59,573 bases of DNA, taken from positions 1-59,573 of the forward strand of contig JAFZUH010000199.1 of assembly GCA_017618435.1 (NCBI GenBank), written 5' to 3'. The number at the start of each line of letters is the position of its first letter. Position 1 is the stretch's first letter. Source of the stretch: Bacteroidales bacterium. Its GTDB lineage: Bacteria; Bacteroidota; Bacteroidia; Bacteroidales; WCHB1-69. The position numbers were made by a program, and so were the translations under genes. The notes beneath the pieces are model-generated. The model was not told the DNA's origin, searched no databases, and worked only from the letters and a program-made list of their open reading frames with translations. Positions 1-59,573 of the stretch are shown here, one piece after another.

Positions 1-255
1 ATCATATTTCTTCAGTATTTCTCCTTGTCCCACATAGGCACTATCTGCATATAAATTCTGCCCTTTATCCTTTTCTGTAAGCAAATTGTCTAATGATTGT
101 GAATCGTGTGATGAGGCAGTGGTAGTTTCTTGACTGATTATCAGTTTGCTTTTTGTATCTCCTTTGATATGGTTTTTGTATCCATAATAGTTTACTCCTC
201 CTTTTTGTGTCCAGCGGGCATCTATATCCTTTTGGCTTTTTTTATGTGGCCGGTC
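1..255 (-). mobile_element. IS5-family DDE transposase gene remnant (5'-truncated, runs off the left edge)
   Basis: Not in the ORF track because it has no start codon. The minus-strand frame is open from 255 to 1 and reads DRPHKKSQKDIDARWTQKGGVNYYGYKNHIKGDTKSKLIISQETTTASSHDSQSLDNLLTEKDKGQNLYADSAYVGQGEILKKYD. This is the central DDE region typical of IS5/IS4-type transposases. An in-frame stop at 256-258 and the neighbouring gene stop at 242-244 leave no room for the N-terminal part. Confidence 0.6.
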
Positions 256-1018
256 TTAAGGATGATTCCACAAATTCCCGACTTTGACCATTGAAGTCCT
301 CGTCAAAGAAAAAAAATACCGGATGGTCCTCCATGATATGAAGGAATATGTTCATACGCTCATAATCTTGTTCGCAGGAAAGAGCGATATCTCCCTCACG
401 CAACCATCGGCGAATGCCCGGCAGAAATTTACCTGCAGGACCGGCAAGACGCGGAACAACAACAGGCAAATAGCAACTGACATTCTTGCACAAAGTATCT
501 CCAAACTGAAACTCTTGTCCCTCGGTAGCATGAACATGTCCGAACAAATGATATTTCGGCTTCGATTTCATCATAAAATTCAATATCTCAGGACTTCCCA
601 AACCCTCATCCAGCACACCGTATGGCGGACAATGTGTCACCAGCACATCAATATCCGTCGGAATATCTTCATCAGCAATCAAAGCATTGCCGTTAATAGA
701 ACAAATAACCACACCATCACAATCCATAACAGCATTTTGCATTACCAGTATTCCCTTATCGGTCATAGTCTTTTCAATCTCTTCCGCTTGGTCAAGTTCG
801 AAAGAAAGTTCATGGTTTCCATGCACAAAGATCTTCCACTTCGCTGGCAGTCCTGCAAACCAGTCGATGAAATCATCATACTCCCCACCCTTCAGGTCAT
901 CCTCCACGGCATCACCGGCACAAATCACGACATCGGCATCCTCCGGCATCTGCAGGCGGTGATGATTGCCGTGGGTGTCAGAGAATGCGAAGATGCTTAT
1001 TTCGTTGATTCTGAACAT
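242..1018 (-). CDS. calcineurin-like metallophosphoesterase (small YfcE/MJ0936-type core plus a ~70-aa C-terminal extension)
   Basis: 258 aa with motifs SDTHGNHH, AGDAV, GNHE, THCPP and GHVH in the canonical order. It starts 8 bp after the upstream gene stop. Confidence 0.8.
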   Translation of the reverse strand: MFRINEISIFAFSDTHGNHHRLQMPEDADVVICAGDAVEDDLKGGEYDDFIDWFAGLPAKWKIFVHGNHELSFELDQAEEIEKTMTDKGILVMQNAVMDCDGVVICSINGNALIADEDIPTDIDVLVTHCPPYGVLDEGLGSPEILNFMMKSKPKYHLFGHVHATEGQEFQFGDTLCKNVSCYLPVVVPRLAGPAGKFLPGIRRWLREGDIALSCEQDYERMNIFLHIMEDHPVFFFFDEDFNGQSREFVESSLRPAT

Positions 1019-1026
1019 TCCAAAAG

Positions 1027-1920
1027 TTAAATGCTCTCTACTACAGATTTAAAGTTATCCTGGGTGCAGAATGTGAAGCTGAATGAAGACGCCATTTTGC
1101 TGATTTCATCCTTACTATAGCCATATTTCTTCTTCAGGTTGAAATAATGAAGGATTGCCTTGTAAATTGACTTGAAATCAATTGTCTCTGCCATTTCCTT
1201 CTCATCGCTGAAGAGATCCTGTATCCGTTGTTTATCGGCTGGATTCTCCACGAATGCTAGGAGTTCATTCGACGGACGATATGCCAGATATATGAAATAC
1301 ACGATCTTCTCGCCACCGCTCAAAACCATGTTCGCTATTCCGGAAAGGTGACAAAGCATCTGTTTGAGATCGAAGTAGCCCGAATCCTTATTTTCCCAGG
1401 AAAGATAGAGTGTATCCTTAGAACGATCATAATCAAGTTTCCCGTCAAGCATCGGGATTATGCCCTCTAACAGCATCCTATGGCCCTTGCGCAAATCCGG
1501 TCTGGAGTAGTTATAAAACTCATGGCATTTTGCTTCTACGAAGACATTCTTTGATTTCAAGTAACCATCGAGATTGGCCGGATATCCGCCAAGACTTGTC
1601 GGCAACTGCTTTTCATATGCAAAGCCATCAAACTGCTGACCTTGGCTATACATGAAACGACTGGAAGAAGCGTAAGATGCCATCTTTGGTGGATATATAA
1701 TGCCATTTCTAGTATATTCTTGCATCTCGCCTCCCTTGCCATTGTCAAACTGTGCTTTCACTTCTCCTGGCATCCTATCCACATACTCCTGCCATTCTTG
1801 GTTAGTATAGTAATTGTGAAAAGTGCGGCCATTCACTACATAACCTACACTCAGGTCACCGCCGTCCAACTGTTTTTTTGCCCGATCAAAAATGTCGGTA
1901 ATATTCATTTCTTTATCCAT
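1027..1920 (-). CDS. hypothetical protein, possible PD-(D/E)xK restriction-endonuclease-like fold
   Basis: 297-aa ORF with no competing frame. It has a Ser-rich segment (KMASYASSSRFMY) followed by LDGY...FVEAKCHE (D...ExK). Assignment is by motif only. Confidence 0.5.
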   Translation of the reverse strand: MDKEMNITDIFDRAKKQLDGGDLSVGYVVNGRTFHNYYTNQEWQEYVDRMPGEVKAQFDNGKGGEMQEYTRNGIIYPPKMASYASSSRFMYSQGQQFDGFAYEKQLPTSLGGYPANLDGYLKSKNVFVEAKCHEFYNYSRPDLRKGHRMLLEGIIPMLDGKLDYDRSKDTLYLSWENKDSGYFDLKQMLCHLSGIANMVLSGGEKIVYFIYLAYRPSNELLAFVENPADKQRIQDLFSDEKEMAETIDFKSIYKAILHYFNLKKKYGYSKDEISKMASSFSFTFCTQDNFKSVVESI

Positions 1921-2049
1921 TTTATTTGTTTGTTTTATTTAAAAGTTTTTTGACTGTTTTTCTCAACTCTCATGCTCCATCCTCTCCTCAACACCCAAAC
2001 ATATCACATATTGAATAATCTTTCTCTGCATCTATAAAAACAAGTGTCA

Positions 2050-3861
2050 TTACCAGTAACGAGTTTGAAGATAGGTGATGAGGTCTTTGTATTTTTCGTT
2101 TTCTTTCAATGGGGAAAGCAGTTCTTCTGGGTCGATGATTTTGAACTTGGATTTGTCTTTTAATGTCGGGATATAATTGTCTTCAATTGCAGACTTTAAT
2201 TCCATGTGTTCATTTGGAATGATCATGATATGGATATAATCATCAGCCTCAATTCCGCAGTCTTTATGCCGGATGATTTGCTCAACCAACAAGGTTTGGC
2301 GCATTAGTTCATAATAAGGATCTGATTTGTATAAATCATTCCAACATTTCAAATTAGACTTTTCATCTATTAGTTTAGGATAACGTTCTAAGCTACTCTC
2401 TTCTGCTTCTTTGCCATAGTATGTTTCCGTATATTTCCATTCAATAGGTATGAGTAATTTTCTTCCATCTGTTGTCTGAACATAAACCAAAGCATCTACA
2501 GAAGTGCAATTTGCGCCTCTTGTTTCATGTTTTTCGCCCAAAAGCTTTTTGTTTTTACAAACAAATTCAAAAGTGATATAGCCACCATCTTTATCCAACG
2601 GAGCTACAAGTACTTGTTCTATTTGCAGGCCTGTTGCTTTTTCAATAATAGCTTTAATTGCTGCATCATCTTTTCGCAAAGCAAAAAGGTGATTTAGGCA
2701 ATGTATTTGGGATGACACAAGATGCCCCGATGGTTTTTGTTTCATTGCATTCTCTCCCCACCATGAAATTTTATGGTCTAAGAAATATTGTTTGCTATCT
2801 TCATAAAGATTATACGCACTATCCTTTTCTTGAAGAACATATTTTCTATTTGCTCCTTGATAAAAGCCATTGTTCTTCGCAGTTTTTGACAAACAATTGT
2901 TATAGTAGTTAATCTGTTTTTTTCTTTCTTGATAATAATAGTCTCTTGACATTGCTTTATTTAGTTTATGACTATTGTTTAGATAAATTAAATCATCATT
3001 ATATTTATTTTTGAAACAATAGCAAGAGAACTCGATAAATTTGTCCTCCTCTTCTTTATCTGCAAATGCAAAAACAAACTTCGGTTTGGCATTCTCTATT
3101 TTCAATGATTTTTCCAGAATACCTAATTCTTGTTTTTGCTTCAATAAATCTTTCATCTCTTGGACAAAATGACCGTTCACATCTCTTCCTATTGTATGAT
3201 TGAAGCAATCAATATGCGGTTTGACTCCTGATGCTCCTCCAGTAGCGTCCATACCTTTTTTCAATTCAATAACCACCAATTGCCCATTATGGATGGCTAT
3301 AATGTCAAAACGAGGAACCTTTTTGTCGAGTTTTCCATCATAAAAAAACTTCGAATTACGGCTTACTGCATATTCTAAATCCAATACAATATAATCAGTA
3401 TCCTTTCTATTGGTAATGGCAATCTTTTGTTGCTCTTGTTTTTCTCTATGAGATATTTTTAGAGTGTCATTTAGAGTTTCTTCCCATTTTTTCATTACAG
3501 CTTTTGCTTGGCTGAAGTAACATTCTACCTTTAAATGATTTAAAGGAGAACTAAGATTTTCTATCAAACCATCTCTTAGATCAACAAGTTTATCAATTAT
3601 ATGTTTTGCATTAACATCACCTTTTTTAGCCTTTTCTTGTAAATGTGTTTTCCGTTCTTTATTACAATCTTTGTAGAAATAAAATTCATCAAAGTAGAAA
3701 CTACGAGGATTTATTTTTAGAATATTTCCTCCCTGGTAATACACATTGATGTAGTTGTCTCTGATTTGCAAATCCAATTCGGAATCAGATAAAATGTACT
3801 CCAATAATGGTTTCCACTCTCCTTGGAGTTTTTTTATGAAATTGTCTGATAATTTTCTCAT
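2050..3861 (-). CDS. large hypothetical protein with two PD-(D/E)xK-like nuclease modules
   Basis: 603 aa. The first core is RFDIIAIHNGQLVVIELKKG. The C-terminal half has PSGHLVSSQIHCLNHLF followed by SVDALVYV...LIPIEWKYTE. No ATPase or methylase motifs seen. Confidence 0.55.
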   Translation of the reverse strand: MRKLSDNFIKKLQGEWKPLLEYILSDSELDLQIRDNYINVYYQGGNILKINPRSFYFDEFYFYKDCNKERKTHLQEKAKKGDVNAKHIIDKLVDLRDGLIENLSSPLNHLKVECYFSQAKAVMKKWEETLNDTLKISHREKQEQQKIAITNRKDTDYIVLDLEYAVSRNSKFFYDGKLDKKVPRFDIIAIHNGQLVVIELKKGMDATGGASGVKPHIDCFNHTIGRDVNGHFVQEMKDLLKQKQELGILEKSLKIENAKPKFVFAFADKEEEDKFIEFSCYCFKNKYNDDLIYLNNSHKLNKAMSRDYYYQERKKQINYYNNCLSKTAKNNGFYQGANRKYVLQEKDSAYNLYEDSKQYFLDHKISWWGENAMKQKPSGHLVSSQIHCLNHLFALRKDDAAIKAIIEKATGLQIEQVLVAPLDKDGGYITFEFVCKNKKLLGEKHETRGANCTSVDALVYVQTTDGRKLLIPIEWKYTETYYGKEAEESSLERYPKLIDEKSNLKCWNDLYKSDPYYELMRQTLLVEQIIRHKDCGIEADDYIHIMIIPNEHMELKSAIEDNYIPTLKDKSKFKIIDPEELLSPLKENEKYKDLITYLQTRYW

Positions 3862-3895
3862 AACTAATTACATTTTTAATTTTTTAACATCTAAT

Positions 3896-4750
3896 TTATT
3901 TACTATTCAACACTTCAATCGCTCTTTCCGCATCCTCCTCCGTAATTCCAACGACGGGATTGATGCGGATGAAGTGGCTCTCCTGCTCGGGCAGTACTTC
4001 GTTCAAATCGTCTAAGATAACGTATCGTTGAGTGTCGCTATTGACTTGCAATACTTCATCAAAATAAGCCTTGATTTCATTTCCCCTGCTGGAACAGAAC
4101 ATCTCCGGTGTAATCTCATCCAGTTGGCTCAAGTCCGTTTCCAGCAGCTTGTCATCATCCGTGTGCAGAGGCGTAATGCCAGCAATCTGCCCAGGAAGGT
4201 TGCGGTCTGCCCACATCCGCTGCATATCTTTCAAACCCATATAACGCCACGAAGAACTCACTATAATCCATGCATCGGTGGCCTCAATGATTTTCCGGAG
4301 GTTCTCTACCGCTTTGGGGGCGAATTTCGGACCGTAATAATCCCGTGTCGGCACACCTTCCACCGTCATTTTGGCAAAATGGTTTTCCGTATTCAGCACG
4401 CCATCGAAATCGAGGAAAATCAGCGGGCGTTCCCTCGCCTCAAGCAACATCTCTTCTTCCAAAAAAGCGGTCATGTCCGTGTCGAAAACAATTTCCTCCG
4501 GCATCGGAGGCATCCTCTGGAAAATCTTGCTGCTTCCGGTAAAGACATCCTCATTTGTCAGAAAATCATGCAGTTTGCTCATAAAGAACGACCTGTTTTC
4601 CTCTACAAGCTCCAATACCATCTCACTCAAAAAGTCGTGAATCTCGTTTTTCAGTTGTGTCCGCTGCACTTCGTCAAATGCCACATCACCTGTTTCCAAA
4701 TACCTTTCCCACAAGGGCATGTTATAACACAATCCTATCATTCCGTCCAT
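3896..4750 (-). CDS. HAD-superfamily phosphatase-like protein with an unknown ~100-aa N-terminal domain
   Basis: 284 aa. HAD motif I is LIFLDFDGVLN, motif II-like is IVSSSWR, motif IV-like is VILDDL. The pattern recalls the HAD domains of Swiss-army-knife RNA-repair proteins (from memory, not searched). Confidence 0.6.
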   Translation of the reverse strand: MDGMIGLCYNMPLWERYLETGDVAFDEVQRTQLKNEIHDFLSEMVLELVEENRSFFMSKLHDFLTNEDVFTGSSKIFQRMPPMPEEIVFDTDMTAFLEEEMLLEARERPLIFLDFDGVLNTENHFAKMTVEGVPTRDYYGPKFAPKAVENLRKIIEATDAWIIVSSSWRYMGLKDMQRMWADRNLPGQIAGITPLHTDDDKLLETDLSQLDEITPEMFCSSRGNEIKAYFDEVLQVNSDTQRYVILDDLNEVLPEQESHFIRINPVVGITEEDAERAIEVLNSK

Positions 4751-4843
4751 AATCCTTTGCGTTTAATTGTTACTGGTAACCTCTATTTTTTGTAAATTTT
4801 CCATATCTACTCTACTTACATTCTTTAAATTCATATTGGCTAA

Positions 4844-5764
4844 TCATTTTTTATTCGATTTGTAATTAACATTCATTCTTTTTATGATCTGTGCCATATT
4901 CTTCCTCAACTCCTTCGGTTCCAGCACCTCCACACCGTCCCCGAACGAGAGCACATCCTGCCGGAAATCATAATCGGTTGTCAGGTAGTATGAAAAAATG
5001 CTATAGTCCTTGTGGGTTTCAACTTCCTGCTGGCTGGTGTGCAACGGCAGGGAGCGGAAATAGAGCACTTGCTTGCCGTAAGCTTTCAACAACACTCTTT
5101 CCCGCTTCATGTTCGGATAGACACGCACACCATAGATATTACGGAAATAATCGTCTGCCGTAAACTCTTCCGGCATCGTAAAATCGTCCGGAAGAATGTC
5201 CACCATGGTCATGCGGTCCAGTGCATACATGTGCGGCCCGTCCGGATCGCCCTTGTATGCATACAGATACCAGCGGCGCTTGAACTCCTTGAGAAAATAG
5301 GGTTCCACAATCATCGCTTCCTCTTCTGTTTTATAATAGCTTTTGTATCGGATTTCCATCTTTTTGCCATCCCGTATCGCCTGAATGATATCTGCAAGGT
5401 ATTTGTGACGGGAAGGCACATTTTCAAAGAAGATGCGGTCACGGAGATGGGCACTGTCGTTGAGGAGACTGCTCAAACACAATGCGTCCAGCATCCATTC
5501 CTTTACGCTGTTGCCGCATAGGTCGTCTAAGTTTTCAATGTAATAAGTGTTGTGGCTTCTGTCGCAAGCGATATCAATGCCGAAAATATCGGAAATGGCG
5601 GACACATGGTTCGCAAATGTGCGGGTAGCAAGTTCCTTCCCTTCGTCGTTGACGGAACTTCTCTTCCACAAAGCCTTTATTTCCTTAAGGGTCAGCGGCC
5701 CATGGCTCTGCAAGGTTTCCAAAAGCCAGATGTACGATTTAAAATAATTCTTTGCCATAATCAA
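4844..5764 (-). CDS. WYL-domain transcriptional regulator (N-terminal wHTH)
   Basis: 306 aa. The N-terminus is HTH-like (GPLTLKEIKALWKRSS...RTFANHVSAISDIFG) and the central signature is FKRRWYLYAY. It is the first gene of the co-directional block. The start could be M3 at 5758. Confidence 0.8.
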   Translation of the reverse strand: MIMAKNYFKSYIWLLETLQSHGPLTLKEIKALWKRSSVNDEGKELATRTFANHVSAISDIFGIDIACDRSHNTYYIENLDDLCGNSVKEWMLDALCLSSLLNDSAHLRDRIFFENVPSRHKYLADIIQAIRDGKKMEIRYKSYYKTEEEAMIVEPYFLKEFKRRWYLYAYKGDPDGPHMYALDRMTMVDILPDDFTMPEEFTADDYFRNIYGVRVYPNMKRERVLLKAYGKQVLYFRSLPLHTSQQEVETHKDYSIFSYYLTTDYDFRQDVLSFGDGVEVLEPKELRKNMAQIIKRMNVNYKSNKK

Positions 5765-5859
5765 AATGCAAAAATACCACTTAATTCTGCAAAAAAGTGG
5801 CAGAAGCTGATTTTTTTTCTTTTTACATTTTCATTATCGTATTTCTCAAGAAAAAATTA

Positions 5860-5867
5860 TATCTTTG
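5860..5867 (+). promoter_or_regulatory. Bacteroides-type -7 promoter box (TATCTTTG) upstream of kdsD
   Basis: TAnnTTTG match 24 nt upstream of GTG 5891. No clean -33 TTTG. Confidence 0.35.
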
Positions 5868-5890
5868 TAATTTATATAAATTCTTTTTCA

Positions 5891-6859
5891 GTGAAAACAA
5901 GAGAAGATATAAAGAATATTGCAATTCAGTGCATTAAAGATGAAGCCGATGCTATAGCCAAATTGACGGGTTTCATCAATGATGATTTTATGGATTGTTG
6001 TGAAGCCATATACAACAATACCGAAGGACGTGTTATCATTTGCGGCATAGGTAAAAGTGCCAATATAGCACAAAAAATTGTTGCCACCTTCAACTCTACA
6101 GGCACGCCTGCATTGTTCATGCATGCTGCAGACGCCATACATGGAGATTTGGGGATGGTGCAAAAACACGATATAGTGATATGCCTGTCCAAAAGCGGCA
6201 ACACACCGGAAACCAACTTATTGATACCCATGATAAAATCGCGGGGCAATAAAATTGCCGCCATTGTAGGAAACACTCATTCTTATTTGGCTGCTCATGC
6301 AGATTGGGTTCTCAATTGCACGGTAAGCAAAGAAGCATGTCCTAACAATTTAGCGCCCACGGCAAGTTCTACAGCACAATTAGTGATAGGAGACGCATTG
6401 GCGGTATGCCTTATCAGCATGCGGGGCTTCTCTCCTGAAGATTTTGCCAAAGTGCACCCCGGCGGCGCATTGGGCAAACAATTATACATGACCGTAGAAG
6501 ATATTTTCCGCGATAATGAAATTCCGATGGTGGATCCCTCTTCCGACATCAATAAGATTATATACGAAATTTCATCCAAACGATTGGGAGTAACGGCTGT
6601 AATTGACAATAACACCATTGTGGGAATTATCACCGACGGTGATTTGCGACGCATGTTGGAAAAAAATCCCGACCCCAGACAAATTATTGCCCGTGATATC
6701 ATGAACCGCTCCCCTAAAACAATCGATCATAACCAGCTGGCTATAAAAGCGTTGGAAATCATGCGAAAATACAATATCACAAGTATATTGGTTACAGAAA
6801 ACGAAAAATATGCAGGTGTAATTCATTTACACGACATTATTAAAGAAGGAATAATTTAA
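5891..6859 (+). CDS. kdsD: arabinose-5-phosphate isomerase (KdsD/KpsF; SIS plus tandem CBS domains)
   Basis: SIS block GIGKSANIAQKIVATFNSTGTPALFMHAADAIHGDLG and a C-terminal CBS pair. The track ORF begins at 5552, but its first 113 codons overlap the WYL gene and promoter region. GTG 5891 gives a typical 322 aa. Confidence 0.85.
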   Translation: MKTREDIKNIAIQCIKDEADAIAKLTGFINDDFMDCCEAIYNNTEGRVIICGIGKSANIAQKIVATFNSTGTPALFMHAADAIHGDLGMVQKHDIVICLSKSGNTPETNLLIPMIKSRGNKIAAIVGNTHSYLAAHADWVLNCTVSKEACPNNLAPTASSTAQLVIGDALAVCLISMRGFSPEDFAKVHPGGALGKQLYMTVEDIFRDNEIPMVDPSSDINKIIYEISSKRLGVTAVIDNNTIVGIITDGDLRRMLEKNPDPRQIIARDIMNRSPKTIDHNQLAIKALEIMRKYNITSILVTENEKYAGVIHLHDIIKEGII

Positions 6860-6923
6860 CATGCAGGCAACAAATCGGCATAAAAATACATCTTATTGTA
6901 CAAAACATTAAAAACCTTTTATC

Positions 6924-8396
6924 ATGAACAAAAGAAATATATTAATATGTGCGATAATAATGATGTTATCTATGACTCAAGCACAAAAAAAGCATCATAA
7001 AAACGGCTATCAAATCAAATTCATACTCGAACAGGTAGAAGATACCATGTTATATGTTGCCAATTACTATGCCGACAAAACTTATATGTTCGATTCCGTT
7101 TTTTTATCGCCCAAAGAGCCCTATACATTTATTCTTCAAGGAGACAGTGCCATTCCAAGAGGTGTTTATGTTGTTGCAGGTCAAAACAAAATGAAATATT
7201 TTGATTTTATCGTTGACTCTTCATGCCATTTCACCGCCCATGTTACCAATGTATCTCCCAAACATTTGGATTTTGTAAACAATATCACCTACCTCAATAG
7301 TCCCGAAAATACGCAAGCTAATGAATTCATGCGCGTTGCCGGTCATTTCCAACAAGAGATGGCCCGTATCCACAGAGAAATGAAAAATGCCGAAAGCGAA
7401 CAAAAACAGCCATCGGCCAAACAAATAAAAGCCAAAAAGGAGGAATGGATATCCTATAAAGATTCCTTGACACGCTACACCCAACAGTTTATAGAAAAAT
7501 ACGGCACCACCACCCTTTTCGGCAAAGCACAACGCTTGGCACAAGATGTGCCCGTGCCGGAAGCTCCAAGAGATAACAAAGGACGACTTTTGGATTCCAA
7601 TTTTTCTTATTATTATCATGTCAACCATTATTGGGATTTTTGTGATTTTTCCGATTCTGCATTAATCAACACGCCCATTTTTCACCCCCGTTTGGAAATG
7701 TATTTCGGTCAGGTGGTATATCCTTTGGTGGATTCCATTATCAAATATGCGGATATTTTATTGGATAAAATGAAAGACAATGAGGCTTTGTTCCGTTATA
7801 CTGTATGGTATATCACCAATCACTATGAACGCAGTCAGTATGTAGGCCATGACGCTGTATTTGTACATATGGTTCTCACTTATTATGCACAAGGGCGTTG
7901 TCCGTGGACCGATGAAGCGGTATTGGAACGCATGACAGACCACGCAGAACAGCTCAACCATGTGCTGATAGGCAAATACGCCCCAGAATTATGGATGTTT
8001 GACACCAACAATGTATTGCTGTCGAATTATGGTTTTAACAAAAAATACACCATCATGTGGTTTTGGGATGTGGATTGCGGACATTGCAAAACGGCAACCC
8101 CCAAATTAATTGAATTCTACAATACATATAAAGATACTTTTGATTTTGAAATATATGCAATATGTATGAGTTCCGATACTGCCAAATGGAAAAAAGCCAT
8201 TGTGGAGAAAGGATTACCATGGACTAATGTAGGAGGAAACAGAGCCAACATAGACTTCAGGAAAATATACGGAGTAACCACCACCCCTTATTTATATGTA
8301 TTGGACCGTGAAAAAAAGATAATCGTTAAAAAAATAGGTGTGGAAGATTTGGAACCCTTCTTCCGCAATCACGAAGCGGGCAAACGTATACAATAA
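6924..8396 (+). CDS. secreted thioredoxin-fold protein (TlpA/ResA-like thiol:disulfide oxidoreductase)
   Basis: 490 aa with signal peptide MNKRNILICAIIMMLSMTQA and a C-terminal WFWDVDCGHCK CxxC motif. Confidence 0.65.
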   Translation: MNKRNILICAIIMMLSMTQAQKKHHKNGYQIKFILEQVEDTMLYVANYYADKTYMFDSVFLSPKEPYTFILQGDSAIPRGVYVVAGQNKMKYFDFIVDSSCHFTAHVTNVSPKHLDFVNNITYLNSPENTQANEFMRVAGHFQQEMARIHREMKNAESEQKQPSAKQIKAKKEEWISYKDSLTRYTQQFIEKYGTTTLFGKAQRLAQDVPVPEAPRDNKGRLLDSNFSYYYHVNHYWDFCDFSDSALINTPIFHPRLEMYFGQVVYPLVDSIIKYADILLDKMKDNEALFRYTVWYITNHYERSQYVGHDAVFVHMVLTYYAQGRCPWTDEAVLERMTDHAEQLNHVLIGKYAPELWMFDTNNVLLSNYGFNKKYTIMWFWDVDCGHCKTATPKLIEFYNTYKDTFDFEIYAICMSSDTAKWKKAIVEKGLPWTNVGGNRANIDFRKIYGVTTTPYLYVLDREKKIIVKKIGVEDLEPFFRNHEAGKRIQ

Positions 8397-8424
8397 CAAT
8401 GCAAATAAAATATAGACACATATA

Positions 8425-9822
8425 ATGAAGACAACAAAAATAATTCGGCTTTTGAAAGAAACGGACAGCATAGGTTTGAATACTGCTGTCAATATTAAAG
8501 GATGGGTACGCACCAAGAGGGGCAATAACAATGTAGCCTTTCTCAACGTCAATGACGGATCCATAGTTCACGGCATACAAGTAGTGATAGATGTACCCGG
8601 TTTTGATGAAGAAATGCTCAAAAGCATCACTACCGGTGCCTGCATATCGGTAGACGGCATATTGGTGGCTTCCATGGGTAAAGGTCAAGGAGTGGAAATT
8701 CAGGCTCAACATATAGAGATTCTCGGCACTGCCGACCCTCAGATATATCCTCTTCAGAAAAAAGGACATAGCATGGAATTTTTACGCAGCATAGCCCATC
8801 TGCGTCCCCGCACCAACTATTTTTCATGTGTATTGCGCCTAAGACACGCCATGGCTTTTGCCATACACCAATATTTTAACGACAAAGGCTTTGTATATTT
8901 ACACACACCCATCATCACCAGCTCCGATTGTGAAGGTGCAGGAGAAATGTTCCATGTTACCACCTTGGACATTGCCAATCCTCCACGCACTCCAAACGGA
9001 GATGTGGACTATAAGCAGGATTTCTTCGGAAGGCATACCAGCCTTACCGTTTCCGGTCAACTTAACGGCGAATTAGGGGCTATGGCATTGGGCAATATCT
9101 ACACTTTCGGACCCACATTCAGAGCAGAAAATTCCAATACGCCAAGACATTTGGCTGAATTTTGGATGATAGAGCCGGAAATGGCATTCTACGATTTGGA
9201 TGACAATATGGATATGGCTGAAGATTTCATCAAACATTGTGTACGATATGCATTGGAACACAATATGGATGATTTGCAATTCCTCAACGATTTGTTTGAC
9301 AAAGAACTTATCAGCCGTCTGCAATCGGTGTTGGATGTGGACTTTGTACGCCTGCCTTACACGGAAGCTATTGATATCTTGTCCAAATCGGGACAAAAAT
9401 TTGAATATCCTATATCATGGGGCATAGATTTACAATCGGAACACGAGCGATATTTGGTGGAACAACATTTTAAAAAGCCCGTCATCCTTATAGATTACCC
9501 TAAAGAAATCAAAGCTTTCTATATGAAACAAAACGATGACGGCAAAACAGTAAGAGCCATGGACGTGCTGTTTCCTAAAATAGGCGAAATAATAGGAGGC
9601 TCCCAAAGAGAAGAAAGTTTGGAAAAACTCTTGAATGTGATTCATGAACGTAAGATGAACGAACAAGAACTGTGGTGGTATTTGGAAACACGAAAATTCG
9701 GTACCGCCCCGCATAGCGGTTTCGGTTTGGGTTTCGAACGTTTATTATTATTTGTTACCGGCATGAGTAACATTCGCGATGTGATTCCATTTCCGAGAAC
9801 TCCTCAAAACGCTGAATTCTAA
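8425..9822 (+). CDS. asnS: asparagine--tRNA ligase
   Basis: 465 aa, class IIb synthetase. It has an N-terminal OB domain, [21 protein letters not shown], and [29 protein letters not shown]. Confidence 0.95.
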
Positions 9823-9827
9823 TCCGT

Positions 9828-10421
9828 ATGAAATTCGTCAAGATAATCGCTTTATTCGCCGTTGTGCTGATGTCAACAGGGGCATGCCGTCACCAAGAGG
9901 TTTACATGCCCAAACAACGAGGCTATTACAGAATCAATATTCCTGATACCGGTTATCAGGCCTTGTCACCTGAATATCCTTATTTTTTTGAATATTCACA
10001 ATATGCCTATATTGACGACTATAACCTGCACGATTCCGCACAATATTGGATCAATGTGGCCTACCCTCAACTCAACGCCGTAATCTATATCAGCTATCGT
10101 ACATTTCATGGCGATTCCGCATTAAATGTCATGATTAACGACTCCCGATCCATGGTTTTCAAGCAAATCAGCAAGGCTGATGATGTCATAGAGTCGGTTA
10201 TCAGAGACGACAGTGCCCGTGTTTATGGCAAAACATACGAAATTAAAGGCAACGAAGCTGCCTGTCCTTTTCAAATGTGGATGACCGACAGAAACAAACA
10301 TTTTTTTAGGGCATCGCTTTATTTCGGATGCAAACCCAACAACGATTCCCTGCAACCTGCCATTGACTATATCGGTAAAGATATCATGCACATGATTAAT
10401 ACTTTTAAATGGACCTACTGA
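9828..10421 (+). CDS. gldD: GldD-like lipoprotein
   Basis: 197 aa with a signal/lipobox-like N-terminus (LMSTGAC). Blocks PKQRGYYRINIP, AVIYISYR, KADDVIESV and ASLYFGCKPNNDSLQPA match my recollection of Flavobacterium GldD. Confidence 0.5.
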   Translation: MKFVKIIALFAVVLMSTGACRHQEVYMPKQRGYYRINIPDTGYQALSPEYPYFFEYSQYAYIDDYNLHDSAQYWINVAYPQLNAVIYISYRTFHGDSALNVMINDSRSMVFKQISKADDVIESVIRDDSARVYGKTYEIKGNEAACPFQMWMTDRNKHFFRASLYFGCKPNNDSLQPAIDYIGKDIMHMINTFKWTY

Positions 10422-10422
10422 T

Positions 10423-11388
10423 ATGAACACCAATACTATATTTCTTAAGCTACTGAGTTACAAATGGGTAAGAAAAGTCATTTCTTGGCTAAGAAAACTT
10501 GTATTACCTTTTTTTGACGGAGTACCTTTATTCGACGTATTGGTATATTTTATCAAAGGCTTGGTCAAAGGGGAATTATCCATAAGAGCCGCCGCATTGT
10601 CGTACAATTTTTTTATGGCTCTGTTCCCTTTGATATTGTTTTTCTTTACCATTATAGCATATCTCCCCTTAGACGCCTATATTCCGGTAGCCTACGATTT
10701 TATTGCCGAAATGGTGCCGTCGCAAGCCTATGATATGGTAATGAAAACCATCAACGGCATACTGACTAAAAACGGAACTTTACTTTCTATCAGTATCATA
10801 TTCACTTTCTATTTTGCCACACGAGGTATTCGCGCTATGATAAAAACTTTTAACGACAGCTATCATACCCTGGAATCCCGTTCGGGCATTATGCAGATAG
10901 TGATTTCCTTATTGTTGCTTTTGGTGATCACCATAATGATAATATTGGTATTTACCGCCATAATCATCAACAAGCAATTATTTATCAGCATAGTAGCCAA
11001 CACCTCCATCAACATAGTGATATGGAAATGGATATTCGGCTTCAGCAAGTGGATATTAGTGGTGTTGTTAATGTTTTTTTCCATATCCCTTATATACTAT
11101 TTGGCTCCCGCAAAAAAATCCCGTTTCCGTTTTTTTTCCGCAGGGTCATCGTTGGCTACCGCACTGATTATACTTTCAAGTTTCGGCTTTGATTTTTATA
11201 TCTCCAACTTTTCCAATTACAATGCTGTATATGGTTCTATCGGAACGCTGATTATAGTATTGATATGGATACAATTGATATCGATGATACTACTTATCGG
11301 TTTTGAGCTCAATGCCAGTATCAAAAATGCCAAAAGGCGCAAGCAAACGGCTTCTGCCGATCCGCTTAAACTCTATACACAAAAATAA
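10423..11388 (+). CDS. YihY/BrkB family membrane protein
   Basis: 321 aa, multi-TM. AAALSYNFFMALFPLILFF is characteristic of the family. There is a TGATATG junction with the upstream gene. Confidence 0.8.
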   Translation: MNTNTIFLKLLSYKWVRKVISWLRKLVLPFFDGVPLFDVLVYFIKGLVKGELSIRAAALSYNFFMALFPLILFFFTIIAYLPLDAYIPVAYDFIAEMVPSQAYDMVMKTINGILTKNGTLLSISIIFTFYFATRGIRAMIKTFNDSYHTLESRSGIMQIVISLLLLLVITIMIILVFTAIIINKQLFISIVANTSINIVIWKWIFGFSKWILVVLLMFFSISLIYYLAPAKKSRFRFFSAGSSLATALIILSSFGFDFYISNFSNYNAVYGSIGTLIIVLIWIQLISMILLIGFELNASIKNAKRRKQTASADPLKLYTQK

Positions 11389-11391
11389 CAC

Positions 11392-11883
11392 ATGATGCAG
11401 AAAAAAATCACATTGGAATACGAATACTTTACTGATATCAATTGCTTACCCGCAACGCTACAGCAATTGGTCAAGGCTGCCAGAAACAACACCTTGCAGG
11501 CCTATGCTCCCTATTCACATTTTAAAGTAGGTGCTGCAGTATTGCTTGACAATGGTATCATCATCAACGGAAACAATCAGGAAAACGCTTCTTATCCGCA
11601 AGGCATGTGTGCCGAAAGGGTGGCTATGTTTCAAGCATCGGCACTCTACCCTGACAATGCCATGATTGCCATTGCCATTTGCGGCAATCCTGAAGGTTTT
11701 GCTCTCACTCACCCGCTCTCCCCGTGCGGCGGTTGCAGACAAGTGATGCTGGAATATGAAAAAAAAAGCGGACAAAACATGAAGGTGATCCTTTGTACCA
11801 TGCAAGACGAATACATAGTATTTGACAATGCCGGCATGCTTTTACCCTTCAATTTTTCAAAAGATGATTTACTTACTAAATAA
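11392..11883 (+). CDS. cdd: cytidine deaminase
   Basis: 163 aa with zinc motifs CAERVA and PCGGCRQ. Confidence 0.9.
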   Translation: MMQKKITLEYEYFTDINCLPATLQQLVKAARNNTLQAYAPYSHFKVGAAVLLDNGIIINGNNQENASYPQGMCAERVAMFQASALYPDNAMIAIAICGNPEGFALTHPLSPCGGCRQVMLEYEKKSGQNMKVILCTMQDEYIVFDNAGMLLPFNFSKDDLLTK

Positions 11884-11956
11884 TATCCCCTATTTGAAAA
11901 AAAAATGCTAAATTCGCCTATTGTTAAATATATACTCATATAAGTATTATCATCAC

Positions 11957-12724
11957 ATGAAGAAAATTGTTTTATTGTTGACTATCATTTGTTTAGGAGC
12001 TGTCTCTTATGGCCAGCAAGGAGATACAACACAAGTGAACACGTCGAAAAAAGTGAAAAAAAACACACAAATACAACACACTATTGACGACTATATAAAA
12101 CCCATATTGTATAAAGACAGAATAGTATTGGATTTTTTAAACACCATGTGGTTCGGTTTTAAACAAGACAATAAATTTATAGACCCCAATGTAAAACCGC
12201 ATTATTTCAATTTCAGTTTTACAGGTGCCGTCATATTCGATATCCCTGTCAAAAAGAACAATCCGTTCAGTTTTGGCATAGGTTTGGGTGTAAGCAATTA
12301 CAATATGTATTCCAACGGTATTTTCGGCATAGGAGAAGGTTATACAGCCACACTCACCCCTATTCCCGACTATATCACCAAATATCGCAAAAATAAAATG
12401 TCGTACACTAACTTACACATTCCATTGGAATTCCGTTACAGGCACAAATGCGGATTCAAAATTTCAGCGGGTGTGCGTGTGGGTATCATCCTGGACCTTC
12501 ATAGCAAATATTTCGGTCCGGCTCTTGACGGCAGCGAAGACAAAGATTTGATAAAAGACTATAAATTGGTAAACCGCACCAAAATTCCGGTAGAAGTAAC
12601 CTTCCGCACCGGATGGAAATTTGTGGGTGTTACCGCCAACTATATGGTCACCAAATTGTTTGAAGCCGAAAAAGGTCCTCAAATATGCCCCTTCTCCTTC
12701 GGAATTTCTCTATGTCCTTACTAA
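11957..12724 (+). CDS. outer-membrane beta-barrel (porin-family) protein
   Basis: Signal peptide MKKIVLLLTIICLGAVSYGQ, alternating beta-strand pattern and an aromatic C-terminus. The track ORF starts 12 codons earlier, at 11921. Confidence 0.55.
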   Translation: MKKIVLLLTIICLGAVSYGQQGDTTQVNTSKKVKKNTQIQHTIDDYIKPILYKDRIVLDFLNTMWFGFKQDNKFIDPNVKPHYFNFSFTGAVIFDIPVKKNNPFSFGIGLGVSNYNMYSNGIFGIGEGYTATLTPIPDYITKYRKNKMSYTNLHIPLEFRYRHKCGFKISAGVRVGIILDLHSKYFGPALDGSEDKDLIKDYKLVNRTKIPVEVTFRTGWKFVGVTANYMVTKLFEAEKGPQICPFSFGISLCPY

Positions 12725-12749
12725 CGGCACAGTTCAAAAATATAATCAG

Positions 12750-12773
12750 GCACCGGTAACGGTGCTTTTTTTT
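12750..12773 (+). terminator. intrinsic terminator
   Basis: GCACCG-GTAA-CGGTGC followed by T8, between convergent genes. Confidence 0.7.
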
Positions 12774-12846
12774 CTTCCGGTTACTAGAAAAGAAAATTCA
12801 ACTCAACAGTCAAAAAGCAACATTTCTCAGGATCATTGCCCGAAAA

Positions 12847-15060
12847 TTATTTTGTCCTGCTATAATATTTTTGCAATTGACGGTTGACAAAAGGAATTTT
12901 TTCGCTCACGCTGAACAACACAGGAGGAATCAAATAAGCCATCAGCACCACTGCACTCATTCCTATCAACACCACGGAACCGAGTGAATTCATGGCGGGG
13001 TGTTTGGCAAACACCAATACCCCTATGGCCACCAACATGATAACGGCCGAAAGGATAATGGATTGCTTATATTGATTCAACATAGGCCTGCCGTTTCTTT
13101 TTTCATATAAAATGCCTTCCACCACAAAAATGGTATAGTCATCCCCTTGCCCAAAAATAAAGGTAGCCAAAATAATGTTCACAATATTGAATTGTATTCC
13201 GAACAACTGCATAAAGGCTACTATTAATATCCAGCTGAGCGCCATAGGGAGAAAGGCTATCATTCCTATCAGGACACTTCTGAAACTCAAACACAGGAAC
13301 ACGAACACTATTATAGAGCACAGCATGGTAACATAATCAAAATTTCCGCTTAACAAATCCACTATGCGGGTATTCATGGCTGTGGTGTTAAACCTGCCGG
13401 GCCACAATGCGGCCAAGGTGTCGGATGAATTCAAATCCGAGGGTTGATATTCCGTGCTGATTCTATTGATAAAAGGCTGCAATAAATCAGGTTTAATACC
13501 TGTTGCTTCCGCCTGAAGGGTCAAATTTTCGGAAATAGCATCCACATTTTGCCTCCGCCAAAAATCATTCCATACATTCACCCTATGATGCAATTCTTCC
13601 CTGGCTTCTTCCACGGTGTAAGCCGTTTGACGGGATGCGGCGTTGAATTTTTCAAAAAAAGCCAAATCCGACTTTTGCTGTTCTGTCATATAATTGATAT
13701 GACTGATATCGGCGTCAAACAATTCATACGGATGCATTGTCACCACTAAAGCCGTCACTATAAGAGTGAGCGCTATTGCTATTGAAGCAACGCGAAAGGA
13801 AATATATTTTTTCCATTTTTGACCCCAAGGAAGATGTATCTCTCTTGTTTTTGCATGATATTGCCGCATAAAATGCGGTAAAAACAATATACAAAACAAT
13901 ATCGTACTTGCCAAATCGGCCGCAGCGAACACCCCTAACTGACATAATGCTGACGACTTTAACGGAATTAAAGTCATAAAAGCGGCAATGGTGGTAATAT
14001 TGCCTATGGTCAAAGGAAGAATCACTTCTTGCAATGTTTGCTGCACGGAGGCAGTATAGCGCTGATGTACCAACAAATGCAGAGGATAGTTGACGGAAAT
14101 ACCTATTAACACCGCACCTATACCCAACACAATGACAGATACTTTATCAAACACTATCGCCAACGCGGCCATACCTCCCAGCCAACCGAATGCAACGGAA
14201 AGAAGAATAAGGAGTATGTCTCTTTTTTTGGGAAAAGCATAAAACAACAAAGCCAATATCAGCAATAGCGATACCACAACAGCCATCAGGGAATCGTGTT
14301 TAATACATTTGGCGTTAGCCACCGCTATTACAGGAGCGCCAAGCAGGCGCACAGATACGGCAGTATGATTGGCATTCACTTTGGCACATACATCTTCCAA
14401 TGTATCCGCCAACAATTCGTTCCGGGCCGATTCCATGCTGCCGTAAGGGGAATCGTAAAAAGCAAAGCCATATTTTAAATCCGAAGTCATCATATAACCG
14501 TTGTAAGCGGCAAAAGAGGATTGTGCTACCGCATATTGTCCGGATGCGATATCGGATACGGGAATCAGTTGCAACGGGTCGTTGGCAATGGAAGACACTA
14601 AAAACGATGTGCCGGGAGTGGTGAGTATTTGCTTATCCGACACAAGCAGCTGTTGCATCTGATTAGCGTTTAACTTATCTTGCAATTCCACGTAATCGCT
14701 ATCGGACAAAAAATAAGGCATGTGCTCATACACAAACTGCAATCTGTCCAAAAAAGCATCCATATCCAATTCCGTGATGGCGTCAGGCAAATACGCTCCT
14801 GCTTCATCTATGGCCGCAATAATGCTGTCGGGATGAGTGCCTTCAAATATCATGACTATGCGCTGCGATTCGCTTAATGCGGAAAATATTTTGACAGACT
14901 CTTCATATTCTTTATCTTCGGGTATAAAATCAAAAATATTTTCATCATATTCCAGCGAAACAGACAATAATACAAGTATGACAGACAAGATACCCAGTCC
15001 GCTCCACAACAATAGACGATGTTGTTGAAAATACCTGTATATTTTAATGAACGCGTTCAT
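12847..15060 (-). CDS. MMPL/RND-like membrane exporter
   Basis: 737 aa with two clusters of TM helices separated by soluble domains. Last gene of the lipid-tailoring block. Confidence 0.65.
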   Translation of the reverse strand: MNAFIKIYRYFQQHRLLLWSGLGILSVILVLLSVSLEYDENIFDFIPEDKEYEESVKIFSALSESQRIVMIFEGTHPDSIIAAIDEAGAYLPDAITELDMDAFLDRLQFVYEHMPYFLSDSDYVELQDKLNANQMQQLLVSDKQILTTPGTSFLVSSIANDPLQLIPVSDIASGQYAVAQSSFAAYNGYMMTSDLKYGFAFYDSPYGSMESARNELLADTLEDVCAKVNANHTAVSVRLLGAPVIAVANAKCIKHDSLMAVVVSLLLILALLFYAFPKKRDILLILLSVAFGWLGGMAALAIVFDKVSVIVLGIGAVLIGISVNYPLHLLVHQRYTASVQQTLQEVILPLTIGNITTIAAFMTLIPLKSSALCQLGVFAAADLASTILFCILFLPHFMRQYHAKTREIHLPWGQKWKKYISFRVASIAIALTLIVTALVVTMHPYELFDADISHINYMTEQQKSDLAFFEKFNAASRQTAYTVEEAREELHHRVNVWNDFWRRQNVDAISENLTLQAEATGIKPDLLQPFINRISTEYQPSDLNSSDTLAALWPGRFNTTAMNTRIVDLLSGNFDYVTMLCSIIVFVFLCLSFRSVLIGMIAFLPMALSWILIVAFMQLFGIQFNIVNIILATFIFGQGDDYTIFVVEGILYEKRNGRPMLNQYKQSIILSAVIMLVAIGVLVFAKHPAMNSLGSVVLIGMSAVVLMAYLIPPVLFSVSEKIPFVNRQLQKYYSRTK

Positions 15061-16366
15061 CTATGAATTTGATGGGTTTACGGGATTTGGCGGGAAAATT
15101 GATTTGCTGAATTACATCTATGGGCAATATTTCTATTTGAGGAGCCACTCTTAATCGGGCTCTGAATTTGTCCTTCAAGTCTTTTACCACCACATTGCCG
15201 CTCAAATCGATATCGGGTTTCAGCCCCACCCTTACTATCACTTCATCGGTACCTGTTGACATGGTTCGAGCCACCACCACATAATTTTGAATATAATCGG
15301 TATTGTCCAAAACATCATTAATGGCGGGAGGATAGATGGTAGTACCTTTAAATTTGAGCATATTGTTTTTACGTCCTATCAAAGGTGTGAGTCTGTAAGA
15401 ATTCCTGCCGCAAGCGCATGCACCGGTCATTTTAGTGGCGATATCACCCGTGCGGAAACGAAGCAAAGGCATGGCTTCCACACCCAAAGTGGTTATCACT
15501 ATTTCCCCGGGGCATCCGTCGGGTACAGGTTGTCCGTCTTCCCCTATTATTTCTACTATGATTAATTCCGGATGCACATGTCCTCCGCAGGCATAAGGGC
15601 ATTCCGAAAACGTTGCCGACATTTCCGTTGAGGAATAGGTGGCATACAATTCCACTTCCGGCCATTTGTCGTGGATACGTTGTCCCAACAAATTAAGAGA
15701 GAAATCTTGATTGCGAAGGCCTTCGCCTATTCCGATAATTTTTTGAATAGACGAACGCTTATAATCAATATTATGTTGTTCTGCATATTCTATCAATCGC
15801 AATATAAACGAAGGAACGCACATCACCGCATTAGGATGCAAGCGCTCTATGGTATCCCATTGCAGTTCGGGAATGCCGTTGCCTACCCTGACCACTCCCA
15901 CTCCCAACTTGCGCAAACCCAACCAATAAGCCAAACCTGCCATAAAACGTTTGTCCAAGGTGGTCATCAATTGAAGCACATTTCCTTTTTTTAGTCCTGC
16001 ACATGCAAACGATTTGGCTTCATTATATGCCAAGCGTTGCAAATCGCTTTCGGTGCAACCGAAAGTCACAGGATCGCCCAATGTTCCGGAAGTGGTGATA
16101 TAGTCTATGATTTTTTCCCGGGGCACACATAAAAAATCATCATTATACAATTGCAAATCCTGTTTCTCGGTAAAAGGGAGCCCGTTGAGGTCTTCCAGCT
16201 TACGAATATGCTTTATATCCACCCCGTGTTCCTTAAACACGGTTCGGTAAAACGGGGACCGCTTTTGTAAATACGCCAATTGCTTTTTCAGCAATTGTTC
16301 CTGATAACTTTTAATAGTCTCTACTGATTCAAATTCAATATCCATTGCAAAAAAGTCTGTTTCCAT
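15044..16366 (-). CDS. phenylacetate-CoA ligase-like adenylate-forming enzyme (PaaK/F390 synthetase family)
   Basis: 440 aa with TSGTLGDP (AMP-binding P-loop), YSSTE and FRTGD motifs. The start may be M8 at 16345. Confidence 0.75.
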   Translation of the reverse strand: METDFFAMDIEFESVETIKSYQEQLLKKQLAYLQKRSPFYRTVFKEHGVDIKHIRKLEDLNGLPFTEKQDLQLYNDDFLCVPREKIIDYITTSGTLGDPVTFGCTESDLQRLAYNEAKSFACAGLKKGNVLQLMTTLDKRFMAGLAYWLGLRKLGVGVVRVGNGIPELQWDTIERLHPNAVMCVPSFILRLIEYAEQHNIDYKRSSIQKIIGIGEGLRNQDFSLNLLGQRIHDKWPEVELYATYSSTEMSATFSECPYACGGHVHPELIIVEIIGEDGQPVPDGCPGEIVITTLGVEAMPLLRFRTGDIATKMTGACACGRNSYRLTPLIGRKNNMLKFKGTTIYPPAINDVLDNTDYIQNYVVVARTMSTGTDEVIVRVGLKPDIDLSGNVVVKDLKDKFRARLRVAPQIEILPIDVIQQINFPAKSRKPIKFIDERVH

Positions 16367-17145
16367 TGTTGTGACTCGCTTGTACCTTTGCTTTCGGAAG
16401 CGCCAAAACCGTGACCTCCCGTTTCGTATTGTATATATATGTGCGGAATTTGATTGGCTGTAAGGGCGGAATCCAACAATTCCGAATTCTGATATTTCAC
16501 TATAGGGTCATCTTGACAATTAACAAGAAAAACAGGAGGGCAATCGGGCGTGATATGTTTTTCCAAAGACAGTGAATCCCGCATGGTTTTATTCCATTGA
16601 CGCCACACGCCAAGCGCTCCCCTGCGGCTACGCCGGTGTGTATAGTCCGGATGGCTCATGGATACCACAGGATATACGGGACATAAAAAAACAGGCTTAT
16701 ACACGGTACGATTATACAGATAAGAAGACATGCACAAATGACCTCCCGCCGAAAATCCCATAACTCCTATCTTTTTAGTATCCACTCCGTCTTCTTGAGC
16801 ATGCTTGTATACATATTCCAAGGCAGCCTCCACATCTTCAAGCATATCAGGATATTTATGCCCTATCCCCAACACCCTGAAACCGGTAATATAAGCCGCT
16901 ACCGTTGCCACTCTATACTTCAGCACATAGGCATTAATACCATGGGATTGCAACCATTCGGCCACACCCTCTCCTTCTGTTTTCATATCCAACCAGGAAT
17001 AACTTCCTCCGGGACATACTATAACGGCAATACCGGTATTGTTGGCGGAATCCGCCAAATATGGTTTCAACACCACTTTGGTTGTATTGGCTTGTGCATA
17101 TAATGAGATAAGCGAAAATAATAAAAATAAAATATACCTCATCAT
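16321..17145 (-). CDS. secreted alpha/beta-hydrolase (esterase/lipase)
   Basis: 274 aa with a signal peptide, the GFSAGGH nucleophile elbow and a C-terminal GGHGF. Confidence 0.7.
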   Translation of the reverse strand: MMRYILFLLFSLISLYAQANTTKVVLKPYLADSANNTGIAVIVCPGGSYSWLDMKTEGEGVAEWLQSHGINAYVLKYRVATVAAYITGFRVLGIGHKYPDMLEDVEAALEYVYKHAQEDGVDTKKIGVMGFSAGGHLCMSSYLYNRTVYKPVFLCPVYPVVSMSHPDYTHRRSRRGALGVWRQWNKTMRDSLSLEKHITPDCPPVFLVNCQDDPIVKYQNSELLDSALTANQIPHIYIQYETGGHGFGASESKGTSESQQWKQTFLQWILNLNQ

Positions 17146-17146
17146 A

Positions 17147-18562
17147 TCAACTGTGTGCTATTAGTTGCCAATAATATTTACGTATCAACCGGGAGCGTTC
17201 ACGATAATCCGCGCCATACGAAGCATCGTCCGGCTGTATCAATGGCAATATTGTTACCTTTAGCTCTTCCGGTGTGCCTACATGAAACGGTGATTTGGAC
17301 AATCCTTGTCCGAATCCATCCAATAAAATAGGGCAAATAGGCAATTGCATTTGCTCTGCCAAATAAAAAGCCCCTCTGTGAAATCTTCCCAACTCCCCTG
17401 TTACGGAGCGCGTGCCTTCAGGGAATATGGCGATGGAATATCCGTTGTTGACATATTCTTGCATAGTACCGGCCATATTATCCCATCCTTCTTCTATGGA
17501 GATAACCCCCATCGACTTGGCCACCCTGCCAAAGAAGATATTGTTCAATATCCATCCTTTGGCCATTATCAGCATACGTTCATGCAATGAAATAATTGCC
17601 AAAATATCCAATAAAGAAGTATGATTGGCAATATATATACAAGGCTTGTTCACATCTATACCGGACGTTTCCCGTGCATAACACACCTTATACGGGGCAT
17701 TGGGAAATGCCGACAAAAAAAACCTGGATCCCCGCAATAATCGCAACCGTAACAATACAGACATATCTTTGGGCTTAAAAAGATGATAAAAATCCCGTAT
17801 GATATTGGCCCAAATGGCAAACAATACAAACAGGAAGCTATAATACACCGTTCTCCAATAACTACGGGGCCAACCGTACACTATTGCCAATATACACAAC
17901 AGCGTGTTTAAAACAGATATACGTGTAAAATCCCTTACCGGTCTGAAATAAGAAACCCTCTCTTCTACAGGAGGATAATACACTCTTACCTGCACCGGGA
18001 TTACCGGCGTATTCGCCCATGCCGAAAACACCAGCAACATCAATTCAGCCTCATAGCGATGTGTCATCAAATGCAATCCGTGCAGACCCTGTAAAGGATA
18101 TACTCTAAACCCCGTTTGGGTATCGGACAAGGAGATTCCTGTTTGGAATGCATACCAAAAATTAGAAAACCTGTTGGCAAAAGTATTTTTTAAAGGCATG
18201 TTTTTTTGCGATAATATCCTGCTGCCCAAAATAATAGCCTCCGGACGGACTGCAGACATACGCAACAATGCCGGTATATCTTCCGGATAATGCTGCCCGT
18301 CTGAATCGATGGTGAGCACATGGGTATAACCCAACTCCCGGGCTTTGAGAAAACCTTGTTTAAGGGCATAGCCTTTACCTTTATTAACGGCATAGGAAAC
18401 GATTACCAACTTGTCGTTTTGGATGGTTTCCAACGATTCCAAAGTGCCGTCTGTAGGACCATCCGCCACCACTATCACAGGAAGATACTCCAATGTTTGG
18501 AGCACTATGTCTTTGGCTGTAGCCAAATTATTGTATGTAGGTATTACCGCACAAGTTCTCAC
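17147..18562 (-). CDS. fusion protein: family-2 glycosyltransferase (N-terminal) plus lysophospholipid acyltransferase (C-terminal)
   Basis: 471 aa. The N-terminus reads VIPTYNN...DSDGQH (GT2). TM segments sit in the middle. NHTSLLD and FPEGTRS (PlsC-type HX4D/EGTR motifs) are in the C-terminal part. Confidence 0.75.
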   Translation of the reverse strand: MRTCAVIPTYNNLATAKDIVLQTLEYLPVIVVADGPTDGTLESLETIQNDKLVIVSYAVNKGKGYALKQGFLKARELGYTHVLTIDSDGQHYPEDIPALLRMSAVRPEAIILGSRILSQKNMPLKNTFANRFSNFWYAFQTGISLSDTQTGFRVYPLQGLHGLHLMTHRYEAELMLLVFSAWANTPVIPVQVRVYYPPVEERVSYFRPVRDFTRISVLNTLLCILAIVYGWPRSYWRTVYYSFLFVLFAIWANIIRDFYHLFKPKDMSVLLRLRLLRGSRFFLSAFPNAPYKVCYARETSGIDVNKPCIYIANHTSLLDILAIISLHERMLIMAKGWILNNIFFGRVAKSMGVISIEEGWDNMAGTMQEYVNNGYSIAIFPEGTRSVTGELGRFHRGAFYLAEQMQLPICPILLDGFGQGLSKSPFHVGTPEELKVTILPLIQPDDASYGADYRERSRLIRKYYWQLIAHS

Positions 18563-19290
18563 GAATACAAGCCGCCGTTAATATTGATACATTCTCCCGT
18601 TATATACGATGCTTCTTTTGACACCAAGAAATTCACAAGTGATGCCACCTCTTCGGGCTCTCCGAAACGGGCCATGGGAATCATCTGCTTGAGCGACATT
18701 TCATCCAGGCCTTCCACCATATCGGTACGGATAAAGCCGGGGGCAACCGCATTCACTGTAATTTTCTTTTTGGCAAGCTCTTGCGCCAACGATTTGGTGG
18801 CAGCTATCAATCCGCCTTTGGATGCAGCATAATTGGTTTGTCCTGCCACTCCTTTTAATCCGGACAATGAGGCTATATTCACTATACGCCCGTTCCTGTG
18901 ACGCACCATTTGGGGAATCAGCAAACGGGTAAGATAAAAAAAAGACAATAAATTATTTTGTATCACCCGCTCAAAATCGCTTACATCCATCAAGGCCATC
19001 AGTTCATCACTGCGTATGCCGGCATTGTTAACCAATACGGATATATAATCGTCGGGATGTAACTGCTGCCAATTGTCTATGGCTGCCATACACGCATTGT
19101 TGTCCGCAACATTGAATTTGAGCAATTCGGCAACACCTCCGTCCTGAGTGATGAGAGATAATGTTTTTTGTGCTTCCCGGTCATTAGCATGATAATTGAC
19201 AATAACTTTAAAACCATTGCGTGCAAGCAAAACCGCTATTGCTCTTCCGATTCCTCTGCTTCCGCCCGTCACTAATGCATATTCCATAAA
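18559..19290 (-). CDS. fabG: 3-oxoacyl-ACP reductase-like SDR
   Basis: TGGSRGIG, NNAG and YAASKGG motifs. The likely start is MEYALVTGG at 19290; the track ORF starts at 19365. It overlaps the next gene by 4 nt. Confidence 0.8.
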   Translation of the reverse strand, partial: FMEYALVTGGSRGIGRAIAVLLARNGFKVIVNYHANDREAQKTLSLITQDGGVAELLKFNVADNNACMAAIDNWQQLHPDDYISVLVNNAGIRSDELMALMDVSDFERVIQNNLLSFFYLTRLLIPQMVRHRNGRIVNIASLSGLKGVAGQTNYAASKGGLIAATKSLAQELAKKKITVNAVAPGFIRTDMVEGLDEMSLKQMIPMARFGEPEEVASLVNFLVSKEASYITGECININGGLYS

Positions 19291-19582
19291 ACACTTATTT
19301 ATTCTACAATTAACATCTATATATAATGGGTGCAAAATTAGTATTTTTTGCCTATTATTCTTCATTTTTTACATTTTTTTATGCTCACTTGGAAAAAAAA
19401 CGGTGGAAACGGACAAAACAACAAATATCATCACCTTGCCGTTCTTACAAAAAACACAAATAAGAGGCTGTAAAAACAATAATCACAAAAACAAGTTTGG
19501 CCGGATATTCCATTAGGAAAACTGACCGACAATAACCGGACAAGAGGGCTTGGGGGTATAATTTTCTTCAGGCCTTCTTTGA

Positions 19583-20737
19583 TTACTCAAAGAATTTTCT
19601 TACTTTTTGGAAAAAGCTGTTCTGTTTGGGTTGTTCCACTTTGAAAGTATCCGATTTCATCATCTGTTCTATCATCGCTTTTTCCTCTTTGGTAATACGC
19701 TTAGGCACCACCACATTGATGCTGACTATCAAATCGCCGCGTCCATAGCCCTGCAAGTTGGGAATACCTTTTCCGTTAAGACGCAACAAAGTGGAAGGCT
19801 GTGTGCCGGGAGCTATTTTTACTTTGGCCTTTCCTTCCAACAAAGGAATTTCCACACTATCACCCAACACCGCTTGCGGGAAAGAGATATTGAATTCGGT
19901 ATAAATATTATCTCCGTCACGTTCAAAAACAGGATGTTTTTCTTCTTCTATGAGTATCAGCAAATCTCCGGCTTCACCGTTACCTATGGCATTGCCTTTG
20001 CCTCTCATGCTCAACTGCATGCCGTCGGATACGCCTGCCGGTATTTTTATGGTAATAACATCCTCACCTTTTATTACGCCATTGCCTCCGCATTTGGGAC
20101 ATTTGTCCACTATCACTTTACCTTCTCCGTGACATTGCGGACATTCTGTCTGCACTTGCATGGCTCCGAAAAACGACTGTTGAATTTTGGTAACCACTCC
20201 CGAACCATGACAATGGCTGCAAGTAGTTATACCGCGGCTATCTTTGGCACCTGTTCCGTGACAAGTATCACATACTATGCTTTTTTGAACTTTTATATTC
20301 TTTTCTACCCCTTTGGCTATATCTTCCAGCGTGAGTTTTACTTTTATACGGATATTGGAACCTTTACGGACACGTCTTCCTCCGCTGCCACGCGATGAAA
20401 AACTGCCGAAACCGAATCCTTCGAATATAGAACCCATGTGAGCAAACAAATCCTCCATATTCATATTTTGGAAGCCGCTGAAACCGCTGGCGCTCATGCC
20501 GGCATGACCATATTTATCATAGCGGGCACGTTTGTCTGCATTGCTCAACACTTCATAAGCTTCCGCCGCCTCTTTAAACTTTTCCTCAGCCTCTTTTGCG
20601 GCAGCTTCTCCCACTTCTTCCACCCTGTTTTTATCAGGATGATATTGTAATGCTTTTTGTCTGTACGCCTTTTTGATCTCTTGTTCGGTAGCTGTTTTGC
20701 TTACCCCCAACACTTCGTAATAATCTCTTTTTTCCAT
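19583..20737 (-). CDS. dnaJ: molecular chaperone DnaJ
   Basis: 384 aa with a J domain (HPDKN), a G/F region and four CxxCxGxG zinc repeats. Confidence 0.95.
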
Positions 20738-20740
20738 CTT

Positions 20741-21406
20741 TTATTGATATATAACAACCTTGGCAAAACGTATTACCTTATCATTCAACTTATATCCTTT
20801 TTCCACCACATCCAATATTTTTCCTTTTTCACTATCAGACGGAGCGGGCACCATGCTCACCGCCTCATGCAAATCGGTGGTGAATTCCTGATTTTCAGTA
20901 TCTATTACCGTTACTCATTTTTGTTTGAGCATGGTTAACAATTTTTGCAATATCAACGCTTCGCCTTCAATAACGGTGGCTAACTGTGCATCTTCTTTTT
21001 GATTGTACACGGCAGCTCTTTCCATATCGTCTATGACGGGTAATATGCTTTTTACCAACGATTCCGATGCACTGTTAATAATATCCAGTTTTTCTTTTTG
21101 CGTGCGTTTGCGATAATTGTCAAATTCCGAATACACCCGCAAATATTTATCTTGCAAGTCCTGCTTTTCCGCTTGCAATTTCTCCAAAGCCTGCTGCAAC
21201 TCTTCAATTTTTTTGGCATGTTTGTCCTTACGTCCCAATATGCCTTTTTTGGCAGTCGGCTCTTCATTTTTGTCAGTCTTTGTCACCTTTTCAGTGTCGG
21301 ATATGGTATCCGATGCTTCAAGATTTTCACCCGACATGTTTACTTTTTCAGCTTTATCCTGATTTTCAATATCTTTCTCTGTATGCTTAGTATCTTCCAT
21401 TATCAA
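20741..21406 (-). CDS. grpE: nucleotide exchange factor GrpE, interrupted by an in-frame TGA at 20915-20917
   Basis: The track ORF (163 aa) stops at LLTMLKQK*. The same frame continues without further stops as VTVIDTENQEFTTDLHEAVSMVPAPSDSEKGKILDVVEKGYKLNDKVIRFAKVVIYQ*, which is the GrpE C-terminal beta-domain, and ends at TAA 20741-20743, 3 nt before the dnaJ start. Confidence 0.8.
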
Positions 21407-21492
21407 TATTTTTTATTGCTCTTATATATCGCAAATTACTTGCCAATTATTATTTTCTGCCATTTTGACACTTTTATATTTATTCGGCTGAT

Positions 21493-21524
21493 AAAAAAAA
21501 AGTGCGAATAAATTCGCACTTTTA
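21493..21524 (-). terminator. bidirectional intrinsic terminator after rplT
   Basis: A8-AGTGCGAA-TAAA-TTCGCACT-TTT. On the minus strand the hairpin is followed by T8. Confidence 0.75.
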
Positions 21525-21568
21525 TATCTGTTTTAAACCGTTAACGACTCAAAAAACGCTTGACAGAT

Positions 21569-21916
21569 TTATTTTTGCACTAAATCCACAATTGCTTTAA
21601 ATGCCTCAGGATTATTTGCTGCTAAATCGGCGAGAGCTTTACGGTTAAGCTCTATGCCTTTTTTGTGTAACTCACCCATGAACACAGAGTAAGACAATCC
21701 ATATTGACGAACACCTGCATTGATACGGGTGATCCATAAACTCCTGAAGTTACGTTTTTTCTGCTTTCTGTCTCTGTAAGCATATTGTTGACCTTTTTCC
21801 CAAGTATTTTTGGCAACGGTCCAAACATTTTTACGTCTTCCGAAGTATCCCCTTGTCAAACGGAGAATTTTCTTTCTACGAGCTCTTGATGCTACGTGAT
21901 TAACTGATCTTGGCAT
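21569..21916 (-). CDS. rplT: 50S ribosomal protein L20
   Basis: 115 aa starting [18 protein letters not shown]. Confidence 0.95.
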
Positions 21917-21997
21917 ATTATTTTCCTTTCTTTTTTTACGTCAGCGTCGATTATCGAACTTTTTACAGGCTGACCATAAATTAACAACTTTTTTTAA

Positions 21998-22192
21998 CTA
22001 ACAATTAAGCATCGATTTTACAGCATTCACATTCGAACTGTCTATTACTGTATCGTAACGCAGATTACGTTTACGTTTGGTTGATTTTTTAGTCAAAATG
22101 TGACTTTTGTAAGCATGATGTCTTTTAATTTTACCTGTTCCGGTAAATGTAAATCTCTTTTTTGCTGCTGCTTTTGTTTTTACTTTTGGCAT
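21998..22192 (-). CDS. rpmI: 50S ribosomal protein L35
   Basis: 64 aa starting [14 protein letters not shown]. Confidence 0.95.
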
Positions 22193-22238
22193 TCTTGCAT
22201 AAATTTTAAATGTTAATATATTGATCTAAAACAGATTC

Positions 22239-22799
22239 TTATTTTTTAGGAGAAAGCACTATTATCATGCGCTTGCCTTCCAATCGGGGCTCTTGGTCCA
22301 ATTTACCATAATCCTGACAGGCTTCCGCAAAATTTTTCAGCATCTCCTCCCCCTGACTTTTATACATAATGGTACGCCCTTTAAAAAACACATCCACTCT
22401 AACTTTGTTACCATCCTGTAAAAATCCTATAGCATGCTTTACTTTGAAATTAAAATCGTGATCATCGGTGTTCGGCCCTAACCGAATCTCCTTCATCACC
22501 ACCTTGGCCGCTTTGGATCTTATCTCTTTTTGCTTCTTTTTGAGTTCGTACAGATACTTCTGATAATTCATCACCTTGCATACCGGCGGATTAGACTGCG
22601 CGGATATCTCCACCAAATCCAAATCCATGCGCTGTGCTATGCTTAAAGCTTCCCTGATGGAAACTATTTTCGGCTGGATACCTTCTCCCACCAATCTGAC
22701 TACTTGAGCATCTATTTCTTCATTTACTTTGTGAGCATCCTCCTTGGAGTCTGCTGACGGCCGTTTGCCATTTTCCGGACGAGTACTGATTGTTGCTAT
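22239..22799 (-). CDS. infC: translation initiation factor IF-3 (non-ATG start)
   Basis: The track ORF begins at TTG 22694 (LVGEGIQPKIV). The frame stays open upstream through INEEIDAQVVR-like sequence (..KVNEEIDAQVVRLVGEG) with no ATG. Candidate starts are ATA 22797-22799 or ATC further in, so the exact start is uncertain. Confidence 0.8.
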   Translation of the reverse strand: MATISTRPENGKRPSADSKEDAHKVNEEIDAQVVRLVGEGIQPKIVSIREALSIAQRMDLDLVEISAQSNPPVCKVMNYQKYLYELKKKQKEIRSKAAKVVMKEIRLGPNTDDHDFNFKVKHAIGFLQDGNKVRVDVFFKGRTIMYKSQGEEMLKNFAEACQDYGKLDQEPRLEGKRMIIVLSPKK

Positions 22800-22845
22800 A
22801 ATTATATCTCCTATTATTATGTTTATTATTGCTTTAATTAGTCTG

Positions 22846-22853
22846 CAAAAGTA
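22846..22853 (-). promoter_or_regulatory. -7 promoter box (TACTTTTG) for the infC-rpmI-rplT operon
   Basis: TAnnTTTG on the minus strand, about 47 nt upstream of the ATA candidate start. Confidence 0.4.
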
Positions 22854-23066
22854 TTAAAAAAAACAATATTAATAACCTTAGCCAAAAAATTTTTTTTGCC
22901 TTTCTTGACGCTGCATAAACAATTGTCTATCAAACATATACAAACATATCGAAAAACCAACAGGCAAAAAACGGAGGCAAAAACGCTATTTTAACAGGTT
23001 TTATAATTACATAAATTTCAGCAAATTCTACTTTTCGTCCAGAATCTGATTTTTTTCATTCCTGCC

Positions 23067-23100
23067 TTTGACGGTATTTTACAAAAATATTGTATATTTG
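23067..23100 (+). promoter_or_regulatory. Bacteroides sigma-A type promoter (TTTG-N22-TATATTTG)
   Basis: -33 TTTG at 23067-23070 and -7 TATATTTG at 23093-23100, 5 nt before ATG 23106. This implies a near-leaderless mRNA. Confidence 0.5.
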
Positions 23101-23105
23101 TACTT

Positions 23106-24038
23106 ATGGATCAAAAAATTGACATCAAACAATTTTGTCCTTTCAACAATCTGGAATTTATTGCCAATCAGTTAGTTGAAGGATTCATCACAGGGTTACA
23201 CCAAAGTCCTTTCCATGGATTTTCGGTAGAATTTGCCGAATACAGGCCTTACAACACGGGAGAATCCACCAAAAACATCGATTGGAAATTATACGGAAAG
23301 ACCGATAAATTCTTTGTCAAAGAATATGAGGAGGAAACCAATTTAAGATGTCAGTTGGTGTTGGATTGTTCATCTTCCATGTATTTTCCTCCCGCTCCCG
23401 CCCCCACGCTGGAGCATCCCAACAAAATCTATTTTTCAGCCTATGCGGCTGCCGCCTTGATACAACTATTCCGCCGTCAGCGAGATGCGGCGGGATTATC
23501 GTTATTTGCAGAACAGCTGCTATTGCACACTCCCGCCAAATCGGGAACTGTTCACCACAAGATGATGTATGCCGAATTGGAAAAACTATTGCAGTATCCG
23601 CCTGCAGGACAAAAGCAAAACACCAATATAGCCGCTTGCCTGCACGAAATTGCAGAACGTCTGCCGCGCAGATCACTGGTGATTATTTTTACCGACGGAC
23701 TGGATTTTGAACACAAAGAAGATTTTTATCTGTCCCTGCAACATCTGCGTCACAATAAACATAGCGTTGTCATATTTCACGTATATGACCGGCATTTGGA
23801 AATGGACTTTGATTTCAGCAACCGCCCCTACCGTTTTATTGATATGGAAACAGCACAAGAAATCAAAATCAATGCGGCAGAACTTAAAAACACCTATCAA
23901 AAAAGTATGCGGCAGTTTCGTGACGAATTAAAAACCCACTGCGGACAATACCAAATTGACTTGGTTGAAACCGATATCAACGCCGGTTTTCACCAAATAT
24001 TGATCAATTATTTGCTTAAACGAAAAAAGTTATATTAA
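23106..24038 (+). CDS. DUF58 (vWA-like, MoxR-associated) protein
   Basis: 310 aa. FHGFSVEFAEYRPYNTGESTKNIDWKLYGKTDKFFVKEYEEE is the DUF58 signature. Confidence 0.8.
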   Translation: MDQKIDIKQFCPFNNLEFIANQLVEGFITGLHQSPFHGFSVEFAEYRPYNTGESTKNIDWKLYGKTDKFFVKEYEEETNLRCQLVLDCSSSMYFPPAPAPTLEHPNKIYFSAYAAAALIQLFRRQRDAAGLSLFAEQLLLHTPAKSGTVHHKMMYAELEKLLQYPPAGQKQNTNIAACLHEIAERLPRRSLVIIFTDGLDFEHKEDFYLSLQHLRHNKHSVVIFHVYDRHLEMDFDFSNRPYRFIDMETAQEIKINAAELKNTYQKSMRQFRDELKTHCGQYQIDLVETDINAGFHQILINYLLKRKKLY

Positions 24039-24052
24039 TAAAATCAACATTC

Positions 24053-26173
24053 ATGAAGAGATTATTTTTATTTATCACAACCATTATCATTTTCATTATC
24101 CCTTCGCAAGCCGATGAGGGCATGTGGCTGCCCTATCTTTTACAACTCAATGAAAAAGACATGCAGGCCAACGGCATGAAAATATCCGCCGAGGATATCT
24201 ACAGCATCAACCATGGCAGTTTGAAAGATGCGGTGGTGCTATTCGGCAGCGGATGCACGGGAGAAATAGTATCCGACCAGGGTCTTTTGCTCACCAACCA
24301 TCACTGCGGTTACGGACGCATTCAGGCACACAGCACCTTGGAGCACGATTACCTCACCAACGGCTTTTGGGCGATGAATAAAAATGAGGAATTGCCTAAT
24401 CCGGGCTTTACGGTTACACTGCTGGTATCGATGAAAGACGTTACCCGTGAAGTGCTTGAAGGCGTAAAAGACAATATGAGCGAATCGGAACGCCAAAGCA
24501 TCATCAACAAAAATATTAACAAAATAAAAGAAACAGCTGTAATTGGGACACATTATCAAGCACGCATCACCCCTATTTACAATAACAATCAATACCTGCT
24601 GTTTATCAATGAAGTGTTTACCGACATCCGATTGGTAGGAGCTCCGCCTTCCAACATAGGCAAATTCGGCGGCGACACCGACAACTGGATGTGGCCCCGC
24701 CACACCGGAGATTTTTCGGTGTTCCGCATTTACACAGGAAAAGACGGCAAACCCGCCCCCTATAGCAAAGACAATATTCCTTATCGTCCCAAACGCCATT
24801 TGAAAATATCACTCAAAGATATCAACGAAGGGGATTTTACCTTTGTATTCGGATACCCCGGCAGCACACAACAATTTATTCCCTCTTATGCCGTAGAATT
24901 AATCAAAGACCAAACCGACCCCATAGCCATAGACTTACGCACCAAACGCCTGGATATCATCAAACGATATATCAACAACGACCGGCTCACCCGCATTCAA
25001 TATGCCTCCAAAGCGGCAGGTATTTCCAACGGATGGAAAAAATGGATAGGCGAACTTCAGGGACTGGACAGACTCAATACCGTAAAAAACAAACAAAATA
25101 TTGAAGCCCAGTTTCTCACATGGATACAAAACGACCCTTCCAGACAACAAAAATACGGCACCCTGCTTGACCAATATAAAAATTTATATGCCCAATTGCA
25201 ACCCGTTGCCAAAGAAAACAGCTATTTTATGGAAGCTTTCTACAGTATAGAAATAGTCGAGTTTATGTGGAAATTGAAAAGTTTGCTCACCCTCAACCCC
25301 AACACACCGGATGCAGACAAAGAAAGAATACTCAAAAACGCCGCCAACAACATCAAATCCTTTTTCAAAGACTATAACAGCAAATTGGACAAAGAAATAT
25401 TTATCCTGCTTGCCAATGAATATTTTCAACATTCACAATATACCCGTAATAAAATAGACGTTGAAAAAACAGCCGACCGCATATTCAGCCGGTCATTGTT
25501 TTTACAGCAAGAAAAACTGGAACAACTGGTAGCCTCGGGCAATGTAAAAGCCCTGCAAAAACTGAACAACGATGTATTGGTAAAATTTGCCATGCCTTAT
25601 TTTGACCTGTATATCGACTCCGTGTCGCCGCAATATCAAGCCTTGAACAAACAAATCACTTCTCTCAACCGTATATGGACACAAGCCCTTATGGAAATGC
25701 AACCCGACAAACAATTTTATCCCGATGCCAACCTGACATTAAGGGTGGCATACGGAAAAGTGGCAGGATTTGAACCTCAAGACGGCGTCAAATACAAACA
25801 CTATACCACCATAGAAGGTATTATGCAAAAAGAAAATCCCGATATATACGACTATGTGGTGGAACCCCGTCTAAAAGAATTGTACAACAACAAAGACTAC
25901 GGACGCTATGCCAACTCCAAAGGGGAAATGCCTGTGGCATTTATTGCCACCAACCATACTACGGGAGGCAATTCGGGAAGTCCCGTTCTCAACGCCTACG
26001 GTGAATTGATAGGTTTGAATTTCGACCGTTGCTGGGAAGGCACCATGAGCGATATACAATACGATCCCCAAGTGTGCCGCAATATCACGCTGGATATCAG
26101 ATATTGTCTGTTTATCATCGATAAATTTGCAGGAGCCGGTCATCTTATTGAAGAAATGGATATCGTCAACTGA
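24053..26173 (+). CDS. S46 family dipeptidyl-peptidase (DPP7/DPP11-like)
   Basis: 706 aa with a signal peptide followed by DEGMWLP. Catalytic His is in TNHHCG and catalytic Ser is in GGNSGSPV. Confidence 0.9.
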   Translation: MKRLFLFITTIIIFIIPSQADEGMWLPYLLQLNEKDMQANGMKISAEDIYSINHGSLKDAVVLFGSGCTGEIVSDQGLLLTNHHCGYGRIQAHSTLEHDYLTNGFWAMNKNEELPNPGFTVTLLVSMKDVTREVLEGVKDNMSESERQSIINKNINKIKETAVIGTHYQARITPIYNNNQYLLFINEVFTDIRLVGAPPSNIGKFGGDTDNWMWPRHTGDFSVFRIYTGKDGKPAPYSKDNIPYRPKRHLKISLKDINEGDFTFVFGYPGSTQQFIPSYAVELIKDQTDPIAIDLRTKRLDIIKRYINNDRLTRIQYASKAAGISNGWKKWIGELQGLDRLNTVKNKQNIEAQFLTWIQNDPSRQQKYGTLLDQYKNLYAQLQPVAKENSYFMEAFYSIEIVEFMWKLKSLLTLNPNTPDADKERILKNAANNIKSFFKDYNSKLDKEIFILLANEYFQHSQYTRNKIDVEKTADRIFSRSLFLQQEKLEQLVASGNVKALQKLNNDVLVKFAMPYFDLYIDSVSPQYQALNKQITSLNRIWTQALMEMQPDKQFYPDANLTLRVAYGKVAGFEPQDGVKYKHYTTIEGIMQKENPDIYDYVVEPRLKELYNNKDYGRYANSKGEMPVAFIATNHTTGGNSGSPVLNAYGELIGLNFDRCWEGTMSDIQYDPQVCRNITLDIRYCLFIIDKFAGAGHLIEEMDIVN

Positions 26174-26199
26174 AACGGTTCCCGCTGACAGCATACACT

Positions 26200-26229
26200 A
26201 AAGGCTTCCCGCTATAGCGGGAAGCCTTT
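26200..26229. terminator. bidirectional terminator between convergent genes
   Basis: AAAGGCTTCCCGC-TATA-GCGGGAAGCCTTT, a 13-bp stem. Confidence 0.75.
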
Positions 26230-26257
26230 GTTTATATTCAACACTCTCCAACAAAAA

Positions 26258-26785
26258 TCAACTGTCGGACAAATACAAATCCACCAGACCTTCCGGAGCA
26301 TCCACCTCCATGACACCCTCTTTTCTATTTACATTTATTATATAAGGGTCCACTACGGGCAAGAGTATCTCCTTTTCCCCCTGATGAATTTTAATGATAG
26401 CCTGTGCAGGATAATCCAAAATTTCCGCTATGGTGCCCAAATACCCCGAATGCACGTCTTTAACTTTAAAACCTATCACTTCGTGATAATAAAATTTGTT
26501 CCCCGTTAACGGTGGCAGCATGCTGACAGGCTGATATAACTCCACCCCCACATAGTCATCTGCATTATCATTGGTGATATCGGCGAATTTTACTATTATT
26601 TGATTGGGATTTTTTACTTTTATATTCTCTACAAAAAAAGGAATCAGTTCCCCTTCTAAATTGAAGTAAACTGATTCCATGTGATGATATTTGCCGGGTT
26701 CATCGCTGTCAATAAATAACATCAACTCCCCTGCTAATCCAAAACGTTTGGTAATTTTACCCAAAAAGAAAAATTTGTCAAACAT
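26258..26785 (-). CDS. rimM: 16S rRNA processing protein RimM
   Basis: 175 aa with GKITKRFGLAGELMLF and a PRC-barrel C-terminus. Located downstream of rpsP. Confidence 0.85.
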   Translation of the reverse strand: MFDKFFFLGKITKRFGLAGELMLFIDSDEPGKYHHMESVYFNLEGELIPFFVENIKVKNPNQIIVKFADITNDNADDYVGVELYQPVSMLPPLTGNKFYYHEVIGFKVKDVHSGYLGTIAEILDYPAQAIIKIHQGEKEILLPVVDPYIINVNRKEGVMEVDAPEGLVDLYLSDS

Positions 26786-26801
26786 TTTGACCGATGAAGT
26801 G

Positions 26802-27383
26802 TTATGCTTCTACCGGAGTTTCTGCTGCATCTTCAGCGGCTGGAGCTTCTTCGGCTGCAGGAGCGTTTTCGGCTGCTGCAACGGCTTCTTCTTCAGCTTT
26901 CTTTGCGGCTTCGGCTGCTGCCAAGGCAGCACGTTTTTCATTCAAAGCAGCGGCTTTGGCTTCTTTTATCTTGGTCTCTGCTTCCAAACGTTTTTTGTTT
27001 TCTTCTCTGATTGCATTGGTTAAAGACAACTTCTCTTCATTCAATTTATGAGATTTCTCTTCTTTCCATGCAGCCAATTTGGCATCTGCCTGCTCTTGGG
27101 AAAAAGCACCTTTTTGAACACCGCCTGCAAGGTGTTTCTTCAAATAGATACCTTCTCTTTTCAAAATCATTCTGGCAGTATCGGTAGGCTGTGCTCCGCA
27201 CATTACCCAATGATAGGCTCTTTCTTCGTTTAACACGATGGAAGCCGGGTGTGTAAGCGGATTGTAAGTACCTAATTTTTCAATAAAACGACCATTCCGA
27301 GGTGCTCGACCATCCGCAACAACTACATGATAAAAAGGCTGACCTTTTTTTCCACGTCTTTGCAATCTAATTTTTACTGGCAT
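26802..27383 (-). CDS. rpsP: 30S ribosomal protein S16 with an Ala/Glu/Lys-rich C-terminal tail
   Basis: The real start is MPVKIRLQRRGKKGQPFYHVVV at 27383; the track ORF starts at 27461. The tail is low-complexity AEK sequence. Confidence 0.9.
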   Translation of the reverse strand: MPVKIRLQRRGKKGQPFYHVVVADGRAPRNGRFIEKLGTYNPLTHPASIVLNEERAYHWVMCGAQPTDTARMILKREGIYLKKHLAGGVQKGAFSQEQADAKLAAWKEEKSHKLNEEKLSLTNAIREENKKRLEAETKIKEAKAAALNEKRAALAAAEAAKKAEEEAVAAAENAPAAEEAPAAEDAAETPVEA

Positions 27384-27680
27384 AACTTTATGTTTTATTA
27401 TTGTTAGAATTAAGGTGCAAATGTCGTCTTTTTTTTCATACAAAACCCCTTTTTTCTCCATTTTTTTTTATTTTTTTTCACATCAAATATCCTATTAACA
27501 TTCAGCGTTTTACATTTTTCACCGACACATTGGCAAGTTTTTTGGCGTCATATTGACAACATTTTATCCTTCAAATGCTTTTAAGTTTGTATCTCATTTG
27601 GCATCAAAATGCCGAATATCTTTTTTTTATCACATTTTTTACATCAATTCCACAGCTATGGCTATAATTAAAAAAAATGC

Positions 27681-27688
27681 TATCTTTG
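27681..27688 (+). promoter_or_regulatory. -7 promoter box (TATCTTTG)
   Basis: TAnnTTTG 23 nt upstream of ATG 27712. Confidence 0.4.
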
Positions 27689-27711
27689 TAAATTATACCT
27701 TTATATGATAT

Positions 27712-28458
27712 ATGAAACATAACATTGCGTTTTTAAGCATAATTATCATCTTCACGGCAGCCACACATACCGCTGACGCCCAACGGTTTAAAGGAGAAAT
27801 TGTGGCGGGTTGCAATTTATCGCAAGTGGATGGAGATATGGTGGTGGGTTATAAAAAAGCCGGAGTAAAAGCCGGTTTGGGTGCAATGCTTCCCTTTAGC
27901 TGGAGCAAATATAACGAAGACAAACGTTGGGCCGTAAGCATGGAAATATTATACAACCAAAAAGGAGCCCGCGAAAAACAATACGATTATAATATTGACA
28001 CCGCAGATCCTCTTTATGGTATCAAATTCAAATATCATCTCACCTTACATTATGTTTCCATACCGTTGATGCTGCATTATTACGACCGCAATATATGGTC
28101 CATAGGTATAGGGCTGCAATACAGCAGACTTATCAACTATAAAGAAATAGAATACGATTGGCAACGCTCCGAGTACGCCAATCATCCGGATTCGGCGCAA
28201 AAGTTAAATTCCAACGATATCAATGCCATTGTGGATGTCCGTTGCAGGATATGGCAACAACTCAAAATAGGCTTCCGATTTGAATATTCCATCAATTCCA
28301 TGCGTACACGACATTTCAGGGAAACCACCTATTATAACGAACAAACGCGACAACAAAGAAACAACACCCTATCGCTGTACCTTGTGTATATGATTAACGA
28401 GAAAAAAACCGATAAACCCAAACCTGTCAGAGCTACCGACAGAACCTATTACTACTAA
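27712..28458 (+). CDS. outer-membrane beta-barrel protein
   Basis: 248 aa with signal peptide ..TAATHTADAQ and an alternating-strand pattern. Confidence 0.5.
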   Translation: MKHNIAFLSIIIIFTAATHTADAQRFKGEIVAGCNLSQVDGDMVVGYKKAGVKAGLGAMLPFSWSKYNEDKRWAVSMEILYNQKGAREKQYDYNIDTADPLYGIKFKYHLTLHYVSIPLMLHYYDRNIWSIGIGLQYSRLINYKEIEYDWQRSEYANHPDSAQKLNSNDINAIVDVRCRIWQQLKIGFRFEYSINSMRTRHFRETTYYNEQTRQQRNNTLSLYLVYMINEKKTDKPKPVRATDRTYYY

Positions 28459-28462
28459 AAAT

Positions 28463-29425
28463 ATGAAGATTCTCATCATCCGTCTCAGTAGCATAGGCGA
28501 CATAGTACTTACCACCCCCGTTTTACGTTGCATCAAAAAAGCCCGGCCCGATATTCACATACATTATTTGTGCAAACCTGCATTTGCCTCCATTTTGCAA
28601 CCTAATCCTTATATAGACCGGTTGCATGAATACGGGCAAAACATGAGCGATTTGAAAAATGAACATTTTGATTATATTATAGACCTGCAAAACAACCACC
28701 GCTCCCGTATGGTATGCCGTCAGCTGCACTGCCCTGCAAAACATTTACACAAACTGAATTTCAAAAAATGGTTGCTGGTGCATTTCAAAATCAACATACT
28801 GCCGCACAAACATATAGTGGACCGCTATATGGATACCGCACGCATACTGCCTTTTGATATTGAAAACGACCGGCTCGGCTTGGACTTTTTTCTTACCGAA
28901 GAAGATGAAACCATTGCTGACAGCCTGCCTTCTCAACCCTATTTGGCCATTGCTGTAGGCAGCCAACATTACACCAAAGAATTACCCTCACAAAAAATTA
29001 TCAATATTTGCAATCAAACCACTTTGCCTATTGTGCTATTGGGAGGAAAAACCGATATGGAGAAATCTCAAGCAATTGTTAACCAATGTAACAGACCTGT
29101 CACCAACCTGTGCGGACAACTAAGCATCCGCCAATCGGCGGCAGCGGTAAAACATGCAAAATATTTACTCACCGGCGATACCGGATTGATGCACATAGGA
29201 GCAGCCTTGCACACCACGGTTATCAGCGTATGGGGCAACACCACCCCCTCTTTGGGCATGTATCCCTATATGCCTGATACCCCCGAAAAATACCATATCA
29301 TAGAAAACAAACATCTTACATGCCGCCCTTGTTCCAAATTGGGATACAAAGCATGTCCCCACAAACATTTCAAATGCATGACCACCATTAACGAGCAGGA
29401 TATACTGCATATACTCCATGGATAG
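28463..29425 (+). CDS. family-9 glycosyltransferase (LPS heptosyltransferase-like)
   Basis: 320 aa. The N-terminus is MKILIIRLSSIGDIVLTTPVLRCIK, with GDTGLMHIGAAL near the C-terminus. Confidence 0.75.
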   Translation: MKILIIRLSSIGDIVLTTPVLRCIKKARPDIHIHYLCKPAFASILQPNPYIDRLHEYGQNMSDLKNEHFDYIIDLQNNHRSRMVCRQLHCPAKHLHKLNFKKWLLVHFKINILPHKHIVDRYMDTARILPFDIENDRLGLDFFLTEEDETIADSLPSQPYLAIAVGSQHYTKELPSQKIINICNQTTLPIVLLGGKTDMEKSQAIVNQCNRPVTNLCGQLSIRQSAAAVKHAKYLLTGDTGLMHIGAALHTTVISVWGNTTPSLGMYPYMPDTPEKYHIIENKHLTCRPCSKLGYKACPHKHFKCMTTINEQDILHILHG

Positions 29426-30647
29426 ACTCACCGACATCAACGATTTCAACTATAACCTTCCGCAAGAGAAAATAGCCCTTTTCCCATGCCCGAAAAGAGA
29501 CGAATCCAAATTATTGGTATATCAAAACCATCAGATACAAGAAAGCCGTTTTAAACATGTGGCTCAATTTCTCAACTCCGGACACATTTTGGTATTCAAC
29601 AATACCAAGGTGGTGCAAGCGAGATTGATATTTCACAAACCGGAAGGTGCCTCCATAGAGATATTCTGCCTTGAACCCGTATCTCCCACCACCTTGCACG
29701 CATTGGCATTTGAAGTAAAAGGCAGTTGCCGCTGGCTGTGCTATATCGGCAACAACAAAAGGTTAAAAGGCTCTATAGAGCAGCATTTTGAATACAAGGG
29801 GCAGGATTGCACACTGAAGGCGGCACGCATTGCCCCTCAAGGCGATGCTTTTGTGGTGGAATTTTCATGGACATTGGAGAACCTGTCGTTCGGAGAAATA
29901 TTGGAACATACGGGCAAAATTCCCCTGCCGCCCTATATCAAACGCAAAGCCGACAGCAATGACAGCTATCGCTATCAAACCATTTTCGCACAAGAAAAAG
30001 GATCGGTGGCGGCACCTACGGCAGGACTTCATTTTACCGACCAAGTATTGGAATCATTAAACGAAAAACAGATACAACATATCAACATCACCCTGCATGT
30101 GGGTGCGGGAACCTTCAAACCGGTAACGGAGCAATACATAGAACAACACGTGATGCATACCGAACCCATTTTTTTCAGCCGCAACAGCATTGAAATGCTG
30201 CTCAACAATACGGATAAAAAAATCGTCACCGTCGGCACCACCAGCACCCGTTCTTTGGAAAGCCTGTATTGGATAGGGGTGAAATTACATCATGCCCTTC
30301 AACAGCATCTGCCCCTTACACCCGACATGCTGCATCTGAGCCAATGGGAAGTTTACACCCGATGGATGCCTTTGGCTGTCAGTCAGGAAGAAGCCCTTGA
30401 CAGCGTATTGCAATATATGAATCTCACCCATGACAACCACCTGCAGGCTTCCACGGCCATTATGATCACCCCGTATTATCAACCGAAATTGGTCAGCGGG
30501 CTCATCACCAATTTCCATCAGCCCAAAAGTACGCTCATGCTGTTGATAGCGGCTTTTGTTCACGAAAATTGGAGACAGATATACGATTATGCCCTCTGTC
30601 ACGATTTCCGTTTCCTCAGCTATGGTGACGCCTGTCTGTTTTTATAA
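29418..30647 (+). CDS. queA: S-adenosylmethionine:tRNA ribosyltransferase-isomerase
   Basis: 409 aa with FNYNLPQEKIALFP, KLLVY, GSVAAPTAGLHFT and TNFHQPKSTLMLLIAAF. Confidence 0.9.
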   Translation: MDRLTDINDFNYNLPQEKIALFPCPKRDESKLLVYQNHQIQESRFKHVAQFLNSGHILVFNNTKVVQARLIFHKPEGASIEIFCLEPVSPTTLHALAFEVKGSCRWLCYIGNNKRLKGSIEQHFEYKGQDCTLKAARIAPQGDAFVVEFSWTLENLSFGEILEHTGKIPLPPYIKRKADSNDSYRYQTIFAQEKGSVAAPTAGLHFTDQVLESLNEKQIQHINITLHVGAGTFKPVTEQYIEQHVMHTEPIFFSRNSIEMLLNNTDKKIVTVGTTSTRSLESLYWIGVKLHHALQQHLPLTPDMLHLSQWEVYTRWMPLAVSQEEALDSVLQYMNLTHDNHLQASTAIMITPYYQPKLVSGLITNFHQPKSTLMLLIAAFVHENWRQIYDYALCHDFRFLSYGDACLFL

Positions 30648-30660
30648 AAATTATGACATC

Positions 30661-31839
30661 ATGAAAACAAAACGCGTATTTATAGGAATATTCGGAAGAA
30701 AAAACCAAGGGAAAAGTTCACTTATCAACGCACTCACCCGGCAGGATATCGCCATAGTGTCGCCTATGGCAGGCACTACTACCGACCCTGTGAAAAAGAG
30801 CATGGAGATATTCGGCATCGGTCCGGTGGTGCTGATAGACACCGCCGGCATTGACGACGACAGCACCTTGGGACAGCAACGCGTAAGCAAAACCATGGAC
30901 ACCATACCCACCATTGACGCAGGCATAGTGGTATTGACCCACAACGAATTCACCGGCTACGAAAAAGAATTATGTTCCCGCCTTACAGCACATCATATTC
31001 CTTTTCTATTCGTGTATAACAAACACGACCTCTGCCCTGTTACGGACACCTTCCGTGCACAGCTCAGCAGCTACGGCGTGCCGGTGGTTACGGCAAGTGC
31101 CCTGCACGGCTCCGGCATACAGGAAGTGATAGACGCCATAGTGAGCATTACGCCACCTTCCGCCTACAAGGCACACACTCTCATAGGCGACAAAATCCAT
31201 GAGGGCGACACCGTATTGCTGGTGATGCCGCAAGATGAAGAAGCTCCCGAAGGCCGTCTGATATTGCCGCAAGTGCAAATGATCCGCGATATCCTTGACA
31301 ATCACGCCATGGCGGTGTGCATACAGCCGGAAGAATTATCCGCCTGTTTGCAAAAACACACACCCCGACTGGTGATTACCGACAGCCAGGCGTTCAAAGA
31401 AGTAAACGCCATGCTCCCCCGCGAAATTCCGCTGACAGGTTTCAGCATTATCATGGCTCGCGCCAAAGGACATTTTGAACAATATATACAAGGCACTCCG
31501 CATATATCCCGATTGAAAGACGGAGACCGTATTTTAATGCTTGAATCCTGCACACATCCCTCCCGTTGCAACGATATAGGAAGGGTGAAAATTCCCGGCC
31601 TGATACGGAAATTTACAGGCAAACAATTGGAATTTGACATAGTATCCGCCCTTTCGCCCCTGCCGGAATTAACGCCATACGCCATGGCGATACAATGCGG
31701 TGCCTGCATGGTGAGCGACAAACAGGTGAACGAACGCATACAACATATCATCAACCGCCATATCCCCGTTTCCAACTACGGCATGACCCTCGCCTACCTC
31801 AACCATATTTTTGACAGAGCTGTTGAGATTTTTGTTTAG
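30661..31839 (+). CDS. hydF: [FeFe]-hydrogenase maturation GTPase HydF
   Basis: G1 motif GRKNQGKSSLINAL, then GTTTDPV and DTAG. C-terminal Cys/His motifs are ESCTH and QCGACM. The start is M36 of the track ORF. Confidence 0.75.
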   Translation: MKTKRVFIGIFGRKNQGKSSLINALTRQDIAIVSPMAGTTTDPVKKSMEIFGIGPVVLIDTAGIDDDSTLGQQRVSKTMDTIPTIDAGIVVLTHNEFTGYEKELCSRLTAHHIPFLFVYNKHDLCPVTDTFRAQLSSYGVPVVTASALHGSGIQEVIDAIVSITPPSAYKAHTLIGDKIHEGDTVLLVMPQDEEAPEGRLILPQVQMIRDILDNHAMAVCIQPEELSACLQKHTPRLVITDSQAFKEVNAMLPREIPLTGFSIIMARAKGHFEQYIQGTPHISRLKDGDRILMLESCTHPSRCNDIGRVKIPGLIRKFTGKQLEFDIVSALSPLPELTPYAMAIQCGACMVSDKQVNERIQHIINRHIPVSNYGMTLAYLNHIFDRAVEIFV

Positions 31840-31936
31840 CGTAGCATACCTCCGGCATGTGAAAGATAATGTTTATTCTTTCCCTTGCCACAAAAGCCTT
31901 ATTCCTGTTCTTGATTAAGTTATATTTTTGTTGAAT

Positions 31937-33430
31937 TTAAAAATAAATGCCGTTATTATAAGAATAGAGATTAGTGGTTTTCGTTTCGTAAGAAACACAT
32001 TTACGATCAACAATGGTGATTTTTGTTTCTTCTTTGTTAAGCCCCGACCAATCACTCCAATAACAACAGTTTATCTGGATAGTACTCACCCCAAAATTGT
32101 TTTCAACAATTTCCACTTTGGGCAGATTATCTTTTAATAAATGCACTAAATAACGCATATTTAACCAATCACTATTCGGAATGTTTTTATTTATAACATT
32201 TTCTAAATCCGTTTCGTTAAAAACATATTCTTTTCTTCCACAACTCGTATGCCAACAATATGATGGTAATATGACGGATAAATTTACCAATAAAAACAAT
32301 TGCCAAGCACCCATTTCTGTCGGGTTTACACGAATATGTTTATCTATATCTAATTTAGATATCCAAATCTCCTCATTTTTTTCAGGAACATACACAATTT
32401 TATCAATCTCCTTTTGTTCCCATATATGGAATAAATCATTATCCTTCCCGCCAATCATCAAATTAGGGGCATCTTCTTCCATATAATAAGAAGTACTTGT
32501 TGTAATTTTTATCGTACTGCTATCACAAAATTCTATTTCTGTTAATTCGGAAAGTATTTTTTGAACCTCTTTTTTCAAAAAGACATCCTCAATCTGATTC
32601 TCCGAAACTGATTTAACATTTGTTTTCGCACAAAATAGATTGATTAAATCATATTTTACGGAAAAAATTTGCCTGGCTTTTGCTATATAGACATCCTTTT
32701 CATTAAGAATTTCATTGCCAAAAGAATCTTTACTTGGAATATTTACAGGTACATTAAAGGCTCCTGAAACAACCTCACTATTGCCTTGAACGCTATCATA
32801 ACTTCTCCACATAATCGAAGTTTGATTTAAATCTTCTTCTTCACAAATATCCTTTTCCTTATCTACATCAACTATATTCAGCACCATAAAATCAAACTTG
32901 TATAAAAAATACAAAATATTGGATAAACTCCAAGGATGCGATGAAATTTTCAATGCATAAAGAAGCGTATTTGAATAAACAAACTCTTCAAATGACAGGT
33001 CTATTCCTATTGGCATTAGAAGTATTTGAAATATTTTGGCATTCTTAAAATTGAATAAAAATAGTATTTTATTATCTCTTGTATGTGATGAAATTAAACA
33101 AGTATGCGAACAAAAATGAAACCATCTCACCTCCAAGGAATCAATGGATGAATGGGGGAAAATATAATTTTCCCGCCAATTTTTCAAATATTCGCTTGTT
33201 GCGGACTTTCCTCGAATTTCTTTCTTAGAATATAGAATGGTTTGTACATCATTATCCAATAGGTTCTCAAAATCTTCAAATTCTCCTGTTTCCAATGCGT
33301 CCATAAGCGATATGGCTGCCCGAGTGTACATATCATCGGGCAGGTGTCTTTCAACACAGGTTGTAATTTTAAAATTTTTTCTTATAATTTCCAAACACCT
33401 TTGTGCAACCCTGTCAATATCAACTTCCAT
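31937..33430 (-). CDS. hypothetical protein (low-GC accessory gene)
   Basis: 497-aa uninterrupted ORF in the most AT-rich stretch of the window (by eye). No motif recognised. Confidence 0.6.
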   Translation of the reverse strand: MEVDIDRVAQRCLEIIRKNFKITTCVERHLPDDMYTRAAISLMDALETGEFEDFENLLDNDVQTILYSKKEIRGKSATSEYLKNWRENYIFPHSSIDSLEVRWFHFCSHTCLISSHTRDNKILFLFNFKNAKIFQILLMPIGIDLSFEEFVYSNTLLYALKISSHPWSLSNILYFLYKFDFMVLNIVDVDKEKDICEEEDLNQTSIMWRSYDSVQGNSEVVSGAFNVPVNIPSKDSFGNEILNEKDVYIAKARQIFSVKYDLINLFCAKTNVKSVSENQIEDVFLKKEVQKILSELTEIEFCDSSTIKITTSTSYYMEEDAPNLMIGGKDNDLFHIWEQKEIDKIVYVPEKNEEIWISKLDIDKHIRVNPTEMGAWQLFLLVNLSVILPSYCWHTSCGRKEYVFNETDLENVINKNIPNSDWLNMRYLVHLLKDNLPKVEIVENNFGVSTIQINCCYWSDWSGLNKEETKITIVDRKCVSYETKTTNLYSYNNGIYF

Positions 33431-33615
33431 ATTTAAAAATATGCGATAAATCTACATTTATTCTTGCTCCTCATCAATAATTTATGACAGCCGAAGTTAT
33501 ATTAAAACTATCCAAACCACTAATGAGCTTTATTTCTTTTTGTTTTTTACTTTTTAGGTTTCAACCTTAAAAATTGTCTGAAACTTAAATTTTACTCTTA
33601 ATTATCCTCTAAAAT

Positions 33616-34773
33616 CTACTTCCACTCTGTCGATGTTCTCATGGCAAGCATGATAACCTCACCAACCAGTGCCACATTTGCAAGCAAATAATGTTTTTTT
33701 CCTTTCCGATGCCATGTTGTCCCGGCTAATTCGCCCGTCTTTAAAAGTTTTTTTCTTAAATCCCAATTTTCAAAATAGGTAACACTTCCGACAGCAAAGG
33801 CCGTCCCTGTGGGACTAAGATTACATACTATGAGTCCCGCGTCTATATCCAGCCCCAGCCAACACCTTCTGTCATAATATTCCTTGAAACCGGTAATAGG
33901 TCGCTTCTGTAAAAAATTCGTTTTCAATTTTTCGTATTGGTCACGAGCAAAGTCCTCATCAATGAAAGTCAGGTAATAACAATTCAACGCCGAGTAAGAA
34001 CCTTTAATAGGAGATTCTTCGTACATTCCTTCTTTATCACTTGGCAAGAATGAAGCCAACATTCCTGTGTTTTCATCCAACCAATGAAGCTTAGCTTCTT
34101 CTATCCATTTGGAAACTGTAGCATTATACTTACCCCCATATTGTTGCGAATAAATGGACAATGCAACAATGGCCACCAGCATATCCGGTACATATATGCA
34201 CTCTCCCGGATAGGTCGGACAATTCAAGTTTGGACTTTCAAGGATGCGACGGTTCATTGTCTTACAAAGGGAGTGATAAAGTTCGTCATACTTATCGCCA
34301 CCGCCAATATACTTGTAGCCTCCTATCATCCAAGCCAGATGACTAAGATAGGAGATATGACTTTCATTGCCGTCCAAGGTCTCCAACGGATCTTCTCCCC
34401 AACGTTCGCGATCGTATGCCCGCAACTCCGATGACATGACAATCTGTATAAGGCTATCTATACTCGCAATTGCCATCTCTTTGTCTTCACCATAAATAAG
34501 CGTTGTATTCACCAATGCCACCGACAGCATGGAACATGAATATAAGGCCCATTCTCCTTGAAACTGAGGTCCAACCACGCTTGGCATCTCACCAATGAGT
34601 TGCTGTGGATTTGTAATAACTTTCCCCATTAGATAATCCCGCCGTGCAAGAATGTCTGCCTTCTCGCTCTCAAAATCGCCATTGTGTCTTATGGCAATGC
34701 CAACCCAAATGGCTTTCACTATTATGATAACCAAACATACAAGTAAGACTTTCATTGATTTCTTTTTTTTCAT
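33616..34773 (-). CDS. membrane-anchored hypothetical protein (possibly alpha/alpha-barrel-like)
   Basis: N-terminal TM MKVLLVCLVIIIVKAIWVGIAI. The start is chosen at M5 so that its ATG overlaps the ARH gene stop as ATGA (34770-34773). Confidence 0.6.
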   Translation of the reverse strand: MKKKKSMKVLLVCLVIIIVKAIWVGIAIRHNGDFESEKADILARRDYLMGKVITNPQQLIGEMPSVVGPQFQGEWALYSCSMLSVALVNTTLIYGEDKEMAIASIDSLIQIVMSSELRAYDRERWGEDPLETLDGNESHISYLSHLAWMIGGYKYIGGGDKYDELYHSLCKTMNRRILESPNLNCPTYPGECIYVPDMLVAIVALSIYSQQYGGKYNATVSKWIEEAKLHWLDENTGMLASFLPSDKEGMYEESPIKGSYSALNCYYLTFIDEDFARDQYEKLKTNFLQKRPITGFKEYYDRRCWLGLDIDAGLIVCNLSPTGTAFAVGSVTYFENWDLRKKLLKTGELAGTTWHRKGKKHYLLANVALVGEVIMLAMRTSTEWK

Positions 34774-35612
34774 AAACCCCAACACCTCTTAATTTGTTCT
34801 CTCGTGCACCGATATGCAGACACTTCCGCAAAACGAATGATATTTTCCTTATAGTTCGGAGGCAAGTAGTTATCCATATTTTTTATAATTTCGTCCGGCA
34901 TTCCATAGAATGCTTCAGCGATACCGCCTGCAATGCAAGCTTGCGTATCACTATCTCCTCCTAGCGAAACAGCCAAACGAACAGCAGTTTCATAATCATT
35001 GCTTTCAAGGAATGCTATGATAGCTTCCGGAACAGACTCTTGGCAGGTTTCTTTGAAACCATATCTCGGCCTGATTTGGTTACAAGTACGATTAAGGTCG
35101 TATTGAAAGCGTTCTATTATATATCTCTTAATCTCATCCTTTTTCGCTCTATTACGAGCCATATAGATTGCCGCAGCCGCGGCTTGTGCCCCCTTGATGC
35201 CTTCTGGATGGTTGTGTGTGATGCTGGCCGATATTTCCGCCACATGTTCGGTTTCTTCCAATGTATCAAACATCCAGCCAACTGCACTGACACGCATAGC
35301 CGACCCGTTCCCAAAGCTATTGTATGGTTTTCGTTTACCATCCCCTGAAAGTGTTTCCGGCCAGAACAACCATCTCGAGAACATGTCTCCATAGCCTGCA
35401 CGAATCTCTGATTCCCCATATTTTACCATTTTCTTTTCCAACACTTCATGGGAATGTGTTGGGTCGTCCATCAGCCATTCTGCCACCGCCATAGTCATCA
35501 CCGAATCATCGGTGTAGCGACACTTCGGATCAAACAAGTCAAAGACAGTACTTTTAATACCCAAAAACTCAAATCGAGAACCAATGGTATCTCCTGTAAT
35601 TGCTCCTAACAT
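34770..35612 (-). CDS. ADP-ribosylglycohydrolase (ARH/DraG/Tri1 family)
   Basis: 280 aa with GDTIGSRFEF, DDSVMT, GNGSAMRVS and GGDSDTQACIAGGIAEA, the di-metal binding blocks of the ARH fold. Confidence 0.85.
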   Translation of the reverse strand: MLGAITGDTIGSRFEFLGIKSTVFDLFDPKCRYTDDSVMTMAVAEWLMDDPTHSHEVLEKKMVKYGESEIRAGYGDMFSRWLFWPETLSGDGKRKPYNSFGNGSAMRVSAVGWMFDTLEETEHVAEISASITHNHPEGIKGAQAAAAAIYMARNRAKKDEIKRYIIERFQYDLNRTCNQIRPRYGFKETCQESVPEAIIAFLESNDYETAVRLAVSLGGDSDTQACIAGGIAEAFYGMPDEIIKNMDNYLPPNYKENIIRFAEVSAYRCTREQIKRCWGL

Positions 35613-35661
35613 AATATTAGTGTATTGAATTTATAATCAAATAACTTCTAAATTTTTGCTA

Positions 35662-36069
35662 TCATTTTTCTTCGTTTAAATCTTTGTTGACAAAACCAAT
35701 TGGACGATTTTGTTCTTTTTCGGAATACCTCTCTTTGATTTTAGGATAAACATCAAATACTCTTGAAACACTTTCGTTCATGGCATTGTACGATAATTGA
35801 GCTTTTTCTAAAAATTCATTACCTCCACTTATAGCGGTAACATACGAAAACGCTATTCCCTTTTCCGTGGTAACCATTTTTATTTGCGGGTATTCTTGGT
35901 TGATATAATTCGCTAAAACAGACTTTCCTTCAAGACTTATTTTATTCCAATCGTTATCAATATTGCCATAATCAAGAATTTCAATTCTAAATGATTTTTT
36001 TCCTGTTTTCCAAAAATACGCATTATACTTTCTACCATGCATCTGATAAACCAATACACCTTCTTCCAT
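35662..36069 (-). CDS. hypothetical protein
   Basis: The ORF is open to 36096, but the first 9 codons lie inside the tandem repeat. MEEGVLVYQ at 36069 is the preferred start. Confidence 0.5.
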   Translation of the reverse strand: MEEGVLVYQMHGRKYNAYFWKTGKKSFRIEILDYGNIDNDWNKISLEGKSVLANYINQEYPQIKMVTTEKGIAFSYVTAISGGNEFLEKAQLSYNAMNESVSRVFDVYPKIKERYSEKEQNRPIGFVNKDLNEEK

Positions 36070-36079
36070 ATATAATCCC

Positions 36080-36123
36080 CAAAACGAAATGTACAACTTT
36101 TTAAAACGAAATGTACAACTTTT
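36080..36123. repeat. tandem direct repeat (2 x 21-22 bp, AAAACGAAATGTACAACTTTT)
   Basis: Two adjacent copies between the dam terminator and the next gene start. Each contains TGTACA and, on the minus strand, TACATTTC (a near TAnnTTTG box). Confidence 0.8.
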
Positions 36124-36133
36124 GGGATGAAAT

Positions 36134-36169
36134 AAAAAAATGCGTTGTTTGTTTGCAACGCATTTTTTT
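36134..36169 (-). terminator. bidirectional intrinsic terminator after the methylase gene
   Basis: A7-ATGCGTTG-loop-CAACGCAT-T7. Confidence 0.7.
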
Positions 36170-36174
36170 GATAT

Positions 36175-36999
36175 TTAAGCAGCTTTTACAATCATGATAT
36201 CATCATAATTCAGGGCGATTCCTCCAACATGCATCCGGAATATCCGAGCATTATTAAAAGGATTTTCATTAAATTTATTATGAGATATCCATTCAATAAG
36301 TTCCAATACAGAGCTCCTGCTACTTGTAAAATATACGAAATTTGTTTCTTGTAAGCATTTTAATACATCAAGATAATCAGATAGTCGCCAATAATCGGCA
36401 TTGTTATAAGTACTGCAGTCGGTTGAGAGGTATGGCGGGTCAACGATAAACACCACATCCGGAACAAGTTTGAAGCGTTCAAATAATTCTCTATAATCCA
36501 ATGATACCACTTCCACATTTTCAAGATAGCCATCTACTATATAATCGGTTTGCCGAAGTTTATTATATAGCGTTTCTTTTCTAAATTTCTCAAAGTTGCG
36601 GGAATAATTCATGGTAAAATGCAGGTTACTTGATAATGTTATCCAATCAACGTAGCCCGATTTATGCCAACGTTCAACCTCCGCTATTACTTTAGACCGT
36701 GTCGGTTCGTCAATTCGCATTTTGTGAGGAATATTTTCCAATATCGGACGCAATGAATGTAGCATGGCATTGGTTCGGTGGACATTTTGCAGTCGTTCTT
36801 GATAATTGTCATAGTCGTTATATACCACACGGCATTCCGGACGTGCATATTTGACAATATGTGACACAAGCCCGCTTCCTCCGAATAAATCTACGAAGAT
36901 ACTGCCTTTTTTCTGTTGTTTGGCCATTTCTGCAATTTGCTTTGCAAATCTCCTTTTTTGTCCCTGAAATGGCAAGGGAGCGTTTGTATAAGTCTTCAT
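36175..36999 (-). CDS. DNA N6-adenine methyltransferase (Dam/D12 class), orphan
   Basis: 274 aa with the SAM motif FVDLFGGSG and the catalytic motif DPPY (VDPPYLSTD). No endonuclease partner is visible. Confidence 0.85.
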   Translation of the reverse strand: MKTYTNAPLPFQGQKRRFAKQIAEMAKQQKKGSIFVDLFGGSGLVSHIVKYARPECRVVYNDYDNYQERLQNVHRTNAMLHSLRPILENIPHKMRIDEPTRSKVIAEVERWHKSGYVDWITLSSNLHFTMNYSRNFEKFRKETLYNKLRQTDYIVDGYLENVEVVSLDYRELFERFKLVPDVVFIVDPPYLSTDCSTYNNADYWRLSDYLDVLKCLQETNFVYFTSSRSSVLELIEWISHNKFNENPFNNARIFRMHVGGIALNYDDIMIVKAA

Positions 37000-37064
37000 T
37001 AATTATTTTTTTATTTGTTGTATAAAATGGTTTATTTTTCAAAAATTCTTTATATCTTTGCACT

Positions 37065-37183
37065 TCTCTTACCTTAAAATAAAAAAGACCCAAAGTGGCT
37101 TATAGGGCTAACCCCCAGCTGCCATTTTGGGCTTATTGTTATAAAAGAGGTAAGAGACTTTTGTAAAGCTGGGGGCTTTTTTT
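37065..37183. other. highly structured intergenic element (three interleaved 9-10 bp helices, T-runs on both strands)
   Basis: Helix 1 pairs 37065-37074 with 37148-37157. Helix 2 pairs 37089-37098 with 37122-37131. Helix 3 pairs 37112-37120 with 37167-37175 and is followed by T7. On the minus strand helix 2 is followed by T6AT4. A TATCTTTG box lies on the + strand at 37053-37060. Confidence 0.45.
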
Positions 37184-37208
37184 ATGCCATCCCCCTTAGG
37201 CACTTTAA

Positions 37209-37784
37209 TTACATGCGACCATTGATATAATCCGCAAAATCCTGTATGGAAACTTTAATAATGGCACCGTCTTCTCTGACTGCGAGAACATAAGTTAATG
37301 TTTCCCCTCTATTGTATTCTTGTACTTCAGAGACGTCTGCAGGAAATGCCCCAAAATCTTCCGGGGATATTTCGGATTGTATGTCAGTAAGTGATGTGGG
37401 TTTATCTGCCAAATCATCATAAGAACCAGTCTTGGCGACTTTATGCAGTACAATGGCTCCTGCTAAACTTTCGTTTTCTACCTCTTCTTGTGATGTTGAA
37501 GAAGTTGAAAGGGTGCCGACTTCTCCTGCAACGAATCTTGCCACGTTCCATGCCCCGCTGCCGACTCTTATCCTTATATAAATGTCTTCAGCGGAAATTG
37601 GGTAATGCCAACTGCTGCCATCGGCGGAAAACTGTATATCCGCACTTGCTCCGGCTGCACCTTGAAGCGAGGATGCTTTTATACGTATTTCTTCTCCTGT
37701 AGTGGAGTCATAACCTACAAGATAATCTTGTTGTCCTATACTGTTTTTTAATAGAAAATCTCTAAATCTTTTTAATAATGACAT
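37209..37784 (-). CDS. phage tail-fibre-like protein (last gene of the tail arm)
   Basis: 191 aa. HKVAKTGSYDDLADKP is a motif common in phage tail fibres. Confidence 0.5.
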   Translation of the reverse strand: MSLLKRFRDFLLKNSIGQQDYLVGYDSTTGEEIRIKASSLQGAAGASADIQFSADGSSWHYPISAEDIYIRIRVGSGAWNVARFVAGEVGTLSTSSTSQEEVENESLAGAIVLHKVAKTGSYDDLADKPTSLTDIQSEISPEDFGAFPADVSEVQEYNRGETLTYVLAVREDGAIIKVSIQDFADYINGRM

Positions 37785-37795
37785 GATGTTTTTTT

Positions 37796-38098
37796 TTAAT
37801 TTTGTGTTAATGTACTATTACCGTCGTTACTTATAAGTGTATATGAGCTGTCATTGCTCATCAGTGTGCATTCTTGATTGTCTTCCGAGGCACTTGCCGG
37901 GCAGAATTTGTTCGCAGACAAATAATCCGCCACCCGCTGCCGACCCACTTCATCAACTTCTATTTCCGTTCCTACTGTCAATTCTTCTGTAACGGAAATG
38001 TCATTGACTTGGGCGATGTCAAATACGGATTCCATGTCTCCGCTTGCCTGCAATGCCACATCCAATAGTGTCTGCCTGTCTTTTACTTGTTGCTTCAT
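37796..38098 (-). CDS. phage hypothetical protein
   Basis: 100 aa. It overlaps the upstream gene by 4 nt. Confidence 0.5.
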   Translation of the reverse strand: MKQQVKDRQTLLDVALQASGDMESVFDIAQVNDISVTEELTVGTEIEVDEVGRQRVADYLSANKFCPASASEDNQECTLMSNDSSYTLISNDGNSTLTQN

Positions 38099-38946
38099 AA
38101 ATATATGTCTCCTGTTATTTGCATTTTATTGGGATAAGCATGCAGTGGTGTTACAGCTGCATGTTTATAGCATACTATTTTCGCAGTATTGTCTCCATAA
38201 CCTTGAACAATATATCCGGAAGCGACACATCCGTCTGCTGATACCTGTATGGGGTGACAGAAAGTGTTGCCGGTGCTTAAAACTGCTCCGATGATATCTT
38301 TTATTGTTCCGCTGATTGTTATTTCTATTTCATTCGCATCTATTTGAGCTTTGGCAATTTCCAATTCTATATGCAAGTGTTTTTGGAGCATGTTGCGAAC
38401 AAAAGTATTGTTGCGAACTATTGAAAATTGTGACGGCAAGCTAAACGCGTCATTGGCAATTTTTTCTCTCGATAATCCTAAAATATCTTCCAATGTATGG
38501 TATTTCCATGTAGTGTTTTCTCCTGCGGAATAGGTTATGGTGCATTGTTCTTGGATTAAACAATCCTCATAAGTTGTTACTCCATCCGTGCCGATAATGT
38601 CTGTGCTGACATCCGTAGTTGTGAGGACAAAATCGCTTGAATGTTTGAGTAAATTGTCTCTTGCTGACCATTGTTCTGATGAACCGGCCACACCGGTTCC
38701 ATTTACTTTTACTATTTTCCCGACCGCATACAACCGGTTTGGTTGCAGATACATGTACGATACAACCTGTGGCAATCCGTGTAAAATAACGGCGGTTCCT
38801 TGCGGCAAATGCAATCCGTCAAGCACGCGGCTCAACATTTGGAAATTGTCTTCTATGGCCGACAATGTCTCTTTCGTTACCGGATAAATTCCTACTCTGT
38901 TAATATTATTCAATCTGTTCATGATTACTAATTTTGGTTTATTCAA
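38095..38946 (-). CDS. phage distal tail protein (possible receptor-binding protein)
   Basis: 283 aa, placed between the baseplate genes and the fibre-like gene. Confidence 0.45.
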   Translation of the reverse strand: MNKPKLVIMNRLNNINRVGIYPVTKETLSAIEDNFQMLSRVLDGLHLPQGTAVILHGLPQVVSYMYLQPNRLYAVGKIVKVNGTGVAGSSEQWSARDNLLKHSSDFVLTTTDVSTDIIGTDGVTTYEDCLIQEQCTITYSAGENTTWKYHTLEDILGLSREKIANDAFSLPSQFSIVRNNTFVRNMLQKHLHIELEIAKAQIDANEIEITISGTIKDIIGAVLSTGNTFCHPIQVSADGCVASGYIVQGYGDNTAKIVCYKHAAVTPLHAYPNKMQITGDIYL

Positions 38947-39391
38947 AAAATACTATTTCATATTGGGTGCCGGAAAACTTGTATCTATCTACAAGAGCGG
39001 CTATTATTTGTTTTTTGTCCGACAATGCCACCGGAACATATACATAGAACCCTCTATAACCGATGTCATTTTTGCCGATTATTCCCCAAAAACCTATTTC
39101 CTTGGGTTTATATTCTGCATTTTCCCACACTCCGTCTATTACATGATAGGGAGCGTCTGTTATATATATGCCGCTCGTTTCAAGTGTGTCGTTCAGCAAT
39201 TTTTGCAACAATGGCGTTTGGGAATTGTAGGTCAATGCGGTTTCTTCTCTTTCTTTGAACGACAAAAACTGATGATAATACCGTTTTAACGGACGCACCA
39301 TCACTTCTATCAAATCAACTATATTGCCCCGCAATGAATAGGGCAACATACAAACTATCAGTCTCCGAAAATTTAAATCATACTTTGACAT
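38939..39391 (-). CDS. phage baseplate-associated protein (Mu gp48 / P2 gpI position)
   Basis: 150 aa. Assigned by synteny only. Confidence 0.4.
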   Translation of the reverse strand: MSKYDLNFRRLIVCMLPYSLRGNIVDLIEVMVRPLKRYYHQFLSFKEREETALTYNSQTPLLQKLLNDTLETSGIYITDAPYHVIDGVWENAEYKPKEIGFWGIIGKNDIGYRGFYVYVPVALSDKKQIIAALVDRYKFSGTQYEIVFFE

Positions 39392-39396
39392 ACTGC

Positions 39397-40296
39397 TTAT
39401 TTTTCAATAATTACTTCAAGACTTCTCAATGTCAAATACCCTGACTGCGGGGTGTAATAGGTGTCTCCCGTAATATCTTCTGCTGGATGTCCGGCATGGG
39501 TAGCTAACAGACTGTTCACCTGTGCTATCTCTATCCCTTCTACTGTCTGAAGATGGTCTATCATGGTCATGCCTACAAATTGTCCGTTGAATTCTATGCT
39601 GTTTAAATACGATTTTATCGCTGTTGCAACAGCATTTTCAACTTCTGTATCGGTTCCGAATATAAGCGGATTGTACACAATTTTCACCGACACATCCAAT
39701 TCGTCCGCATTTTCATTGACGATGGTCAGTGGAATGCCTGCCGGCTTTATTCTGTTGATATACGCTTCTGCCATTGCAGCTTCTGCAGAACTCAACGGAG
39801 TAGGCGACCCGTTCCCGTCATCTTTGGCTATTTTTATTATCACCTCACGACCGCTATCCAAAGCACTCGCATATTTGACAATCTGCAGTTCTTCTATTTC
39901 CGAAGCCGTCAAACCGGTGTCGGGATATTCTGTCCCTTCTGCAAAATCTACATCACTATGGCTGTAGTCATTTTCTATATCCTGACCGTAACGAAAGGCT
40001 TTCATCTTCTTGGCATACCATCCCGCATACCCGTAGCGTTCTTTGTCCACCACCTGCTGAACATCCTTTTTGAACCAGTCAAACAGGTTCTCCATGGTCG
40101 CCATACAGGCGGCTATGGCGTATATCAAACAGGTCTCGACGCTGATTGTGCTGAAATGGCTGTCATAATAAGCCAAATGTGTGGCATCGTCGCCGTCTGC
40201 ATCATATTCTTCCAATTGATAAAGATTTCTCAAGGTGGCATTGCGTACAAATGCTACCTTTATTTCTTCTGCTGTTTCTTTTATTGTTCTTGCCAT
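39397..40296 (-). CDS. baseplate J-like protein (Mu gp47 position)
   Basis: 299 aa. Assigned by size and position after the small wedge-position protein. Confidence 0.45.
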   Translation of the reverse strand: MARTIKETAEEIKVAFVRNATLRNLYQLEEYDADGDDATHLAYYDSHFSTISVETCLIYAIAACMATMENLFDWFKKDVQQVVDKERYGYAGWYAKKMKAFRYGQDIENDYSHSDVDFAEGTEYPDTGLTASEIEELQIVKYASALDSGREVIIKIAKDDGNGSPTPLSSAEAAMAEAYINRIKPAGIPLTIVNENADELDVSVKIVYNPLIFGTDTEVENAVATAIKSYLNSIEFNGQFVGMTMIDHLQTVEGIEIAQVNSLLATHAGHPAEDITGDTYYTPQSGYLTLRSLEVIIEK

Positions 40297-40298
40297 AT

Positions 40299-40574
40299 CT
40301 ATTTCAATTCTATTTCTATATCGTCATCAACTACTTTTATTCTTTCTACTTCAACCTTGCAATACATTAATTGATTCTTTACATTTCCCGCCCAAAAGCT
40401 ATCCGGACGGCCGGCGATCATGTTTTTTGCATTCCCGCCAAGGGTCGGCTCGTGTTTGTATTCTCCTGTAAAGGCTCGTGTCAGATGTTCCGCCACCTGT
40501 GCTTTCACTTCGCCTATAACAAGGCTGCCTCCTTTTATCTGCAAATCTCCGTCTTCTACTATTATCCCTCGCAT
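40299..40574 (-). CDS. small baseplate protein (Mu gp46 / P2 gpW position)
   Basis: 91 aa. Assigned by synteny only. Confidence 0.4.
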   Translation of the reverse strand: MRGIIVEDGDLQIKGGSLVIGEVKAQVAEHLTRAFTGEYKHEPTLGGNAKNMIAGRPDSFWAGNVKNQLMYCKVEVERIKVVDDDIEIELK

Positions 40575-40578
40575 TTTT

Positions 40579-41085
40579 CTAATGTTTTATTTTCTCATCT
40601 TGATAATCATTGATATTAAATTTCTCTGCTTGATTAGTTGTTACTGCAGCAGTACCGGATTGTGCTACTGCAGAGCCTTCCGTGCTGACTGCATGTGTGT
40701 GATTATTGAAGGTATCTACTAAAGCATTTAATTGCTTTGTCAGGTCTTTTATATTTATCAGTCCGCCATTGTCGCCGCCGTTGATGGTGATTTTGTCGCA
40801 TTGTATGTCCACACTGTCTATTTCGCTGTACAGGCTCACATAGTAATTAAAATCGTCTATCCTTGCCACCAATACAAAACTGTCTGCTTTGGGTTTTATC
40901 ACCATGCCGACGCTCTCGTCCGACAGCTCGTTCAAGCGTACTCCTGCTATTTTCAAGTTATCACCTTGACGCACCACGGTACAGGTGGCTCCGTCCACCT
41001 TTTGCACTTGGGCGACAAAGCAGTTTTGAGGTATTTTCCCCATAATGGCTTTTAGCAAATTCGCACATTCTCTTTCTTTACTCAT
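40579..41085 (-). CDS. baseplate central spike protein (gpV / Mu gp45-like)
   Basis: Starts at M26 of the track ORF, giving an ATGA overlap with the hub gene stop. It has an OB-like N-terminus and an apex HxH motif (FNNHTHAV). Confidence 0.55.
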   Translation of the reverse strand: MSKERECANLLKAIMGKIPQNCFVAQVQKVDGATCTVVRQGDNLKIAGVRLNELSDESVGMVIKPKADSFVLVARIDDFNYYVSLYSEIDSVDIQCDKITINGGDNGGLINIKDLTKQLNALVDTFNNHTHAVSTEGSAVAQSGTAAVTTNQAEKFNINDYQDEKIKH

Positions 41086-42095
41086 TTTATTGCGTATCCT
41101 AAGGTTATCACTTGTCTGTATCCTGATGTCCCGAACTTGTATTCCACTGCATCCACCCAAAATTTTCGTCCGTCTCTTTCTTTGCGTAGCTTGTCTTGCA
41201 GTCTGACAATATCGCCTTTTCGCACGTAAGGAACTCCGAATCCGGTGATGTTGCCTGTCATTTTGTCACAAGCATATTCATTGTATATTTTTTCCGCTGC
41301 AGCTTTCAGTTCCGTCTGGGTTTTCATGCCGGAAAAGTAAAAATGTCGCTGCTCATAGTCGCTTTTGACCGATTTGCCGCTCACATCTATTGCCTCTTGG
41401 GGAATTATACATTCCAACTTCGTGTTGTCTGTTTGTATGCTGGTGGCTTTTACAGCTATTTTCACATCATCTTTCGTGGTGTATTTCAGACTGTCGCTTA
41501 TCTGATTCCTTTCGGGGTCAAAAGTCAATATTCTTCCATTGGCCAATGCCTTGTGGGTGGTGATGCCGTAAAACACGCCCTCTCTGAAAAAGCCTTTCAG
41601 CCACGGATAGGTGGATATCAATTTGTCCAATGCTTGGGCAAGTGTCTGCTGGTCTATTTTTACTTGACCGAAATTTACATCGTCCGGCAGTTCGATCCGG
41701 AGCTCCGGAACATATTTCTTCATCCATTTTTTGAAGTCAAAATGCTCAATAATTTCCGCATCCACATTGATGGACTTAAACAAACGCATCTCGTTTTCGC
41801 AATAGATGACTATTTCCTTGATGGTGTTTTCCACGCTTTTGATATAGCCTTTAAACACCATTTCCATATTGCCCATTTCCGCATAGCCGAGTTTTATGAT
41901 TATGGCATCATCCACATTGACAAAGTCTGTTAAGGCTTTTCCTTGCCATTGCATCTTGCGTGGAACCTTCAAAACCGCCGTATCGGTAAGGTTTTTGCAT
42001 GATGTTTTTATTAAAATATCATTGCAATAGTCAAACGTAATAGTTTTTTTACTATCTTTGCACTTAATTTCTATGTCACACTTTAAACTTAACAT
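41082..42095 (-). CDS. tail hub protein (late control D / Mu gp44-like)
   Basis: 337 aa. The C-terminus FWVDAVEYKFGTSGYRQVITLG is typical of gpD-like proteins. Confidence 0.55.
   Translation of the reverse strand: MLSLKCDIEIKCKDSKKTITFDYCNDILIKTSCKNLTDTAVLKVPRKMQWQGKALTDFVNVDDAIIIKLGYAEMGNMEMVFKGYIKSVENTIKEIVIYCENEMRLFKSINVDAEIIEHFDFKKWMKKYVPELRIELPDDVNFGQVKIDQQTLAQALDKLISTYPWLKGFFREGVFYGITTHKALANGRILTFDPERNQISDSLKYTTKDDVKIAVKATSIQTDNTKLECIIPQEAIDVSGKSVKSDYEQRHFYFSGMKTQTELKAAAEKIYNEYACDKMTGNITGFGVPYVRKGDIVRLQDKLRKERDGRKFWVDAVEYKFGTSGYRQVITLGYAIK
42053..42060 (+). promoter_or_regulatory. -7 promoter box (TATCTTTG) for the + strand moron
   Basis: TAnnTTTG 38 nt upstream of ATG 42099, embedded in the opposite-strand hub gene. 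Confidence 0.35.
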
Positions 42096-42098
42096 ACT

Positions 42099-42419
42099 AT
42101 GAAATATTTATTAGCACTCGTATTGATACCGATAGCCACTTTGTTTGCTTCCTCTAACAAACCCATTGACAAGGAAAAATGCTCTTGTGAAGGACTTCCT
42201 TTGTATGGTAACGTAAAGGTAGTTACTTGTGCTCCTACTTTTAATGTAAAAGTAGTGGATTGTGCAGAAAATATGGACATAAAAGTAGTGGATTGTTGTC
42301 CGACACAATGTGGAGAGTGGCGATTTGTGGATTGTGGAGAAGACTTTTCTATTCGTTTTGTGGATTGTGGAGAAGACTTTTCTATCCGTTTTGTGGATTG
42401 TGCTCCGGGTGTGCGATAA
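42099..42419 (+). CDS. secreted Cys-rich repeat protein (six ~11-residue xVVDC units), opposite-strand moron
   Basis: 106 aa with signal peptide MKYLLALVLIPIATLFASS. The repeat units are VKVVTCAPTFN, VKVVDCAENMD, IKVVDCCPTQCGEW, RFVDCGEDFS, IRFVDCGEDFS and IRFVDCAPGVR. An antisense ORF (42111..42431) also fits the gap, but its translation is low-complexity. Confidence 0.65.
   Translation: MKYLLALVLIPIATLFASSNKPIDKEKCSCEGLPLYGNVKVVTCAPTFNVKVVDCAENMDIKVVDCCPTQCGEWRFVDCGEDFSIRFVDCGEDFSIRFVDCAPGVR
42324..42402. repeat. 33-bp tandem repeat, 2.4 copies, one mismatch
   Basis: TTTGTGGATTGTGGAGAAGACTTTTCTAT(T/C)CGT occurs at 42324-42356 and 42357-42389, with a partial third copy. It encodes the duplicated RFVDCGEDFSI unit. 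Confidence 0.9.
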
Positions 42420-42433
42420 CATTTTTACCATAT

Positions 42434-43006
42434 TTAATCTTCTACTAAAAAATCATAATCCATATCACTCCACAATGTAATGGTATAGGGCATTACATTA
42501 AAATAGTTCATGCCGCTTTGCATAAAATCCACTTTTTTAACAACCACCTGTGTAATGTCATAAATGCCGTTTAAAAACTTGCTGCTGACATACATTTTTT
42601 TGTTAATCGCCAAAATTTGCTGCAAAAACCACAAGTCTTCGTAAGGAAATCCCTGCACACCTTCTTTTCTAATCGTGCCTTTAAGGGTGATTGTATAATC
42701 TTTGGTATAGATATATTCTTTTACGCTGCCATTTCGGTTTACTAATTCGGTTGTCTCTATTTTCTTTTCCAACACCACATCAATTTTGCAGTCGTCAAAC
42801 ACTACATTTACGCCGCTTTGCGGATTCACATTTTCATGCAATATCACCTCATTGATGGTTTGGCTCCTTTCGTTGAGCAACTTTTCTTCGTTGGTGGTCT
42901 CTATTACTATGTCGCTTAATGCTGTCCGGTAGAGTTTTTCCTTAATGGCACTCACCACCGCACTTTCTGCTCCTGTTCTGCTCGGTATCAATATTCTTAT
43001 TGCCAT
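42434..43006 (-). CDS. phage tail protein (between tape measure and hub)
   Basis: 190 aa. Assigned by synteny only. Confidence 0.4.
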   Translation of the reverse strand: MAIRILIPSRTGAESAVVSAIKEKLYRTALSDIVIETTNEEKLLNERSQTINEVILHENVNPQSGVNVVFDDCKIDVVLEKKIETTELVNRNGSVKEYIYTKDYTITLKGTIRKEGVQGFPYEDLWFLQQILAINKKMYVSSKFLNGIYDITQVVVKKVDFMQSGMNYFNVMPYTITLWSDMDYDFLVED

Positions 43007-43076
43007 TTTTTATAATTTTTCATTTCCTTTTCTCCTTTCCCACTTTTAAGGGGGTGCCCTCAGGGCGGGGGATTCA

Positions 43077-44774
43077 CTATTCTGCTGCGTAATTTACATC
43101 ATTGACTATCATTTGCAAGGCCATCGAGAGCTTCTCCATAAAGTCTCCGGCCGTCTCCGGACTGTCTTGGCTGCTTTGGAACATATTCGTGTTTTCTCCT
43201 ATCAGACTGCCGATAGTAATATTAAAATTCTTGATATTCTTGCCTCCGGCACTGATGGTTTCACTTGAGGTGCTCAAGTCGTTGTTGATGGTTTTTGTGT
43301 TGTCGGTGATTCCCAAACCCAAACTTGCCTGTAAATCCTTGCTCACACCTTTCAATGTCTTGCTCTTGTCAAAACTCAAGCTCACTCCCTTCCATGCGTT
43401 GGCGGCGGCTTGGGCGTGTTTGGCCACTTCTTTTGCTCCTCCGCTTATCGCTTTTTTCCTCCGCTCTATGTCATCGCTTATTTCTTTCAGTGCCCGGTTG
43501 TTTTCTATTTCATCACCTTTGCCTAACAGCAATTTTAACTTATACCACGCCTCTTTCAATTTGTCTATGCCTATCATGATACCGTTGATCATGGTCGTGT
43601 ATTTTAATTTTACGGCTTCAACAAACATAAAAAACGTTTCTTTGGCAAAGGTTACTACCGCATCCCACAAGGTGCCCCAACCTTTTATCTTCACACAAAG
43701 AAAAACAATCACACCTATCAATGCCACTATTCCGGCAATTACCAAACCTATCGGGTTCGCTGTCATCACCGCATTCAATATTGCTTGTGCTCCTGCCCAA
43801 AGTTTTGTTGCTGTTGTACATATTGTTTCCCATATCACCAGTGCTTTCACGGTTATTATAACCGCTCCAATCGCACCTAACAGTCCTAACAAAATAGGTG
43901 ATAGAAAATTGATGGTATCCCCAAAATTTCGTAGTGTTGTACCAAGTCCTTCCATCCATGTAACAAGTTGCTCTAACCTTACATAAATGCGGTCAAACAC
44001 AGGCAATAAGGATGTCTTTAATCTTAACCACAATTTGCCTATCCTTTCCTGCAAATCTCCTATACTATTGCTTATCTGTTTCATCGCTCCTTCTGGTGTA
44101 CTGGCCAAGGCTTCGTTTACGCCGCCAACGGCTGAACTAACTACTTCAGCCAATGTAGCAGCTCGTTGTTCTTCCGTACCGAATTTGAGTATTTTTTCTT
44201 GGGCTTCATCAAATTTGTAGCCGTAACGACTCAAGGCTCCAACCTGTCCGTCCATCACTTTCCCCATCATGGTGGCTATATTTACGGCACTCTCTTGGCT
44301 GGCGTTCATACCGTATTGTTGAGCTACCATGTCGTTCATCACCGGCATCAACTTCTTCAAAGTGTCGGCTTTCGTCAGATAGGTTCCCAATTCTTGGGCT
44401 CCCGCCAACTGCACCTCATCGCCGATAACTCCCAATTTTTGTTGGGCAGATGCCAAGTCAAGTATGCTTTGCATTTCCTCCCGGCTCGCTCCCATGGTGT
44501 TCCGCATCACCTGTGCCAATTTTGTCTCCGCTTCCACCTGGGCAGTCGTCAATTGCTCGTAATTATTCAGTTTGTTCACAATTCCGCCTATGCTCCCGGC
44601 TAACGTAGTATATATCTGGTTCAAATTTATACACGCACGACCTATCCTATTAAACAAACTTTCGGTTTTTTCGGCTGTAATATTCAGCTTGTCCGTCTCT
44701 TGTTGCAAGGCAGAAATGTTTTTAACGGCATTGCCATCTATATTTATAGTGAATTTTACTGTATTATTTGACAT
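43077..44774 (-). CDS. tail tape measure protein
   Basis: 565 aa, alpha-helical, with a central hydrophobic block (ILLGLLGAIGAVIITV..IAGIVALIGVIVFL). It lies downstream of the chaperone pair. Confidence 0.85.
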   Translation of the reverse strand: MSNNTVKFTINIDGNAVKNISALQQETDKLNITAEKTESLFNRIGRACINLNQIYTTLAGSIGGIVNKLNNYEQLTTAQVEAETKLAQVMRNTMGASREEMQSILDLASAQQKLGVIGDEVQLAGAQELGTYLTKADTLKKLMPVMNDMVAQQYGMNASQESAVNIATMMGKVMDGQVGALSRYGYKFDEAQEKILKFGTEEQRAATLAEVVSSAVGGVNEALASTPEGAMKQISNSIGDLQERIGKLWLRLKTSLLPVFDRIYVRLEQLVTWMEGLGTTLRNFGDTINFLSPILLGLLGAIGAVIITVKALVIWETICTTATKLWAGAQAILNAVMTANPIGLVIAGIVALIGVIVFLCVKIKGWGTLWDAVVTFAKETFFMFVEAVKLKYTTMINGIMIGIDKLKEAWYKLKLLLGKGDEIENNRALKEISDDIERRKKAISGGAKEVAKHAQAAANAWKGVSLSFDKSKTLKGVSKDLQASLGLGITDNTKTINNDLSTSSETISAGGKNIKNFNITIGSLIGENTNMFQSSQDSPETAGDFMEKLSMALQMIVNDVNYAAE

Positions 44775-44778
44775 ATTT

Positions 44779-44811
44779 TTTGCTATTTCTCATTTTTTTT
44801 GTTTACCTTTG
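44779..44811 (+). promoter_or_regulatory. full Bacteroides-type promoter (TTTG-N21-TACCTTTG)
   Basis: -33 TTTG at 44779-44782 and -7 TACCTTTG at 44804-44811, 4 nt before ATG 44816. Confidence 0.55.
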
Positions 44812-44815
44812 CAAC

Positions 44816-45088
44816 ATGAAAACTTTTCTTATCATATTACTCATCGCCATTTTGTTTGTGCCGGCTGTTTGTCTGGTCATGTTCTTGTACGCTTTTTTCT
44901 GCTATCTTACAGGAAGGCTGACTAAAGATGACTTGCAAAGAGCAGCTAAGGAATACAATCAGAAAAAAGCAGAAGAAAAACTAAAAAAGAAAATCAGAAG
45001 AAGAAAATCAGAAGAATATACTATGAACTCTTTCTATGGTCGCCCTGACGACCTTGATATTACAATTACTATCCAAAAACAAGACTAA
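44816..45088 (+). CDS. small membrane protein with a K/E-rich tail, opposite-strand moron
   Basis: 90 aa from MKTFLIILLIAILFVPAVCLVMFLYAFFCYL. It exactly fills the gap between the chaperone frameshift stop (45089) and the tape-measure start (44774). Confidence 0.6.
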   Translation: MKTFLIILLIAILFVPAVCLVMFLYAFFCYLTGRLTKDDLQRAAKEYNQKKAEEKLKKKIRRRKSEEYTMNSFYGRPDDLDITITIQKQD

Positions 45089-45552
45089 TCATTTCCTTTT
45101 CTCTCCGCTTTCTTCTTTCCTTATTTTTTCCAAGGCAGCTATTGCTATGGCCCATTCTTCGTCGTCCAATTTATCCGGATTGATGCCGAAATGGTATCGC
45201 AATTGGTAATCCACATTCACAAATCCGTTGTGTTTTACCACCTCCTTGGCACGGGCTATAACTTTTTTAGTTCTGCCTCCTTTATCTCCACCAAGTTCGC
45301 CAATTGGGCACTCACACCAAAAAATTTCTCGTCTTCTTCTTTGATGCTTTCATCTCCACCCAACCAACAGTTGGCCAACAACACTTCGTTGGCTCTAATC
45401 GGGTCTGTGGTGCCTATGCTTGCAATGGCTTTCATCGTATTGCGGTCCGGCTTGTGCAAATAGCATACGCTGTCACCGACTACTATCTGGAACACTTCTT
45501 TGTGTTTTGCTTTCCATGCTTCTATTTGTTCTTTTGTTGCTTCTCCTGTCAT
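45089..45552 (-). CDS. tail assembly chaperone -1 frameshift product (gpGT analogue)
   Basis: After a -1 slip at A_AAA_AAG the frame stays open for 57 codons (KKVIARAKEVVKHNGFVNVDYQLRYHFGINPDKLDDEEWAIAIAALEKIRKEESGEKRK) up to TGA 45089-45091. Confidence 0.5.
45256..45552 (-). CDS. tail assembly chaperone (gpG analogue)
   Basis: 98 aa, acidic, between the tube and tape-measure genes. It ends ..LKKL* right at an A AAA AAG heptamer. Confidence 0.6.
   Translation of the reverse strand: MTGEATKEQIEAWKAKHKEVFQIVVGDSVCYLHKPDRNTMKAIASIGTTDPIRANEVLLANCWLGGDESIKEEDEKFFGVSAQLANLVEIKEAELKKL
45262..45268 (-). other. slippery heptamer A AAA AAG (programmed -1 frameshift site)
   Basis: The minus strand reads CTA AAA AAG TTA TAG. 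This matches the conserved chaperone frameshift position in tailed phages. Confidence 0.5.
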
Positions 45553-45588
45553 ATCTTTTTCCTTTCTTGTTTTTAAAACTTAGTTAAA

Positions 45589-45614
45589 GGAGTAAGTGAA
45601 ATTTCACTTACTCC
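45589..45614 (-). terminator. stem-loop between the tube and chaperone genes (attenuator or partial terminator)
   Basis: GGAGTAAGTGAA-AT-TTCACTTACTCC is a 12-bp dyad. On the minus strand it is followed by TTTAACTAAGTTTT. Confidence 0.45.
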
Positions 45615-45621
45615 ATGATGA

Positions 45622-46056
45622 TTACTTCCATTCTATGTGTGACAATATCATTTCTATTTCTGCCGTGTTGCTGGTGTCGCCTTCGCTTATTTCCACGCCG
45701 TCTGTCTTGAACTGACAGTTACGCAAGCGGTGCGTTACTATCTTTTGACCGTTCACAGGCAAAAATTGAACGATAATATCAAAGGGTGCTATATCTTGCA
45801 GTCTTCCGGTGGTGCTGCTGTCTCTCAATGCTTCTATTTCACTGCGAAGCAGGGTCATCGATGCACTGCATTCTATTTTCCCGTAGCCTCTCGCAACAGG
45901 ACGCTGGCCAAGTCCGTAGATGTTTTCCATCGTCTGGCTGTCACTATAGCTTATTTTGGTGATGCCCACTACCGGAACTCCGCCTATGTTTACTTGCAAA
46001 TTAGCCCAGCTGTGTGCCACTCCGTTTATTTCAGGTATTGTTCTTAATCCGTTCAT
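45622..46056 (-). CDS. tail tube protein
   Basis: 144 aa, immediately downstream of the sheath-position gene. Confidence 0.55.
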   Translation of the reverse strand: MNGLRTIPEINGVAHSWANLQVNIGGVPVVGITKISYSDSQTMENIYGLGQRPVARGYGKIECSASMTLLRSEIEALRDSSTTGRLQDIAPFDIIVQFLPVNGQKIVTHRLRNCQFKTDGVEISEGDTSNTAEIEMILSHIEWK

Positions 46057-46067
46057 CTTACTGCCTC

Positions 46068-47429
46068 CTATAATTTAGTTGTATAACCTATTTTTATCAG
46101 AACATGTCTCATCACGCCAACAGGAACTTGTTTTATCACAATTTCCACTTCAGAGGTGGAAAGAACATTTTGTTCCGGGTCTATTTCCACTTTAAAGCCG
46201 CTCAGTTCTCCGGCCTTTTCCATGTCTTCCAAGGCTTTGTTGGCTGTTGTCTCCAAAAAGGCAACTGTATCCGATGCCAATTGGCCGCTTGTGGCATCCA
46301 CCCGCAGCGGACTGTTCAAATACGGCAATAAATTGGCTCGAACTCCACGGCATGCCTTGTCAATAGTACGAACATTTTCTATATACGCATAGTCGCTCGT
46401 AGCCTCATCCAAGGTAAAACTGTCGTTGAAGTAATTGTCGGCATTGCCTACATGGGTGCGGACAAACAGATAGCGGTTGTCGTTTATCTTTTCCAGATTG
46501 GCAACTGTGGTGTCTTTTATCAATTCACCGGTTACCAATCCCGGACTGGCCAATCCTAACGGAAATTTTCCTACCCATGCTATGCTTTCATGAACTCCTG
46601 CTTTGCTAATGGTTCCCATACAGGCTCCTATACATCCGTAATAGGCGTAATGACCTAAACTTTGCACCAATTCGCTGTCCAAATCCAATCCTACCAACAA
46701 ACTCACATTGCAGCGTCCTGCCAATACAGAATTGGTGTTGCCTGTCAATGTCGTAAATGTAAATCCGCTTACATCGGCAGTCGTTACCGACATAGTCGTA
46801 CTGCCTGTTGGTGCCGTTACCGTTACCGTTTTACCGGTTACCGTTACCACCACGCTCATCGGTTGGTGGGCTGCCTCCATCGCAGTGCACGCACTTTGAT
46901 ATTCGGCAAGTACGGAAACCGTACTTCCTCCTGAAGTGTAGCTCAGTGATGGCGTAAACACTCCGCATTGGCGGATGCTGCCACCGGCATAGTTCTGCAT
47001 CGCTTGCAGGTCTCCGCCGTTCACTTGGCTGCTGGCTGCAAACTTCACTCCCAAATACAAGGTGCCGCCGGCATGTTGGCGGAAAAATTCCTTCACATGA
47101 TATACCAAAGCATTCACTGCAGCTATCTTTTTAAACTCTGCAACTTCACTGCTTGCCGTATAAGCAGATTTCAACATCGATAGCTCCTGTGCTTTCAATC
47201 CCAAATCTTCCAATTCTTCTACATATCTCAGTTTGAAAACATACAAATCATTGCTTCCGTCTGTATCTTCCAACTTGTCGAATTGTAGTGCATTGTTTGA
47301 ATTGATTAAGTCTGCTTCTGCCAATTCCGGCAAATACATCACCAAGCCGCTAATGGGGTCTTCGCTGGCTGCAGTTCTGCCCATACCGCCGTTTTGCTTG
47401 CTAAATCTTATGTCATTCATCTTTCCCAT
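46068..47429 (-). CDS. contractile tail sheath protein
   Basis: 453 aa, first gene of the sheath-tube-chaperone-tape measure series. Confidence 0.6.
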   Translation of the reverse strand: MGKMNDIRFSKQNGGMGRTAASEDPISGLVMYLPELAEADLINSNNALQFDKLEDTDGSNDLYVFKLRYVEELEDLGLKAQELSMLKSAYTASSEVAEFKKIAAVNALVYHVKEFFRQHAGGTLYLGVKFAASSQVNGGDLQAMQNYAGGSIRQCGVFTPSLSYTSGGSTVSVLAEYQSACTAMEAAHQPMSVVVTVTGKTVTVTAPTGSTTMSVTTADVSGFTFTTLTGNTNSVLAGRCNVSLLVGLDLDSELVQSLGHYAYYGCIGACMGTISKAGVHESIAWVGKFPLGLASPGLVTGELIKDTTVANLEKINDNRYLFVRTHVGNADNYFNDSFTLDEATSDYAYIENVRTIDKACRGVRANLLPYLNSPLRVDATSGQLASDTVAFLETTANKALEDMEKAGELSGFKVEIDPEQNVLSTSEVEIVIKQVPVGVMRHVLIKIGYTTKL

Positions 47430-47587
47430 CGTTATTGTTTTTTGTTGTTTTATTATTGTGCTTTATCGCTTTATCCATGGTATTAAAACACATGCCGTCA
47501 GGTGTTTTCCATTTGCCGTTTTTCAATACTATGGCATCTTCCGTTGTTTGCTTTTTGCTTCTTCCCATTTTAAAAATTATTTAAAAT

Positions 47588-47887
47588 TTATTTCAACGCT
47601 ATTGAAACACTGTCCACTTCTAAGTGGTAGGTTTTTTCCTGAGGCATGGTGATGGTGCCTTTGTTGTAGCGGCCATATATGGTGTTTTTGCTCTTGTCGG
47701 TTACATAGAGTTGCACATCCATCACCGTCATTCGCCTGTTCAGCAAGCTGTCTATCACCATGTGCTGCTCTTTCACATGATTTTGCAAGCTTCTCACATG
47801 CTTATGTTGCAAGCCCACTGCCGTGATCAATATTCCTATGGCACACAAGGCAGCTGCCCGTAATGCCCATTTCATCCATATTTTCAT
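47588..47887 (-). CDS. lysis-cassette membrane protein (spanin- or holin-like)
   Basis: Starts at MKIWMKWALRAAALCAIGILITAV with an ATGA overlap on the upstream stop (47884-47887). It has a single N-terminal TM. Confidence 0.45.
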   Translation of the reverse strand: MKIWMKWALRAAALCAIGILITAVGLQHKHVRSLQNHVKEQHMVIDSLLNRRMTVMDVQLYVTDKSKNTIYGRYNKGTITMPQEKTYHLEVDSVSIALK

Positions 47888-48198
47888 AGGCTGTCTTCGT
47901 GTTTGCGTTTTAACTCTACATTCACAGGGCATTCTTGTGCCATCGGACAGGTAGGTATCTTTTCCACCGCTTTCCGGAATCGCTGAACCTCTCTTCGCAA
48001 TGAGTTCATCTCCTTTTTCAGTGGTTCCACCACATATTCCATCACTATTTTGCTGGCTTTTTCTTCATTTTCCAACTCTTTGCCCCTTATATCGGCCTGC
48101 ATTTGCTCCTTCGTCTGTCTTAATTTCAACAAACTTATCAGCAATCCGCTGCCAAATACTACATTCAATATCACGCTAATCAATTCCAATACGTTCAT
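47884..48198 (-). CDS. lysis-cassette membrane protein (holin- or spanin-like)
   Basis: 104 aa with N-terminal TM LELISVILNVVFGSGLLISLL followed by a coiled-coil-like segment. Confidence 0.45.
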   Translation of the reverse strand: MNVLELISVILNVVFGSGLLISLLKLRQTKEQMQADIRGKELENEEKASKIVMEYVVEPLKKEMNSLRREVQRFRKAVEKIPTCPMAQECPVNVELKRKHEDSL

Positions 48199-48605
48199 AG
48201 CTTTATCTTGTTTTGTAGGTTAAATCCTGCTTTCACTTGCTCCATGTCGGCATCAACTCCGTTTTCCGACCGGCTCATGGCAGCAACTATTTTTATATAG
48301 TCGCTGCCGCTTCGCTCAGTCAGTGTCCGGTACCTGTCAACGCCACTACGCCTTTCCACATGGGATATGTAATTGGCGGTATTGTTCCCATCATTGGCAG
48401 GTGCCCAACTTCTTATTATCCTATCTACAGTGTTTTTTCCTTGTTGTAGGTAAGTGTAGAGAATTACGAATGCCGCCCTGTATCCGTACGCCATACTTAC
48501 AAATTGCTTGAATGCTGAATCCGTTGATTCCTTTTCACCTTGAAACTTATCTTTGCTCTTGCGGATATTCAAGGGATTGTTGTTTCGTAATCCTCTGCTT
48601 ACCAT
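48195..48605 (-). CDS. conserved phage protein with an NNNPxNIR motif (putative cell-wall hydrolase)
   Basis: 136 aa with RNNNPLNIR...FQG...GYRAA...SWAPANDGNNTANY. As I recall, this family is often annotated as a phage structural or lytic protein. It heads two TM-protein genes. Confidence 0.4.
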   Translation of the reverse strand: MVSRGLRNNNPLNIRKSKDKFQGEKESTDSAFKQFVSMAYGYRAAFVILYTYLQQGKNTVDRIIRSWAPANDGNNTANYISHVERRSGVDRYRTLTERSGSDYIKIVAAMSRSENGVDADMEQVKAGFNLQNKIKL

Positions 48606-48621
48606 CTTTCTTCTATTTTAA

Positions 48622-49740
48622 TTATGATGCGTGATATTCCTGGATTAAACCCAACACACCTTTGCCATCAGCTCTGCGAGCTCGGCCGCCTAATCTTTGC
48701 AAGAAGGAATAAATATCTCCGTAATAGGTCGGGTCGCCTTCGTTGGTGTACATTACCGTGTTGCCCAATGCTCTCGCCACACAGCTCTTGTGCCAGAATA
48801 TGCCGTAGCAACAATCAGTTGTTCCGGCTGCCTTGCTGCCGTTTTCTATGTTGATATAATCCTCTACGCTATAAGTTAAGTCGGTGCCGCCTGTCCATTT
48901 GAAATATTGCGTTCCGATTACTTGGCTCAAAGTGCTGTTAGATGCCATCAAGGTAGTGCTGCGTTCCAATATGGTAAATCCTTCCAATGCTCGCAGTCTG
49001 CCGGTTACATTGTCATATACTGCTCCTAATACATCGTTGGAAGCATTGCGTACTTCAGAACACAATTGCTCATACATCTCCGAATTTAAGATAACGTATC
49101 TGTCAGCTTTTGGTAAATTCCATTTGTTGAATATCACTTTGGCTTTGGCAAAGTCGGCTATTGATACGCCGGTTCTAAGGTTGCTGCCATGAATGGTATT
49201 GTTGGCATGTTTAGTAGCACTTGCTTTGATAAAATAGGTGGGTCGCCAGTTGTATAGCATCGCTTCTGCCACCACTTCGTGCAAGTTGGCCATGTCTTCA
49301 TACATACAGCTTTCCATCTTGTCGTAACTGAGTTCTACTTTGTCGGCATTGGGGATAAATCTCGGGTCGGTAGTAAATTCGTCCAAGGCGTAGGTAATGT
49401 CTATATCTCTTCTGCGAGTAACACTTGCCGGCAACGATGTTCTGTTTCTTTGCACACCGCTGGCAGCTCCTGCCTGTGGAATGTGTACCACTGTGCCGCC
49501 TATCACATATTGTGATTCATCCACCGATTCCAACAAAAATTCGTTGTTTTTAAACAAATTACCGATAATGTAATCTGTCCATATCTCCGGTGTAACCGCC
49601 ATACCGAAACTTCCTGCCGGTATTTTCACAAAATTGGAGGCGACAAAAGTAGCCGCTCCTACTACGGGAGTAAATATTGCTCCCATCATGGCAGCAAACA
49701 ATGCCGCCGTCAAAATTCTTAAAATAAAACTTCTTTTCAT
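48622..49740 (-). CDS. putative major capsid protein
   Basis: 372 aa from M18 of the track ORF. It follows the protease-scaffold gene and a small head protein gene. Confidence 0.55.
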   Translation of the reverse strand: MKRSFILRILTAALFAAMMGAIFTPVVGAATFVASNFVKIPAGSFGMAVTPEIWTDYIIGNLFKNNEFLLESVDESQYVIGGTVVHIPQAGAASGVQRNRTSLPASVTRRRDIDITYALDEFTTDPRFIPNADKVELSYDKMESCMYEDMANLHEVVAEAMLYNWRPTYFIKASATKHANNTIHGSNLRTGVSIADFAKAKVIFNKWNLPKADRYVILNSEMYEQLCSEVRNASNDVLGAVYDNVTGRLRALEGFTILERSTTLMASNSTLSQVIGTQYFKWTGGTDLTYSVEDYINIENGSKAAGTTDCCYGIFWHKSCVARALGNTVMYTNEGDPTYYGDIYSFLQRLGGRARRADGKGVLGLIQEYHAS

Positions 49741-49768
49741 CTCTTTTTTGTTATTTGTTAATTGTTTT

Positions 49769-50161
49769 TTAATTGCAAAGTATCCATGCACTGCCGTCCC
49801 ATACCACTATTTTGGCAACGGTGGTGGAAGCTGTACCGGCAATGGTGCCTACTGTTGTGCTGGCATCTTTTTTCACAGTAACATTTCTGGCGGTGCCGTC
49901 ACTGGTTGATTTCACCACCACCTTGGCTCCTGCTCCCAAGTTGTCACCCGGGGTGAGTGTTAATGTGGCTGCTGCACTCAAACTGCCTAAATCCACTATC
50001 GTGGTGTCTCTTTCCACCTTCACTTCCGCTGCATTGCTCGACAAGGTCGGCGTTGTTTTTTCTACTGTCGGAAACATTACTTCCGTTTTTTTGCCGGCAT
50101 CTCCTTCTATTTCCGGTGCCTTAAAATTGTAACTTGCGTTGTTTTCTTTGTTTATCCACAT
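49769..50161 (-). CDS. small head protein (decoration-protein position)
   Basis: 130 aa, Thr/Ala/Val-rich and beta-type, between the protease and capsid genes. Confidence 0.45.
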   Translation of the reverse strand: MWINKENNASYNFKAPEIEGDAGKKTEVMFPTVEKTTPTLSSNAAEVKVERDTTIVDLGSLSAAATLTLTPGDNLGAGAKVVVKSTSDGTARNVTVKKDASTTVGTIAGTASTTVAKIVVWDGSAWILCN

Positions 50162-50167
50162 AATTTC

Positions 50168-51265
50168 TTAATTTTTAGGGTCGAAACCGAACTTCGCTTT
50201 GAAAAGTTCTGCGTATCTCTCCGGATTACTATTTTTTAAATTTTCCAATCTGCCGCTGCGGTGATATTCGTCAAAGCCCCAATTTTCTTCACCTTTTGGC
50301 AATTTCTCCTCTTGTGCAAGACCGGCCTTTACTCTCGGTACGGCTGCTAACTTGTTCAACACTTTTTCTGTGTTTTCATAGTCCTGCTCTGCCAACTTGG
50401 TATAGGTTGCTCTGTCGTCTTCGCCTATACGTTTGTCTGCTATGGCAGCATCTATCAAGTTTTTAACCTTGCTTTTCTCCATCGCTTCTATTTTCGCGGA
50501 GAGTTCTTCGTTTTTCTTTTGCTCTGCCTGCAAGGAATTTTGCAGAGTCTGTTCCTTCTCGCTCAACGCTTTAACACGTGACAATACCTCTTGCTCGGAG
50601 GAATTGGCCATGTTCAAAATGCCAGCGACTTTCTTTAATACTTCGTCCATTTGTTTGTTATTATTTAAATTAATGATTTGATTATTATAATAATTGTAGG
50701 CACTACGGCTGTCCGTAATGTTTTTCAATTCCTTTATACTTTTGTTTCGCTCTATTATCTCATCGCACAAGCCCATCGCCTTCGCTTCTTTCGCACTCAG
50801 CCAATGGTCCAAACCGTCAAAAAACTCCTTGCGGACTTCTTCCTCACTCTTACCCATACGTTCCGACAGCATCTCTATCAACGTCCCTTCAAATCCGTCC
50901 ATCATTTCCGCTGCAGCACGTGTCTCATCGCTGTTGCCATACGTATAGCCGCTCACCCTGTGATACATGAATTTCGCATGCTTGGCCGCCTTTACTTTGT
51001 GCTTCGGATTCGATAGCAATACCGCCATCATGCTCGCTGCTATTCCGTCAACTATCCATTCCACTTCTATATCCGTACGGTCTAAATAGTTATATAAGGC
51101 ATTGCCTTGACTCACTTCACCCCCGTCGCTGTTAACGTAAAAGGTGATAGCAGTGGCTCCTTCCTTCCTCTTGCCCTCTATGTCTGCTATCAACACATTG
51201 GTGTCTATATCCATATACCTGCCAATGATGCCGTACAAATAGTATTCACATTTTTCTTTTGCCAT
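50168..51265 (-). CDS. ClpP-like (S14) prohead protease fused to a coiled-coil scaffold
   Basis: 365 aa. The protease core reads ITFYVNSDGGEVSQGNALYNYL...GIAASMMAVL...MYHRVSG. The C-terminal half is a K/E-rich coiled coil. Confidence 0.8.
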   Translation of the reverse strand: MAKEKCEYYLYGIIGRYMDIDTNVLIADIEGKRKEGATAITFYVNSDGGEVSQGNALYNYLDRTDIEVEWIVDGIAASMMAVLLSNPKHKVKAAKHAKFMYHRVSGYTYGNSDETRAAAEMMDGFEGTLIEMLSERMGKSEEEVRKEFFDGLDHWLSAKEAKAMGLCDEIIERNKSIKELKNITDSRSAYNYYNNQIINLNNNKQMDEVLKKVAGILNMANSSEQEVLSRVKALSEKEQTLQNSLQAEQKKNEELSAKIEAMEKSKVKNLIDAAIADKRIGEDDRATYTKLAEQDYENTEKVLNKLAAVPRVKAGLAQEEKLPKGEENWGFDEYHRSGRLENLKNSNPERYAELFKAKFGFDPKN

Positions 51266-51288
51266 TTTTTCCTTTCCTCAATTTTCGG

Positions 51289-51296
51289 CAAAGATA
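51289..51296 (-). promoter_or_regulatory. -7 promoter box (TATCTTTG) for the minus (capsid/tail) arm
   Basis: TAnnTTTG on the minus strand, 23 nt upstream of ATG 51265. Confidence 0.4.
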
Positions 51297-51390
51297 GCAG
51301 CCTTTTTTCCTTTATTTTTATAATGTATATGCTTGCAATATAATTATATATACCGTATTTTCATTTAATAAAAATAGATGTAATTCCTTC

Positions 51391-51398
51391 TACTTTTG
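51391..51398 (+). promoter_or_regulatory. -7 promoter box (TACTTTTG) for the plus (terminase/portal) arm
   Basis: TAnnTTTG on the + strand, 4 nt before the first hairpin cluster (51403 onward). Confidence 0.4.
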
Positions 51399-51402
51399 CA
51401 CC

Positions 51403-51544
51403 GGAATTTCTCCCGTACGGACGATGTGTACATCGTCCCCTTACAAAGGAGCGGGAAAATTCCTGTACCGACGATGTGTACTTCGTCCCCTTGTAAAGAC
51501 GCACAATCGTGCGTCTCATCAATAAAACAATAAAACTTAACATT
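51403..51544 (+). repeat. hairpin-leader element, copy A (composite)
   Basis: An outer dyad GGAATTTCTCCCG/CGGGAAAATTCC encloses hairpin 1 (GGACGATGTGTACATCGTCC, 51419-51438). A degenerate second hairpin 1 lies at 51469-51488. TTGTAA follows, then hairpin 2 (AGACGCACAATCGTGCGTCT, 51497-51516), then the leader CATCAATAAAACAATAAAACTTAACATT and ATG 51545. Confidence 0.9.
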
Positions 51545-51991
51545 ATGACAAACCTAACCATTGAACAAAAAAAAGATTACGCCAAACAACTCTTTCTCAA
51601 CGATCCCGGAATTACGCAAGCCGAAATCGCTGAAAAAGTTGGCGTCTCCAAAGTAACCATCTGCAAATGGGTCAAAGACGGCAAATGGCAGGAATTGCAA
51701 GCTTCTTTATTGATAGGCAAGGAGGAACAACTCGCTCGCCTTTACAAACAGTTGCGACTCCTCAACGATGCCATCGAAAACAAACAAGACCAAAAATTCG
51801 CCACCTCTAAAGAAGCCGATGCCATTCTAAAACTTACCGTCGCCATCAAAAATCTCGAAACCGAAACCAATATCGCAGAAAAAATGGCTACAGGCAAAGA
51901 ATTTCTTGCTTTCGTAAGAAAAACATCCGGCTTCGAGCTTAGCAAAGATGTCGCCAAATTGTTCAACGCTTATATCAAATCTTGTTTATAA
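51545..51991 (+). CDS. terminase small subunit-like HTH protein
   Basis: 148 aa from M13 of the track ORF. It has the HTH ITQAEIAEKVGVSKVTICKWVK and a TAATG overlap with the large subunit gene. Confidence 0.55.
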   Translation: MTNLTIEQKKDYAKQLFLNDPGITQAEIAEKVGVSKVTICKWVKDGKWQELQASLLIGKEEQLARLYKQLRLLNDAIENKQDQKFATSKEADAILKLTVAIKNLETETNIAEKMATGKEFLAFVRKTSGFELSKDVAKLFNAYIKSCL

Positions 51992-53526
51992 TGGCCAAGC
52001 TCAGAAAACCTACCGACAAGCAGCTCCTTCAAGACTGGGAAGCTTACTACAATCAGTTTATTGCCGATGTGGAAGTTGACTCTTCCGAAACCGAATTCCA
52101 GAAGCAGCAACGCATCACCCGCTTGGAAGCATCTCCCGAAGACTGGTTCAAATACTATTTCCCCAAATATTGCACGGCCGAACCGGCTTCATTTCATATC
52201 TCCGCCACCAAACGCCTCCTCGCTCATCCCCGTTGGTACGAAGTCCGGGCGTGGAGTAGAGAGTTGGCAAAATCCGCCCGCTCCATGTTCGAAGTCTTGT
52301 ATCTTGCCTTAACCGGAAAAGTATGCAATTTCCTCCTCGTCTCCAACTCCTTCGACAATGCCTGCAGACTGCTCTTGCCTTTTATGATGCAGTTGGAAAA
52401 AAATCTCCGCATTATCAACGACTACGGCGAACAGCAAACCATCGGCCACTGGGAAGCTAATGAATTTATTGCCAAATGCGGTTGCTCATTCCGGGCATTG
52501 GGAGCAGGGCAGTCGCCCCGTGGTACCCGCAACGAAGCCAAACGCCCTGATTTCATTCTCATTGACGATATCGATACCGACGAGGAATGCCGAAATCCTG
52601 ACCGTATCAAGCAAAAATGGGACTGGATAGAACAAGCCTTAATTCCGACAATATCAGTATCAGGTGACGCCCGCATATTGTTCAATGGCAACATTATCGC
52701 CAAAGACTGTTGCATCGCCCGTGCCGGTAAAGTCGCCGACAAGTTCGACATTGTCAACATCCGCGACAAACACGGCAAGAGCTCTTGGAGCAAAAACACC
52801 GAAGAGGATATCGACTTTATCCTTTCCAAAATCTCCACCCGTGCCGCTCAACAGGAATACTTCAATAATCCTCTCTCCGAAGGTGACGTCTTCAAAGAAC
52901 TCACCTTCGCCAAAATACCCAACTTAAACCGCTTCAAACACATTATCGTCTATGGTGACCCTTCTCCCTCCAACTCCAAAAACAAAGCCGGCTCCATGAA
53001 AGCCATTGCCGCTATTGGTGTTTTGGACGGTATTTACTATGTCATTGCCTGCCGCGTAGATAGAGCCACCAACGCAGAATTTGTCGATTGGTTCTACCTC
53101 ATCAACCAACAACTCGGCAGCACCTCTGCTCAAATCTACAACTTTATTGAAAACAACAAACTACAAGACCCCTTTTATCAACAGGTATTTATTCCTTTGT
53201 TTGTTGCCAAAGCCAAAGAAAAAGGCTATTATCTCAATATTGTTCCCGATACAAGAATTAAGCCCGACAAATTCAGCCGTATTGAAGGCAACCTCGAACC
53301 CCTCAACCGCAATGGAAGACTCCTCTTCAACGAAGCTGAACACAGCAATCCTCACATGCAGCGGCTTGAGGAACAATTCCTCCTCATCACCCCGCAACTA
53401 AAAGCTCCTGCCGACGGCGTAGATGCTGTCGAAGGTGCCGTCTTTATCGCAACTCAAAAATTAAGACAAACTTCCGCCGAACAGCTGCTCATCGGCAACA
53501 GACCTAAAAACAAACGTAGAGTATAA
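51991..53526 (+). CDS. terminase large subunit
   Basis: 511 aa with a Walker-A-like WSRELAKSA and a Walker-B-like PDFILIDDIDTDEE. The size and position are typical. Confidence 0.75.
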   Translation: MAKLRKPTDKQLLQDWEAYYNQFIADVEVDSSETEFQKQQRITRLEASPEDWFKYYFPKYCTAEPASFHISATKRLLAHPRWYEVRAWSRELAKSARSMFEVLYLALTGKVCNFLLVSNSFDNACRLLLPFMMQLEKNLRIINDYGEQQTIGHWEANEFIAKCGCSFRALGAGQSPRGTRNEAKRPDFILIDDIDTDEECRNPDRIKQKWDWIEQALIPTISVSGDARILFNGNIIAKDCCIARAGKVADKFDIVNIRDKHGKSSWSKNTEEDIDFILSKISTRAAQQEYFNNPLSEGDVFKELTFAKIPNLNRFKHIIVYGDPSPSNSKNKAGSMKAIAAIGVLDGIYYVIACRVDRATNAEFVDWFYLINQQLGSTSAQIYNFIENNKLQDPFYQQVFIPLFVAKAKEKGYYLNIVPDTRIKPDKFSRIEGNLEPLNRNGRLLFNEAEHSNPHMQRLEEQFLLITPQLKAPADGVDAVEGAVFIATQKLRQTSAEQLLIGNRPKNKRRV

Positions 53527-53527
53527 A

Positions 53528-53588
53528 TGTAAAGACGCACAATGGTGCGTCTCCAAATAAAACAAACAACAAATTAAAATAAACAAAA
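53528..53588 (+). repeat. hairpin-leader element, copy B (hairpin 2 only)
   Basis: TGTAA, then AGACGCACAATGGTGCGTCT (53533-53552), then an A-rich leader and ATG 53589. Confidence 0.85.
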
Positions 53589-53822
53589 ATGATTAAAGTA
53601 TGGAAACGATTTTTCAGGTACATGCAGGTACGAAACGCCATCCGTCATGCCGACAGGATGAAAAAATTAACAGGAAAACAACACTTTGTTATACAAGTAT
53701 TCAACAAAATAAGGGTGTACGACCGCTCTCACATCAATTGGCTCATCGCCAAGAAGGTGCTGCACCCTCGTCTCAAAAACCATTACGAACTTACTAAAAT
53801 TTGTATCTATTACACTCGGTAA
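53589..53822 (+). CDS. small highly basic phage protein
   Basis: 77 aa, K/R/H-rich, flanked on both sides by hairpin-leader elements. Confidence 0.5.
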   Translation: MIKVWKRFFRYMQVRNAIRHADRMKKLTGKQHFVIQVFNKIRVYDRSHINWLIAKKVLHPRLKNHYELTKICIYYTR

Positions 53823-53906
53823 GGACGATGTCACATCGTCCCCTTGTAAAGACGCACAATCCTGCGTCTCATCAATAAAACAATAAAGTAATAAAACATT
53901 AATATT
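53821..53906 (+). repeat. hairpin-leader element, copy C
   Basis: GGACGATGTCACATCGTCC (53823-53841), CCTTGTAA, AGACGCACAATCCTGCGTCT (53850-53869), then CATCAATAAAACAATAAAGTAATAAAACATTAATATT and ATG 53907. Confidence 0.9.
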
Positions 53907-54323
53907 ATGGCATATCTTACTATTCAAGACCTCCATCGAGGCATACATCGTGAAGTGCTTTCCGTTATCTCCCGCTCCGAGGACAACGCCCTCCATGCCA
54001 TTGCGGAAGCTCAAGCGGAAGTAGAATCCTATCTCACCGCCCGCTACGATATCCGTTCCGAATGGAACCGATCCGGCGATGACAGATGTACCATGGTCGT
54101 TAAACTCGTCCGCGACATCGCCATCTACAATTGCTACAATATCTCCAATCCTGTCAATATGCCCGAATCCCGTCGCGACGCCTACAAGGATGCTATCTCC
54201 TTCCTTAAAGAGGTGCAAGCCGAAAGAGCTTCTATTGACGGACTGACTCGAAAAACCGGAACTACCGGAACTTCTTCCTATGTTTCTTTCGGTGGCAATA
54301 TCAAACGTAAAAATCAATTTTAA
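53907..54323 (+). CDS. DUF1320 / Mu gp36-like head protein
   Basis: 138 aa. The N-terminus MAYLTIQDL and the overall pattern resemble the gp36 family (from memory). Confidence 0.6.
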   Translation: MAYLTIQDLHRGIHREVLSVISRSEDNALHAIAEAQAEVESYLTARYDIRSEWNRSGDDRCTMVVKLVRDIAIYNCYNISNPVNMPESRRDAYKDAISFLKEVQAERASIDGLTRKTGTTGTSSYVSFGGNIKRKNQF

Positions 54324-54327
54324 TCCC

Positions 54328-54436
54328 GGTGCCTGAGCCTGCCGAAGGCACCTCTGTACCGACGATGTGTACATCGTCCCCTTGTAAAGACGAACAATCG
54401 TGCGTCTCATCAATAAAACAATAAAACATTAACATT
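54328..54436 (+). repeat. hairpin-leader element, copy D (with an extra 5' hairpin)
   Basis: GGTGCC-N13-GGCACC (54328-54352), CGACGATGTGTACATCGTCC (54360-54379), CCTTGTAA, AGACGAACAATCGTGCGTCT (54388-54407), then CATCAATAAAACAATAAAACATTAACATT and ATG 54437. Confidence 0.9.
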
Positions 54437-55744
54437 ATGGCAATAAAACATTCTAAACCTAAAAAACCGGACAATGTAATCGTCCACAACATCAACATCA
54501 TCAATCCTCCCCACAATACGCAGGATATTCAAATGTGGAAACAGGCTATTCGTGCCTTTGAAAATATCAACAATCCCTCACGTATGCTCTTGTACGACCT
54601 CTATGATGACATCCTCTTAGACGGTCAAATTGAAGCTACTTGGGGCAAACGGCAGGATGCCGTCCTCAACCAGGAACTCATCTTCGTCCGCGATGGGGTA
54701 GAAGACGAACAAATAGGACGTCTGCTCAATTCTCCCGACATGCGGGTCATTGTCAAAGAGCTGCACAACGCCATCGCTTGGGGTTATACCCTCATTCAGA
54801 TTAACAACATCTATTTTGATGAGACTGAAGAAGTGTATAAAATAGATTTCGACCTCATCCCGCGTAAGCACGTTCATCCGGAAGACGGCTTTGAATGTAT
54901 CAGCCGCCAGCAATCCATGGCTACCAAAGACTGGATGTATATGGAGCAGCCTTTGGCCAACTATATGCTTTGGGCAGGTGAGCCTTACGACAAAGGCCTT
55001 TTCGCCAAGGCCGCTCAATATGTCATCTACAAACGCGGAGGCTTCGGCGACTGGAGCCAGTTCGCCGAAATGTTCGGCATGCCATTCCGTGAACTCATCT
55101 ACGACGACTACGATGAAGCCACCCGGGCAAAACTCGAACAAGGTCTCCAAGAATGGGGAGCTGCCTGTTATTCCTTGCACCCTCGTAGCACAGAATTAAA
55201 AATACACCCCACCGGCGGTTCCACCGGCTCCAACGAAGTTTATGACAAACTCATTGCCGCCTGCGACGCTTCCATCTCCAAAACCATCCTCGGCAACACC
55301 CTCACCACCGAACAAGGCGAAAACGGTGCAAGAAGCCTCGGAGAAGTCCACAAAGAGGTGGAAGATGCCAAGACCGCCAGCGACAAGCAGTTTATTCTCG
55401 CTATCCTCAACACCAAGTTCAGAGCCATACTCAAACATTTCGGCTTTAATATCTCCGGTGGCGATATCTGGTACCGCTCACAAGGTAAAGATTGGACAGA
55501 ACTCCAAACCAAATGGAATGTCATCAACTCCATCTCCGACAAACTTCCTGTTGATGACGACTATATCTACGAGGAATTTGACATACCAAAACCCGACAAC
55601 TATGAGCAATTGAAACAGGAATTGAAAATGCAACATTCTTTCAACCCCTTTGAAAGCTCTTTGCAAAACCCTTTAAACAAGGAAAAACCTAATACCGGAG
55701 AAGCTACCAATTGGCTCAACAGGATAAAAAGTTTTTTTTTCTAA
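54437..55744 (+). CDS. portal protein (Mu gp29 / DUF935-like)
   Basis: 435 aa, positioned between the gp36-like and MuF-like genes. Confidence 0.6.
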   Translation: MAIKHSKPKKPDNVIVHNINIINPPHNTQDIQMWKQAIRAFENINNPSRMLLYDLYDDILLDGQIEATWGKRQDAVLNQELIFVRDGVEDEQIGRLLNSPDMRVIVKELHNAIAWGYTLIQINNIYFDETEEVYKIDFDLIPRKHVHPEDGFECISRQQSMATKDWMYMEQPLANYMLWAGEPYDKGLFAKAAQYVIYKRGGFGDWSQFAEMFGMPFRELIYDDYDEATRAKLEQGLQEWGAACYSLHPRSTELKIHPTGGSTGSNEVYDKLIAACDASISKTILGNTLTTEQGENGARSLGEVHKEVEDAKTASDKQFILAILNTKFRAILKHFGFNISGGDIWYRSQGKDWTELQTKWNVINSISDKLPVDDDYIYEEFDIPKPDNYEQLKQELKMQHSFNPFESSLQNPLNKEKPNTGEATNWLNRIKSFFF

Positions 55745-56886
55745 GGACAGGCAATAGCCTGTCCGTCCGAAACGAATTGGCACAATTAGACACCCTCTAT
55801 TTTCAAAACAGTTCCTTGACTGTCTTGGATACTTTGCGGACCTTTCCCGTTCTCTACAACCTTTCTAAAAAGGAACTCTATCAGAAAATTCTTTCCGATA
55901 TTGCTAACGGCAATACAGGAACCGTACATCCGGATGCCTATAAAGCCTATGCCCAGAATTTCCGGCATGCTGTCAACGGTGTTTTCTCTGATAATGAAAA
56001 ATATGCCTACTTGCAAGCACAATTCAATGCCAACGTCTCTCGGTTCGCCGCCTATAAAGCTTATTGGCTTACCGAACAGCTCAAGCAATACCACCAAGAA
56101 AGTCCCGACAACTTTGACAATATCGGCAAAGCTATTATCAATACTTTCAACCGCTATCAGGCTGCTGAATACAATACCGCTGTCGCCCGGACAAGAACCG
56201 CCAAACAATGGACAGATTTCACTTCCGACCCGACAGCAAACATGCTCTATCCTAACTTGAAATGGCTGCCATCTCGCTCGGCCAACCGCAGAGAGGAACA
56301 TATCCCTTTTTACGGCTTGGTACTTCCTAAAACCGATGAATTTTGGCAGCACAACCAGCCCGGTAACCTATGGAACTGTAAATGCGACTGGGAGGAAACC
56401 GACGAACAACCTTCCTCTTATATTCCAAAAGACATCTATGCAAAAGGTTTGGAAGGTAACCCCGCCCAAACAGGACAGATTTTTACCGACAAGGCAAGCT
56501 ATATCAATAGAGCCGGAAAGAAAGTGGAATCTTACGCTTTAAAAATAACAAGAAAAGATAACCTTGACTGGGCTAAAAATCATATAAAAGGGAAAATTGT
56601 TAAAAATAATCAATCCAATTTACCTATAAATATTTCCACAAGAGGAATAAAGGAATATCTTAACCAACCTTTTGATGAATATTATGTAAAGAATGAATTG
56701 ATAAGGCAAATTCCGAACATTTTAGAAAATGCAAAATACTTGAAACAGACTGTTCATGAAGGTAAAAAGTCTGAAATTTTTGAAATCAAATTCAAAAACA
56801 AAATATGGTATGTAATTGCTAATTGGCAAAAAGATGGCAAATTGTATTTTTATAGTATTACTGATAGTGAGAAAGTTACAACATAA
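55711..56886 (+). CDS. MuF / SPP1 gp7-like head morphogenesis protein with an extra C-terminal domain
   Basis: FNRYQAAEYNTAVARTRTAKQWTDF and LKWLPSRSANRREEHIPFYGLVLPKTDEFWQHNQPGNLWNCKCDW are MuF hallmarks. Only TTG start candidates exist (55711, 55777). The last ~125 aa are AT-rich. Confidence 0.7.
   Translation: MAQQDKKFFFLRTGNSLSVRNELAQLDTLYFQNSSLTVLDTLRTFPVLYNLSKKELYQKILSDIANGNTGTVHPDAYKAYAQNFRHAVNGVFSDNEKYAYLQAQFNANVSRFAAYKAYWLTEQLKQYHQESPDNFDNIGKAIINTFNRYQAAEYNTAVARTRTAKQWTDFTSDPTANMLYPNLKWLPSRSANRREEHIPFYGLVLPKTDEFWQHNQPGNLWNCKCDWEETDEQPSSYIPKDIYAKGLEGNPAQTGQIFTDKASYINRAGKKVESYALKITRKDNLDWAKNHIKGKIVKNNQSNLPINISTRGIKEYLNQPFDEYYVKNELIRQIPNILENAKYLKQTVHEGKKSEIFEIKFKNKIWYVIANWQKDGKLYFYSITDSEKVTT
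55732..55764 (+). other. candidate -1 frameshift signal: T TTT TTT heptamer, 6-nt spacer, 8-bp GC-rich hairpin
   Basis: The portal frame reads AGT TTT TTT TTC TAA. The hairpin GGACAGGC-AATA-GCCTGTCC lies at 55745-55764. The MuF-like ORF is in the -1 frame and has no ATG. Confidence 0.4.
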
Positions 56887-57002
56887 AAAAATTGCCCGTT
56901 TCTCGCACGTGGAACTACAGTCCACGCGGTTGAAAAGAGCAATTATTTCACCTGCAAAAGTACAACAAATTTTTTAAATAAAAACAAAAAAGACAAAAAA
57001 AA

Positions 57003-57188
57003 ATGAAAAACAGAAATATTAAAGGGAAATGTAAGCAATGTCGCTACTATAATATCAACCACTGCATGCTGTCAATGCAATGCAACGGCCAATACTTTTT
57101 AAAAAGTACGGACGATGTGCACATCGTCCCAACACACCACAATGTACGGACACGCCATGGTACGTCCCACAATACTAAAAATAAATAA
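57003..57188 (+). CDS. questionable small Cys-rich ORF
   Basis: An A-rich leader precedes the ATG, and the first 35 aa carry CxxC..C..C. The 3' half reads through hairpin-leader copy E. Confidence 0.25.
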   Translation: MKNRNIKGKCKQCRYYNINHCMLSMQCNGQYFLKSTDDVHIVPTHHNVRTRHGTSHNTKNK

Positions 57189-57194
57189 CCACCC
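57110..57194 (+). repeat. hairpin-leader element, copy E (divergent 3' half)
   Basis: GGACGATGTGCACATCGTCC (57110-57129), a weaker second dyad around CCATGG, an A-rich leader and ATG 57195. Confidence 0.8.
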
Positions 57195-57686
57195 ATGAAA
57201 CCGGAAGAATTTAACAAACACTTAAAAGCTCTTGAAAGCGATTTTAAAGAACTATTTCTCAAAACCGCTCCCACCATTGCCGGCAAAACCGCCGTCTCGT
57301 ATTTTAAAAAGAATTTCCAAAACGAAGCTTGGGGTAGAAGCAAATGGAAAGAGGTGCAGCGGAGAACTCCCGGCACCAAGGCTTATAAATATGCCGGCAG
57401 ACATCATCCGGCTCGCACTACAAGAAAAATCCTTACAGGCGATACCGGAGACCTTGGCCGGTCTATTGAGATAAAAGAAATTTCCAAACAAACTGCTGTT
57501 GTCTGGACTTCCACTGCAGCCTTTGGCTCTAAAGAACCTTACGGTCGTGTCCACAACGAAGGGCTCCGTGCCGGAAGAGGTAAAGGTTTCATCATGCCCA
57601 AACGACAGTTTATGGGCGAAAGCAACGAACTCAATCAACTTATCATTAAAGAATTAGAACGTAAACTAAACCAACTTTTAAAATGA
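57195..57686 (+). CDS. virion morphogenesis protein (Mu gpG / HK97 gp10-like)
   Basis: 163 aa with GDTGDLGRSI and YGRVHNEG...MPKRQFMG. Confidence 0.55.
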   Translation: MKPEEFNKHLKALESDFKELFLKTAPTIAGKTAVSYFKKNFQNEAWGRSKWKEVQRRTPGTKAYKYAGRHHPARTTRKILTGDTGDLGRSIEIKEISKQTAVVWTSTAAFGSKEPYGRVHNEGLRAGRGKGFIMPKRQFMGESNELNQLIIKELERKLNQLLK

Positions 57687-58381
57687 AGATATTTTTTAAA
57701 TCAGATTTTGAACTCATCGAGCACTTTCTCGATGCTAACGGAGACCCTCTCGATATTTCCGAGCTGAACATCTCCCTTTGTTACCAAACCGACAAGTTTT
57801 CCTCCTATCACGCTCATTTCTATCAAGGAGCAGGAGAAAAATGTTACATTGACCCCGAAGACCATTCAAAACTCCATGTAACTTTTGCCGGACACGGTCT
57901 CGGCCCTGGCGTGCTTACCCGTACCATCACTTTCGCTGTCGCCAACGACCATTTTCCCGACGACACCCAAAACATCCGCACCAAAGAGCTTACTTCCGTT
58001 GAACTTGTCAATCTCGGCGGTAACGCATCTCCTTATTCTTCTGTTGAAAACACGGCTCCGCTCGTGCTCTTCAACCACGCTAACGCCACCCATCGCGATG
58101 ACCCCGACCAGCATCCCATCTCTGCCATCTCCGGTCTGCAGTCCGCTCTCGACAATGCAGGGCGTATCACCCTTACTGACTTCCTCTACAATCCGGCTGC
58201 TTCCGGTATCGATGCAGACGAATGCTCCTTCATTGGCCGCAATACCCGTTCTGCTCTCACTTCCGACAGCTCTTGGAACATCAAAACTCTTGCCTACAAA
58301 AACGGGCAATTCGCCATCAGGGAATTCTCCGGTGTAGCTTGGAACAACAGATATCAATTATTAATCCCCGCCAATGAATAA
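57683..58381 (+). CDS. phage structural protein, unknown role
   Basis: 232 aa with a 4-nt overlap on the upstream gene. Confidence 0.5.
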   Translation: MKIFFKSDFELIEHFLDANGDPLDISELNISLCYQTDKFSSYHAHFYQGAGEKCYIDPEDHSKLHVTFAGHGLGPGVLTRTITFAVANDHFPDDTQNIRTKELTSVELVNLGGNASPYSSVENTAPLVLFNHANATHRDDPDQHPISAISGLQSALDNAGRITLTDFLYNPAASGIDADECSFIGRNTRSALTSDSSWNIKTLAYKNGQFAIREFSGVAWNNRYQLLIPANE

Positions 58382-58452
58382 CCCCTACAGACACACAATC
58401 GTGCCTCTAATCAATAAAATAATAAAACATTAACAACTAAATAAACATAACA
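58381..58452 (+). repeat. hairpin-leader element, copy F (degenerate)
   Basis: AGACACACAATCGTGCCTCT (58389-58408, two stem pairs lost), then AATCAATAAAATAATAAAACATTAACAAC... and ATG 58453. Confidence 0.7.
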
Positions 58453-58626
58453 ATGACACAGATTTTAATCAATTACACAAAAGACGAAAATAGCGAACAA
58501 ATGGCTATCATGACAACCGACCAAGACGGAAAAACGCATTCCGCTGTCATACGCAATCAAGAAGCCGCCTCATTGGCAGAAAGTATCTTATCAATCTTAA
58601 ACTCCAACAACAATGAAACGGTATAA
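58453..58626 (+). CDS. small phage ORF (57 aa)
   Basis: Below the track cut-off. It reads MTQILINYTKDENSEQMAIMTTDQDGKTHSAVIRNQEAASLAESILSILNSNNNETV, is preceded by copy F, and overlaps the next ORF by 14 nt. Confidence 0.35.
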   Translation: MTQILINYTKDENSEQMAIMTTDQDGKTHSAVIRNQEAASLAESILSILNSNNNETV

Positions 58627-59573
58627 AGCTATAGCATCCGGTGCATGGTCCGATTTGACCACATGGCAAGACGACGGAAACGGCAGCTTTCAGGCAAGCA
58701 CCGTTCTTCCATCCTCTGCTGATGAAGTGTATTGCAATGGATTCGTGATAGATGTAGTAAGTGGTACCTATCAAGTTGCCTTGATAAGCAACGGCGAATC
58801 CTCCAACCAAGACAACGAGCCTGTCAATGTTGGAGGCTATTTGAGAATGGCAAACGATAGCAACAAAGCCTGCTATTTTATTGCCGATTGCTATAACTAT
58901 TCTACCTGTTTATTACAAGCCGCTATGGCAAGCAGTCGTTCACATATTATATCTATAACCGGCAATTGCTACAACTATTCCGGCATTTTTATCACAACAT
59001 CTAGCGGTTATAATAATCGAAACTGCACGCTAACCATCACCGGCAACGTAGTTTCGCAAGGCTCGTGTCTTTTGGATATATCCGGAACGGGCACCGTGAA
59101 GACAGATTCCGGTGTAACCATCAATGGCAATGTAAATGCAAATAGTAGTGCCTTTTACGCTTCAACCGGAAATTCCGGACATCTTGCCATAAATGGTAAC
59201 GTGGTAAAAAATGGAGGCACTTTCGGCACTACCAACAATGGTAATATCAACGGGTCTCTACATCTAACTGCAAACAGTACGCAATCGATTGAAGTTAACA
59301 ATGGGGAAATCATCAATGCCTTCTGGCTCTCCGCCGGATATACCGGCAATGTTACCAAATATCGTATCATATTGGACAATCAAGAGTGGTTTCTGCCGAG
59401 TGATATCACCAATGGACTTCCGCAGGCAAGCGATGTAAGACAGGGAACTACTTTTGGTCTCAACAATGTCTTTACCGGAACGCTTGACTTGCCGCAACCT
59501 GCCAACGTCGTAAAAGATGTCAGCTATGACAACAATACCAAAACCGGCACTTATGCTGTCAGCATCAGTCCGC
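58613..59573 (+). CDS. beta-helix-like repeat protein (partial, open to the right edge)
   Basis: Absent from the ORF track because it has no stop. It is open for 320 codons from ATG 58613: MKRYKAIASGAWSDLTTWQDDGNG... followed by Gly/Asn-rich turns (ITGNCYNYSG, ITGNVVSQGS, INGNVNANSS, INGNVVKNGG). Confidence 0.6.
   Translation, partial: MKRYKAIASGAWSDLTTWQDDGNGSFQASTVLPSSADEVYCNGFVIDVVSGTYQVALISNGESSNQDNEPVNVGGYLRMANDSNKACYFIADCYNYSTCLLQAAMASSRSHIISITGNCYNYSGIFITTSSGYNNRNCTLTITGNVVSQGSCLLDISGTGTVKTDSGVTINGNVNANSSAFYASTGNSGHLAINGNVVKNGGTFGTTNNGNINGSLHLTANSTQSIEVNNGEIINAFWLSAGYTGNVTKYRIILDNQEWFLPSDITNGLPQASDVRQGTTFGLNNVFTGTLDLPQPANVVKDVSYDNNTKTGTYAVSISP

What the first reader, a model, noticed from the sequence alone, without database searches (positions are those of the whole stretch)
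242..5764. WYL-headed five-gene operon: candidate uncharacterised defence or nucleic-acid-conflict system
All five ORFs are co-directional on the minus strand with short gaps (93, 34, 129 and 8 bp). They sit between an IS5 remnant and the divergently transcribed housekeeping gene kdsD. Gene 1 has the RRWYLYAY signature and wHTH layout of WYL regulators, a class known to control BREX (BrxR) and CBASS (CapW) islands. Four genes follow it. The first is a HAD-like phosphatase (FLDFDGVLN, SSSWR, ILDD) behind an unknown ~100-aa N-domain. The second is a 603-aa protein with two separate D...ExK cores. The third is a 297-aa protein with a third D...ExK core. The fourth is a calcineurin-type phosphoesterase. 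No methyltransferase, ATPase or helicase is present, so it does not look like a classical R-M system. I cannot map this gene set onto any named defence system from memory. The nuclease, phosphatase and phosphoesterase content fits either a DNA/RNA-targeting effector set or an RNA damage-and-repair module.
Basis: partly seen in the sequence, partly recalled or inferred. Interest (0 to 1): 0.8.

Follow-up and report, generated by a model that had tools for sequence, protein, structure and literature searches.

The report
WYL-controlled nuclease and phosphoesterase defence-type operon
A gut Bacteroidales bacterium carries one regulator-headed operon that joins two separately recurring nuclease-plus-phosphatase gene modules; it looks like an untested anti-phage or anti-mobile-DNA cassette and includes a nuclease family that no domain library I searched holds.

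Summary
The five minus-strand genes, their gaps and their motifs are real. The operon is not one conserved five-gene system. It is a composite of two modules that occur separately elsewhere, and I found the exact five-gene set nowhere else.

Module B is WYL regulator, then a nuclease slot, then a small metallophosphoesterase (PADLOC candidate PDC-S10), usually followed by two small genes. It is widespread in gut and rumen Bacteroidales. Some copies lie on CTnDOT-like conjugative elements.

Module A is a HAD_SAK_2 phosphatase plus a ~600-aa protein with two PD-(D/E)xK nuclease domains. Elsewhere it carries its own WYL gene.

The window's WYL is B-type, so the A effectors appear to have been inserted behind a B regulator. 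An IS5 remnant has removed the 3' end of the cassette and made the phosphoesterase C-terminus chimeric.

Gene 4 belongs to an unannotated family (710 clusters at 50% identity) that is a distant relative of Pfam REase-ARP. A conserved 18-nt site lies 27-44 nt upstream of the WYL start.

Best reading: a WYL-gated, inducible nucleic-acid-degrading conflict cassette, with the substrate unknown. The closest precedents are Metis/PUA-Cal-HAD and the predicted ARG-centred ADP-ribose systems. It is a member of neither.

The parts
5785..5802 (-). Candidate WYL operator, TGCCACTTTTTTGCAGAA (consensus TGCCA-N5-TTGCMGAA). It overlaps the expected -33 TTTG element of a Bacteroides-type promoter.
   Evidence: It is the only match in the 59.6-kb window. 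The same site lies 26-44 nt upstream of B-type WYL starts in L010-12, L021, L022, L023, L025 and L101-103, and forms an inverted pair in L010-12, L021 and L023. It also heads the longer operons of L001-5 and L024, and occurs in L107. DNA binding was not tested.
5769..5776 (-). Putative -7 promoter box TATTTTTG (Bacteroides consensus TAnnTTTG), 10 nt upstream of the ATG.
   Evidence: Read from the sequence. A TAnnTTTG box sits just upstream of the WYL start in the seven related upstream regions that carry the conserved architecture. The promoter consensus is from my own knowledge. No transcription data.
4844..5758 (-). Gene 1: WYL-WCX transcription regulator of the 'B-type'.
   Evidence: Pfam WYL E 1.9e-15 and WCX E 2.8e-11. 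PADLOC WYL E 7.8e-32. It is 55-61% identical to the WYL genes of module B loci and 33-37% identical to module A WYL genes. Closest solved relatives are PafBC (6sj9, E 5.8e-9) and several WYL-domain chains that I take to be DriD.
3896..4750 (-). Gene 2: HAD-superfamily phosphatase (HAD_SAK_2, aa 110-274) behind an unannotated 109-aa N-terminal domain.
   Evidence: Pfam E 1.6e-26. It is 83% identical to the HAD of L107. A HAD gene lies directly upstream of two-domain gene-3 relatives in 17 of 23 loci that have enough flank. HAD is fused to the nuclease in P0232/L020. The HAD domain alone is common in phages (phrog_1818 E 8e-30; 304 phage records). The N-domain has no family.
2962..3861 (-). Gene 3, N-terminal domain (aa 1-300): unannotated PD-(D/E)xK nuclease domain.
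   Evidence: E140, D161, E163, D186, E199 and K201 are invariant in 22 homologues. No Pfam hit. AF2 model of the whole protein has pLDDT 84. This domain is a separate gene next to the C-domain in many loci.
2050..2814 (-). Gene 3, C-terminal domain (aa 350-603): REase-ARP / PDDEXK_13 nuclease.
   Evidence: Pfam E 4.7e-37 and 7.4e-20. D456, E474 and K476 are invariant. Foldseek gives only weak PD-(D/E)xK hits (Can2, Nt.BspD6I, MGME1, MspI). No phage matches.
1027..1920 (-). Gene 4: 297-aa nuclease of an uncatalogued family, a distant relative of short REase-ARP proteins. It occupies the nuclease slot of module B.
   Evidence: No hit in four libraries. E65, D118, E129, K131, E134, D184, K186, Q187 and H191 are invariant. 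AF2 pLDDT 95. No significant PDB or viral fold match; the top weak hits are PD-(D/E)xK nucleases. hhalign against short REase-ARP gives 92% probability, E 5.7e-7. 710 clusters at 50% identity. No phage, plasmid or viral-contig hits.
470..1018 (-). Gene 5, catalytic part (aa 1-183): small calcineurin-like metallophosphoesterase, PADLOC PDC-S10.
   Evidence: Pfam Metallophos E 2.3e-14. PDC-S10 E 5.3e-40. The metal-binding motifs DxH, GD, GNHE, H and GHxH are all present. Closest solved relative is MPPED2 (3rl4, E 2.5e-15). It follows the nuclease at 2-8 nt or with overlap in L001-5, L010-12, L021, L022, L024 and L101-103.
242..469 (-). Gene 5, 75-aa C-terminal extension plus stop: foreign sequence read through after a rearrangement.
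   Evidence: Relatives end at about aa 185-190. DNA homology stops near nt 500. Residues ~196-244 resemble aa 38-86 of a 227-aa ORF that sits between the YAcAr and WYL genes in L024 (E 2e-6 in a small database). No Pfam hit.
1..245 (-). N-terminally truncated IS4/IS5-type DDE transposase fragment at the contig edge. It lies where the two small downstream cassette genes (153 aa and 166 aa) are found in other loci.
   Evidence: DDE_Tnp_1 E 2.3e-12, profile positions 21-94 of 200. Translation. The 153-aa and 166-aa genes are present in L010, L021, L022 and L101-103.

Best explanation
The locus is a transcriptionally gated conflict (defence-type) cassette built from two nuclease-plus-phosphoesterase effector pairs under one WYL regulator.

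**Proposed working**
1. In the resting state the WYL protein binds the TGCCA-N5-TTGCMGAA site over the promoter and holds expression at a set level.
2. A nucleic-acid-derived ligand made during phage infection, foreign-DNA entry or DNA damage binds the WYL domain and switches the operon on. The ligand could be ssDNA, as I recall for DriD and PafBC, or a nucleotide or oligonucleotide.
3. Three PD-(D/E)xK nuclease domains (two in gene 3, one in gene 4) then cut nucleic acid, most likely DNA.
4. The partner phosphoesterases are the HAD enzyme with gene 3 and the MPPED2-like metallophosphoesterase with gene 4. They act on the products or on free nucleotides. They could strip terminal phosphates or degrade nucleotides so that breaks cannot be religated and nucleotides cannot be reused. 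Alternatively they could clear the inducing nucleotide so that the system resets.

**Shown:** domain identities, intact catalytic residues, recurrent gene pairing, replacement of one nuclease family by another in the same slot, a conserved upstream site, presence on conjugative elements and next to defence genes, and absence of the nucleases from phages.

**Inferred:** defence function, ligand, substrate, direction of regulation, and the role of each phosphoesterase.

**History (inferred):** a HAD + tandem-nuclease pair was inserted between the regulator and the nuclease of a module B cassette. A later IS-linked rearrangement removed the cassette's 3' genes.
For: **Module B recurs.** WYL -> gene-4 family -> phosphoesterase (-> 153 aa -> 166 aa) occurs in L001-5, L010-12, L021, L022 and L024. 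WYL -> short REase-ARP -> phosphoesterase -> 153 aa -> 166 aa occurs around P0323, which is indexed in 693 blocks of the collection. WYL -> GIY-YIG-like (judged from sequence motifs only) -> TM protein -> phosphoesterase -> REase-ARP occurs in L184. Different nucleases in one slot is the displacement pattern that PMC9503650 lists as a hallmark of conflict systems.

**Module A recurs.** HAD + tandem nuclease + WYL occurs in L013/14, L104-107 and many of L109-L188. HAD lies directly upstream in 17 of 23 two-domain loci with enough flank, and HAD-nuclease fusions exist.

**Regulator.** The window WYL is B-type.

**Operator.** The candidate site is unique in the window and sits at the same distance from the WYL start in seven distinct cassettes.

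**Catalytic residues.** They are invariant in all three nuclease domains. All metallophosphoesterase and HAD motifs are present.

**Context.**
- CTnDOT-like ICE cargo.
- An IetA-like AAA + REase-ARP + DrmC-like PLD triad next door.
- AAA_15/21, Mrr_N, a second WYL gene and AbiEii nearby.
- Insertion between different housekeeping genes in different genomes.

**Host side only.** The nucleases are absent from phage, plasmid and viral-contig collections.

**Precedents.** PADLOC lists the phosphoesterase as candidate PDC-S10. Calcineurin-like + HAD enzymes are validated anti-phage effectors in Metis and PUA-Cal-HAD.
Against: - No experiment bears on this locus or on PDC-S10 in the papers I could search.
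- The exact five-gene set was found nowhere else.
- The window copy is damaged. The phosphoesterase C-terminus is chimeric and the two downstream genes are missing, so it may be partly inactive.
- The right flank is housekeeping (kdsD, a thioredoxin-like protein; asnS judged from its translation) and the left flank is unseen. A defence-island context cannot be shown for this copy.
- The substrate is unknown. Neither nuclease model has a significant structural neighbour.
- The upstream motif was derived partly from the same sequences in which it was then counted.
- In Clostridia the gene-4 family has quite different partners: a 2-TM protein, Thg1-like, Macro and KAP NTPase proteins. Its role may not be the same everywhere.
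Confidence: 0.5

Rival explanations
1. Nucleotide-pool depletion is the main effector mechanism, as in Metis/PUA-Cal-HAD. The metallophosphoesterase, helped by the HAD enzyme, hydrolyses NAD+ or (d)NTPs to abort infection. The nucleases are secondary effectors or produce the signal.
For: - MisA/PUA-Cal is a calcineurin-like enzyme that cleaves NAD+ and dNDPs. Its HAD partner either feeds it or clears the trigger.
- The window phosphoesterase is closest to MPPED2, which I recall as a small-nucleotide phosphodiesterase.
- PADLOC lists it as a single-gene candidate.
- It is the most constant effector of module B.
Against: - The phosphoesterase has no PUA-like or other sensor domain; it is about 185 aa and stands alone.
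- The HAD gene pairs with the nuclease, not with the phosphoesterase, and belongs to another HAD family (PF18143 against PF13419).
- Module A works elsewhere without any metallophosphoesterase.
- L023, L025 and L075-77 have WYL + gene 4 without the phosphoesterase.
- No PDB chain other than MPPED2 matched by sequence.
Confidence: 0.17
2. It is a reduced relative of the predicted ARG-centred systems that counter viral ADP-ribosylation. WYL senses ADP-ribose-derived molecules, the phosphatases process ADP-ribose derivatives, and the REase-ARP nucleases are a second line of attack.
For: - Gene 3 carries Pfam REase-ARP, which I link by name and description to the rapidly evolving REase of those systems.
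- Those systems use WYL or Nudix regulators plus calcineurin-like, HD or HAD phosphatases.
- Gene 4 is a distant REase-ARP relative.
- Related loci carry NADAR + ART-PolyVal (L006-9), Macro (L029, L048, L067) and a YAcAr/SLOG gene (L001-5).
Against: - The defining ARG glycohydrolase is absent, as are the rhodanese-phosphatase, ARPP and chaperone genes.
- Those systems were described in actinobacteria, planctomycetes and proteobacteria, not Bacteroidales.
- The ADP-ribose role is itself only a prediction.
Confidence: 0.12
3. It is an RNA damage-and-repair or end-healing module. The HAD_SAK_2 enzyme and the metallophosphoesterase heal 2',3'-cyclic or 3'-phosphate RNA ends after ribotoxin attack, and the PD-(D/E)xK proteins trim the RNA.
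For: - The HAD domain belongs to the family named for 'Swiss army knife' RNA-repair proteins.
- PMC9503650 describes that HAD as processing terminal RNA phosphates.
- Calcineurin-type phosphoesterases heal RNA ends in bacterial Pnkp (my own knowledge).
- Gene-4 relatives lie next to Thg1-like tRNA-repair enzymes in L028 and L037.
- WYL regulators are proposed to sense RNA fragments with cyclic ends.
Against: - Pfam finds no RNA ligase domain (RtcB, Rnl, ATP-grasp) and no polynucleotide kinase domain in any of the five window proteins; the neighbours I scanned or whose precomputed Pfam hits were listed show none either.
- Three nuclease domains with intact catalytic residues outnumber any repair function.
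- The mobile, variable context fits attack better than housekeeping repair.
Confidence: 0.08
4. This copy is a decaying remnant. The genes were brought together by IS-mediated rearrangement and no longer act as a system.
For: - A truncated IS5 transposase abuts the operon, the phosphoesterase has a chimeric C-terminus, and the 153-aa and 166-aa genes are lost.
- The five-gene arrangement is unique.
- GC drops to 0.30-0.36 across gene 3.
Against: - All five ORFs are intact, with complete catalytic motifs and no frameshifts.
- The promoter and operator are conserved.
- HAD -> gene-3-type nuclease -> short REase-ARP also occurs in L120, a parallel A+B composite.
Confidence: 0.08

Closest known systems
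Metis (MisA/MisB) = PUA-Cal-HAD anti-phage system of E. coli (bioRxiv 10.1101/2025.11.05.686725; 10.64898/2026.01.15.699771)
   Same: It combines a calcineurin-like metallophosphoesterase with a HAD phosphatase in a conflict context. Both enzymes act on nucleotides. The HAD enzyme either co-processes the substrate or clears the trigger.
   Different: Metis is post-translationally triggered: m6dAMP binds a PUA-like domain fused to the calcineurin enzyme. Here there is no PUA domain and control is transcriptional, through WYL. The HAD belongs to another family (PF18143, not PF13419) and pairs with a nuclease. Three PD-(D/E)xK domains are present and Metis has none.
Predicted ARG-centred systems against viral ADP-ribosylation (Iyer et al. 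2022, Viruses 14:1977, PMC9503650, section 3.8)
   Same: A WYL (or Nudix) one-component regulator, calcineurin-like and HAD phosphatases, and a rapidly evolving REase that I take to be Pfam REase-ARP. The architecture is modular and shows displacement of equivalent parts.
   Different: The ARG glycohydrolase core, rhodanese-phosphatase, ARPP and chaperones are all absent. The host phylum differs. The ARG systems are themselves untested predictions.
PADLOC phage-defence candidate PDC-S10
   Same: The window phosphoesterase and its L101 relative match the PDC-S10 profile at E 5e-40 and 1e-39.
   Different: PDC-S10 is a single-gene candidate. Here the gene is the constant member of a multi-gene cassette with a WYL regulator and a variable nuclease. 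I found no experimental test in the searchable literature.
WYL-regulated defence operons (BrxR-BREX, CapW-CBASS) and WYL damage regulators (PafBC, DriD)
   Same: An HTH-WYL-WCX regulator heads an effector operon and has a conserved site at its own promoter. The closest solved WYL relatives are PafBC and chains I take to be DriD.
   Different: The effectors are unrelated to BREX or CBASS. Whether this WYL represses (as I recall for BrxR and CapW) or activates (PafBC and DriD) is unknown. BrxR and CapW were not among the sequence hits at E < 0.01.
'Swiss army knife' RNA-repair proteins and Pnkp-type end-healing enzymes (Burroughs and Aravind 2016; not readable here)
   Same: They use the HAD_SAK_2 phosphatase domain and a calcineurin-type phosphoesterase, the two classic end-healing chemistries.
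   Different: This locus has no ligase or kinase, and nucleases dominate it.

Membership tests
HTH-WYL-WCX transcription regulators | WYL domain followed by a WCX domain | tested here: met
   Pfam WYL E 1.9e-15 (aa 122-188) and WCX E 2.8e-11 (aa 222-297). PADLOC WYL E 7.8e-32.
HTH-WYL-WCX transcription regulators | N-terminal winged-helix DNA-binding domain | tested here: inconclusive
   No HTH family passed E 0.1 for aa 1-100. The region is conserved in homologues, but no fold was predicted.
HTH-WYL-WCX transcription regulators | A specific operator at its own promoter | tested here: met
   TGCCA-N5-TTGCMGAA occurs once in the window, 27-44 nt upstream of the ATG, and at the same position in seven related cassettes. 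Binding itself was not tested.
Metis / PUA-Cal-HAD | PUA-like sensor domain fused to the calcineurin-like effector | tested here: not met
   The phosphoesterase has only a Metallophos domain. Relatives are standalone proteins, almost all 181-200 aa.
Metis / PUA-Cal-HAD | HAD phosphatase (PF13419 type) as the adjacent partner of the calcineurin gene | tested here: not met
   The HAD is PF18143, is separated from the phosphoesterase by two genes, and pairs or fuses with the nuclease elsewhere.
Metis / PUA-Cal-HAD | m6dAMP-triggered NAD+ or dNTP depletion | not testable with these tools
   Needs biochemistry and metabolomics.
Calcineurin-CE effector family (Nicastro et al. 2023) | Membership of the Calcineurin-CE clade by profile | not tested
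   The paper and its profiles were not available. The only solved sequence relative is MPPED2.
ARG-centred anti-ADP-ribosylation systems (PMC9503650) | ADP-ribosylglycohydrolase (ARG) core gene | tested here: not met
   None of the five proteins has an ARG, Macro or NADAR domain.
ARG-centred anti-ADP-ribosylation systems (PMC9503650) | WYL or Nudix regulator, coupled phosphatase and REase-ARP nuclease | tested here: met
   WYL, HAD, Metallophos and REase-ARP are all present. Description of the systems.
RNA-repair 'Swiss army knife' / Pnkp-Hen1-type systems | RNA ligase and polynucleotide kinase modules | tested here: not met
   Pfam finds no ligase or kinase domain in the five window proteins.
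RNA-repair 'Swiss army knife' / Pnkp-Hen1-type systems | HAD_SAK_2 phosphatase domain | tested here: met
   PF18143 E 1.6e-26.
PD-(D/E)xK (restriction-endonuclease fold) nucleases: gene 4 | Conserved D...(D/E)xK catalytic signature | tested here: met
   D118, E129 and K131 are invariant in 25 sequences down to 31% identity.
PD-(D/E)xK (restriction-endonuclease fold) nucleases: gene 4 | Restriction-endonuclease fold supported by structure comparison | tested here: inconclusive
   Model pLDDT 95. The best Foldseek hits are PD-(D/E)xK enzymes (AbaSI, LmuA, SfsA; viral restriction and homing endonucleases), but all have E > 0.01 and low TM-scores.
Pfam REase-ARP (PF22558): gene 4 | Match to the family profile | tested here: not met
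   None of 25 family members hits PF22558, even at E 5. A distant relationship is supported only by hhalign against short REase-ARP proteins (92%, E 5.7e-7).
Classical restriction-modification | Cognate methyltransferase | tested here: not met
   Pfam finds no methyltransferase domain in the operon.
PADLOC PDC-S10 candidate | Match to the PDC-S10 profile | tested here: met
   E 5.3e-40, aa 5-182 against profile positions 8-200 of 223.

The most novel reading that the evidence does not exclude
WYL -> nuclease -> small metallophosphoesterase (module B) and HAD + tandem nuclease + WYL (module A) are two unnamed anti-phage or anti-mobile-element systems that are widespread in the gut microbiome. 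In both, each nuclease is obligatorily paired with a phosphoesterase. The phosphoesterase either makes the damage irreparable (dephosphorylated ends, non-recyclable nucleosides) or destroys the inducing nucleotide to reset the WYL switch. That would be a 'nuclease plus end- or nucleotide-stripping' logic not yet described for any validated defence system. Gene 4 would then found a new nuclease family of several hundred clusters, which in Clostridia works with a 2-TM partner instead.
Probability: 0.3. Interest if true: 0.7.

Novelty: new variant of a known kind. Interest (0 to 1): 0.55.

Why it matters
**What it would add.** If the cassettes protect, they would add two common defence systems to the little-explored immune repertoire of gut and rumen Bacteroidales. 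This is relevant to phage therapy, to microbiome engineering and to ICE biology, because one version rides on CTnDOT-like elements.

**Mechanistic question.** Four independent arrangements pair a nuclease with a phosphoesterase: HAD with the tandem nuclease (including fusions), and the metallophosphoesterase with gene 4, with short REase-ARP, or with GIY-YIG-like/REase-ARP. This asks what terminal-phosphate or nucleotide chemistry adds to nucleolytic immunity. It could also link the new Metis/PUA-Cal-HAD biology to transcriptionally gated systems.

**Annotation.** The work defines an unannotated nuclease family and traces it to REase-ARP, which would improve annotation of several hundred protein clusters.

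**Regulation.** The conserved operator gives a direct handle for finding the WYL ligand, an open question for most WYL regulators.

Tried and rejected
**Searches that found nothing or little**
- PDB profile searches with the gene 4 and gene 3 alignments found nothing even at E 10.
- Foldseek of both models against PDB, and of gene 4 against BFVD, gave no significant hits. They served only as weak support for the fold.
- hhalign of gene 4 against gene 3 showed no relationship.
- Gene 3's N-domain against the N-halves of gene-4 fusion proteins (P0378, P0369), and the whole gene-3 profile against the 217-aa L010 nuclease, gave only motif-level resemblance, not significant. I make no homology claim.
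- Rfam on 1-7000 found no RNA family.
- The sigma-70 promoter and terminator scan was no better than shuffles, as expected for Bacteroidales.
- Phage, plasmid and viral-contig searches for genes 3 and 4 were empty.

**Literature**
- 'REase-ARP' as a text term is absent from the library. I traced the name through PMC9503650.
- Burroughs and Aravind 2016 and Nicastro et al. 2023 are not held. Calcineurin-CE membership and the original HAD_SAK description could therefore not be checked.
- My guess that ARP meant 'AAA-REase-PLD' is dropped. 'ARG and Rhodanese-Phosphatase' fits better, by analogy with ARPP in that paper; this too is my inference.

**Errors of my own**
- My first operator pattern had the wrong spacing and found nothing.

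**Readings rejected**
- A classical R-M system is rejected because there is no methyltransferase.
- A single conserved five-gene system is rejected because gene 3 and gene 4 relatives are never neighbours elsewhere.

Full report
**1.

Five ORFs lie head to tail on the minus strand at 5764-4844, 4750-3896, 3861-2050, 1920-1027 and 1018-242. The gaps are 93, 34, 129 and 8 nt.

Profile searches give the following:
- Gene 1: WYL + WCX.
- Gene 2: HAD_SAK_2 at aa 110-274.
- Gene 3: REase-ARP/PDDEXK_13 at aa 350-603.
- Gene 4: nothing in Pfam, NCBIfam, PADLOC or PHROGs.
- Gene 5: Metallophos.

PADLOC adds one important hit. Gene 5 matches the phage-defence candidate PDC-S10 at E 5.3e-40.

These are D118/E129/K131 in gene 4, and D186/E199/K201 and D456/E474/K476 in gene 3. 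Bases 1-245 encode an N-terminally truncated DDE_Tnp_1 transposase. The divergent neighbour has SIS + CBS domains, like KdsD. An identical copy of gene 3 is on record from a 'Bacteroidales bacterium' MAG.

**2. The operon is a composite of two modules**

*Module B.* Neighbourhoods of gene-4 relatives in Bacteroidales repeatedly show WYL -> (optional 217-aa PD-(D/E)xK-like gene) -> gene-4 family -> ~187-aa metallophosphoesterase -> 153-aa gene -> 166-aa signal-peptide protein. This is seen in L010-12, L021 and L022. A version preceded by a YAcAr/SLOG gene sits in the cargo region of a CTnDOT-like conjugative element, in L001-5 and L024.

A widely indexed relative of the phosphoesterase (P0323, listed in 693 blocks of the collection) sits in the same cassette. 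There a short 323-aa REase-ARP protein occupies the nuclease slot. In L184 the slot holds a small protein that looks GIY-YIG-like from its motifs alone, plus a C-type REase-ARP.

*Module A.* Neighbourhoods of gene-3 relatives show HAD_SAK_2 -> ~600-aa tandem nuclease -> WYL, inserted between different housekeeping genes in different genomes.
- Among 80 metagenomic loci, a HAD gene lies directly upstream in 17 of 23 two-domain cases with enough flank.
- The two nuclease domains are often separate adjacent genes.
- HAD-nuclease fusions exist.
- None of those 80 loci has a gene-4 relative, and only 5 have the phosphoesterase.

*The window.* Its WYL protein is 55-61% identical to module B regulators and only 33-37% identical to module A regulators. 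Its HAD protein is 83% identical to a module A HAD. The simplest history is that the A effector pair was inserted between the regulator and the nuclease of a B cassette. GC falls to 0.30-0.36 across gene 3. L120 carries a parallel composite, HAD -> gene-3 type -> short REase-ARP.

**3. The 3' end is damaged**

Relatives of the phosphoesterase are almost all 181-200 aa, against 258 aa here. Protein homology ends at about residue 183, and DNA homology ends near nt 500. Part of the extension resembles a fragment of a 227-aa gene that in L024 lies between the YAcAr and WYL genes. The 153-aa and 166-aa genes are replaced by the IS fragment. All catalytic motifs of the phosphoesterase are still present.

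**4. Gene 4 is a new branch of a catalogued nuclease family**

- A profile of the family finds 710 clusters at 50% identity at E <= 1e-3. They come mostly from gut and rumen Bacteroidales and Clostridia.
- The AF2 model is confident (pLDDT 95) but has no significant neighbour in PDB or BFVD. The best weak hits are PD-(D/E)xK enzymes.
- Profile-profile comparison with short REase-ARP proteins gives 92% probability and E 5.7e-7 over the catalytic core (82% against a single sequence).
- The two families share the motifs GxGxE, SSS, (F/Y)E, hD, E(A/S)K(C/F)xE(F/Y) and KQM(I/L)xH.
- They occupy the same cassette slot.

In Clostridia the family has other partners: a 2-TM protein in 17 loci, and Thg1-like, Macro, KAP NTPase and HTH_11 proteins. 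Some members are fused to an RNase T-type exonuclease domain or to N-terminal extensions with weak PD-(D/E)xK-type hits.

**5. Regulation**

Upstream regions of B-type WYL genes share TGCCA-N5-TTGCMGAA, followed by a TAnnTTTG box close to the ATG.
- The 18-mer occurs once in the 59.6-kb window, at 5785-5802, which is 27-44 nt before the ATG at 5758.
- It occurs in 17 of the 108 loci then held.
- Those 17 include every module B cassette of the gene-4/short-REase-ARP + phosphoesterase types at the equivalent position. The WYL -> gene 4 loci L075-77 have no exact match.
- L010-12, L021 and L023 carry an inverted pair 38-39 bp apart (start to start).
- In the ICE-borne versions it lies further upstream, at the head of a longer operon.

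My own estimate of chance matches in about 1.3 Mb is roughly 0.1. The motif was derived partly from these same sequences, although L001-5, L024 and L107 are independent.

The closest solved relatives of the regulator are PafBC and WYL-domain chains that I take to be DriD. From my own knowledge these respond to ssDNA. The site overlaps the expected -33 element, so repression (BrxR/CapW style) or activation (PafBC/DriD style) are both possible.

**6. What is known nearby**

- The Pfam name REase-ARP is best explained by Iyer et al. 2022 (PMC9503650). [quoted passage not shown] Those systems have WYL or Nudix regulators and calcineurin-like, HD or HAD phosphatases, and were proposed to counter viral ADP-ribosylation. 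The link from the Pfam name to this paper is my inference. The window shares the regulator, phosphatase and REase shell but lacks the ARG core.
- Two 2025-26 preprints validate a calcineurin-like + HAD defence, Metis/PUA-Cal-HAD. It senses m6dAMP through a PUA-like domain and depletes NAD+ or dNTPs. The HAD enzyme either clears the trigger or feeds the calcineurin enzyme. The window lacks the PUA sensor, uses a different HAD family, and pairs the HAD with a nuclease.
- The phosphoesterase's closest solved relative is MPPED2, which I recall as a small-nucleotide phosphodiesterase.
- The HAD domain on its own is common in phages. The nucleases are absent from phages, plasmids and viral contigs.

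**7. Interpretation**

The evidence fits a transcriptionally gated conflict cassette:
- a constant regulator plus a constant phosphoesterase, with rapid displacement of the nuclease;
- tight, sometimes overlapping or fused, nuclease-phosphoesterase pairs;
- carriage on ICEs and insertion at varied chromosomal sites;
- neighbours such as an IetA-like AAA / REase-ARP / DrmC-like PLD triad, AbiEii and Mrr_N.

I commit to nucleases as the effectors and phosphoesterases as product- or signal-processing partners, at confidence about 0.5. A Metis-like nucleotide-depletion reading is next (0.17). Then come an ADP-ribose-linked reading (0.12), RNA repair (0.08) and a decaying remnant (0.08).

The following are all untested: substrate, ligand, direction of regulation, and whether this damaged copy still works.

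**8. Verdict**

This is a new variant of a known kind, namely a WYL-regulated nuclease and nucleotide-phosphoesterase conflict system. It is made of parts that are catalogued or listed as candidates but uncharacterised, plus one uncatalogued nuclease family. Interest is moderate to high for defence-system specialists, mainly because of the recurrent nuclease-phosphoesterase pairing and the abundance of module B in gut Bacteroidales.

Noticed in passing
L010:3073-6293 (also L021): A three-gene operon is transcribed divergently from the WYL cassette: a 547-aa AAA ATPase (PADLOC IetA-like, E 1e-30), a short 335-aa REase-ARP, and a 168-aa PLD nuclease (DrmC-like, E 1e-7). It may be a separate candidate defence triad.
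   Followed up: partly
L029, L033, L040-42, L045, L050, L056, L060, L064, L070, L071, L078, L084, L088, L097, L099: In Clostridia the gene-4 nuclease family is preceded by a 210-240-aa protein with two N-terminal transmembrane helices. Several loci have a second, shorter gene-4 copy on the other side of it. No WYL gene or phosphoesterase is present there.
   Followed up: partly
L028:7171-7932, L037:113-844; L029:8941-10014, L048, L067: Gene-4 relatives lie directly next to Thg1-like tRNA(His) guanylyltransferase-family genes (Pfam E 6e-29) or Macro-domain proteins (E 7e-34). This hints at an RNA or ADP-ribose link for some family members.
   Followed up: partly
window:242-469 and L024:6390-7073: The C-terminal extension of the window phosphoesterase resembles aa 38-86 of an unannotated 227-aa ORF that sits between the YAcAr and WYL genes in L024. 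This points to recombination between cassette variants.
   Followed up: partly
L107:5865-5882; L023:9556-9573; L025:8972-8989: The TGCCA-N5-TTGCMGAA site also occurs upstream of a module A operon whose WYL is only 35% identical to the window's. In L023 and L025 it occurs a second time, downstream of gene 4. This suggests shared operator recognition and additional regulated genes.
   Followed up: no
L006, L022-L024, L026, L027 (for example L024:4386-5486): Fragment-sized DnaE-like ORFs (DNA_pol3_alpha/finger, 294-979 aa) lie next to many Bacteroidales gene-4 cassettes. Their meaning is unknown.
   Followed up: no
L010:9985-10485, L001:9556-10062, L101:6098-6598: A 166-170-aa protein with an N-terminal signal or lipoprotein-like sequence travels with module B, and in L025 it lies on the opposite strand beside the WYL gene. 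A 153-aa protein with no family also travels with the module. Both are missing from the window.
   Followed up: partly
window:2000-3900: GC content falls to 0.30-0.36 across gene 3, against 0.42-0.48 in the flanking operon genes. This is consistent with separate acquisition.
   Followed up: no
L184:7586-8514 and 8725-9540: Downstream of the L184 cassette lie a P-loop (zeta-toxin/AAA-like) gene with a 107-aa partner, and a second, 271-aa metallophosphoesterase-like gene (both judged from sequence motifs only). The setting looks like a defence island.
   Followed up: no

Follow-up and report, generated by a model that had tools for sequence, protein, structure and literature searches.

REP-like palindromes coupled to A-rich leaders at gene junctions in the head arm of a Bacteroidales phage

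In the head arm of the phage contained in a 59,573-nt stretch of Bacteroidales DNA (hereafter, the window, which designates the stretch at its full length), gene after gene is preceded by a similar cassette of hairpins and an A-rich leader, which raises the question whether these cassettes are promoters, RNA signals or mobile elements. The repeated cassette, which had been noticed in a sequence-only reading, is real: six sites between positions 51403 and 58452 encompass 11 hairpins, which fall into three sequence types, are always sense-oriented and lie in the plus arm without exception (Table 1). Both the hp2 pattern (5 sites, with 9 matches over both strands vs 0.01 matches expected) and the leader pattern (3 occurrences vs 0 expected) are far above chance. 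A search of the entire window with a covariance model built for these hairpins, with filters off, yielded hits at E < 0.01 at sites A-E and nowhere else, each scoring higher on the plus strand; the score of the degenerate copy F is too low for reporting. The same search found no hairpin in the minus arm and the 33.5 kb of host DNA of the window, in agreement with the absence from these parts asserted previously.

Table 1. Coordinates of the cassettes and associated promoter boxes (window positions)
Feature	Position	Strand	Composition or context
-7 promoter box TACTTTTG, Bacteroidota / sigma-A type	51391..51398	+	serves plus (head) arm
Divergent partner box TATCTTTG	51289-51296	-	serves minus arm
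Copy A, part 1	51403..51463	+	outer dyad GGAATTTCTCCCG...CGGGAAAATTCC around GTAC+hp1 (51415-51438)
Copy A, part 2	51465..51544	+	GTAC + imperfect hp1 (51469-51488), linker CCTTGTAA, hp2 (51497-51516), leader
Copy A, A-rich leader	51517-51544	+	reaches ATG 51545 of TerS-like gene
Copy B	53529..53588	+	GTAA + hp2 (53533-53552), then leader up to ATG 53589
Copy C	53819..53906	+	GTAA, hp1 (53823-53841), CCTTGTAA, hp2 (53850-53869), leader to ATG 53907
Copy D	54326..54436	+	X hairpin, GTAC+hp1 (54360-54379), CCTTGTAA, hp2 (54388-54407), leader to ATG 54437
Copy E	57106..57194	+	GTAC+hp1 (57110-57129), GTAC + degenerate hp3 (57148-57167), leader to ATG 57195
Copy F	58386..58452	+	degenerate hp2 (58389-58408, two mismatched pairs), leader to ATG 58453

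Some of the anatomy differs from the initial description. The element is not present in every gap of the plus arm, the 116-nt gap 56887-57002 being devoid of it, and copy E, thought to be intergenic with hp1 only, lies in its entirety within the 3' portion of a 61-aa ORF (57003-57188), the translation of which reads ...STDDVHIVP... at this site; this copy has a short, A/C-rich leader and a second hairpin, hp3 (35.1 bits for hp1 and 9.6 bits for hp3 with the covariance model). The small 61-aa ORF itself shows the pattern CxxC...C...C. Copy A does follow a -7 box and is nested in a larger dyad, as had been noted, and possesses all the parts of a full cassette, but carries two copies of hp1; its part 1 scores 30.7 bits (E 2e-8), and the whole of it (51403-51550) folds with an MFE of -50.1 kcal/mol (z -6.5). 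In the predicted RNA folds, the hairpins form and the leader is unpaired. Copy B (36 bits) begins 6 nt past the TerL stop codon, and 77% of the 30 nt preceding its ATG are A. In copy C, the 77-aa gene takes its stop codon from the TAA of the GTAA tag. Copy D, located ahead of the portal gene, has 74 nt in common with copy A at 97% identity and includes an extra hairpin, X (54326-54352; GGTGCC-TGAGCCTGCCGAA-GGCACC), the loop of which is itself widespread. The hp2 hairpins of copies C (broken closing pair), D (A.G mismatch) and F have changes that break pairs and are uncompensated, as expected of decaying or neutral insertions. Copy F, correctly described as degenerate, has no stable fold (z -0.5); its counterpart in a near-identical phage (L002) has one mismatch fewer. 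Another hairpin, distinct from the cassette and conserved in the clade, is located at the portal/MuF junction.

Among the functions proposed initially was that of late promoters, each equipped with a dyad operator for an activator similar to Mu C; in a variant of this explanation, the cassettes would be 'stoperators', to which a repressor binds on duplex DNA. The dyad symmetry, which runs through the loop centre, and the true -7 box that precedes copy A are compatible with such roles. However, the TAnnTTTG box is missing in copies B-F, the one at 51391 being its sole intergenic plus-strand instance in the plus arm, and no U-tract was found behind the hairpins, so that cassettes B-F have no promoter consensus and the hairpins are followed by no terminator consensus. 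Moreover, the sites are 300-500 bp apart within an operon, the junctions span 3-22 nt in relatives, the tops of the hairpins differ from copy to copy, and chromosomal copies reside behind housekeeping genes. The minus arm is not an early arm, since its genes include those for the protease, capsid, sheath, tube, tape measure and baseplate, and its divergent late promoter has no hairpin. A promoter or operator on DNA therefore appears highly improbable.

All the hairpins conform to a common arrangement, GTA(C/A/G) followed by (A/G)GACG, a variable, covarying top and CGTC(C/T). At the free inner positions of GTAGAGACG-N10-CGTCTCTAC, Watson-Crick pairs are present in 43/45 and 42/45 distinct sequences, with 3-4 pair types, and such pairing was reached by 0/2000 shuffles. 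The same hairpin types, mostly tagged with GTAG, were identified in >120 IMG/VR stretches and >120 metagenome stretches. On metagenome contigs, they are found directly behind genes for LptF/G, MutY, YidC, POR-gamma and MatE/EamA, and behind LptF/G the called ORF ends with the TAG of the tag. These observations indicate that the hairpins are members of a widespread REP-like palindrome family that is not private to the phage. The outcome that had been contrasted with a phage function, a repeat of the REP/MITE type without a tie to the phage, is largely what we found for the hairpins, given their presence behind housekeeping genes.

The hairpins share many features with GTAG-tagged REPs and their mosaic clusters, BIMEs (Di Nocera et al. 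2013, PMC3733652; criteria, PMC6006769), including a 5' tetranucleotide tag 0-1 nt ahead of a fully paired stem of 8-9 bp with a 2-4 nt loop, sub-families with alternative complementary stem residues and G-T pairs, location mostly just downstream of ORFs and between same-direction genes, stop codons often derived from the tag, occasional copies within ORFs, and combination of hairpin types into clusters with fixed linkers. GTAG REPs are likewise known to lie near the 3' ends of upstream ORFs, to provide stop codons and to contain G-T pairs (PMC3733652), and the expected mode of action, that of a stabiliser and partial terminator within operons, would be the same. The differences are also substantial. 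The window copies are tagged with GTAC or GTAA, which counts against the REP reading, although sibling copies elsewhere have GTAG; all sub-families keep GACG/CGTC as the base of the stem; and the commonest form in viruses, GTAG...CTAC, is perfectly palindromic over 28 nt. A crude motif test of 3.3 Mb of loci detected no RAYT-type transposase, and GTAG-type REPs are not listed for Bacteroidetes in PMC3733652. Here, the hairpins come with a leader for translation starts that has been copied too, and are concentrated in a phage late operon while being absent from the 33.5 kb of flanking host DNA, suggesting that the host may not be REP-rich. Among viral contigs, the family is present in 37% and 24% of Mu-like clade loci vs about 2% of controls; this concentration, which a plain 'host REP' model leaves unexplained, may point to a role or a vector linked to the phage.

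Members of the family are held by only 6/37 relatives of the phage, with about 30/37 lacking them. The TerL/77-aa/gp36/portal junctions are ~22, 20 and 3 nt long in relatives vs 62, 84 and 113 nt in the window, and the junctions are compact in Hankyphage, which has the same architecture. This comparison indicates that the hairpins were inserted into formerly tight head-gene junctions of this phage lineage. In L002, the coding sequence of which is ~100% identical to that of the window, the hairpin tops differ at copy D, where an intact hp3 is present, the X module replaces the outer dyad/hp1 part at the copy A site, and one hairpin lies within the portal ORF (11243-11270); in L001, hp1 is located ahead of the 77-aa gene where the window has hp2. 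Hairpin modules have thus been exchanged between near-identical phages. Hairpin positions differ from phage to phage, and in independent phages copies recur behind the capsid gene and between the tube and chaperone genes.

This turnover upholds one part of an earlier comparison with PeSL elements of T4-type phages (PMC2839356, PMC4122927), which are also short composite intergenic stem-loop cassettes, many per phage genome, that differ among close relatives and are thought to recombine. The other part fails: PeSLs include an early promoter and flank variable genes in hyperplastic regions, whereas the window cassettes, without a promoter box, adjoin conserved head genes and contain hairpins common to bacterial chromosomes. 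Homologous exchange sites that shuffle the intervening genes could account for the long identical stretches between copies, the different modules of near-identical phages and the hp1 of L001, but not for the conserved, syntenic core that these genes (77-aa, gp36-like, portal) form in ~28 relatives, nor for the fact that the cassette changes and the flanked genes do not; we consider this explanation improbable. The prospects are equally slight for RNA operators of a dedicated phage or host RNA-binding protein or nuclease, analogous to the T7 RNase III processing sites or a Com-like translational activator site, in which the conserved base GTAG-AGACG would be recognised and the top would be irrelevant. 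Conservation of the base along with a freely varying yet paired top, the strong enrichment in one phage clade within IMG/VR, the sense orientation and the small cysteine-containing ORF in the arm fit this scenario. Nevertheless, the same hairpins follow chromosomal housekeeping genes, 30/37 relatives with the same gene set are devoid of them, and no candidate protein co-varies with them. In particular, the 77-aa basic protein, the binding partner suggested initially, is encoded in the same position, with 42-83% identity, in ~28 relatives without the cassette. A search of Rfam with the cassette produced no match, which also leaves the proposed put-like structure, or another known RNA family, without a counterpart there.

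The orientation of the hairpins is biased. In the covariance search of the window, 8/8 are sense-oriented; in homologous phages, 18 tag-asymmetric copies are sense and 6 antisense (p 0.02), as are 7 and 1 of the G.U-asymmetric copies, respectively; and G.U-containing hairpins downstream of ORFs favour the sense strand 23 to 7 (p 0.005). The hp3 of L002 can pair on the plus strand alone. Taken together with the placement of the hairpins 0-35 nt beyond stop codons and the unpaired leader, this bias makes an RNA-level signal the best supported of the readings offered at the outset. The mostly palindromic loop centre, which an RNA hairpin does not need, counts against it. The palindrome suggests an origin at the DNA level, in line with an alternative in which the hairpins are selfish or neutral DNA with no real role in phage expression. 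Either as miniature elements of the REP-like kind or through gene conversion between intergenic spacers, they would have spread into a long-resident prophage and been tolerated because each copy brings a workable start region. The success of most relatives without hairpins, the uncompensated decay of copies C, D, F and hp3 of E, the copies within ORFs (E, and the portal copy of L002) and the variable positions all agree with this explanation, but the sense-strand bias in orientation and G.U pairs, the reuse of the same junction kinds in independent phages and the proximity to stop codons do not, and we regard it as a rather unlikely, albeit the most serious, alternative.

The A content of the leaders is 50-77% and their G content 0-3%, and 5/6 copies have A at -3; by comparison, the 30 nt upstream of genes contain 43% A in the host and 54% A in the minus arm. 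In accord with the composition described by Baez et al. 2019 (PMC6847099), the leader is an ordinary start region of Bacteroidota genes, A-rich, G-free and lacking a Shine-Dalgarno sequence, that has been copied along with the hairpins. The arrangement resembles the SAS/ESAS of Cluster K mycobacteriophages (PMC3203893), in which a conserved sequence, preceded by an inverted repeat, abuts the start codon of many genes in one orientation, with a putative function. Unlike the SAS/ESAS, which are phage-specific and found at the same genes throughout the cluster, the element is missing in most relatives, and its start-adjoining part is merely a generic A-rich start region.

We favour, as a reasonably probable explanation, REP/BIME-like mosaic elements that act on the late mRNA as 3' stabilisers or attenuators and leave the start region unstructured. 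The cassette has two layers. The first consists of short REP-like palindromes (a GTA(C/A) tag and a stem of 8-9 bp, the base of which is conserved while the top covaries and can be exchanged), which form small mosaic clusters (X, hp1, hp2, hp3), like REPs in BIMEs. Their family resides both in many Mu-like phages of Bacteroidota and in bacterial chromosomes, where most copies closely follow a gene. The second is the A-rich leader, probably spread with the hairpins from junction to junction via recombination or gene conversion. By analogy, REPs inside operons are stabilisers and partial terminators (bioRxiv 10.64898/2026.03.23.713779), and the hairpins may similarly affect mRNA stability, attenuation and translation.

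Differential expression from a long phage mRNA is shaped by hairpins between cistrons, such as those processed by RNase III between T7 genes and those that act as intercistronic stabilisers. The present hairpins occupy the same kind of position, but their stems, at 8-9 bp, do not reach the length typical of RNase III substrates. Under the REP/BIME-like explanation, the single promoter at 51391 would drive the plus arm, and each hairpin would fold on the mRNA directly past the upstream stop codon, forming a 3' barrier against exonucleases and possibly also a partial attenuator, either U-tract-independent or Rho-assisted, such that the levels of neighbouring cistrons would differ. By tying up the GC-rich spacer, the hairpin would keep the A-rich leader ahead of the downstream gene single-stranded, and this exposed start region may allow initiation that is independent of the lost translational coupling.

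The cassette repeated in the head arm of the prophage that lies at the end of the window is real, but it is not a phage-specific control system. Its hairpins are apparently an undescribed member of the REP/BIME kind (REPs being short palindromic repeats that cluster as BIMEs), namely GTAN-tagged, GACG/CGTC-based palindromes found in Bacteroidales and their Mu-like phages, and in this phage a duplicated generic start region is coupled to these hairpins. The prophage has the divergent two-arm layout of the Bacteroides hankyphage-type Mu-like phages (Table); the TerL DNA is 67% identical to that of Bacteroides hankyphages and BKO1-TP phages, and hankyphage jmh47 is laid out in the same way, its head-gene junctions being compact. 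The minus arm had been taken for the early arm, an assignment contradicted by the genes that it encodes.

Table. Positions of genes and sequence features in the window
Feature	Position	Arm or strand	Remarks
ClpP/Mu I-type protease, probable capsid protein, sheath, tube, tape measure, baseplate		minus arm	
TTTGTGGATTGTGGAGAA, three times in tandem	42324-42402	minus arm	period 33 nt; within 106-aa ORF (42111-42431)
-7 box (TAnnTTTG)	51289	minus strand	divergent pair, in the 279-nt region between the arms
-7 box (TAnnTTTG)	51391	plus strand	as above; box 51391-51398, at copy A; the only consensus -7 box found for the plus arm
TerS-like HTH protein	51545-51991	plus arm	
TerL	51991-53526	plus arm	
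77-aa basic protein		plus arm	
Mu gp36-like adaptor		plus arm	follows the 77-aa protein
X hairpin	54326-54352		before copy D
Mu-type portal	54437-55744	plus arm	
Frameshift-like site	55735-55764		portal/MuF junction; slippery heptamer 55735-55741
MuF with LPD3 domain		plus arm	LPD3 domain at the C-terminus, ~56540-56886
Cassette-free gap	56887-57002		116 nt
Perfect -7 box TACTTTTG	56953-56971	minus strand	within the cassette-free gap; inverted repeat of 51382-51400
61-aa ORF	57003-57188	plus arm	contains copy E
Mu G-like protein, further genes		plus arm	

Six copies of the cassette (A to F), with parts matching the description in the sequence-only reading, are present where that reading had placed them. 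The pattern of the second hairpin type, hp2, occurs at 5 sites (9 matches on both strands against 0.01 expected) and that of the A-rich leader preceding the ATG 3 times against 0 expected, and copies A and D have 74 nt in common at 97% identity. Upon RNA folding, the hairpins form and the leader is unpaired, with z = -6.5 for copy A including its outer dyad. A covariance model (R1) built from 76 distinct family members and run over the whole window without filters gave hits with E < 0.01 only at sites A-E, the plus strand scoring higher in each; neither the 33.5 kb of host DNA nor the minus arm, from which the element had been said to be absent, yielded any, and a simpler tag-plus-stem scan of the window concurs. 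Several details had to be revised. The element had been assigned to every real intergenic gap of the arm, and one gap of 116 nt carries no copy. Copy E, described as the first hairpin type, hp1, alone in a clean gap, sits within a 61-aa ORF and includes a degenerate hp3 as well, and copy A, present as reported, contains two copies of hp1 (A1 and A2). Among the 11 window hairpins, 8 combine a perfect 7-9-bp stem with a loop of 2-6 nt, as in REPs (stem of 7-20 bp, loop of 2-5 nt), mismatches being found in A2, D-hp2, E-hp3 and F; the reported preservation of the stems does not extend to hp2 of copies C, D and F, which carry uncompensated changes. The window hairpins are sense-oriented and located 0-35 nt 3' of stop codons. 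The tetranucleotide tag on their 5' side is GTAC in A1, A2, D, E and E-hp3 and GTAA in A-hp2, B, C, C-hp2 and D-hp2; copy F has CTAC instead.

The 61-aa ORF begins with a zinc-ribbon-like CxxC-x7-C-x5-C motif, and its last 27 codons are hp1 and hp3 hairpin sequence (…STDDVHIVPTHHNVRTRHGTSH…); the 3' end of the ORF was probably lengthened or replaced by a REP-like insertion. The perfect -7 box in the cassette-free gap is directed antisense, into the MuF/LPD3 gene at its 3' end, and may represent a moron promoter or an antisense one; the motif ctgcaaaagtacaacaaa is conserved in L001 and L002 (two database loci from relatives of this phage, the latter near-identical). The LPD3 domain is encoded by a strikingly A+T-rich stretch, and given that this domain is absent from the MuF genes of the relatives examined, it was probably fused to MuF recently.

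The hairpins hp1, hp2 and hp3 form one family with the stem base (A/G)GACG...CGTC(C/T), in which variation is confined to the inner 3-4 bp and the loop. The pattern AGACGCAC-N3-5-GTGCGTCT was identified in 75 IMG/VR stretches, with 3 to at least 7 copies on several contigs and a perfect 28-nt palindrome (GTAG-AGACGCAC-GGCC-GTGCGTCT-CTAC) as the dominant form; the pattern GTAGAGACG-N8-12-CGTCTCTAC was identified in at least 120 stretches. Because the latter leaves the inner positions unconstrained, it allows an unbiased test of pairing: among the matches listed, 43/45 distinct sequences are Watson-Crick at inner pair 2 and 42/45 at inner pair 3, each position showing 3-4 pair types, and 0/2000 shuffles attain such pairing. 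At pair 1 there are eight exceptions to Watson-Crick pairing, all of the C-A/T.G type, which pairs on one strand only. The R1 alignment, which had been selected for pairing, displays the same diversity of pair types. As in REPs, alternative complementary stem residues and G-T pairs occur between copies; copy A of L002 shows a compensatory G-C to A-T change, and hp3 has two G.U pairs. In this superfamily of REPs, the tag is GTAG or GTGG, placed 0-2 nt before the hairpin. Sibling or identical hairpins elsewhere carry the tag GTAG, from which the window tags differ at position 4, whereas the published degeneracy of REP tags is at positions 2-3, not position 4 (PMC3733652). The exact junction 18-mer CGTCCCCTTGTAAAGACG has 0 matches in IMG/VR, so the full hp1-linker-hp2 arrangement is private to this phage lineage. 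The hp1 core yielded 39 single IMG/VR matches, mostly in coding sequence; this is close to the chance expectation, and the set was accordingly used as a control. A BLAST search with the 28-nt palindrome (as a 30-mer) returned no match among 50,697 deposited phage genomes, and a literature search for the hairpin sequence itself found no paper.

Several readings assign the cassette to a known kind of signal. Late promoters with a dyad operator, of the Mu C type, find no support in copies B-F, which have no -7 box, copy A being the only one that does. A promoter at each copy is unlikely also because the sites follow one another at 300-500 bp within an operon that lacks gaps in relatives, with junctions too short for promoters, and because the other late promoter, that of the minus arm, has no hairpin. 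A sigma-70 promoter scan, which is not applicable to Bacteroidota, found 34 promoters against 31 expected from shuffles. Intrinsic terminators are not supported either: on the plus strand the hairpins precede CCCCTTGTAA or CATCAATAAAA rather than a U-tract, and the terminator scan flags copies B and E on the minus strand only. The suggestion of a put-like antitermination structure, or of another known RNA family, found no counterpart in Rfam, with nothing at gathering scores in the whole window and just a chance mir-81 match at E <= 5 in 51000-59573. The 77-aa basic protein, proposed as the binding partner of the element, also occurs (42-83% identity) in cassette-free relatives, which speaks against this role; it belongs to no Pfam family, and its PHROGs matches are weak and of unknown function.

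The cassettes were compared with the corresponding sites of 37 relatives, namely a hankyphage and 36 loci that encode a relative of the portal protein (identity 55-95%). Family members are present in 6/37 (L002, with 10 sites, L015, L001, L006, L003 and L026) and were not found in 31/37. The order of TerL, the 77-aa protein, the gp36-like protein and portal is kept in ~28 relatives with gaps of ~22, 20 and 3 nt, compared to 62, 84 and 113 nt in the window; hence the cassettes are insertions into compact junctions, which presumably were translationally coupled. L002, the coding sequence of which is ~100% identical to that of the window, has two hp3 at site D (with identical flanks) instead of the hp1 and hp2 of the window, the X module in place of the nested hp1 at site A, and an extra hp2 copy within the portal C-terminus. 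L001 has hp1 before the 77-aa gene where the window has hp2, and in the related IMG/VR phage contig 3300036763_000227 the succession stop-GTAA-hp2-CAAC-A-rich leader-ATG is repeated at least 7 times in the tail arm; hairpin positions vary among the phages that carry hairpins. The stem-loop and this turnover bear out part of the proposed likeness to the mobile PeSL cassettes of T4-type phages. However, PeSLs combine an early promoter with the stem-loop and flank variable genes, whereas here there is no promoter box and the cassette changes while the flanked genes, conserved and syntenic in ~28 relatives, do not. The SAS/ESAS elements of Cluster K mycobacteriophages differ in being conserved before the same gene families throughout related genomes.

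Other repeats were noted in these loci. The GCAAAAATACAAAAA repeat of distant relatives was rejected as an equivalent element, being, to judge from the sequences, the reverse complement of ordinary -7 boxes of minus-strand accessory genes: (C)GCAAAAATACAAAAA, found at several sites each in the late regions of L004, L005, L007, L009, L015, L024, L026 and L027, is the reverse complement of the -7 box TATTTTTG and, where the flanks were read (e.g., in L005), precedes a small minus-strand accessory ORF between late genes. Some related IMG/VR phages (L169 1-940, L256 12900-13700, L243 ~6050, L220 ~1640) contain a longer tandem unit with a hairpin, which consists of the 8-codon mini-ORF ATGGGAACATCACCTTTTTGGCGTTAA, GTAGAGACGCGATTAATCGCGTCTCTAC and an A-rich leader. 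Beyond its homology to the window, L002, a Bacteroidales MAG contig, encodes minus-strand ORFs (17830-19076) preceded by a strong Shine-Dalgarno-like GGAGGTG, a kind of motif that is unusual for Bacteroidota, with X+hp1 units within or at the ends of these ORFs.

At the portal/MuF junction, the heptamer T_TTT_TTC, slippery when read in the frame of portal, is separated by 6 nt, among them the stop codon of portal, from the hairpin GGACAGG-N6-CCTGTCC. The MuF frame is open in -1 from 55693, with no ATG nearby, and in L002 and L005 portal and MuF are a single continuous ORF (871 and 863 aa), which suggests a portal-MuF fusion produced by programmed -1 frameshifting. For the window alone, a sequencing error in the T9 homopolymer is an alternative. 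The site is conserved in 12 other loci (L001, L003, L004, L006, L007, L008, L010, L015, L019, L024, L025 and L026).

The hairpins are not confined to phages. Extended by its closing pair, the hp1 core (GGACGATGT-N1-3-ACATCGTCC) is present in at least 120 loci of the metagenome collection, none of which, among the 120 listed, encodes relatives of the proteins of this phage. The non-coding matches listed are mostly GTAG-tagged (cGTAGgGGACGATGTccACATCGTCCc) and often adjoin other GTAG hairpins, and rumen contigs carry hp1 and hp3 in precisely the variants of the window, in some cases with the X module upstream, as in copy D. Some of these copies directly follow housekeeping genes (LptF/G, MutY, YidC, POR-gamma, MatE/EamA): the TAG of the tag ends the called ORF in the case of LptF/G, an hp3-hp1-hp3 cluster lies immediately 3' of MutY, and one contig (L349) has a GGACG-type and an AGACG-type copy behind different genes. 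A genome-wide REP/MITE-type repeat unrelated to the phage, raised as the outcome that would undo a phage-specific reading, is largely supported, as regards the hairpins, by the metagenomic copies behind housekeeping genes. Numerous copies scattered through the intergenic DNA of a chromosome, chiefly 3' of ORFs, are characteristic of REPs; the metagenome contigs agree with this for the family, and the 33.5 kb of host DNA in the window has no copy. REP-associated transposases (RAYTs) are usually single-copy genes. A search of 3.29 Mb of loci with an HuH...YIxxNP regular expression, a crude test too weak to mean absence, gave no match; RAYT subclasses 2.4 and 2.6 occur in Bacteroidetes (PMC6006769).

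The X hairpin (GGTGCC-TGAGCCTGCCGAA-GGCACC) looks like a second repeat family, without an Rfam match, judging by its conserved loop and covarying stems (GGTGC/GCACC, GGTGG/CCACC). Further sites are in L001 (~13870), L002 (6981, 9872, 18162, 18627), L275, L325 and L335. The loop core CTGAGCCTGNCGAAGSC is found in at least 120 IMG/VR stretches in widely differing contexts, some with complementary flanks (e.g., TCGGGC/GCCCGG), which are candidate members only.

Within viral contigs, the family shows an unexpected, strong concentration in one Mu-like phage clade. Homologs of the head/tail proteins of this phage are encoded in 41/111 loci found with the GTAGAGACG pattern (among the matches listed) and in 18/75 loci found with hp2, compared to 1/39 and 2/116 in control sets (Fisher p from 3e-3 to 8e-13). 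In the homologous phages, the hairpins are intergenic in 55/58 cases and recur after the capsid gene, between the tube gene and the next gene, between portal and MuF, and around gp36.

The orientation of the hairpins bears on the level at which they act. The window copies, which are not independent events, are 8/8 sense; among one-side-tagged copies in homologous phages, judged against homology-defined genes, 18 are sense and 6 antisense (p 0.02), and copies that pair on a single strand are 7 sense to 1 antisense. For G.U-containing hairpins with loops of at least 3 nt located within 150 nt downstream of an ORF, the ratio over all loci is 23 sense to 7 antisense (p 0.005, with some redundancy). 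This bias favors action on the transcript. The loop center is mostly palindromic (36/45), which counts against a pure RNA view and suggests that the palindromes arose or are maintained through a process at the level of DNA. The leader is 50-77% A and 0-3% G, with A at -3 in 5/6 copies, a composition that the genes of the window generally have upstream (43% A in the 30 nt before host genes and 54% before minus-arm structural genes). This agrees with start-site selection in Bacteroidia, which depends on low structure and upstream adenines and not on Shine-Dalgarno pairing (PMC6847099). The leaders of copies A, C, D and F are nearly identical beyond composition, which shows that the leader was copied jointly with the hairpins.

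The proposal of an RNA-level signal accordingly retains the sense bias, the proximity of the hairpins to stops and the open leader, while an effect on expression is drawn by analogy with REPs. Hairpins near stop codons reportedly disturb termination (Liang, Rudd and Deutscher, 2015). Within operons, REPs stabilize the upstream mRNA and partly terminate transcription (bioRxiv 10.64898/2026.03.23.713779). Most likely, by this analogy, the hairpins would set differing levels for neighboring head genes, and the copied A-rich leader would restore independent initiation of the downstream gene. A serious rival is that the hairpins are neutral passengers without a role. Rather improbable, in our estimate, is the possibility that the GTAG-(A/G)GACG palindromes are not mere passengers but a mobile family carried, spread or exploited by Bacteroidota Mu-like transposable phages. 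Such a family would travel here as a self-contained 'junction cassette', with a stop codon in the tag, the hairpin(s) and a start region up to the ATG, that could be inserted between translationally coupled genes with expression surviving. If true, this would amount to phage-borne re-tuning of operon stoichiometry and a route for REP-like elements between hosts.

REP elements are among the most common bacterial non-coding repeats and have been described mainly in Proteobacteria; to our knowledge, they have hardly been described in phages. The present phage offers a compact natural case of REP-like hairpins recently inserted in a tightly packed head operon. With near-identical and cassette-free relatives as controls, it can be tested in a Shine-Dalgarno-less host whether such hairpins tune stability, read-through or translation, or are merely tolerated. 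For annotation, the case warns that repeated intergenic dyads in prophages are not necessarily phage-specific operators. Most worth following are the natural comparison with and without cassettes and the enrichment in the phage clade, a concentration that could point to Mu-like phages as vectors of these elements.

Follow-up and report, generated by a model that had tools for sequence, protein, structure and literature searches.

The stretch of DNA analysed as a whole, 59,573 nucleotides in length and referred to below as the window, carries a portal gene followed by a gene for a MuF-like minor head protein in the -1 frame, and the features of their junction are collected in Table 1. In profile searches, PF06074 Portal_Mu matched the portal ORF (54437-55744) with E 3.9e-69, and the phrog_113 portal family also matches it, while the MuF ORF gave a weak match to PF04233 (Phage_Mu_F-like) together with PF18798 LPD3. 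Proteins of the MuF/SPP1-gp7 type are minor head proteins associated with the portal, and toxin or LPD cargo domains are carried by many of them. The portal ORF ends in AAA AGT TTT TTT TTC TAA, where T TTT TTT at 55732-55738 stands in X XXY YYZ phase with the portal 0 frame and a second heptamer, T TTT TTC at 55735-55741, stands likewise in this phase. The hairpin downstream (55745-55764) is predicted at -14.7 kcal/mol and is the most stable equal-length window within +/-1500 nt; the 50-nt junction region folds at -17.4 kcal/mol (z = -5.0; 0/200 shuffles as good). The portal end, the T9 run, the slippery heptamer and the hairpin, on which the initial annotation had based its proposal of a programmed -1 frameshift, were all confirmed in the sequence.

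Table 1. Features of the portal/MuF junction in the window
Feature	Position	Strand	Remarks
Portal gene, 0 frame, Mu gp29/DUF935 type	54437..55744	+	435 aa, 50.3 kDa; end ..NWLNRIKSFFF*
-1 frame stretch upstream of the slippery site, overlapping the last 15 codons of the portal gene	55693..55737	+	contains TTG 55711
Slippery site, T9 run (55732-55740) plus C	55732..55741	+	from sequence; two in-phase heptamers
Spacer TTC TAA	55739..55744	+	from sequence; 6 nt, holds the 0-frame stop 55742-55744
Stimulatory hairpin (putative) GGACAGGC-AATA-GCCTGTCC	55745..55764	+	perfect 8 bp, 6 G-C; starts 6 nt after the first heptamer
MuF-like minor head protein CDS, -1 frame, from shift site to stop 56884-56886	55738..56886	+	reads F-LRTGNSLSVRNELAQLDTLYF..
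TTG, proposed alternative MuF start	55777..55779	+	judged incidental

The junction thus displays the canonical features of -1 programmed ribosomal frameshifting (PRF), namely an in-phase heptamer, a 6-nt spacer to a stable hairpin (about 5-9 nt being the canonical range), an open -1 ORF without a conserved start, and phylogenetic conservation of the signals. In E. coli, U_UU.U_UU.Y ranks with the efficient -1 motifs (PMC4066793). By a rough estimate for the window alone, the adjacency of T9 and hairpin would arise by chance with p ~0.05, and the decisive evidence for a frameshift cassette is comparative rather than statistical within the window.

For this comparison, 36 loci were retrieved by portal homology (55-95% identity) from IMG/VR contigs and GTDB Bacteroidales MAGs. 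T TTT TT[C/T] followed by a GC hairpin was found in all 36, and MuF lies in the -1 frame in 29, where the 0 frame mostly terminates one codon past the heptamer. Overall, the cassette of heptamer, ~6-nt spacer and GC-rich hairpin is present in 42 of 44 related loci, which include two Bacteroides prophages from the human gut (L037, L038), Hankyphage BK010646 (L040), a Porphyromonas gingivalis phage (L041) and Elizabethkingia phage TCUEAP3 (L043), and is absent from phage Mu and Flavobacterium phage pippi8-1; a comparison of the junction in related phages had been proposed beforehand as a check, and it is in these 42 that both T-run and hairpin are kept. MuF is in the -1 frame in 33 loci, and the heptamer has the same phase as in the window in 40 of the 42 cassette loci, the two others, of type C as described below, having phase 0. 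According to the stem finder, the spacer in relatives is mostly 6 nt (range 3-7), and in 38/40 loci analysed the hairpin ranks first in stability, or in the top 0.4%, among windows of equal length within +/-1500 nt.

The hairpin is conserved by position rather than as a sequence: 34 distinct hairpin sequences occupy the same place among the relatives, their distance from the heptamer is fixed, and the peptides encoded by hairpins of unrelated sequence differ (RTGNSLS, SPPSVG, GALRATP..). In a covariance-model alignment, 98.9% of cells were paired and double-sided changes occurred in 6/6 modelled pairs, with a covariation score of 0.657 against 0.113 in shuffles (0/500 reach 0.657) and 0.09-0.16 with the partners slid. 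The model was built from 9 sequences of equal geometry, its alignment is fitted to the structure and includes 4 off-target rows, and at E <= 1 it missed most GGACAGG-type hairpins, that of the window included, so that the covariation count draws chiefly on the GCCC/TCCCCC types; all loci are taken in, unlike in this alignment, by the per-locus hairpin table. No consensus structure emerged when 25 cassettes were aligned with MAFFT and RNAalifold, as the loops vary in length and put the 3' arms out of register. Meanwhile, the heptamer is kept against codon usage, with a summed log10 probability of -23 over 24 loci, probabilities that are not independent since the loci are phylogenetically related; elsewhere in the portal gene, the Phe TTT:TTC ratio is 0:16 in L006 and 0:19 in Hankyphage.

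Two other identities were considered for the hairpin. It is followed by no U-tract, either on the + strand (GTCCGAAACGAA) or on the - strand (TTAGAAAAAAAAA), and an intrinsic (Rho-independent) terminator is therefore ruled out. The other junction hairpins of the window (hairpin A GGACGATG.., hairpin B AGACGCAC..) are related in sequence as a repeat family, whose modules lie in non-coding, A-rich leaders before an ATG and are common to one relative only (L015); pattern searches place all A/B repeat copies at 51.4-58.4 kb and none at 55745. As the 55745 hairpin has no sequence membership in this family and sits inside the -1 coding sequence, its assignment to the A/B repeats was rejected.

It is likely, judging from sequence comparison, that the junction is a conserved -1 programmed ribosomal frameshift site whose product is a portal-MuF fusion of 94.6 kDa. 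The signal recurs in dozens of related Mu-like phages of Bacteroidota, and a backward slip of one base by some ribosomes is therefore very probable. The -1 shift suggested in the initial annotation is supported in this way by the conservation of heptamer, spacer and hairpin, by the covariation of the stem and by the codon-bias test, and further by the loci without a MuF start and the natural in-frame fusions described below; its estimate of a fusion of ~815 aa agrees with the conceptual product, computed here at 816 aa.

The same product, with the junction SFFFL, would also be obtained if RNA polymerase slipped on the T9/A9 run and added one U, so that a subpopulation of the mRNA had portal and MuF in frame. 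The run of 9 T's falls within the range (~9 or more A/T) taken for such homopolymers, and appreciable slippage of bacterial RNA polymerases sets in at about ~9 nt. In E. coli genes, UUUUUUU is under-represented, possibly owing to polymerase slippage (PMC4066793). Among the 42 cassette relatives, however, T9 recurs only in L014; the rest have T6 followed by C and share the frame arrangement, the spacer and the hairpin, and with only U6 in the relatives the conserved mechanism cannot depend on a long homopolymer. The position of the hairpin at 6 nt is, in addition, the geometry of ribosomal stimulation and not that of a slipping polymerase. Polymerase slippage is accordingly quite unlikely as the explanation of the junction; at the U9 of the window and of L014 it could add (+1 U) to the same product.

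The initial annotation had allowed that the T9 run might be miscounted and the two genes really fused. A true run of T10 (or T7) would make portal and MuF one in-frame gene, as in P0001 and L015; homopolymers are error-prone, and close relatives carry in-frame fusions. Locus L001 reads TTTTTTC TTC TGA + GGACAGG where the window reads TTTTTTT TTC TAA + GGACAGG, so that the two differ by substitutions only, at equal length, and the window stands in base-for-base register with T6 relatives that show the same -1 arrangement. The T9 is the TTTTTTC-TTC of the relatives with one C-to-T change at identical spacing, and not a miscount. The same -1 split with a stop in the spacer is found in 33 independent assemblies, and the in-frame relatives have a different MuF module and a different phase relative to the T-run. 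An assembly or sequencing error is thus hardly credible here.

The MuF -1 frame is open from a stop at 55690, and the stretch 55693-55737 is probably untranslated in that frame; in relatives, the overlap of the -1 ORF with the portal gene ranges from 0 to 186 nt. The only ATG, GTG or TTG codons up to codon 100 of the MuF ORF are TTGs, at 55711, 55777, 55816, 55825 and 55834, and the first ATG stands at 56242 (codon 178), within the MuF domain match, which bears out the earlier description of an ORF open in the -1 frame with TTG codons as its only conventional starts. The N-terminal LDxLYF..FP motifs of MuF are common to the -1 ORFs of relatives. In each of the 31 loci analysed that are arranged as in the window (type A), the -1 ORF opens no later than the T-run; 16 have no ATG, GTG or TTG before the conserved LDxLY motif, and the 15 with a start-like codon correspond to the chance expectation of ~51%.

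These starts bear on the other alternative of the initial annotation, in which MuF is made separately from TTG 55777 and the hairpin is a generic junction element; a start at TTG 55711 and re-initiation after the portal stop were considered with it. TTG codons are indeed present at both positions, TTG 55777 is no more than one codon away from the annotated Hankyphage MuF ATG position, L037 has TTG/GTG there, and hairpins occur at other junctions of the same operon. In contrast, TTG 55777 lacks conservation, relatives having CTC, TTA or CTG in its place, and its 30-nt leader, at 14/30 A+T, contains the stable hairpin, whereas the leaders of the eight ATG-started late genes have 20-27/30; all eight other late genes in the window start with ATG after an A-rich leader, and MuF is the sole exception. 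The other junction hairpins are a repeat family found in one relative, whereas the 55745 type is positionally conserved in 42 loci; relatives lack a start before conserved MuF in about half of the cases, start-like codons occurring at chance frequency, and the retention of the heptamer against codon bias is left unexplained. A separately started MuF is therefore considered unlikely, while low-level independent initiation or re-initiation at TTG 55711 and 55777 is possible beside a frameshift.

Hankyphage, a widespread Bacteroides phage (PMC12135933), has an ATG overlapping the portal stop (ATGGTGA), and the cassette is also present. This ATG could start MuF independently, and its coexistence with the cassette implies that the cassette is not always the only route to MuF, or that it has a further role. 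The conceptual trans-frame sequence of Hankyphage is ..NWLKRFF-RESPGERRGSFR-MVINDLYR.., and in the published virion mass spectrometry table the 250-85 kDa gel fraction contains peptides of MuF and equally of small proteins (Gam, adaptor), so that it does not discriminate (PMC12135933).

The closest protein relatives, P0001-P0012, are single-ORF portal-MuF fusions of 858-880 aa that cover 80-100% of the conceptual fusion, and P0012 carries the same LPD3-type MuF as the window. Similarly, phrog_35074 matches both window ORFs collinearly, at positions 5-371 (portal) and 444-665 (MuF). With these families and the Microbacterium phage clusters discussed below, the initial remark that portal-MuF fusions are known in phages is substantiated by in-frame examples; the window itself, with its 0-frame TAA at 55742-55744 and MuF in the -1 frame, is not a single-ORF fusion. 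The Bacteroidota in-frame fusions still carry heptamer and hairpin.

At the peptide level, an FF dipeptide and an AP..GG-like linker are conserved. This conservation could contribute to that of the T-run and of GCCCC/GGGGC, and explains neither the choice at synonymous sites nor the unrelated hairpin sequences. A very improbable reading is that T-run and hairpin are kept for reasons other than recoding, the T-run as the C-terminal FF of the portal and the hairpin for mRNA processing or stability, as a folding pause or as a joint for module recombination. It would suit the FF then xxAP..GG peptide conserved in portals with 0-frame tails, the mosaic boundary ~55 nt upstream, and the persistence of the cassette in in-frame fusions and in Hankyphage, where a -1 shift is unneeded to reach MuF. 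However, peptide conservation does not fix synonymous third positions, unrelated hairpins encoding different peptides stand at a fixed distance from the heptamer, and the missing U-tract on both strands speaks against a terminator; the -1 frame of in-frame fusions, moreover, codes for a short portal tail, W-x-S-P-H, whose conservation is in keeping with recoding there too.

A wider proposal, offered tentatively and with somewhat less than even confidence, is that the cassette might serve the Mu-like phages of Bacteroidota generally as a recoding switch that works both ways where portal and MuF meet, always giving portal-only and portal-MuF products in one of three configurations. In type A (the window, Hankyphage, the Elizabethkingia phage), the 0 frame would give the portal and the -1 frame the fusion. 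In type B (L015, P0001-P0011, the Porphyromonas phage), the 0 frame would give the fusion and the -1 frame a portal with the W-x-S-P-H tail, the region being dual-coding. Type C (L005, L039, the P0013-P0036 portals) has the portal frame entering the T-run one base out of phase, as TCG TTT TTT CGN; the 0 frame would lead to a W-x-C/S-P-H tail, and nothing but a shift of +1 or -2 at this same U6 would give access to MuF. If such a switch operates, shift efficiency would determine the number of portal subunits, out of 12, bearing a MuF/LPD cargo that is internal and possibly ejected, and evolution would flip which product is the default.

The mechanism proposed for the window is a conventional ribosomal shift. 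Most ribosomes would read AGU UUU UUU UUC and terminate at UAA, releasing the 50-kDa portal, while a fraction would pause as the mRNA channel takes in the 8-bp G+C-rich hairpin that lies 6 nt downstream. During this pause, the Phe-tRNAs would sit on U UUU UUU (or U UUU UUC); both would re-pair one base back, and reading would resume at CUA AGG ACA.. through the hairpin into the MuF frame, giving the 816-aa fusion (..IKSFFFLRTGNSLSV..). The anatomy of the signal, its conservation and covariation and the absence of a conserved independent start are read from the sequences themselves, and it is from these that we infer the slippage. The purpose of the shift is presumably to tether sub-stoichiometric MuF, with its LPD3 cargo domain, to the portal C-terminus. 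In established portal structures, the C-terminus faces the capsid interior, so tethering would assure MuF of being packaged at the portal vertex; the prohead protease may later release it.

If this is correct, frameshift tethering of MuF to some portal subunits would be a simple mechanism of both stoichiometry and targeting for capsid entry. The signal ranges over rumen Bacteroidales prophages, Porphyromonas gingivalis phages, an Elizabethkingia phage and Hankyphage, and with this conservation the MuF genes in many of these genomes look mis-annotated, with starts apparently 150-280 nt too far downstream or with a seeming non-coding gap. We know of no experimental demonstration of -1 PRF in Bacteroidota, and the junction would provide a tractable natural signal for this phylum, whose initiation and recoding are little studied. 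In the accessible portion of the 2016 recoding review (PMC5009743), neither the word 'portal' nor a portal/MuF frameshift appears, and the PRFect paper contains no portal or MuF frameshift. Literature searches on portal, MuF, DUF935 and Mu-like frameshifts, with partial coverage of subscription journals, returned only in-frame fusions; as far as searched, a portal-MuF -1 frameshift is without published description. Together with those of the tail chaperone and the capsid, it would bring the conserved recoding sites in the structural modules of tailed phages to three.

Among known systems, E. coli dnaX produces tau and gamma from a heptamer, a ~6-nt spacer and a stable hairpin, the two products sharing a common N-terminus and a stop in the 0 or -1 frame lying near the site. 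The window resembles dnaX in its heptamer, ~6-nt spacer, stable hairpin and nearby stop; unlike the window, where the shift would extend the portal, the dnaX shift truncates the protein, and dnaX has an SD-like upstream enhancer. The in-frame relatives of type B would resemble dnaX more closely than the window does. Among tailed phages, a conserved tail-assembly-chaperone frameshift was reportedly described by Xu, Hendrix and Duda in 2004. The lambda G/GT tail assembly chaperones and T7 10A/10B are likewise morphogenesis frameshifts that fix the ratio of a short to an extended protein and are conserved by position rather than sequence (PMC7302621; accessible portion of PMC5009743). They involve another gene pair, and lambda G/GT needs no strong downstream hairpin. 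A further likeness is to IS3/IS911 orfA-orfB, where a shift at an in-phase heptamer with a downstream structure joins two overlapping reading frames, of which the second has no efficient start, and a short and a long product are both made (PMC4066793); the heptamers there are mostly A AAA AAG, with U UUU UUC in some IS elements (PMC4066793). These are transposition genes, whereas the present pair serves virion assembly, and many IS signals have an upstream SD-like stimulator as well; pseudoknots are frequent among the IS stimulators. Bacteroidota are not expected to use SD-like stimulators. Finally, the in-frame fusions of Microbacterium phage clusters EA3/EA5/EA8 and EB, of phrog_35074 and of the 853-aa 'portal' of a Porphyromonas phage share with the proposed product the order of portal then MuF in one polypeptide; they are, however, single ORFs, whereas the window needs a change of frame.

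At the junction of the portal and MuF genes in a Mu-like prophage, whose late operon occupies the + strand from about 51.4 kb onwards, a canonical −1 programmed ribosomal frameshift is proposed, for which the evidence is comparative throughout. The initial annotation had described a slippery heptamer at the end of the portal gene, a GC-rich hairpin behind it and a MuF ORF open in the −1 frame, and on rechecking the coordinates, phase, hairpin and frame this description is right in every detail. The 50-nt junction region folds at −17.4 kcal/mol (z = −5.0). Several PHROGs match the MuF ORF, among them 'minor head protein and DNA pilot'; its start-like codons upstream of codon 178 are six TTGs, with those at 55711 and 55777 coming first, and its first ATG, at 56242, lies within the MuF domain match. 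Elsewhere in the operon, TTG 51982 is the listed start of the large-terminase ORF; a more plausible, coupled start is ATG 51991, which shares bases with the stop codon of the small HTH gene before it (TAATG; 51982-51993).

Coordinates of the junction features and hairpin modules in the window and of the corresponding sites in related loci
Feature	Position	Strand	Remarks
Small HTH/terminase-like gene	ATG 51545	+	First in the late operon; then large terminase, 77-aa ORF, Mu gp36-like, portal, MuF, Phage_tail_S-like, further genes
Portal ORF	54437-55744	+	PF06074, E 3.9e-69; 3' end AAA AGT TTT TTT TTC TAA
T-run	55732-55740	+	Length 9
Heptamer T TTT TTT	55732-55738	+	X XXY YYZ phase
Heptamer T TTT TTC	55735-55741	+	X XXY YYZ phase
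Perfect hairpin GGACAGGC-AATA-GCCTGTCC	55745-55764	+	6 nt past the first heptamer; directly adjoins the stop codon
MuF ORF	Open from 55693	+	−1 frame; weak PF04233 match, PF18798 LPD3
Module copies	51411-51551, 53530-53587, 53816-53904, 54352-54442, 57102-57139, 58386-58443		Window
Cassette region, TCUEAP3 (L043, OK632026.1)	3205-3510		Annotated 'minor head protein' begins 276 nt past the portal stop
Cassette region, Hankyphage (L040, BK010646.1)	3824-3875		42 nt upstream of the annotated MuF ATG
Type C sites	L005:2485-2545; L039:3797-3860		

The cassette of heptamer, spacer and hairpin was compared across 44 loci. Thirty-six were fetched by portal homology (55–95% identity) as 13 IMG/VR contigs and 23 contigs of GTDB genomes, the latter almost entirely Bacteroidales MAGs, often of rumen origin; the eight added were two human-gut Bacteroides prophages (L037, L038), a type C locus (L039), the Hankyphage reference (L040), a Porphyromonas gingivalis phage (L041), Flavobacterium phage pippi8-1 (L042), Elizabethkingia phage TCUEAP3 (L043) and phage Mu (L044). 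The T-run and a G+C-rich hairpin are both present in 42 of the 44, the run being T6 followed by C where the portal body ends, and the cassette is missing only from phage Mu and pippi8-1. In 40 of the 42 cassette loci the run begins at the third position of a portal codon (NNT TTT TTC), and the spacer given by the stem finder is 6 nt in most loci (range 3–7). There are 34 distinct hairpin sequences, for instance GGACAGG/CCTGTCC, GCCCAC/GTGGGC, GGGCGTTG/CAACGCCC, GCCCTCA/TGAGGGC and TCCCCC/GGGGGA, and what is conserved is position and pairing, not sequence. In 38 of 40 loci analysed, the hairpin is the most stable, or in the top 0.4%, of equal-length windows within ±1500 nt. In a covariance-model alignment, which is fitted to its own model and contains a small number of off-target rows, pairing holds in 98.9% of cells, with double-sided changes in all six modelled pairs; the covariation score is 0.657, compared with 0.113 for shuffled alignments (0/500 reach 0.657) and 0.09–0.16 with the partners slid.

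Codon usage was examined for the heptamer. Elsewhere in the same portals, Phe codons occur at TTT:TTC ratios of 0:16 (L006), 0:19 (Hankyphage) and 1:14 (L002), and the codon before the heptamer's TTT always ends in T, even where NNC prevails. The summed log10 probability of the heptamer given codon usage is −23 over 24 loci, a figure that treats related loci as more independent than they are; the heptamer is retained against codon bias, and the direction of this effect is unambiguous.

Thirty-three loci (type A) share the −1 frame of MuF with the window, namely 29 of the first 36 together with L037, L038, L040 and L043. In all 31 type A loci analysed, the window counted, the −1 ORF is open at or upstream of the T-run (exactly at it in L035), and the 0-frame stop usually falls one codon past the heptamer, within the spacer. 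A conserved motif at the MuF N-terminus, LDxLY[FY], starts 30–60 nt downstream of the run; in 16 of the 31 loci, ATG, GTG and TTG are all missing between the upstream −1-frame stop and this motif, and the 15 with a start-like codon correspond to the chance expectation of ~51% for about 15 codons. Since start-like codons stand at chance level and are missing in 16 of 31, an initiation codon is not under selection; judged from these sequences, the conserved MuF N-terminus is reachable only via the portal frame. Annotated or called MuF starts sit 150–280 nt past the portal stop (L038, L039, TCUEAP3) and so leave conserved coding sequence unannotated; in TCUEAP3, the −1 ORF is open from upstream of the heptamer. 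In Hankyphage, the ATG overlaps the portal stop, where its close relative L038 has CTG, and MuF could start independently there, the cassette notwithstanding. Hankyphage and TCUEAP3 thus show the cassette in cultured or reference phages, and MuF N-termini in public records look mis-annotated. In addition, the −1 ORFs of L006 and L010, both type A, are truncated after 137 and 60 codons, and L009 carries an in-frame TAG at 4850 inside an otherwise intact portal, which are probably prophage decay or assembly errors.

The initial annotation had also considered that MuF initiates at TTG 55777, just after a hairpin that belongs functionally with the other junction hairpins, and this is unlikely. In close relatives the counterpart of this TTG is CTC, TTA or CTG; the 30 nt upstream of it, hairpin included, hold 14/30 A+T, in contrast to 20–27/30 for eight ATG-started late genes, most of them with a AATAAAACAATAAAAC-type leader; and the hairpin at 55745 stands outside the repeated family of the window. 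Low-level re-initiation of MuF after the portal stop may occur.

In that family, the order is hairpin A (GGACGATG-TGTA-CATCGTCC, also given as (G)GACGATG-TGTA-CATCGTCC), CCTTGTAA, hairpin B (AGACGCAC-AATN-GTGCGTCT), an A-rich leader (CATCAATAAAACAATAAAAC..) and ATG. Five late genes are preceded by the full module or by hairpin B alone, and hairpin A occurs by itself at 57110, within a doubtful 61-aa ORF. The copies, limited to the late operon and found at 51.4–58.4 kb, are alike in sequence as a repeat family and not by covariation. The module is common to only one of 40 loci compared, L015 (JAEEUY010000091.1), which is ~99% identical to the window through ..CAAAACCCTTTAAAC (window 55678/55679) and then fully divergent. 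Its divergent part (5242-5275) opens with a hairpin-B copy, GTAAAGACGCACAATGGTGCGTCTCACCAA, in frame within a fused portal-MuF ORF and encoding VKTHNGASHQH of the related protein P0001; this position indicates that the module marks a mosaic boundary where MuF cassettes were swapped. Possible roles for the module are those of a leader, a processing element or a recombination joint.

A miscounted T9 run, with the two genes really fused, had been the other alternative and is rejected. L001 reads TTTTTTC TTC TGA GGACAGG and the window TTTTTTT TTC TAA GGACAGG, equal in length and differing by one C-to-T and the stop-codon change; T9 also occurs in L014 (83% portal identity), and a miscount is unneeded and register-breaking because the frame relation is independent of homopolymer length.

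Portal-MuF fusions are indeed known in phages, as the initial annotation had stated. When the conceptual 816-aa portal-MuF fusion was used as the protein query, the top matches were natural single-ORF fusions, with ~450-aa portals ranking after them. P0001–P0011 are 858–873 aa long with 55–66% identity to the query, and P0012 is an 880-aa fusion with 100% query coverage and an LPD3-type MuF like that of the window. Positions 5-371 of the 890-position profile phrog_35074 match the window portal, and positions 444-665 match the window MuF. Together, these fusions and the profile match establish portal-then-MuF in a single polypeptide as an architecture of this clade; Microbacterium phages have been described with it as well (PMC7302621).

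Seven loci (type B: L004, L015, L018, L022, L033, L034 and the Porphyromonas phage L041) are in-frame fusions that retain the heptamer, spacer and covarying hairpin. In the region ~0–80 nt past the T-run, their −1 frame encodes a tail of 21–26 codons, counted from the run, FFR[AV]xP..GG[VI][EN]W[KEQ]SPH.., and then reaches a stop. The W-x-S-P-H motif is conserved even between the phages from rumen and those of Porphyromonas, although the portals of each show no more than 36–77% identity to that of the window. The retained cassette and this conserved tail suggest dual coding and a −1 shift yielding a portal-only protein. Type C comprises a large group of ~450-aa portals (L005, L039 and 'shorttail' portals within P0013–P0036, whose clusters hold as many as 42 sequences), whose 0-frame C-terminus is the type B −1-frame motif (..FFRRSSFKRSDWECPHE and stop; W-x-C/S-P-H-x and stop). 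Their reading frame meets the T-run in phase 0, offset by one base (TCG TTT TTT CGN). MuF occupies the +1 frame and lacks a start codon ahead of its conserved RVWNGExDYWD motif; to be expressed, it would require slippage of +1 or −2 on the U6 run. The tail genes of phage Mu provide a documented case of a −2 shift, according to a 2016 recoding review (PMC5009743). Tentatively, a recoding switch might give portal-only and portal-MuF products in every configuration, in type C via +1 or −2.

In the proposed −1 frameshift, the P- and A-site Phe-tRNAs on U UUU UUU (or U UUU UUC) would each slip back by one base as the hairpin, 6 nt downstream, resists unwinding, and reading would resume at CUA AGG ACA GGC.., traverse the hairpin and enter MuF. 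It has been reported that U_UU.U_UU.Y heptamers belong to the efficient class in E. coli, where, among tetramers, U_UU.C and U_UU.U rank right behind A_AA.G (PMC4066793). The computed products are a portal of 50.3 kDa and a fusion of 94.6 kDa. The U9 of the window and L014 could add RNA-polymerase slippage as a second route, and both kinds of slippage would give the identical protein (SFFFL). No description of a portal/MuF frameshift was found in a full-text literature search of incomplete coverage, DUF935 plus frameshift included, or in the PRFect, Hankyphage and P. gingivalis phage papers, and 'portal' has 0 occurrences in the consulted portion of the recoding review. The mechanism is of a known kind; the gene pair and the breadth appear new.

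By analogy with established portal structures, the portal C-terminus probably faces the capsid interior. With this orientation, the fusion would put sub-stoichiometric MuF/LPD3 inside the capsid at the portal vertex, and a prohead protease could possibly release MuF from it; the Mu portal is C-terminally processed. The proposed placement of MuF fits SPP1 gp7 and Mu gp30, which are portal-associated, few-copy 'DNA pilot' proteins.
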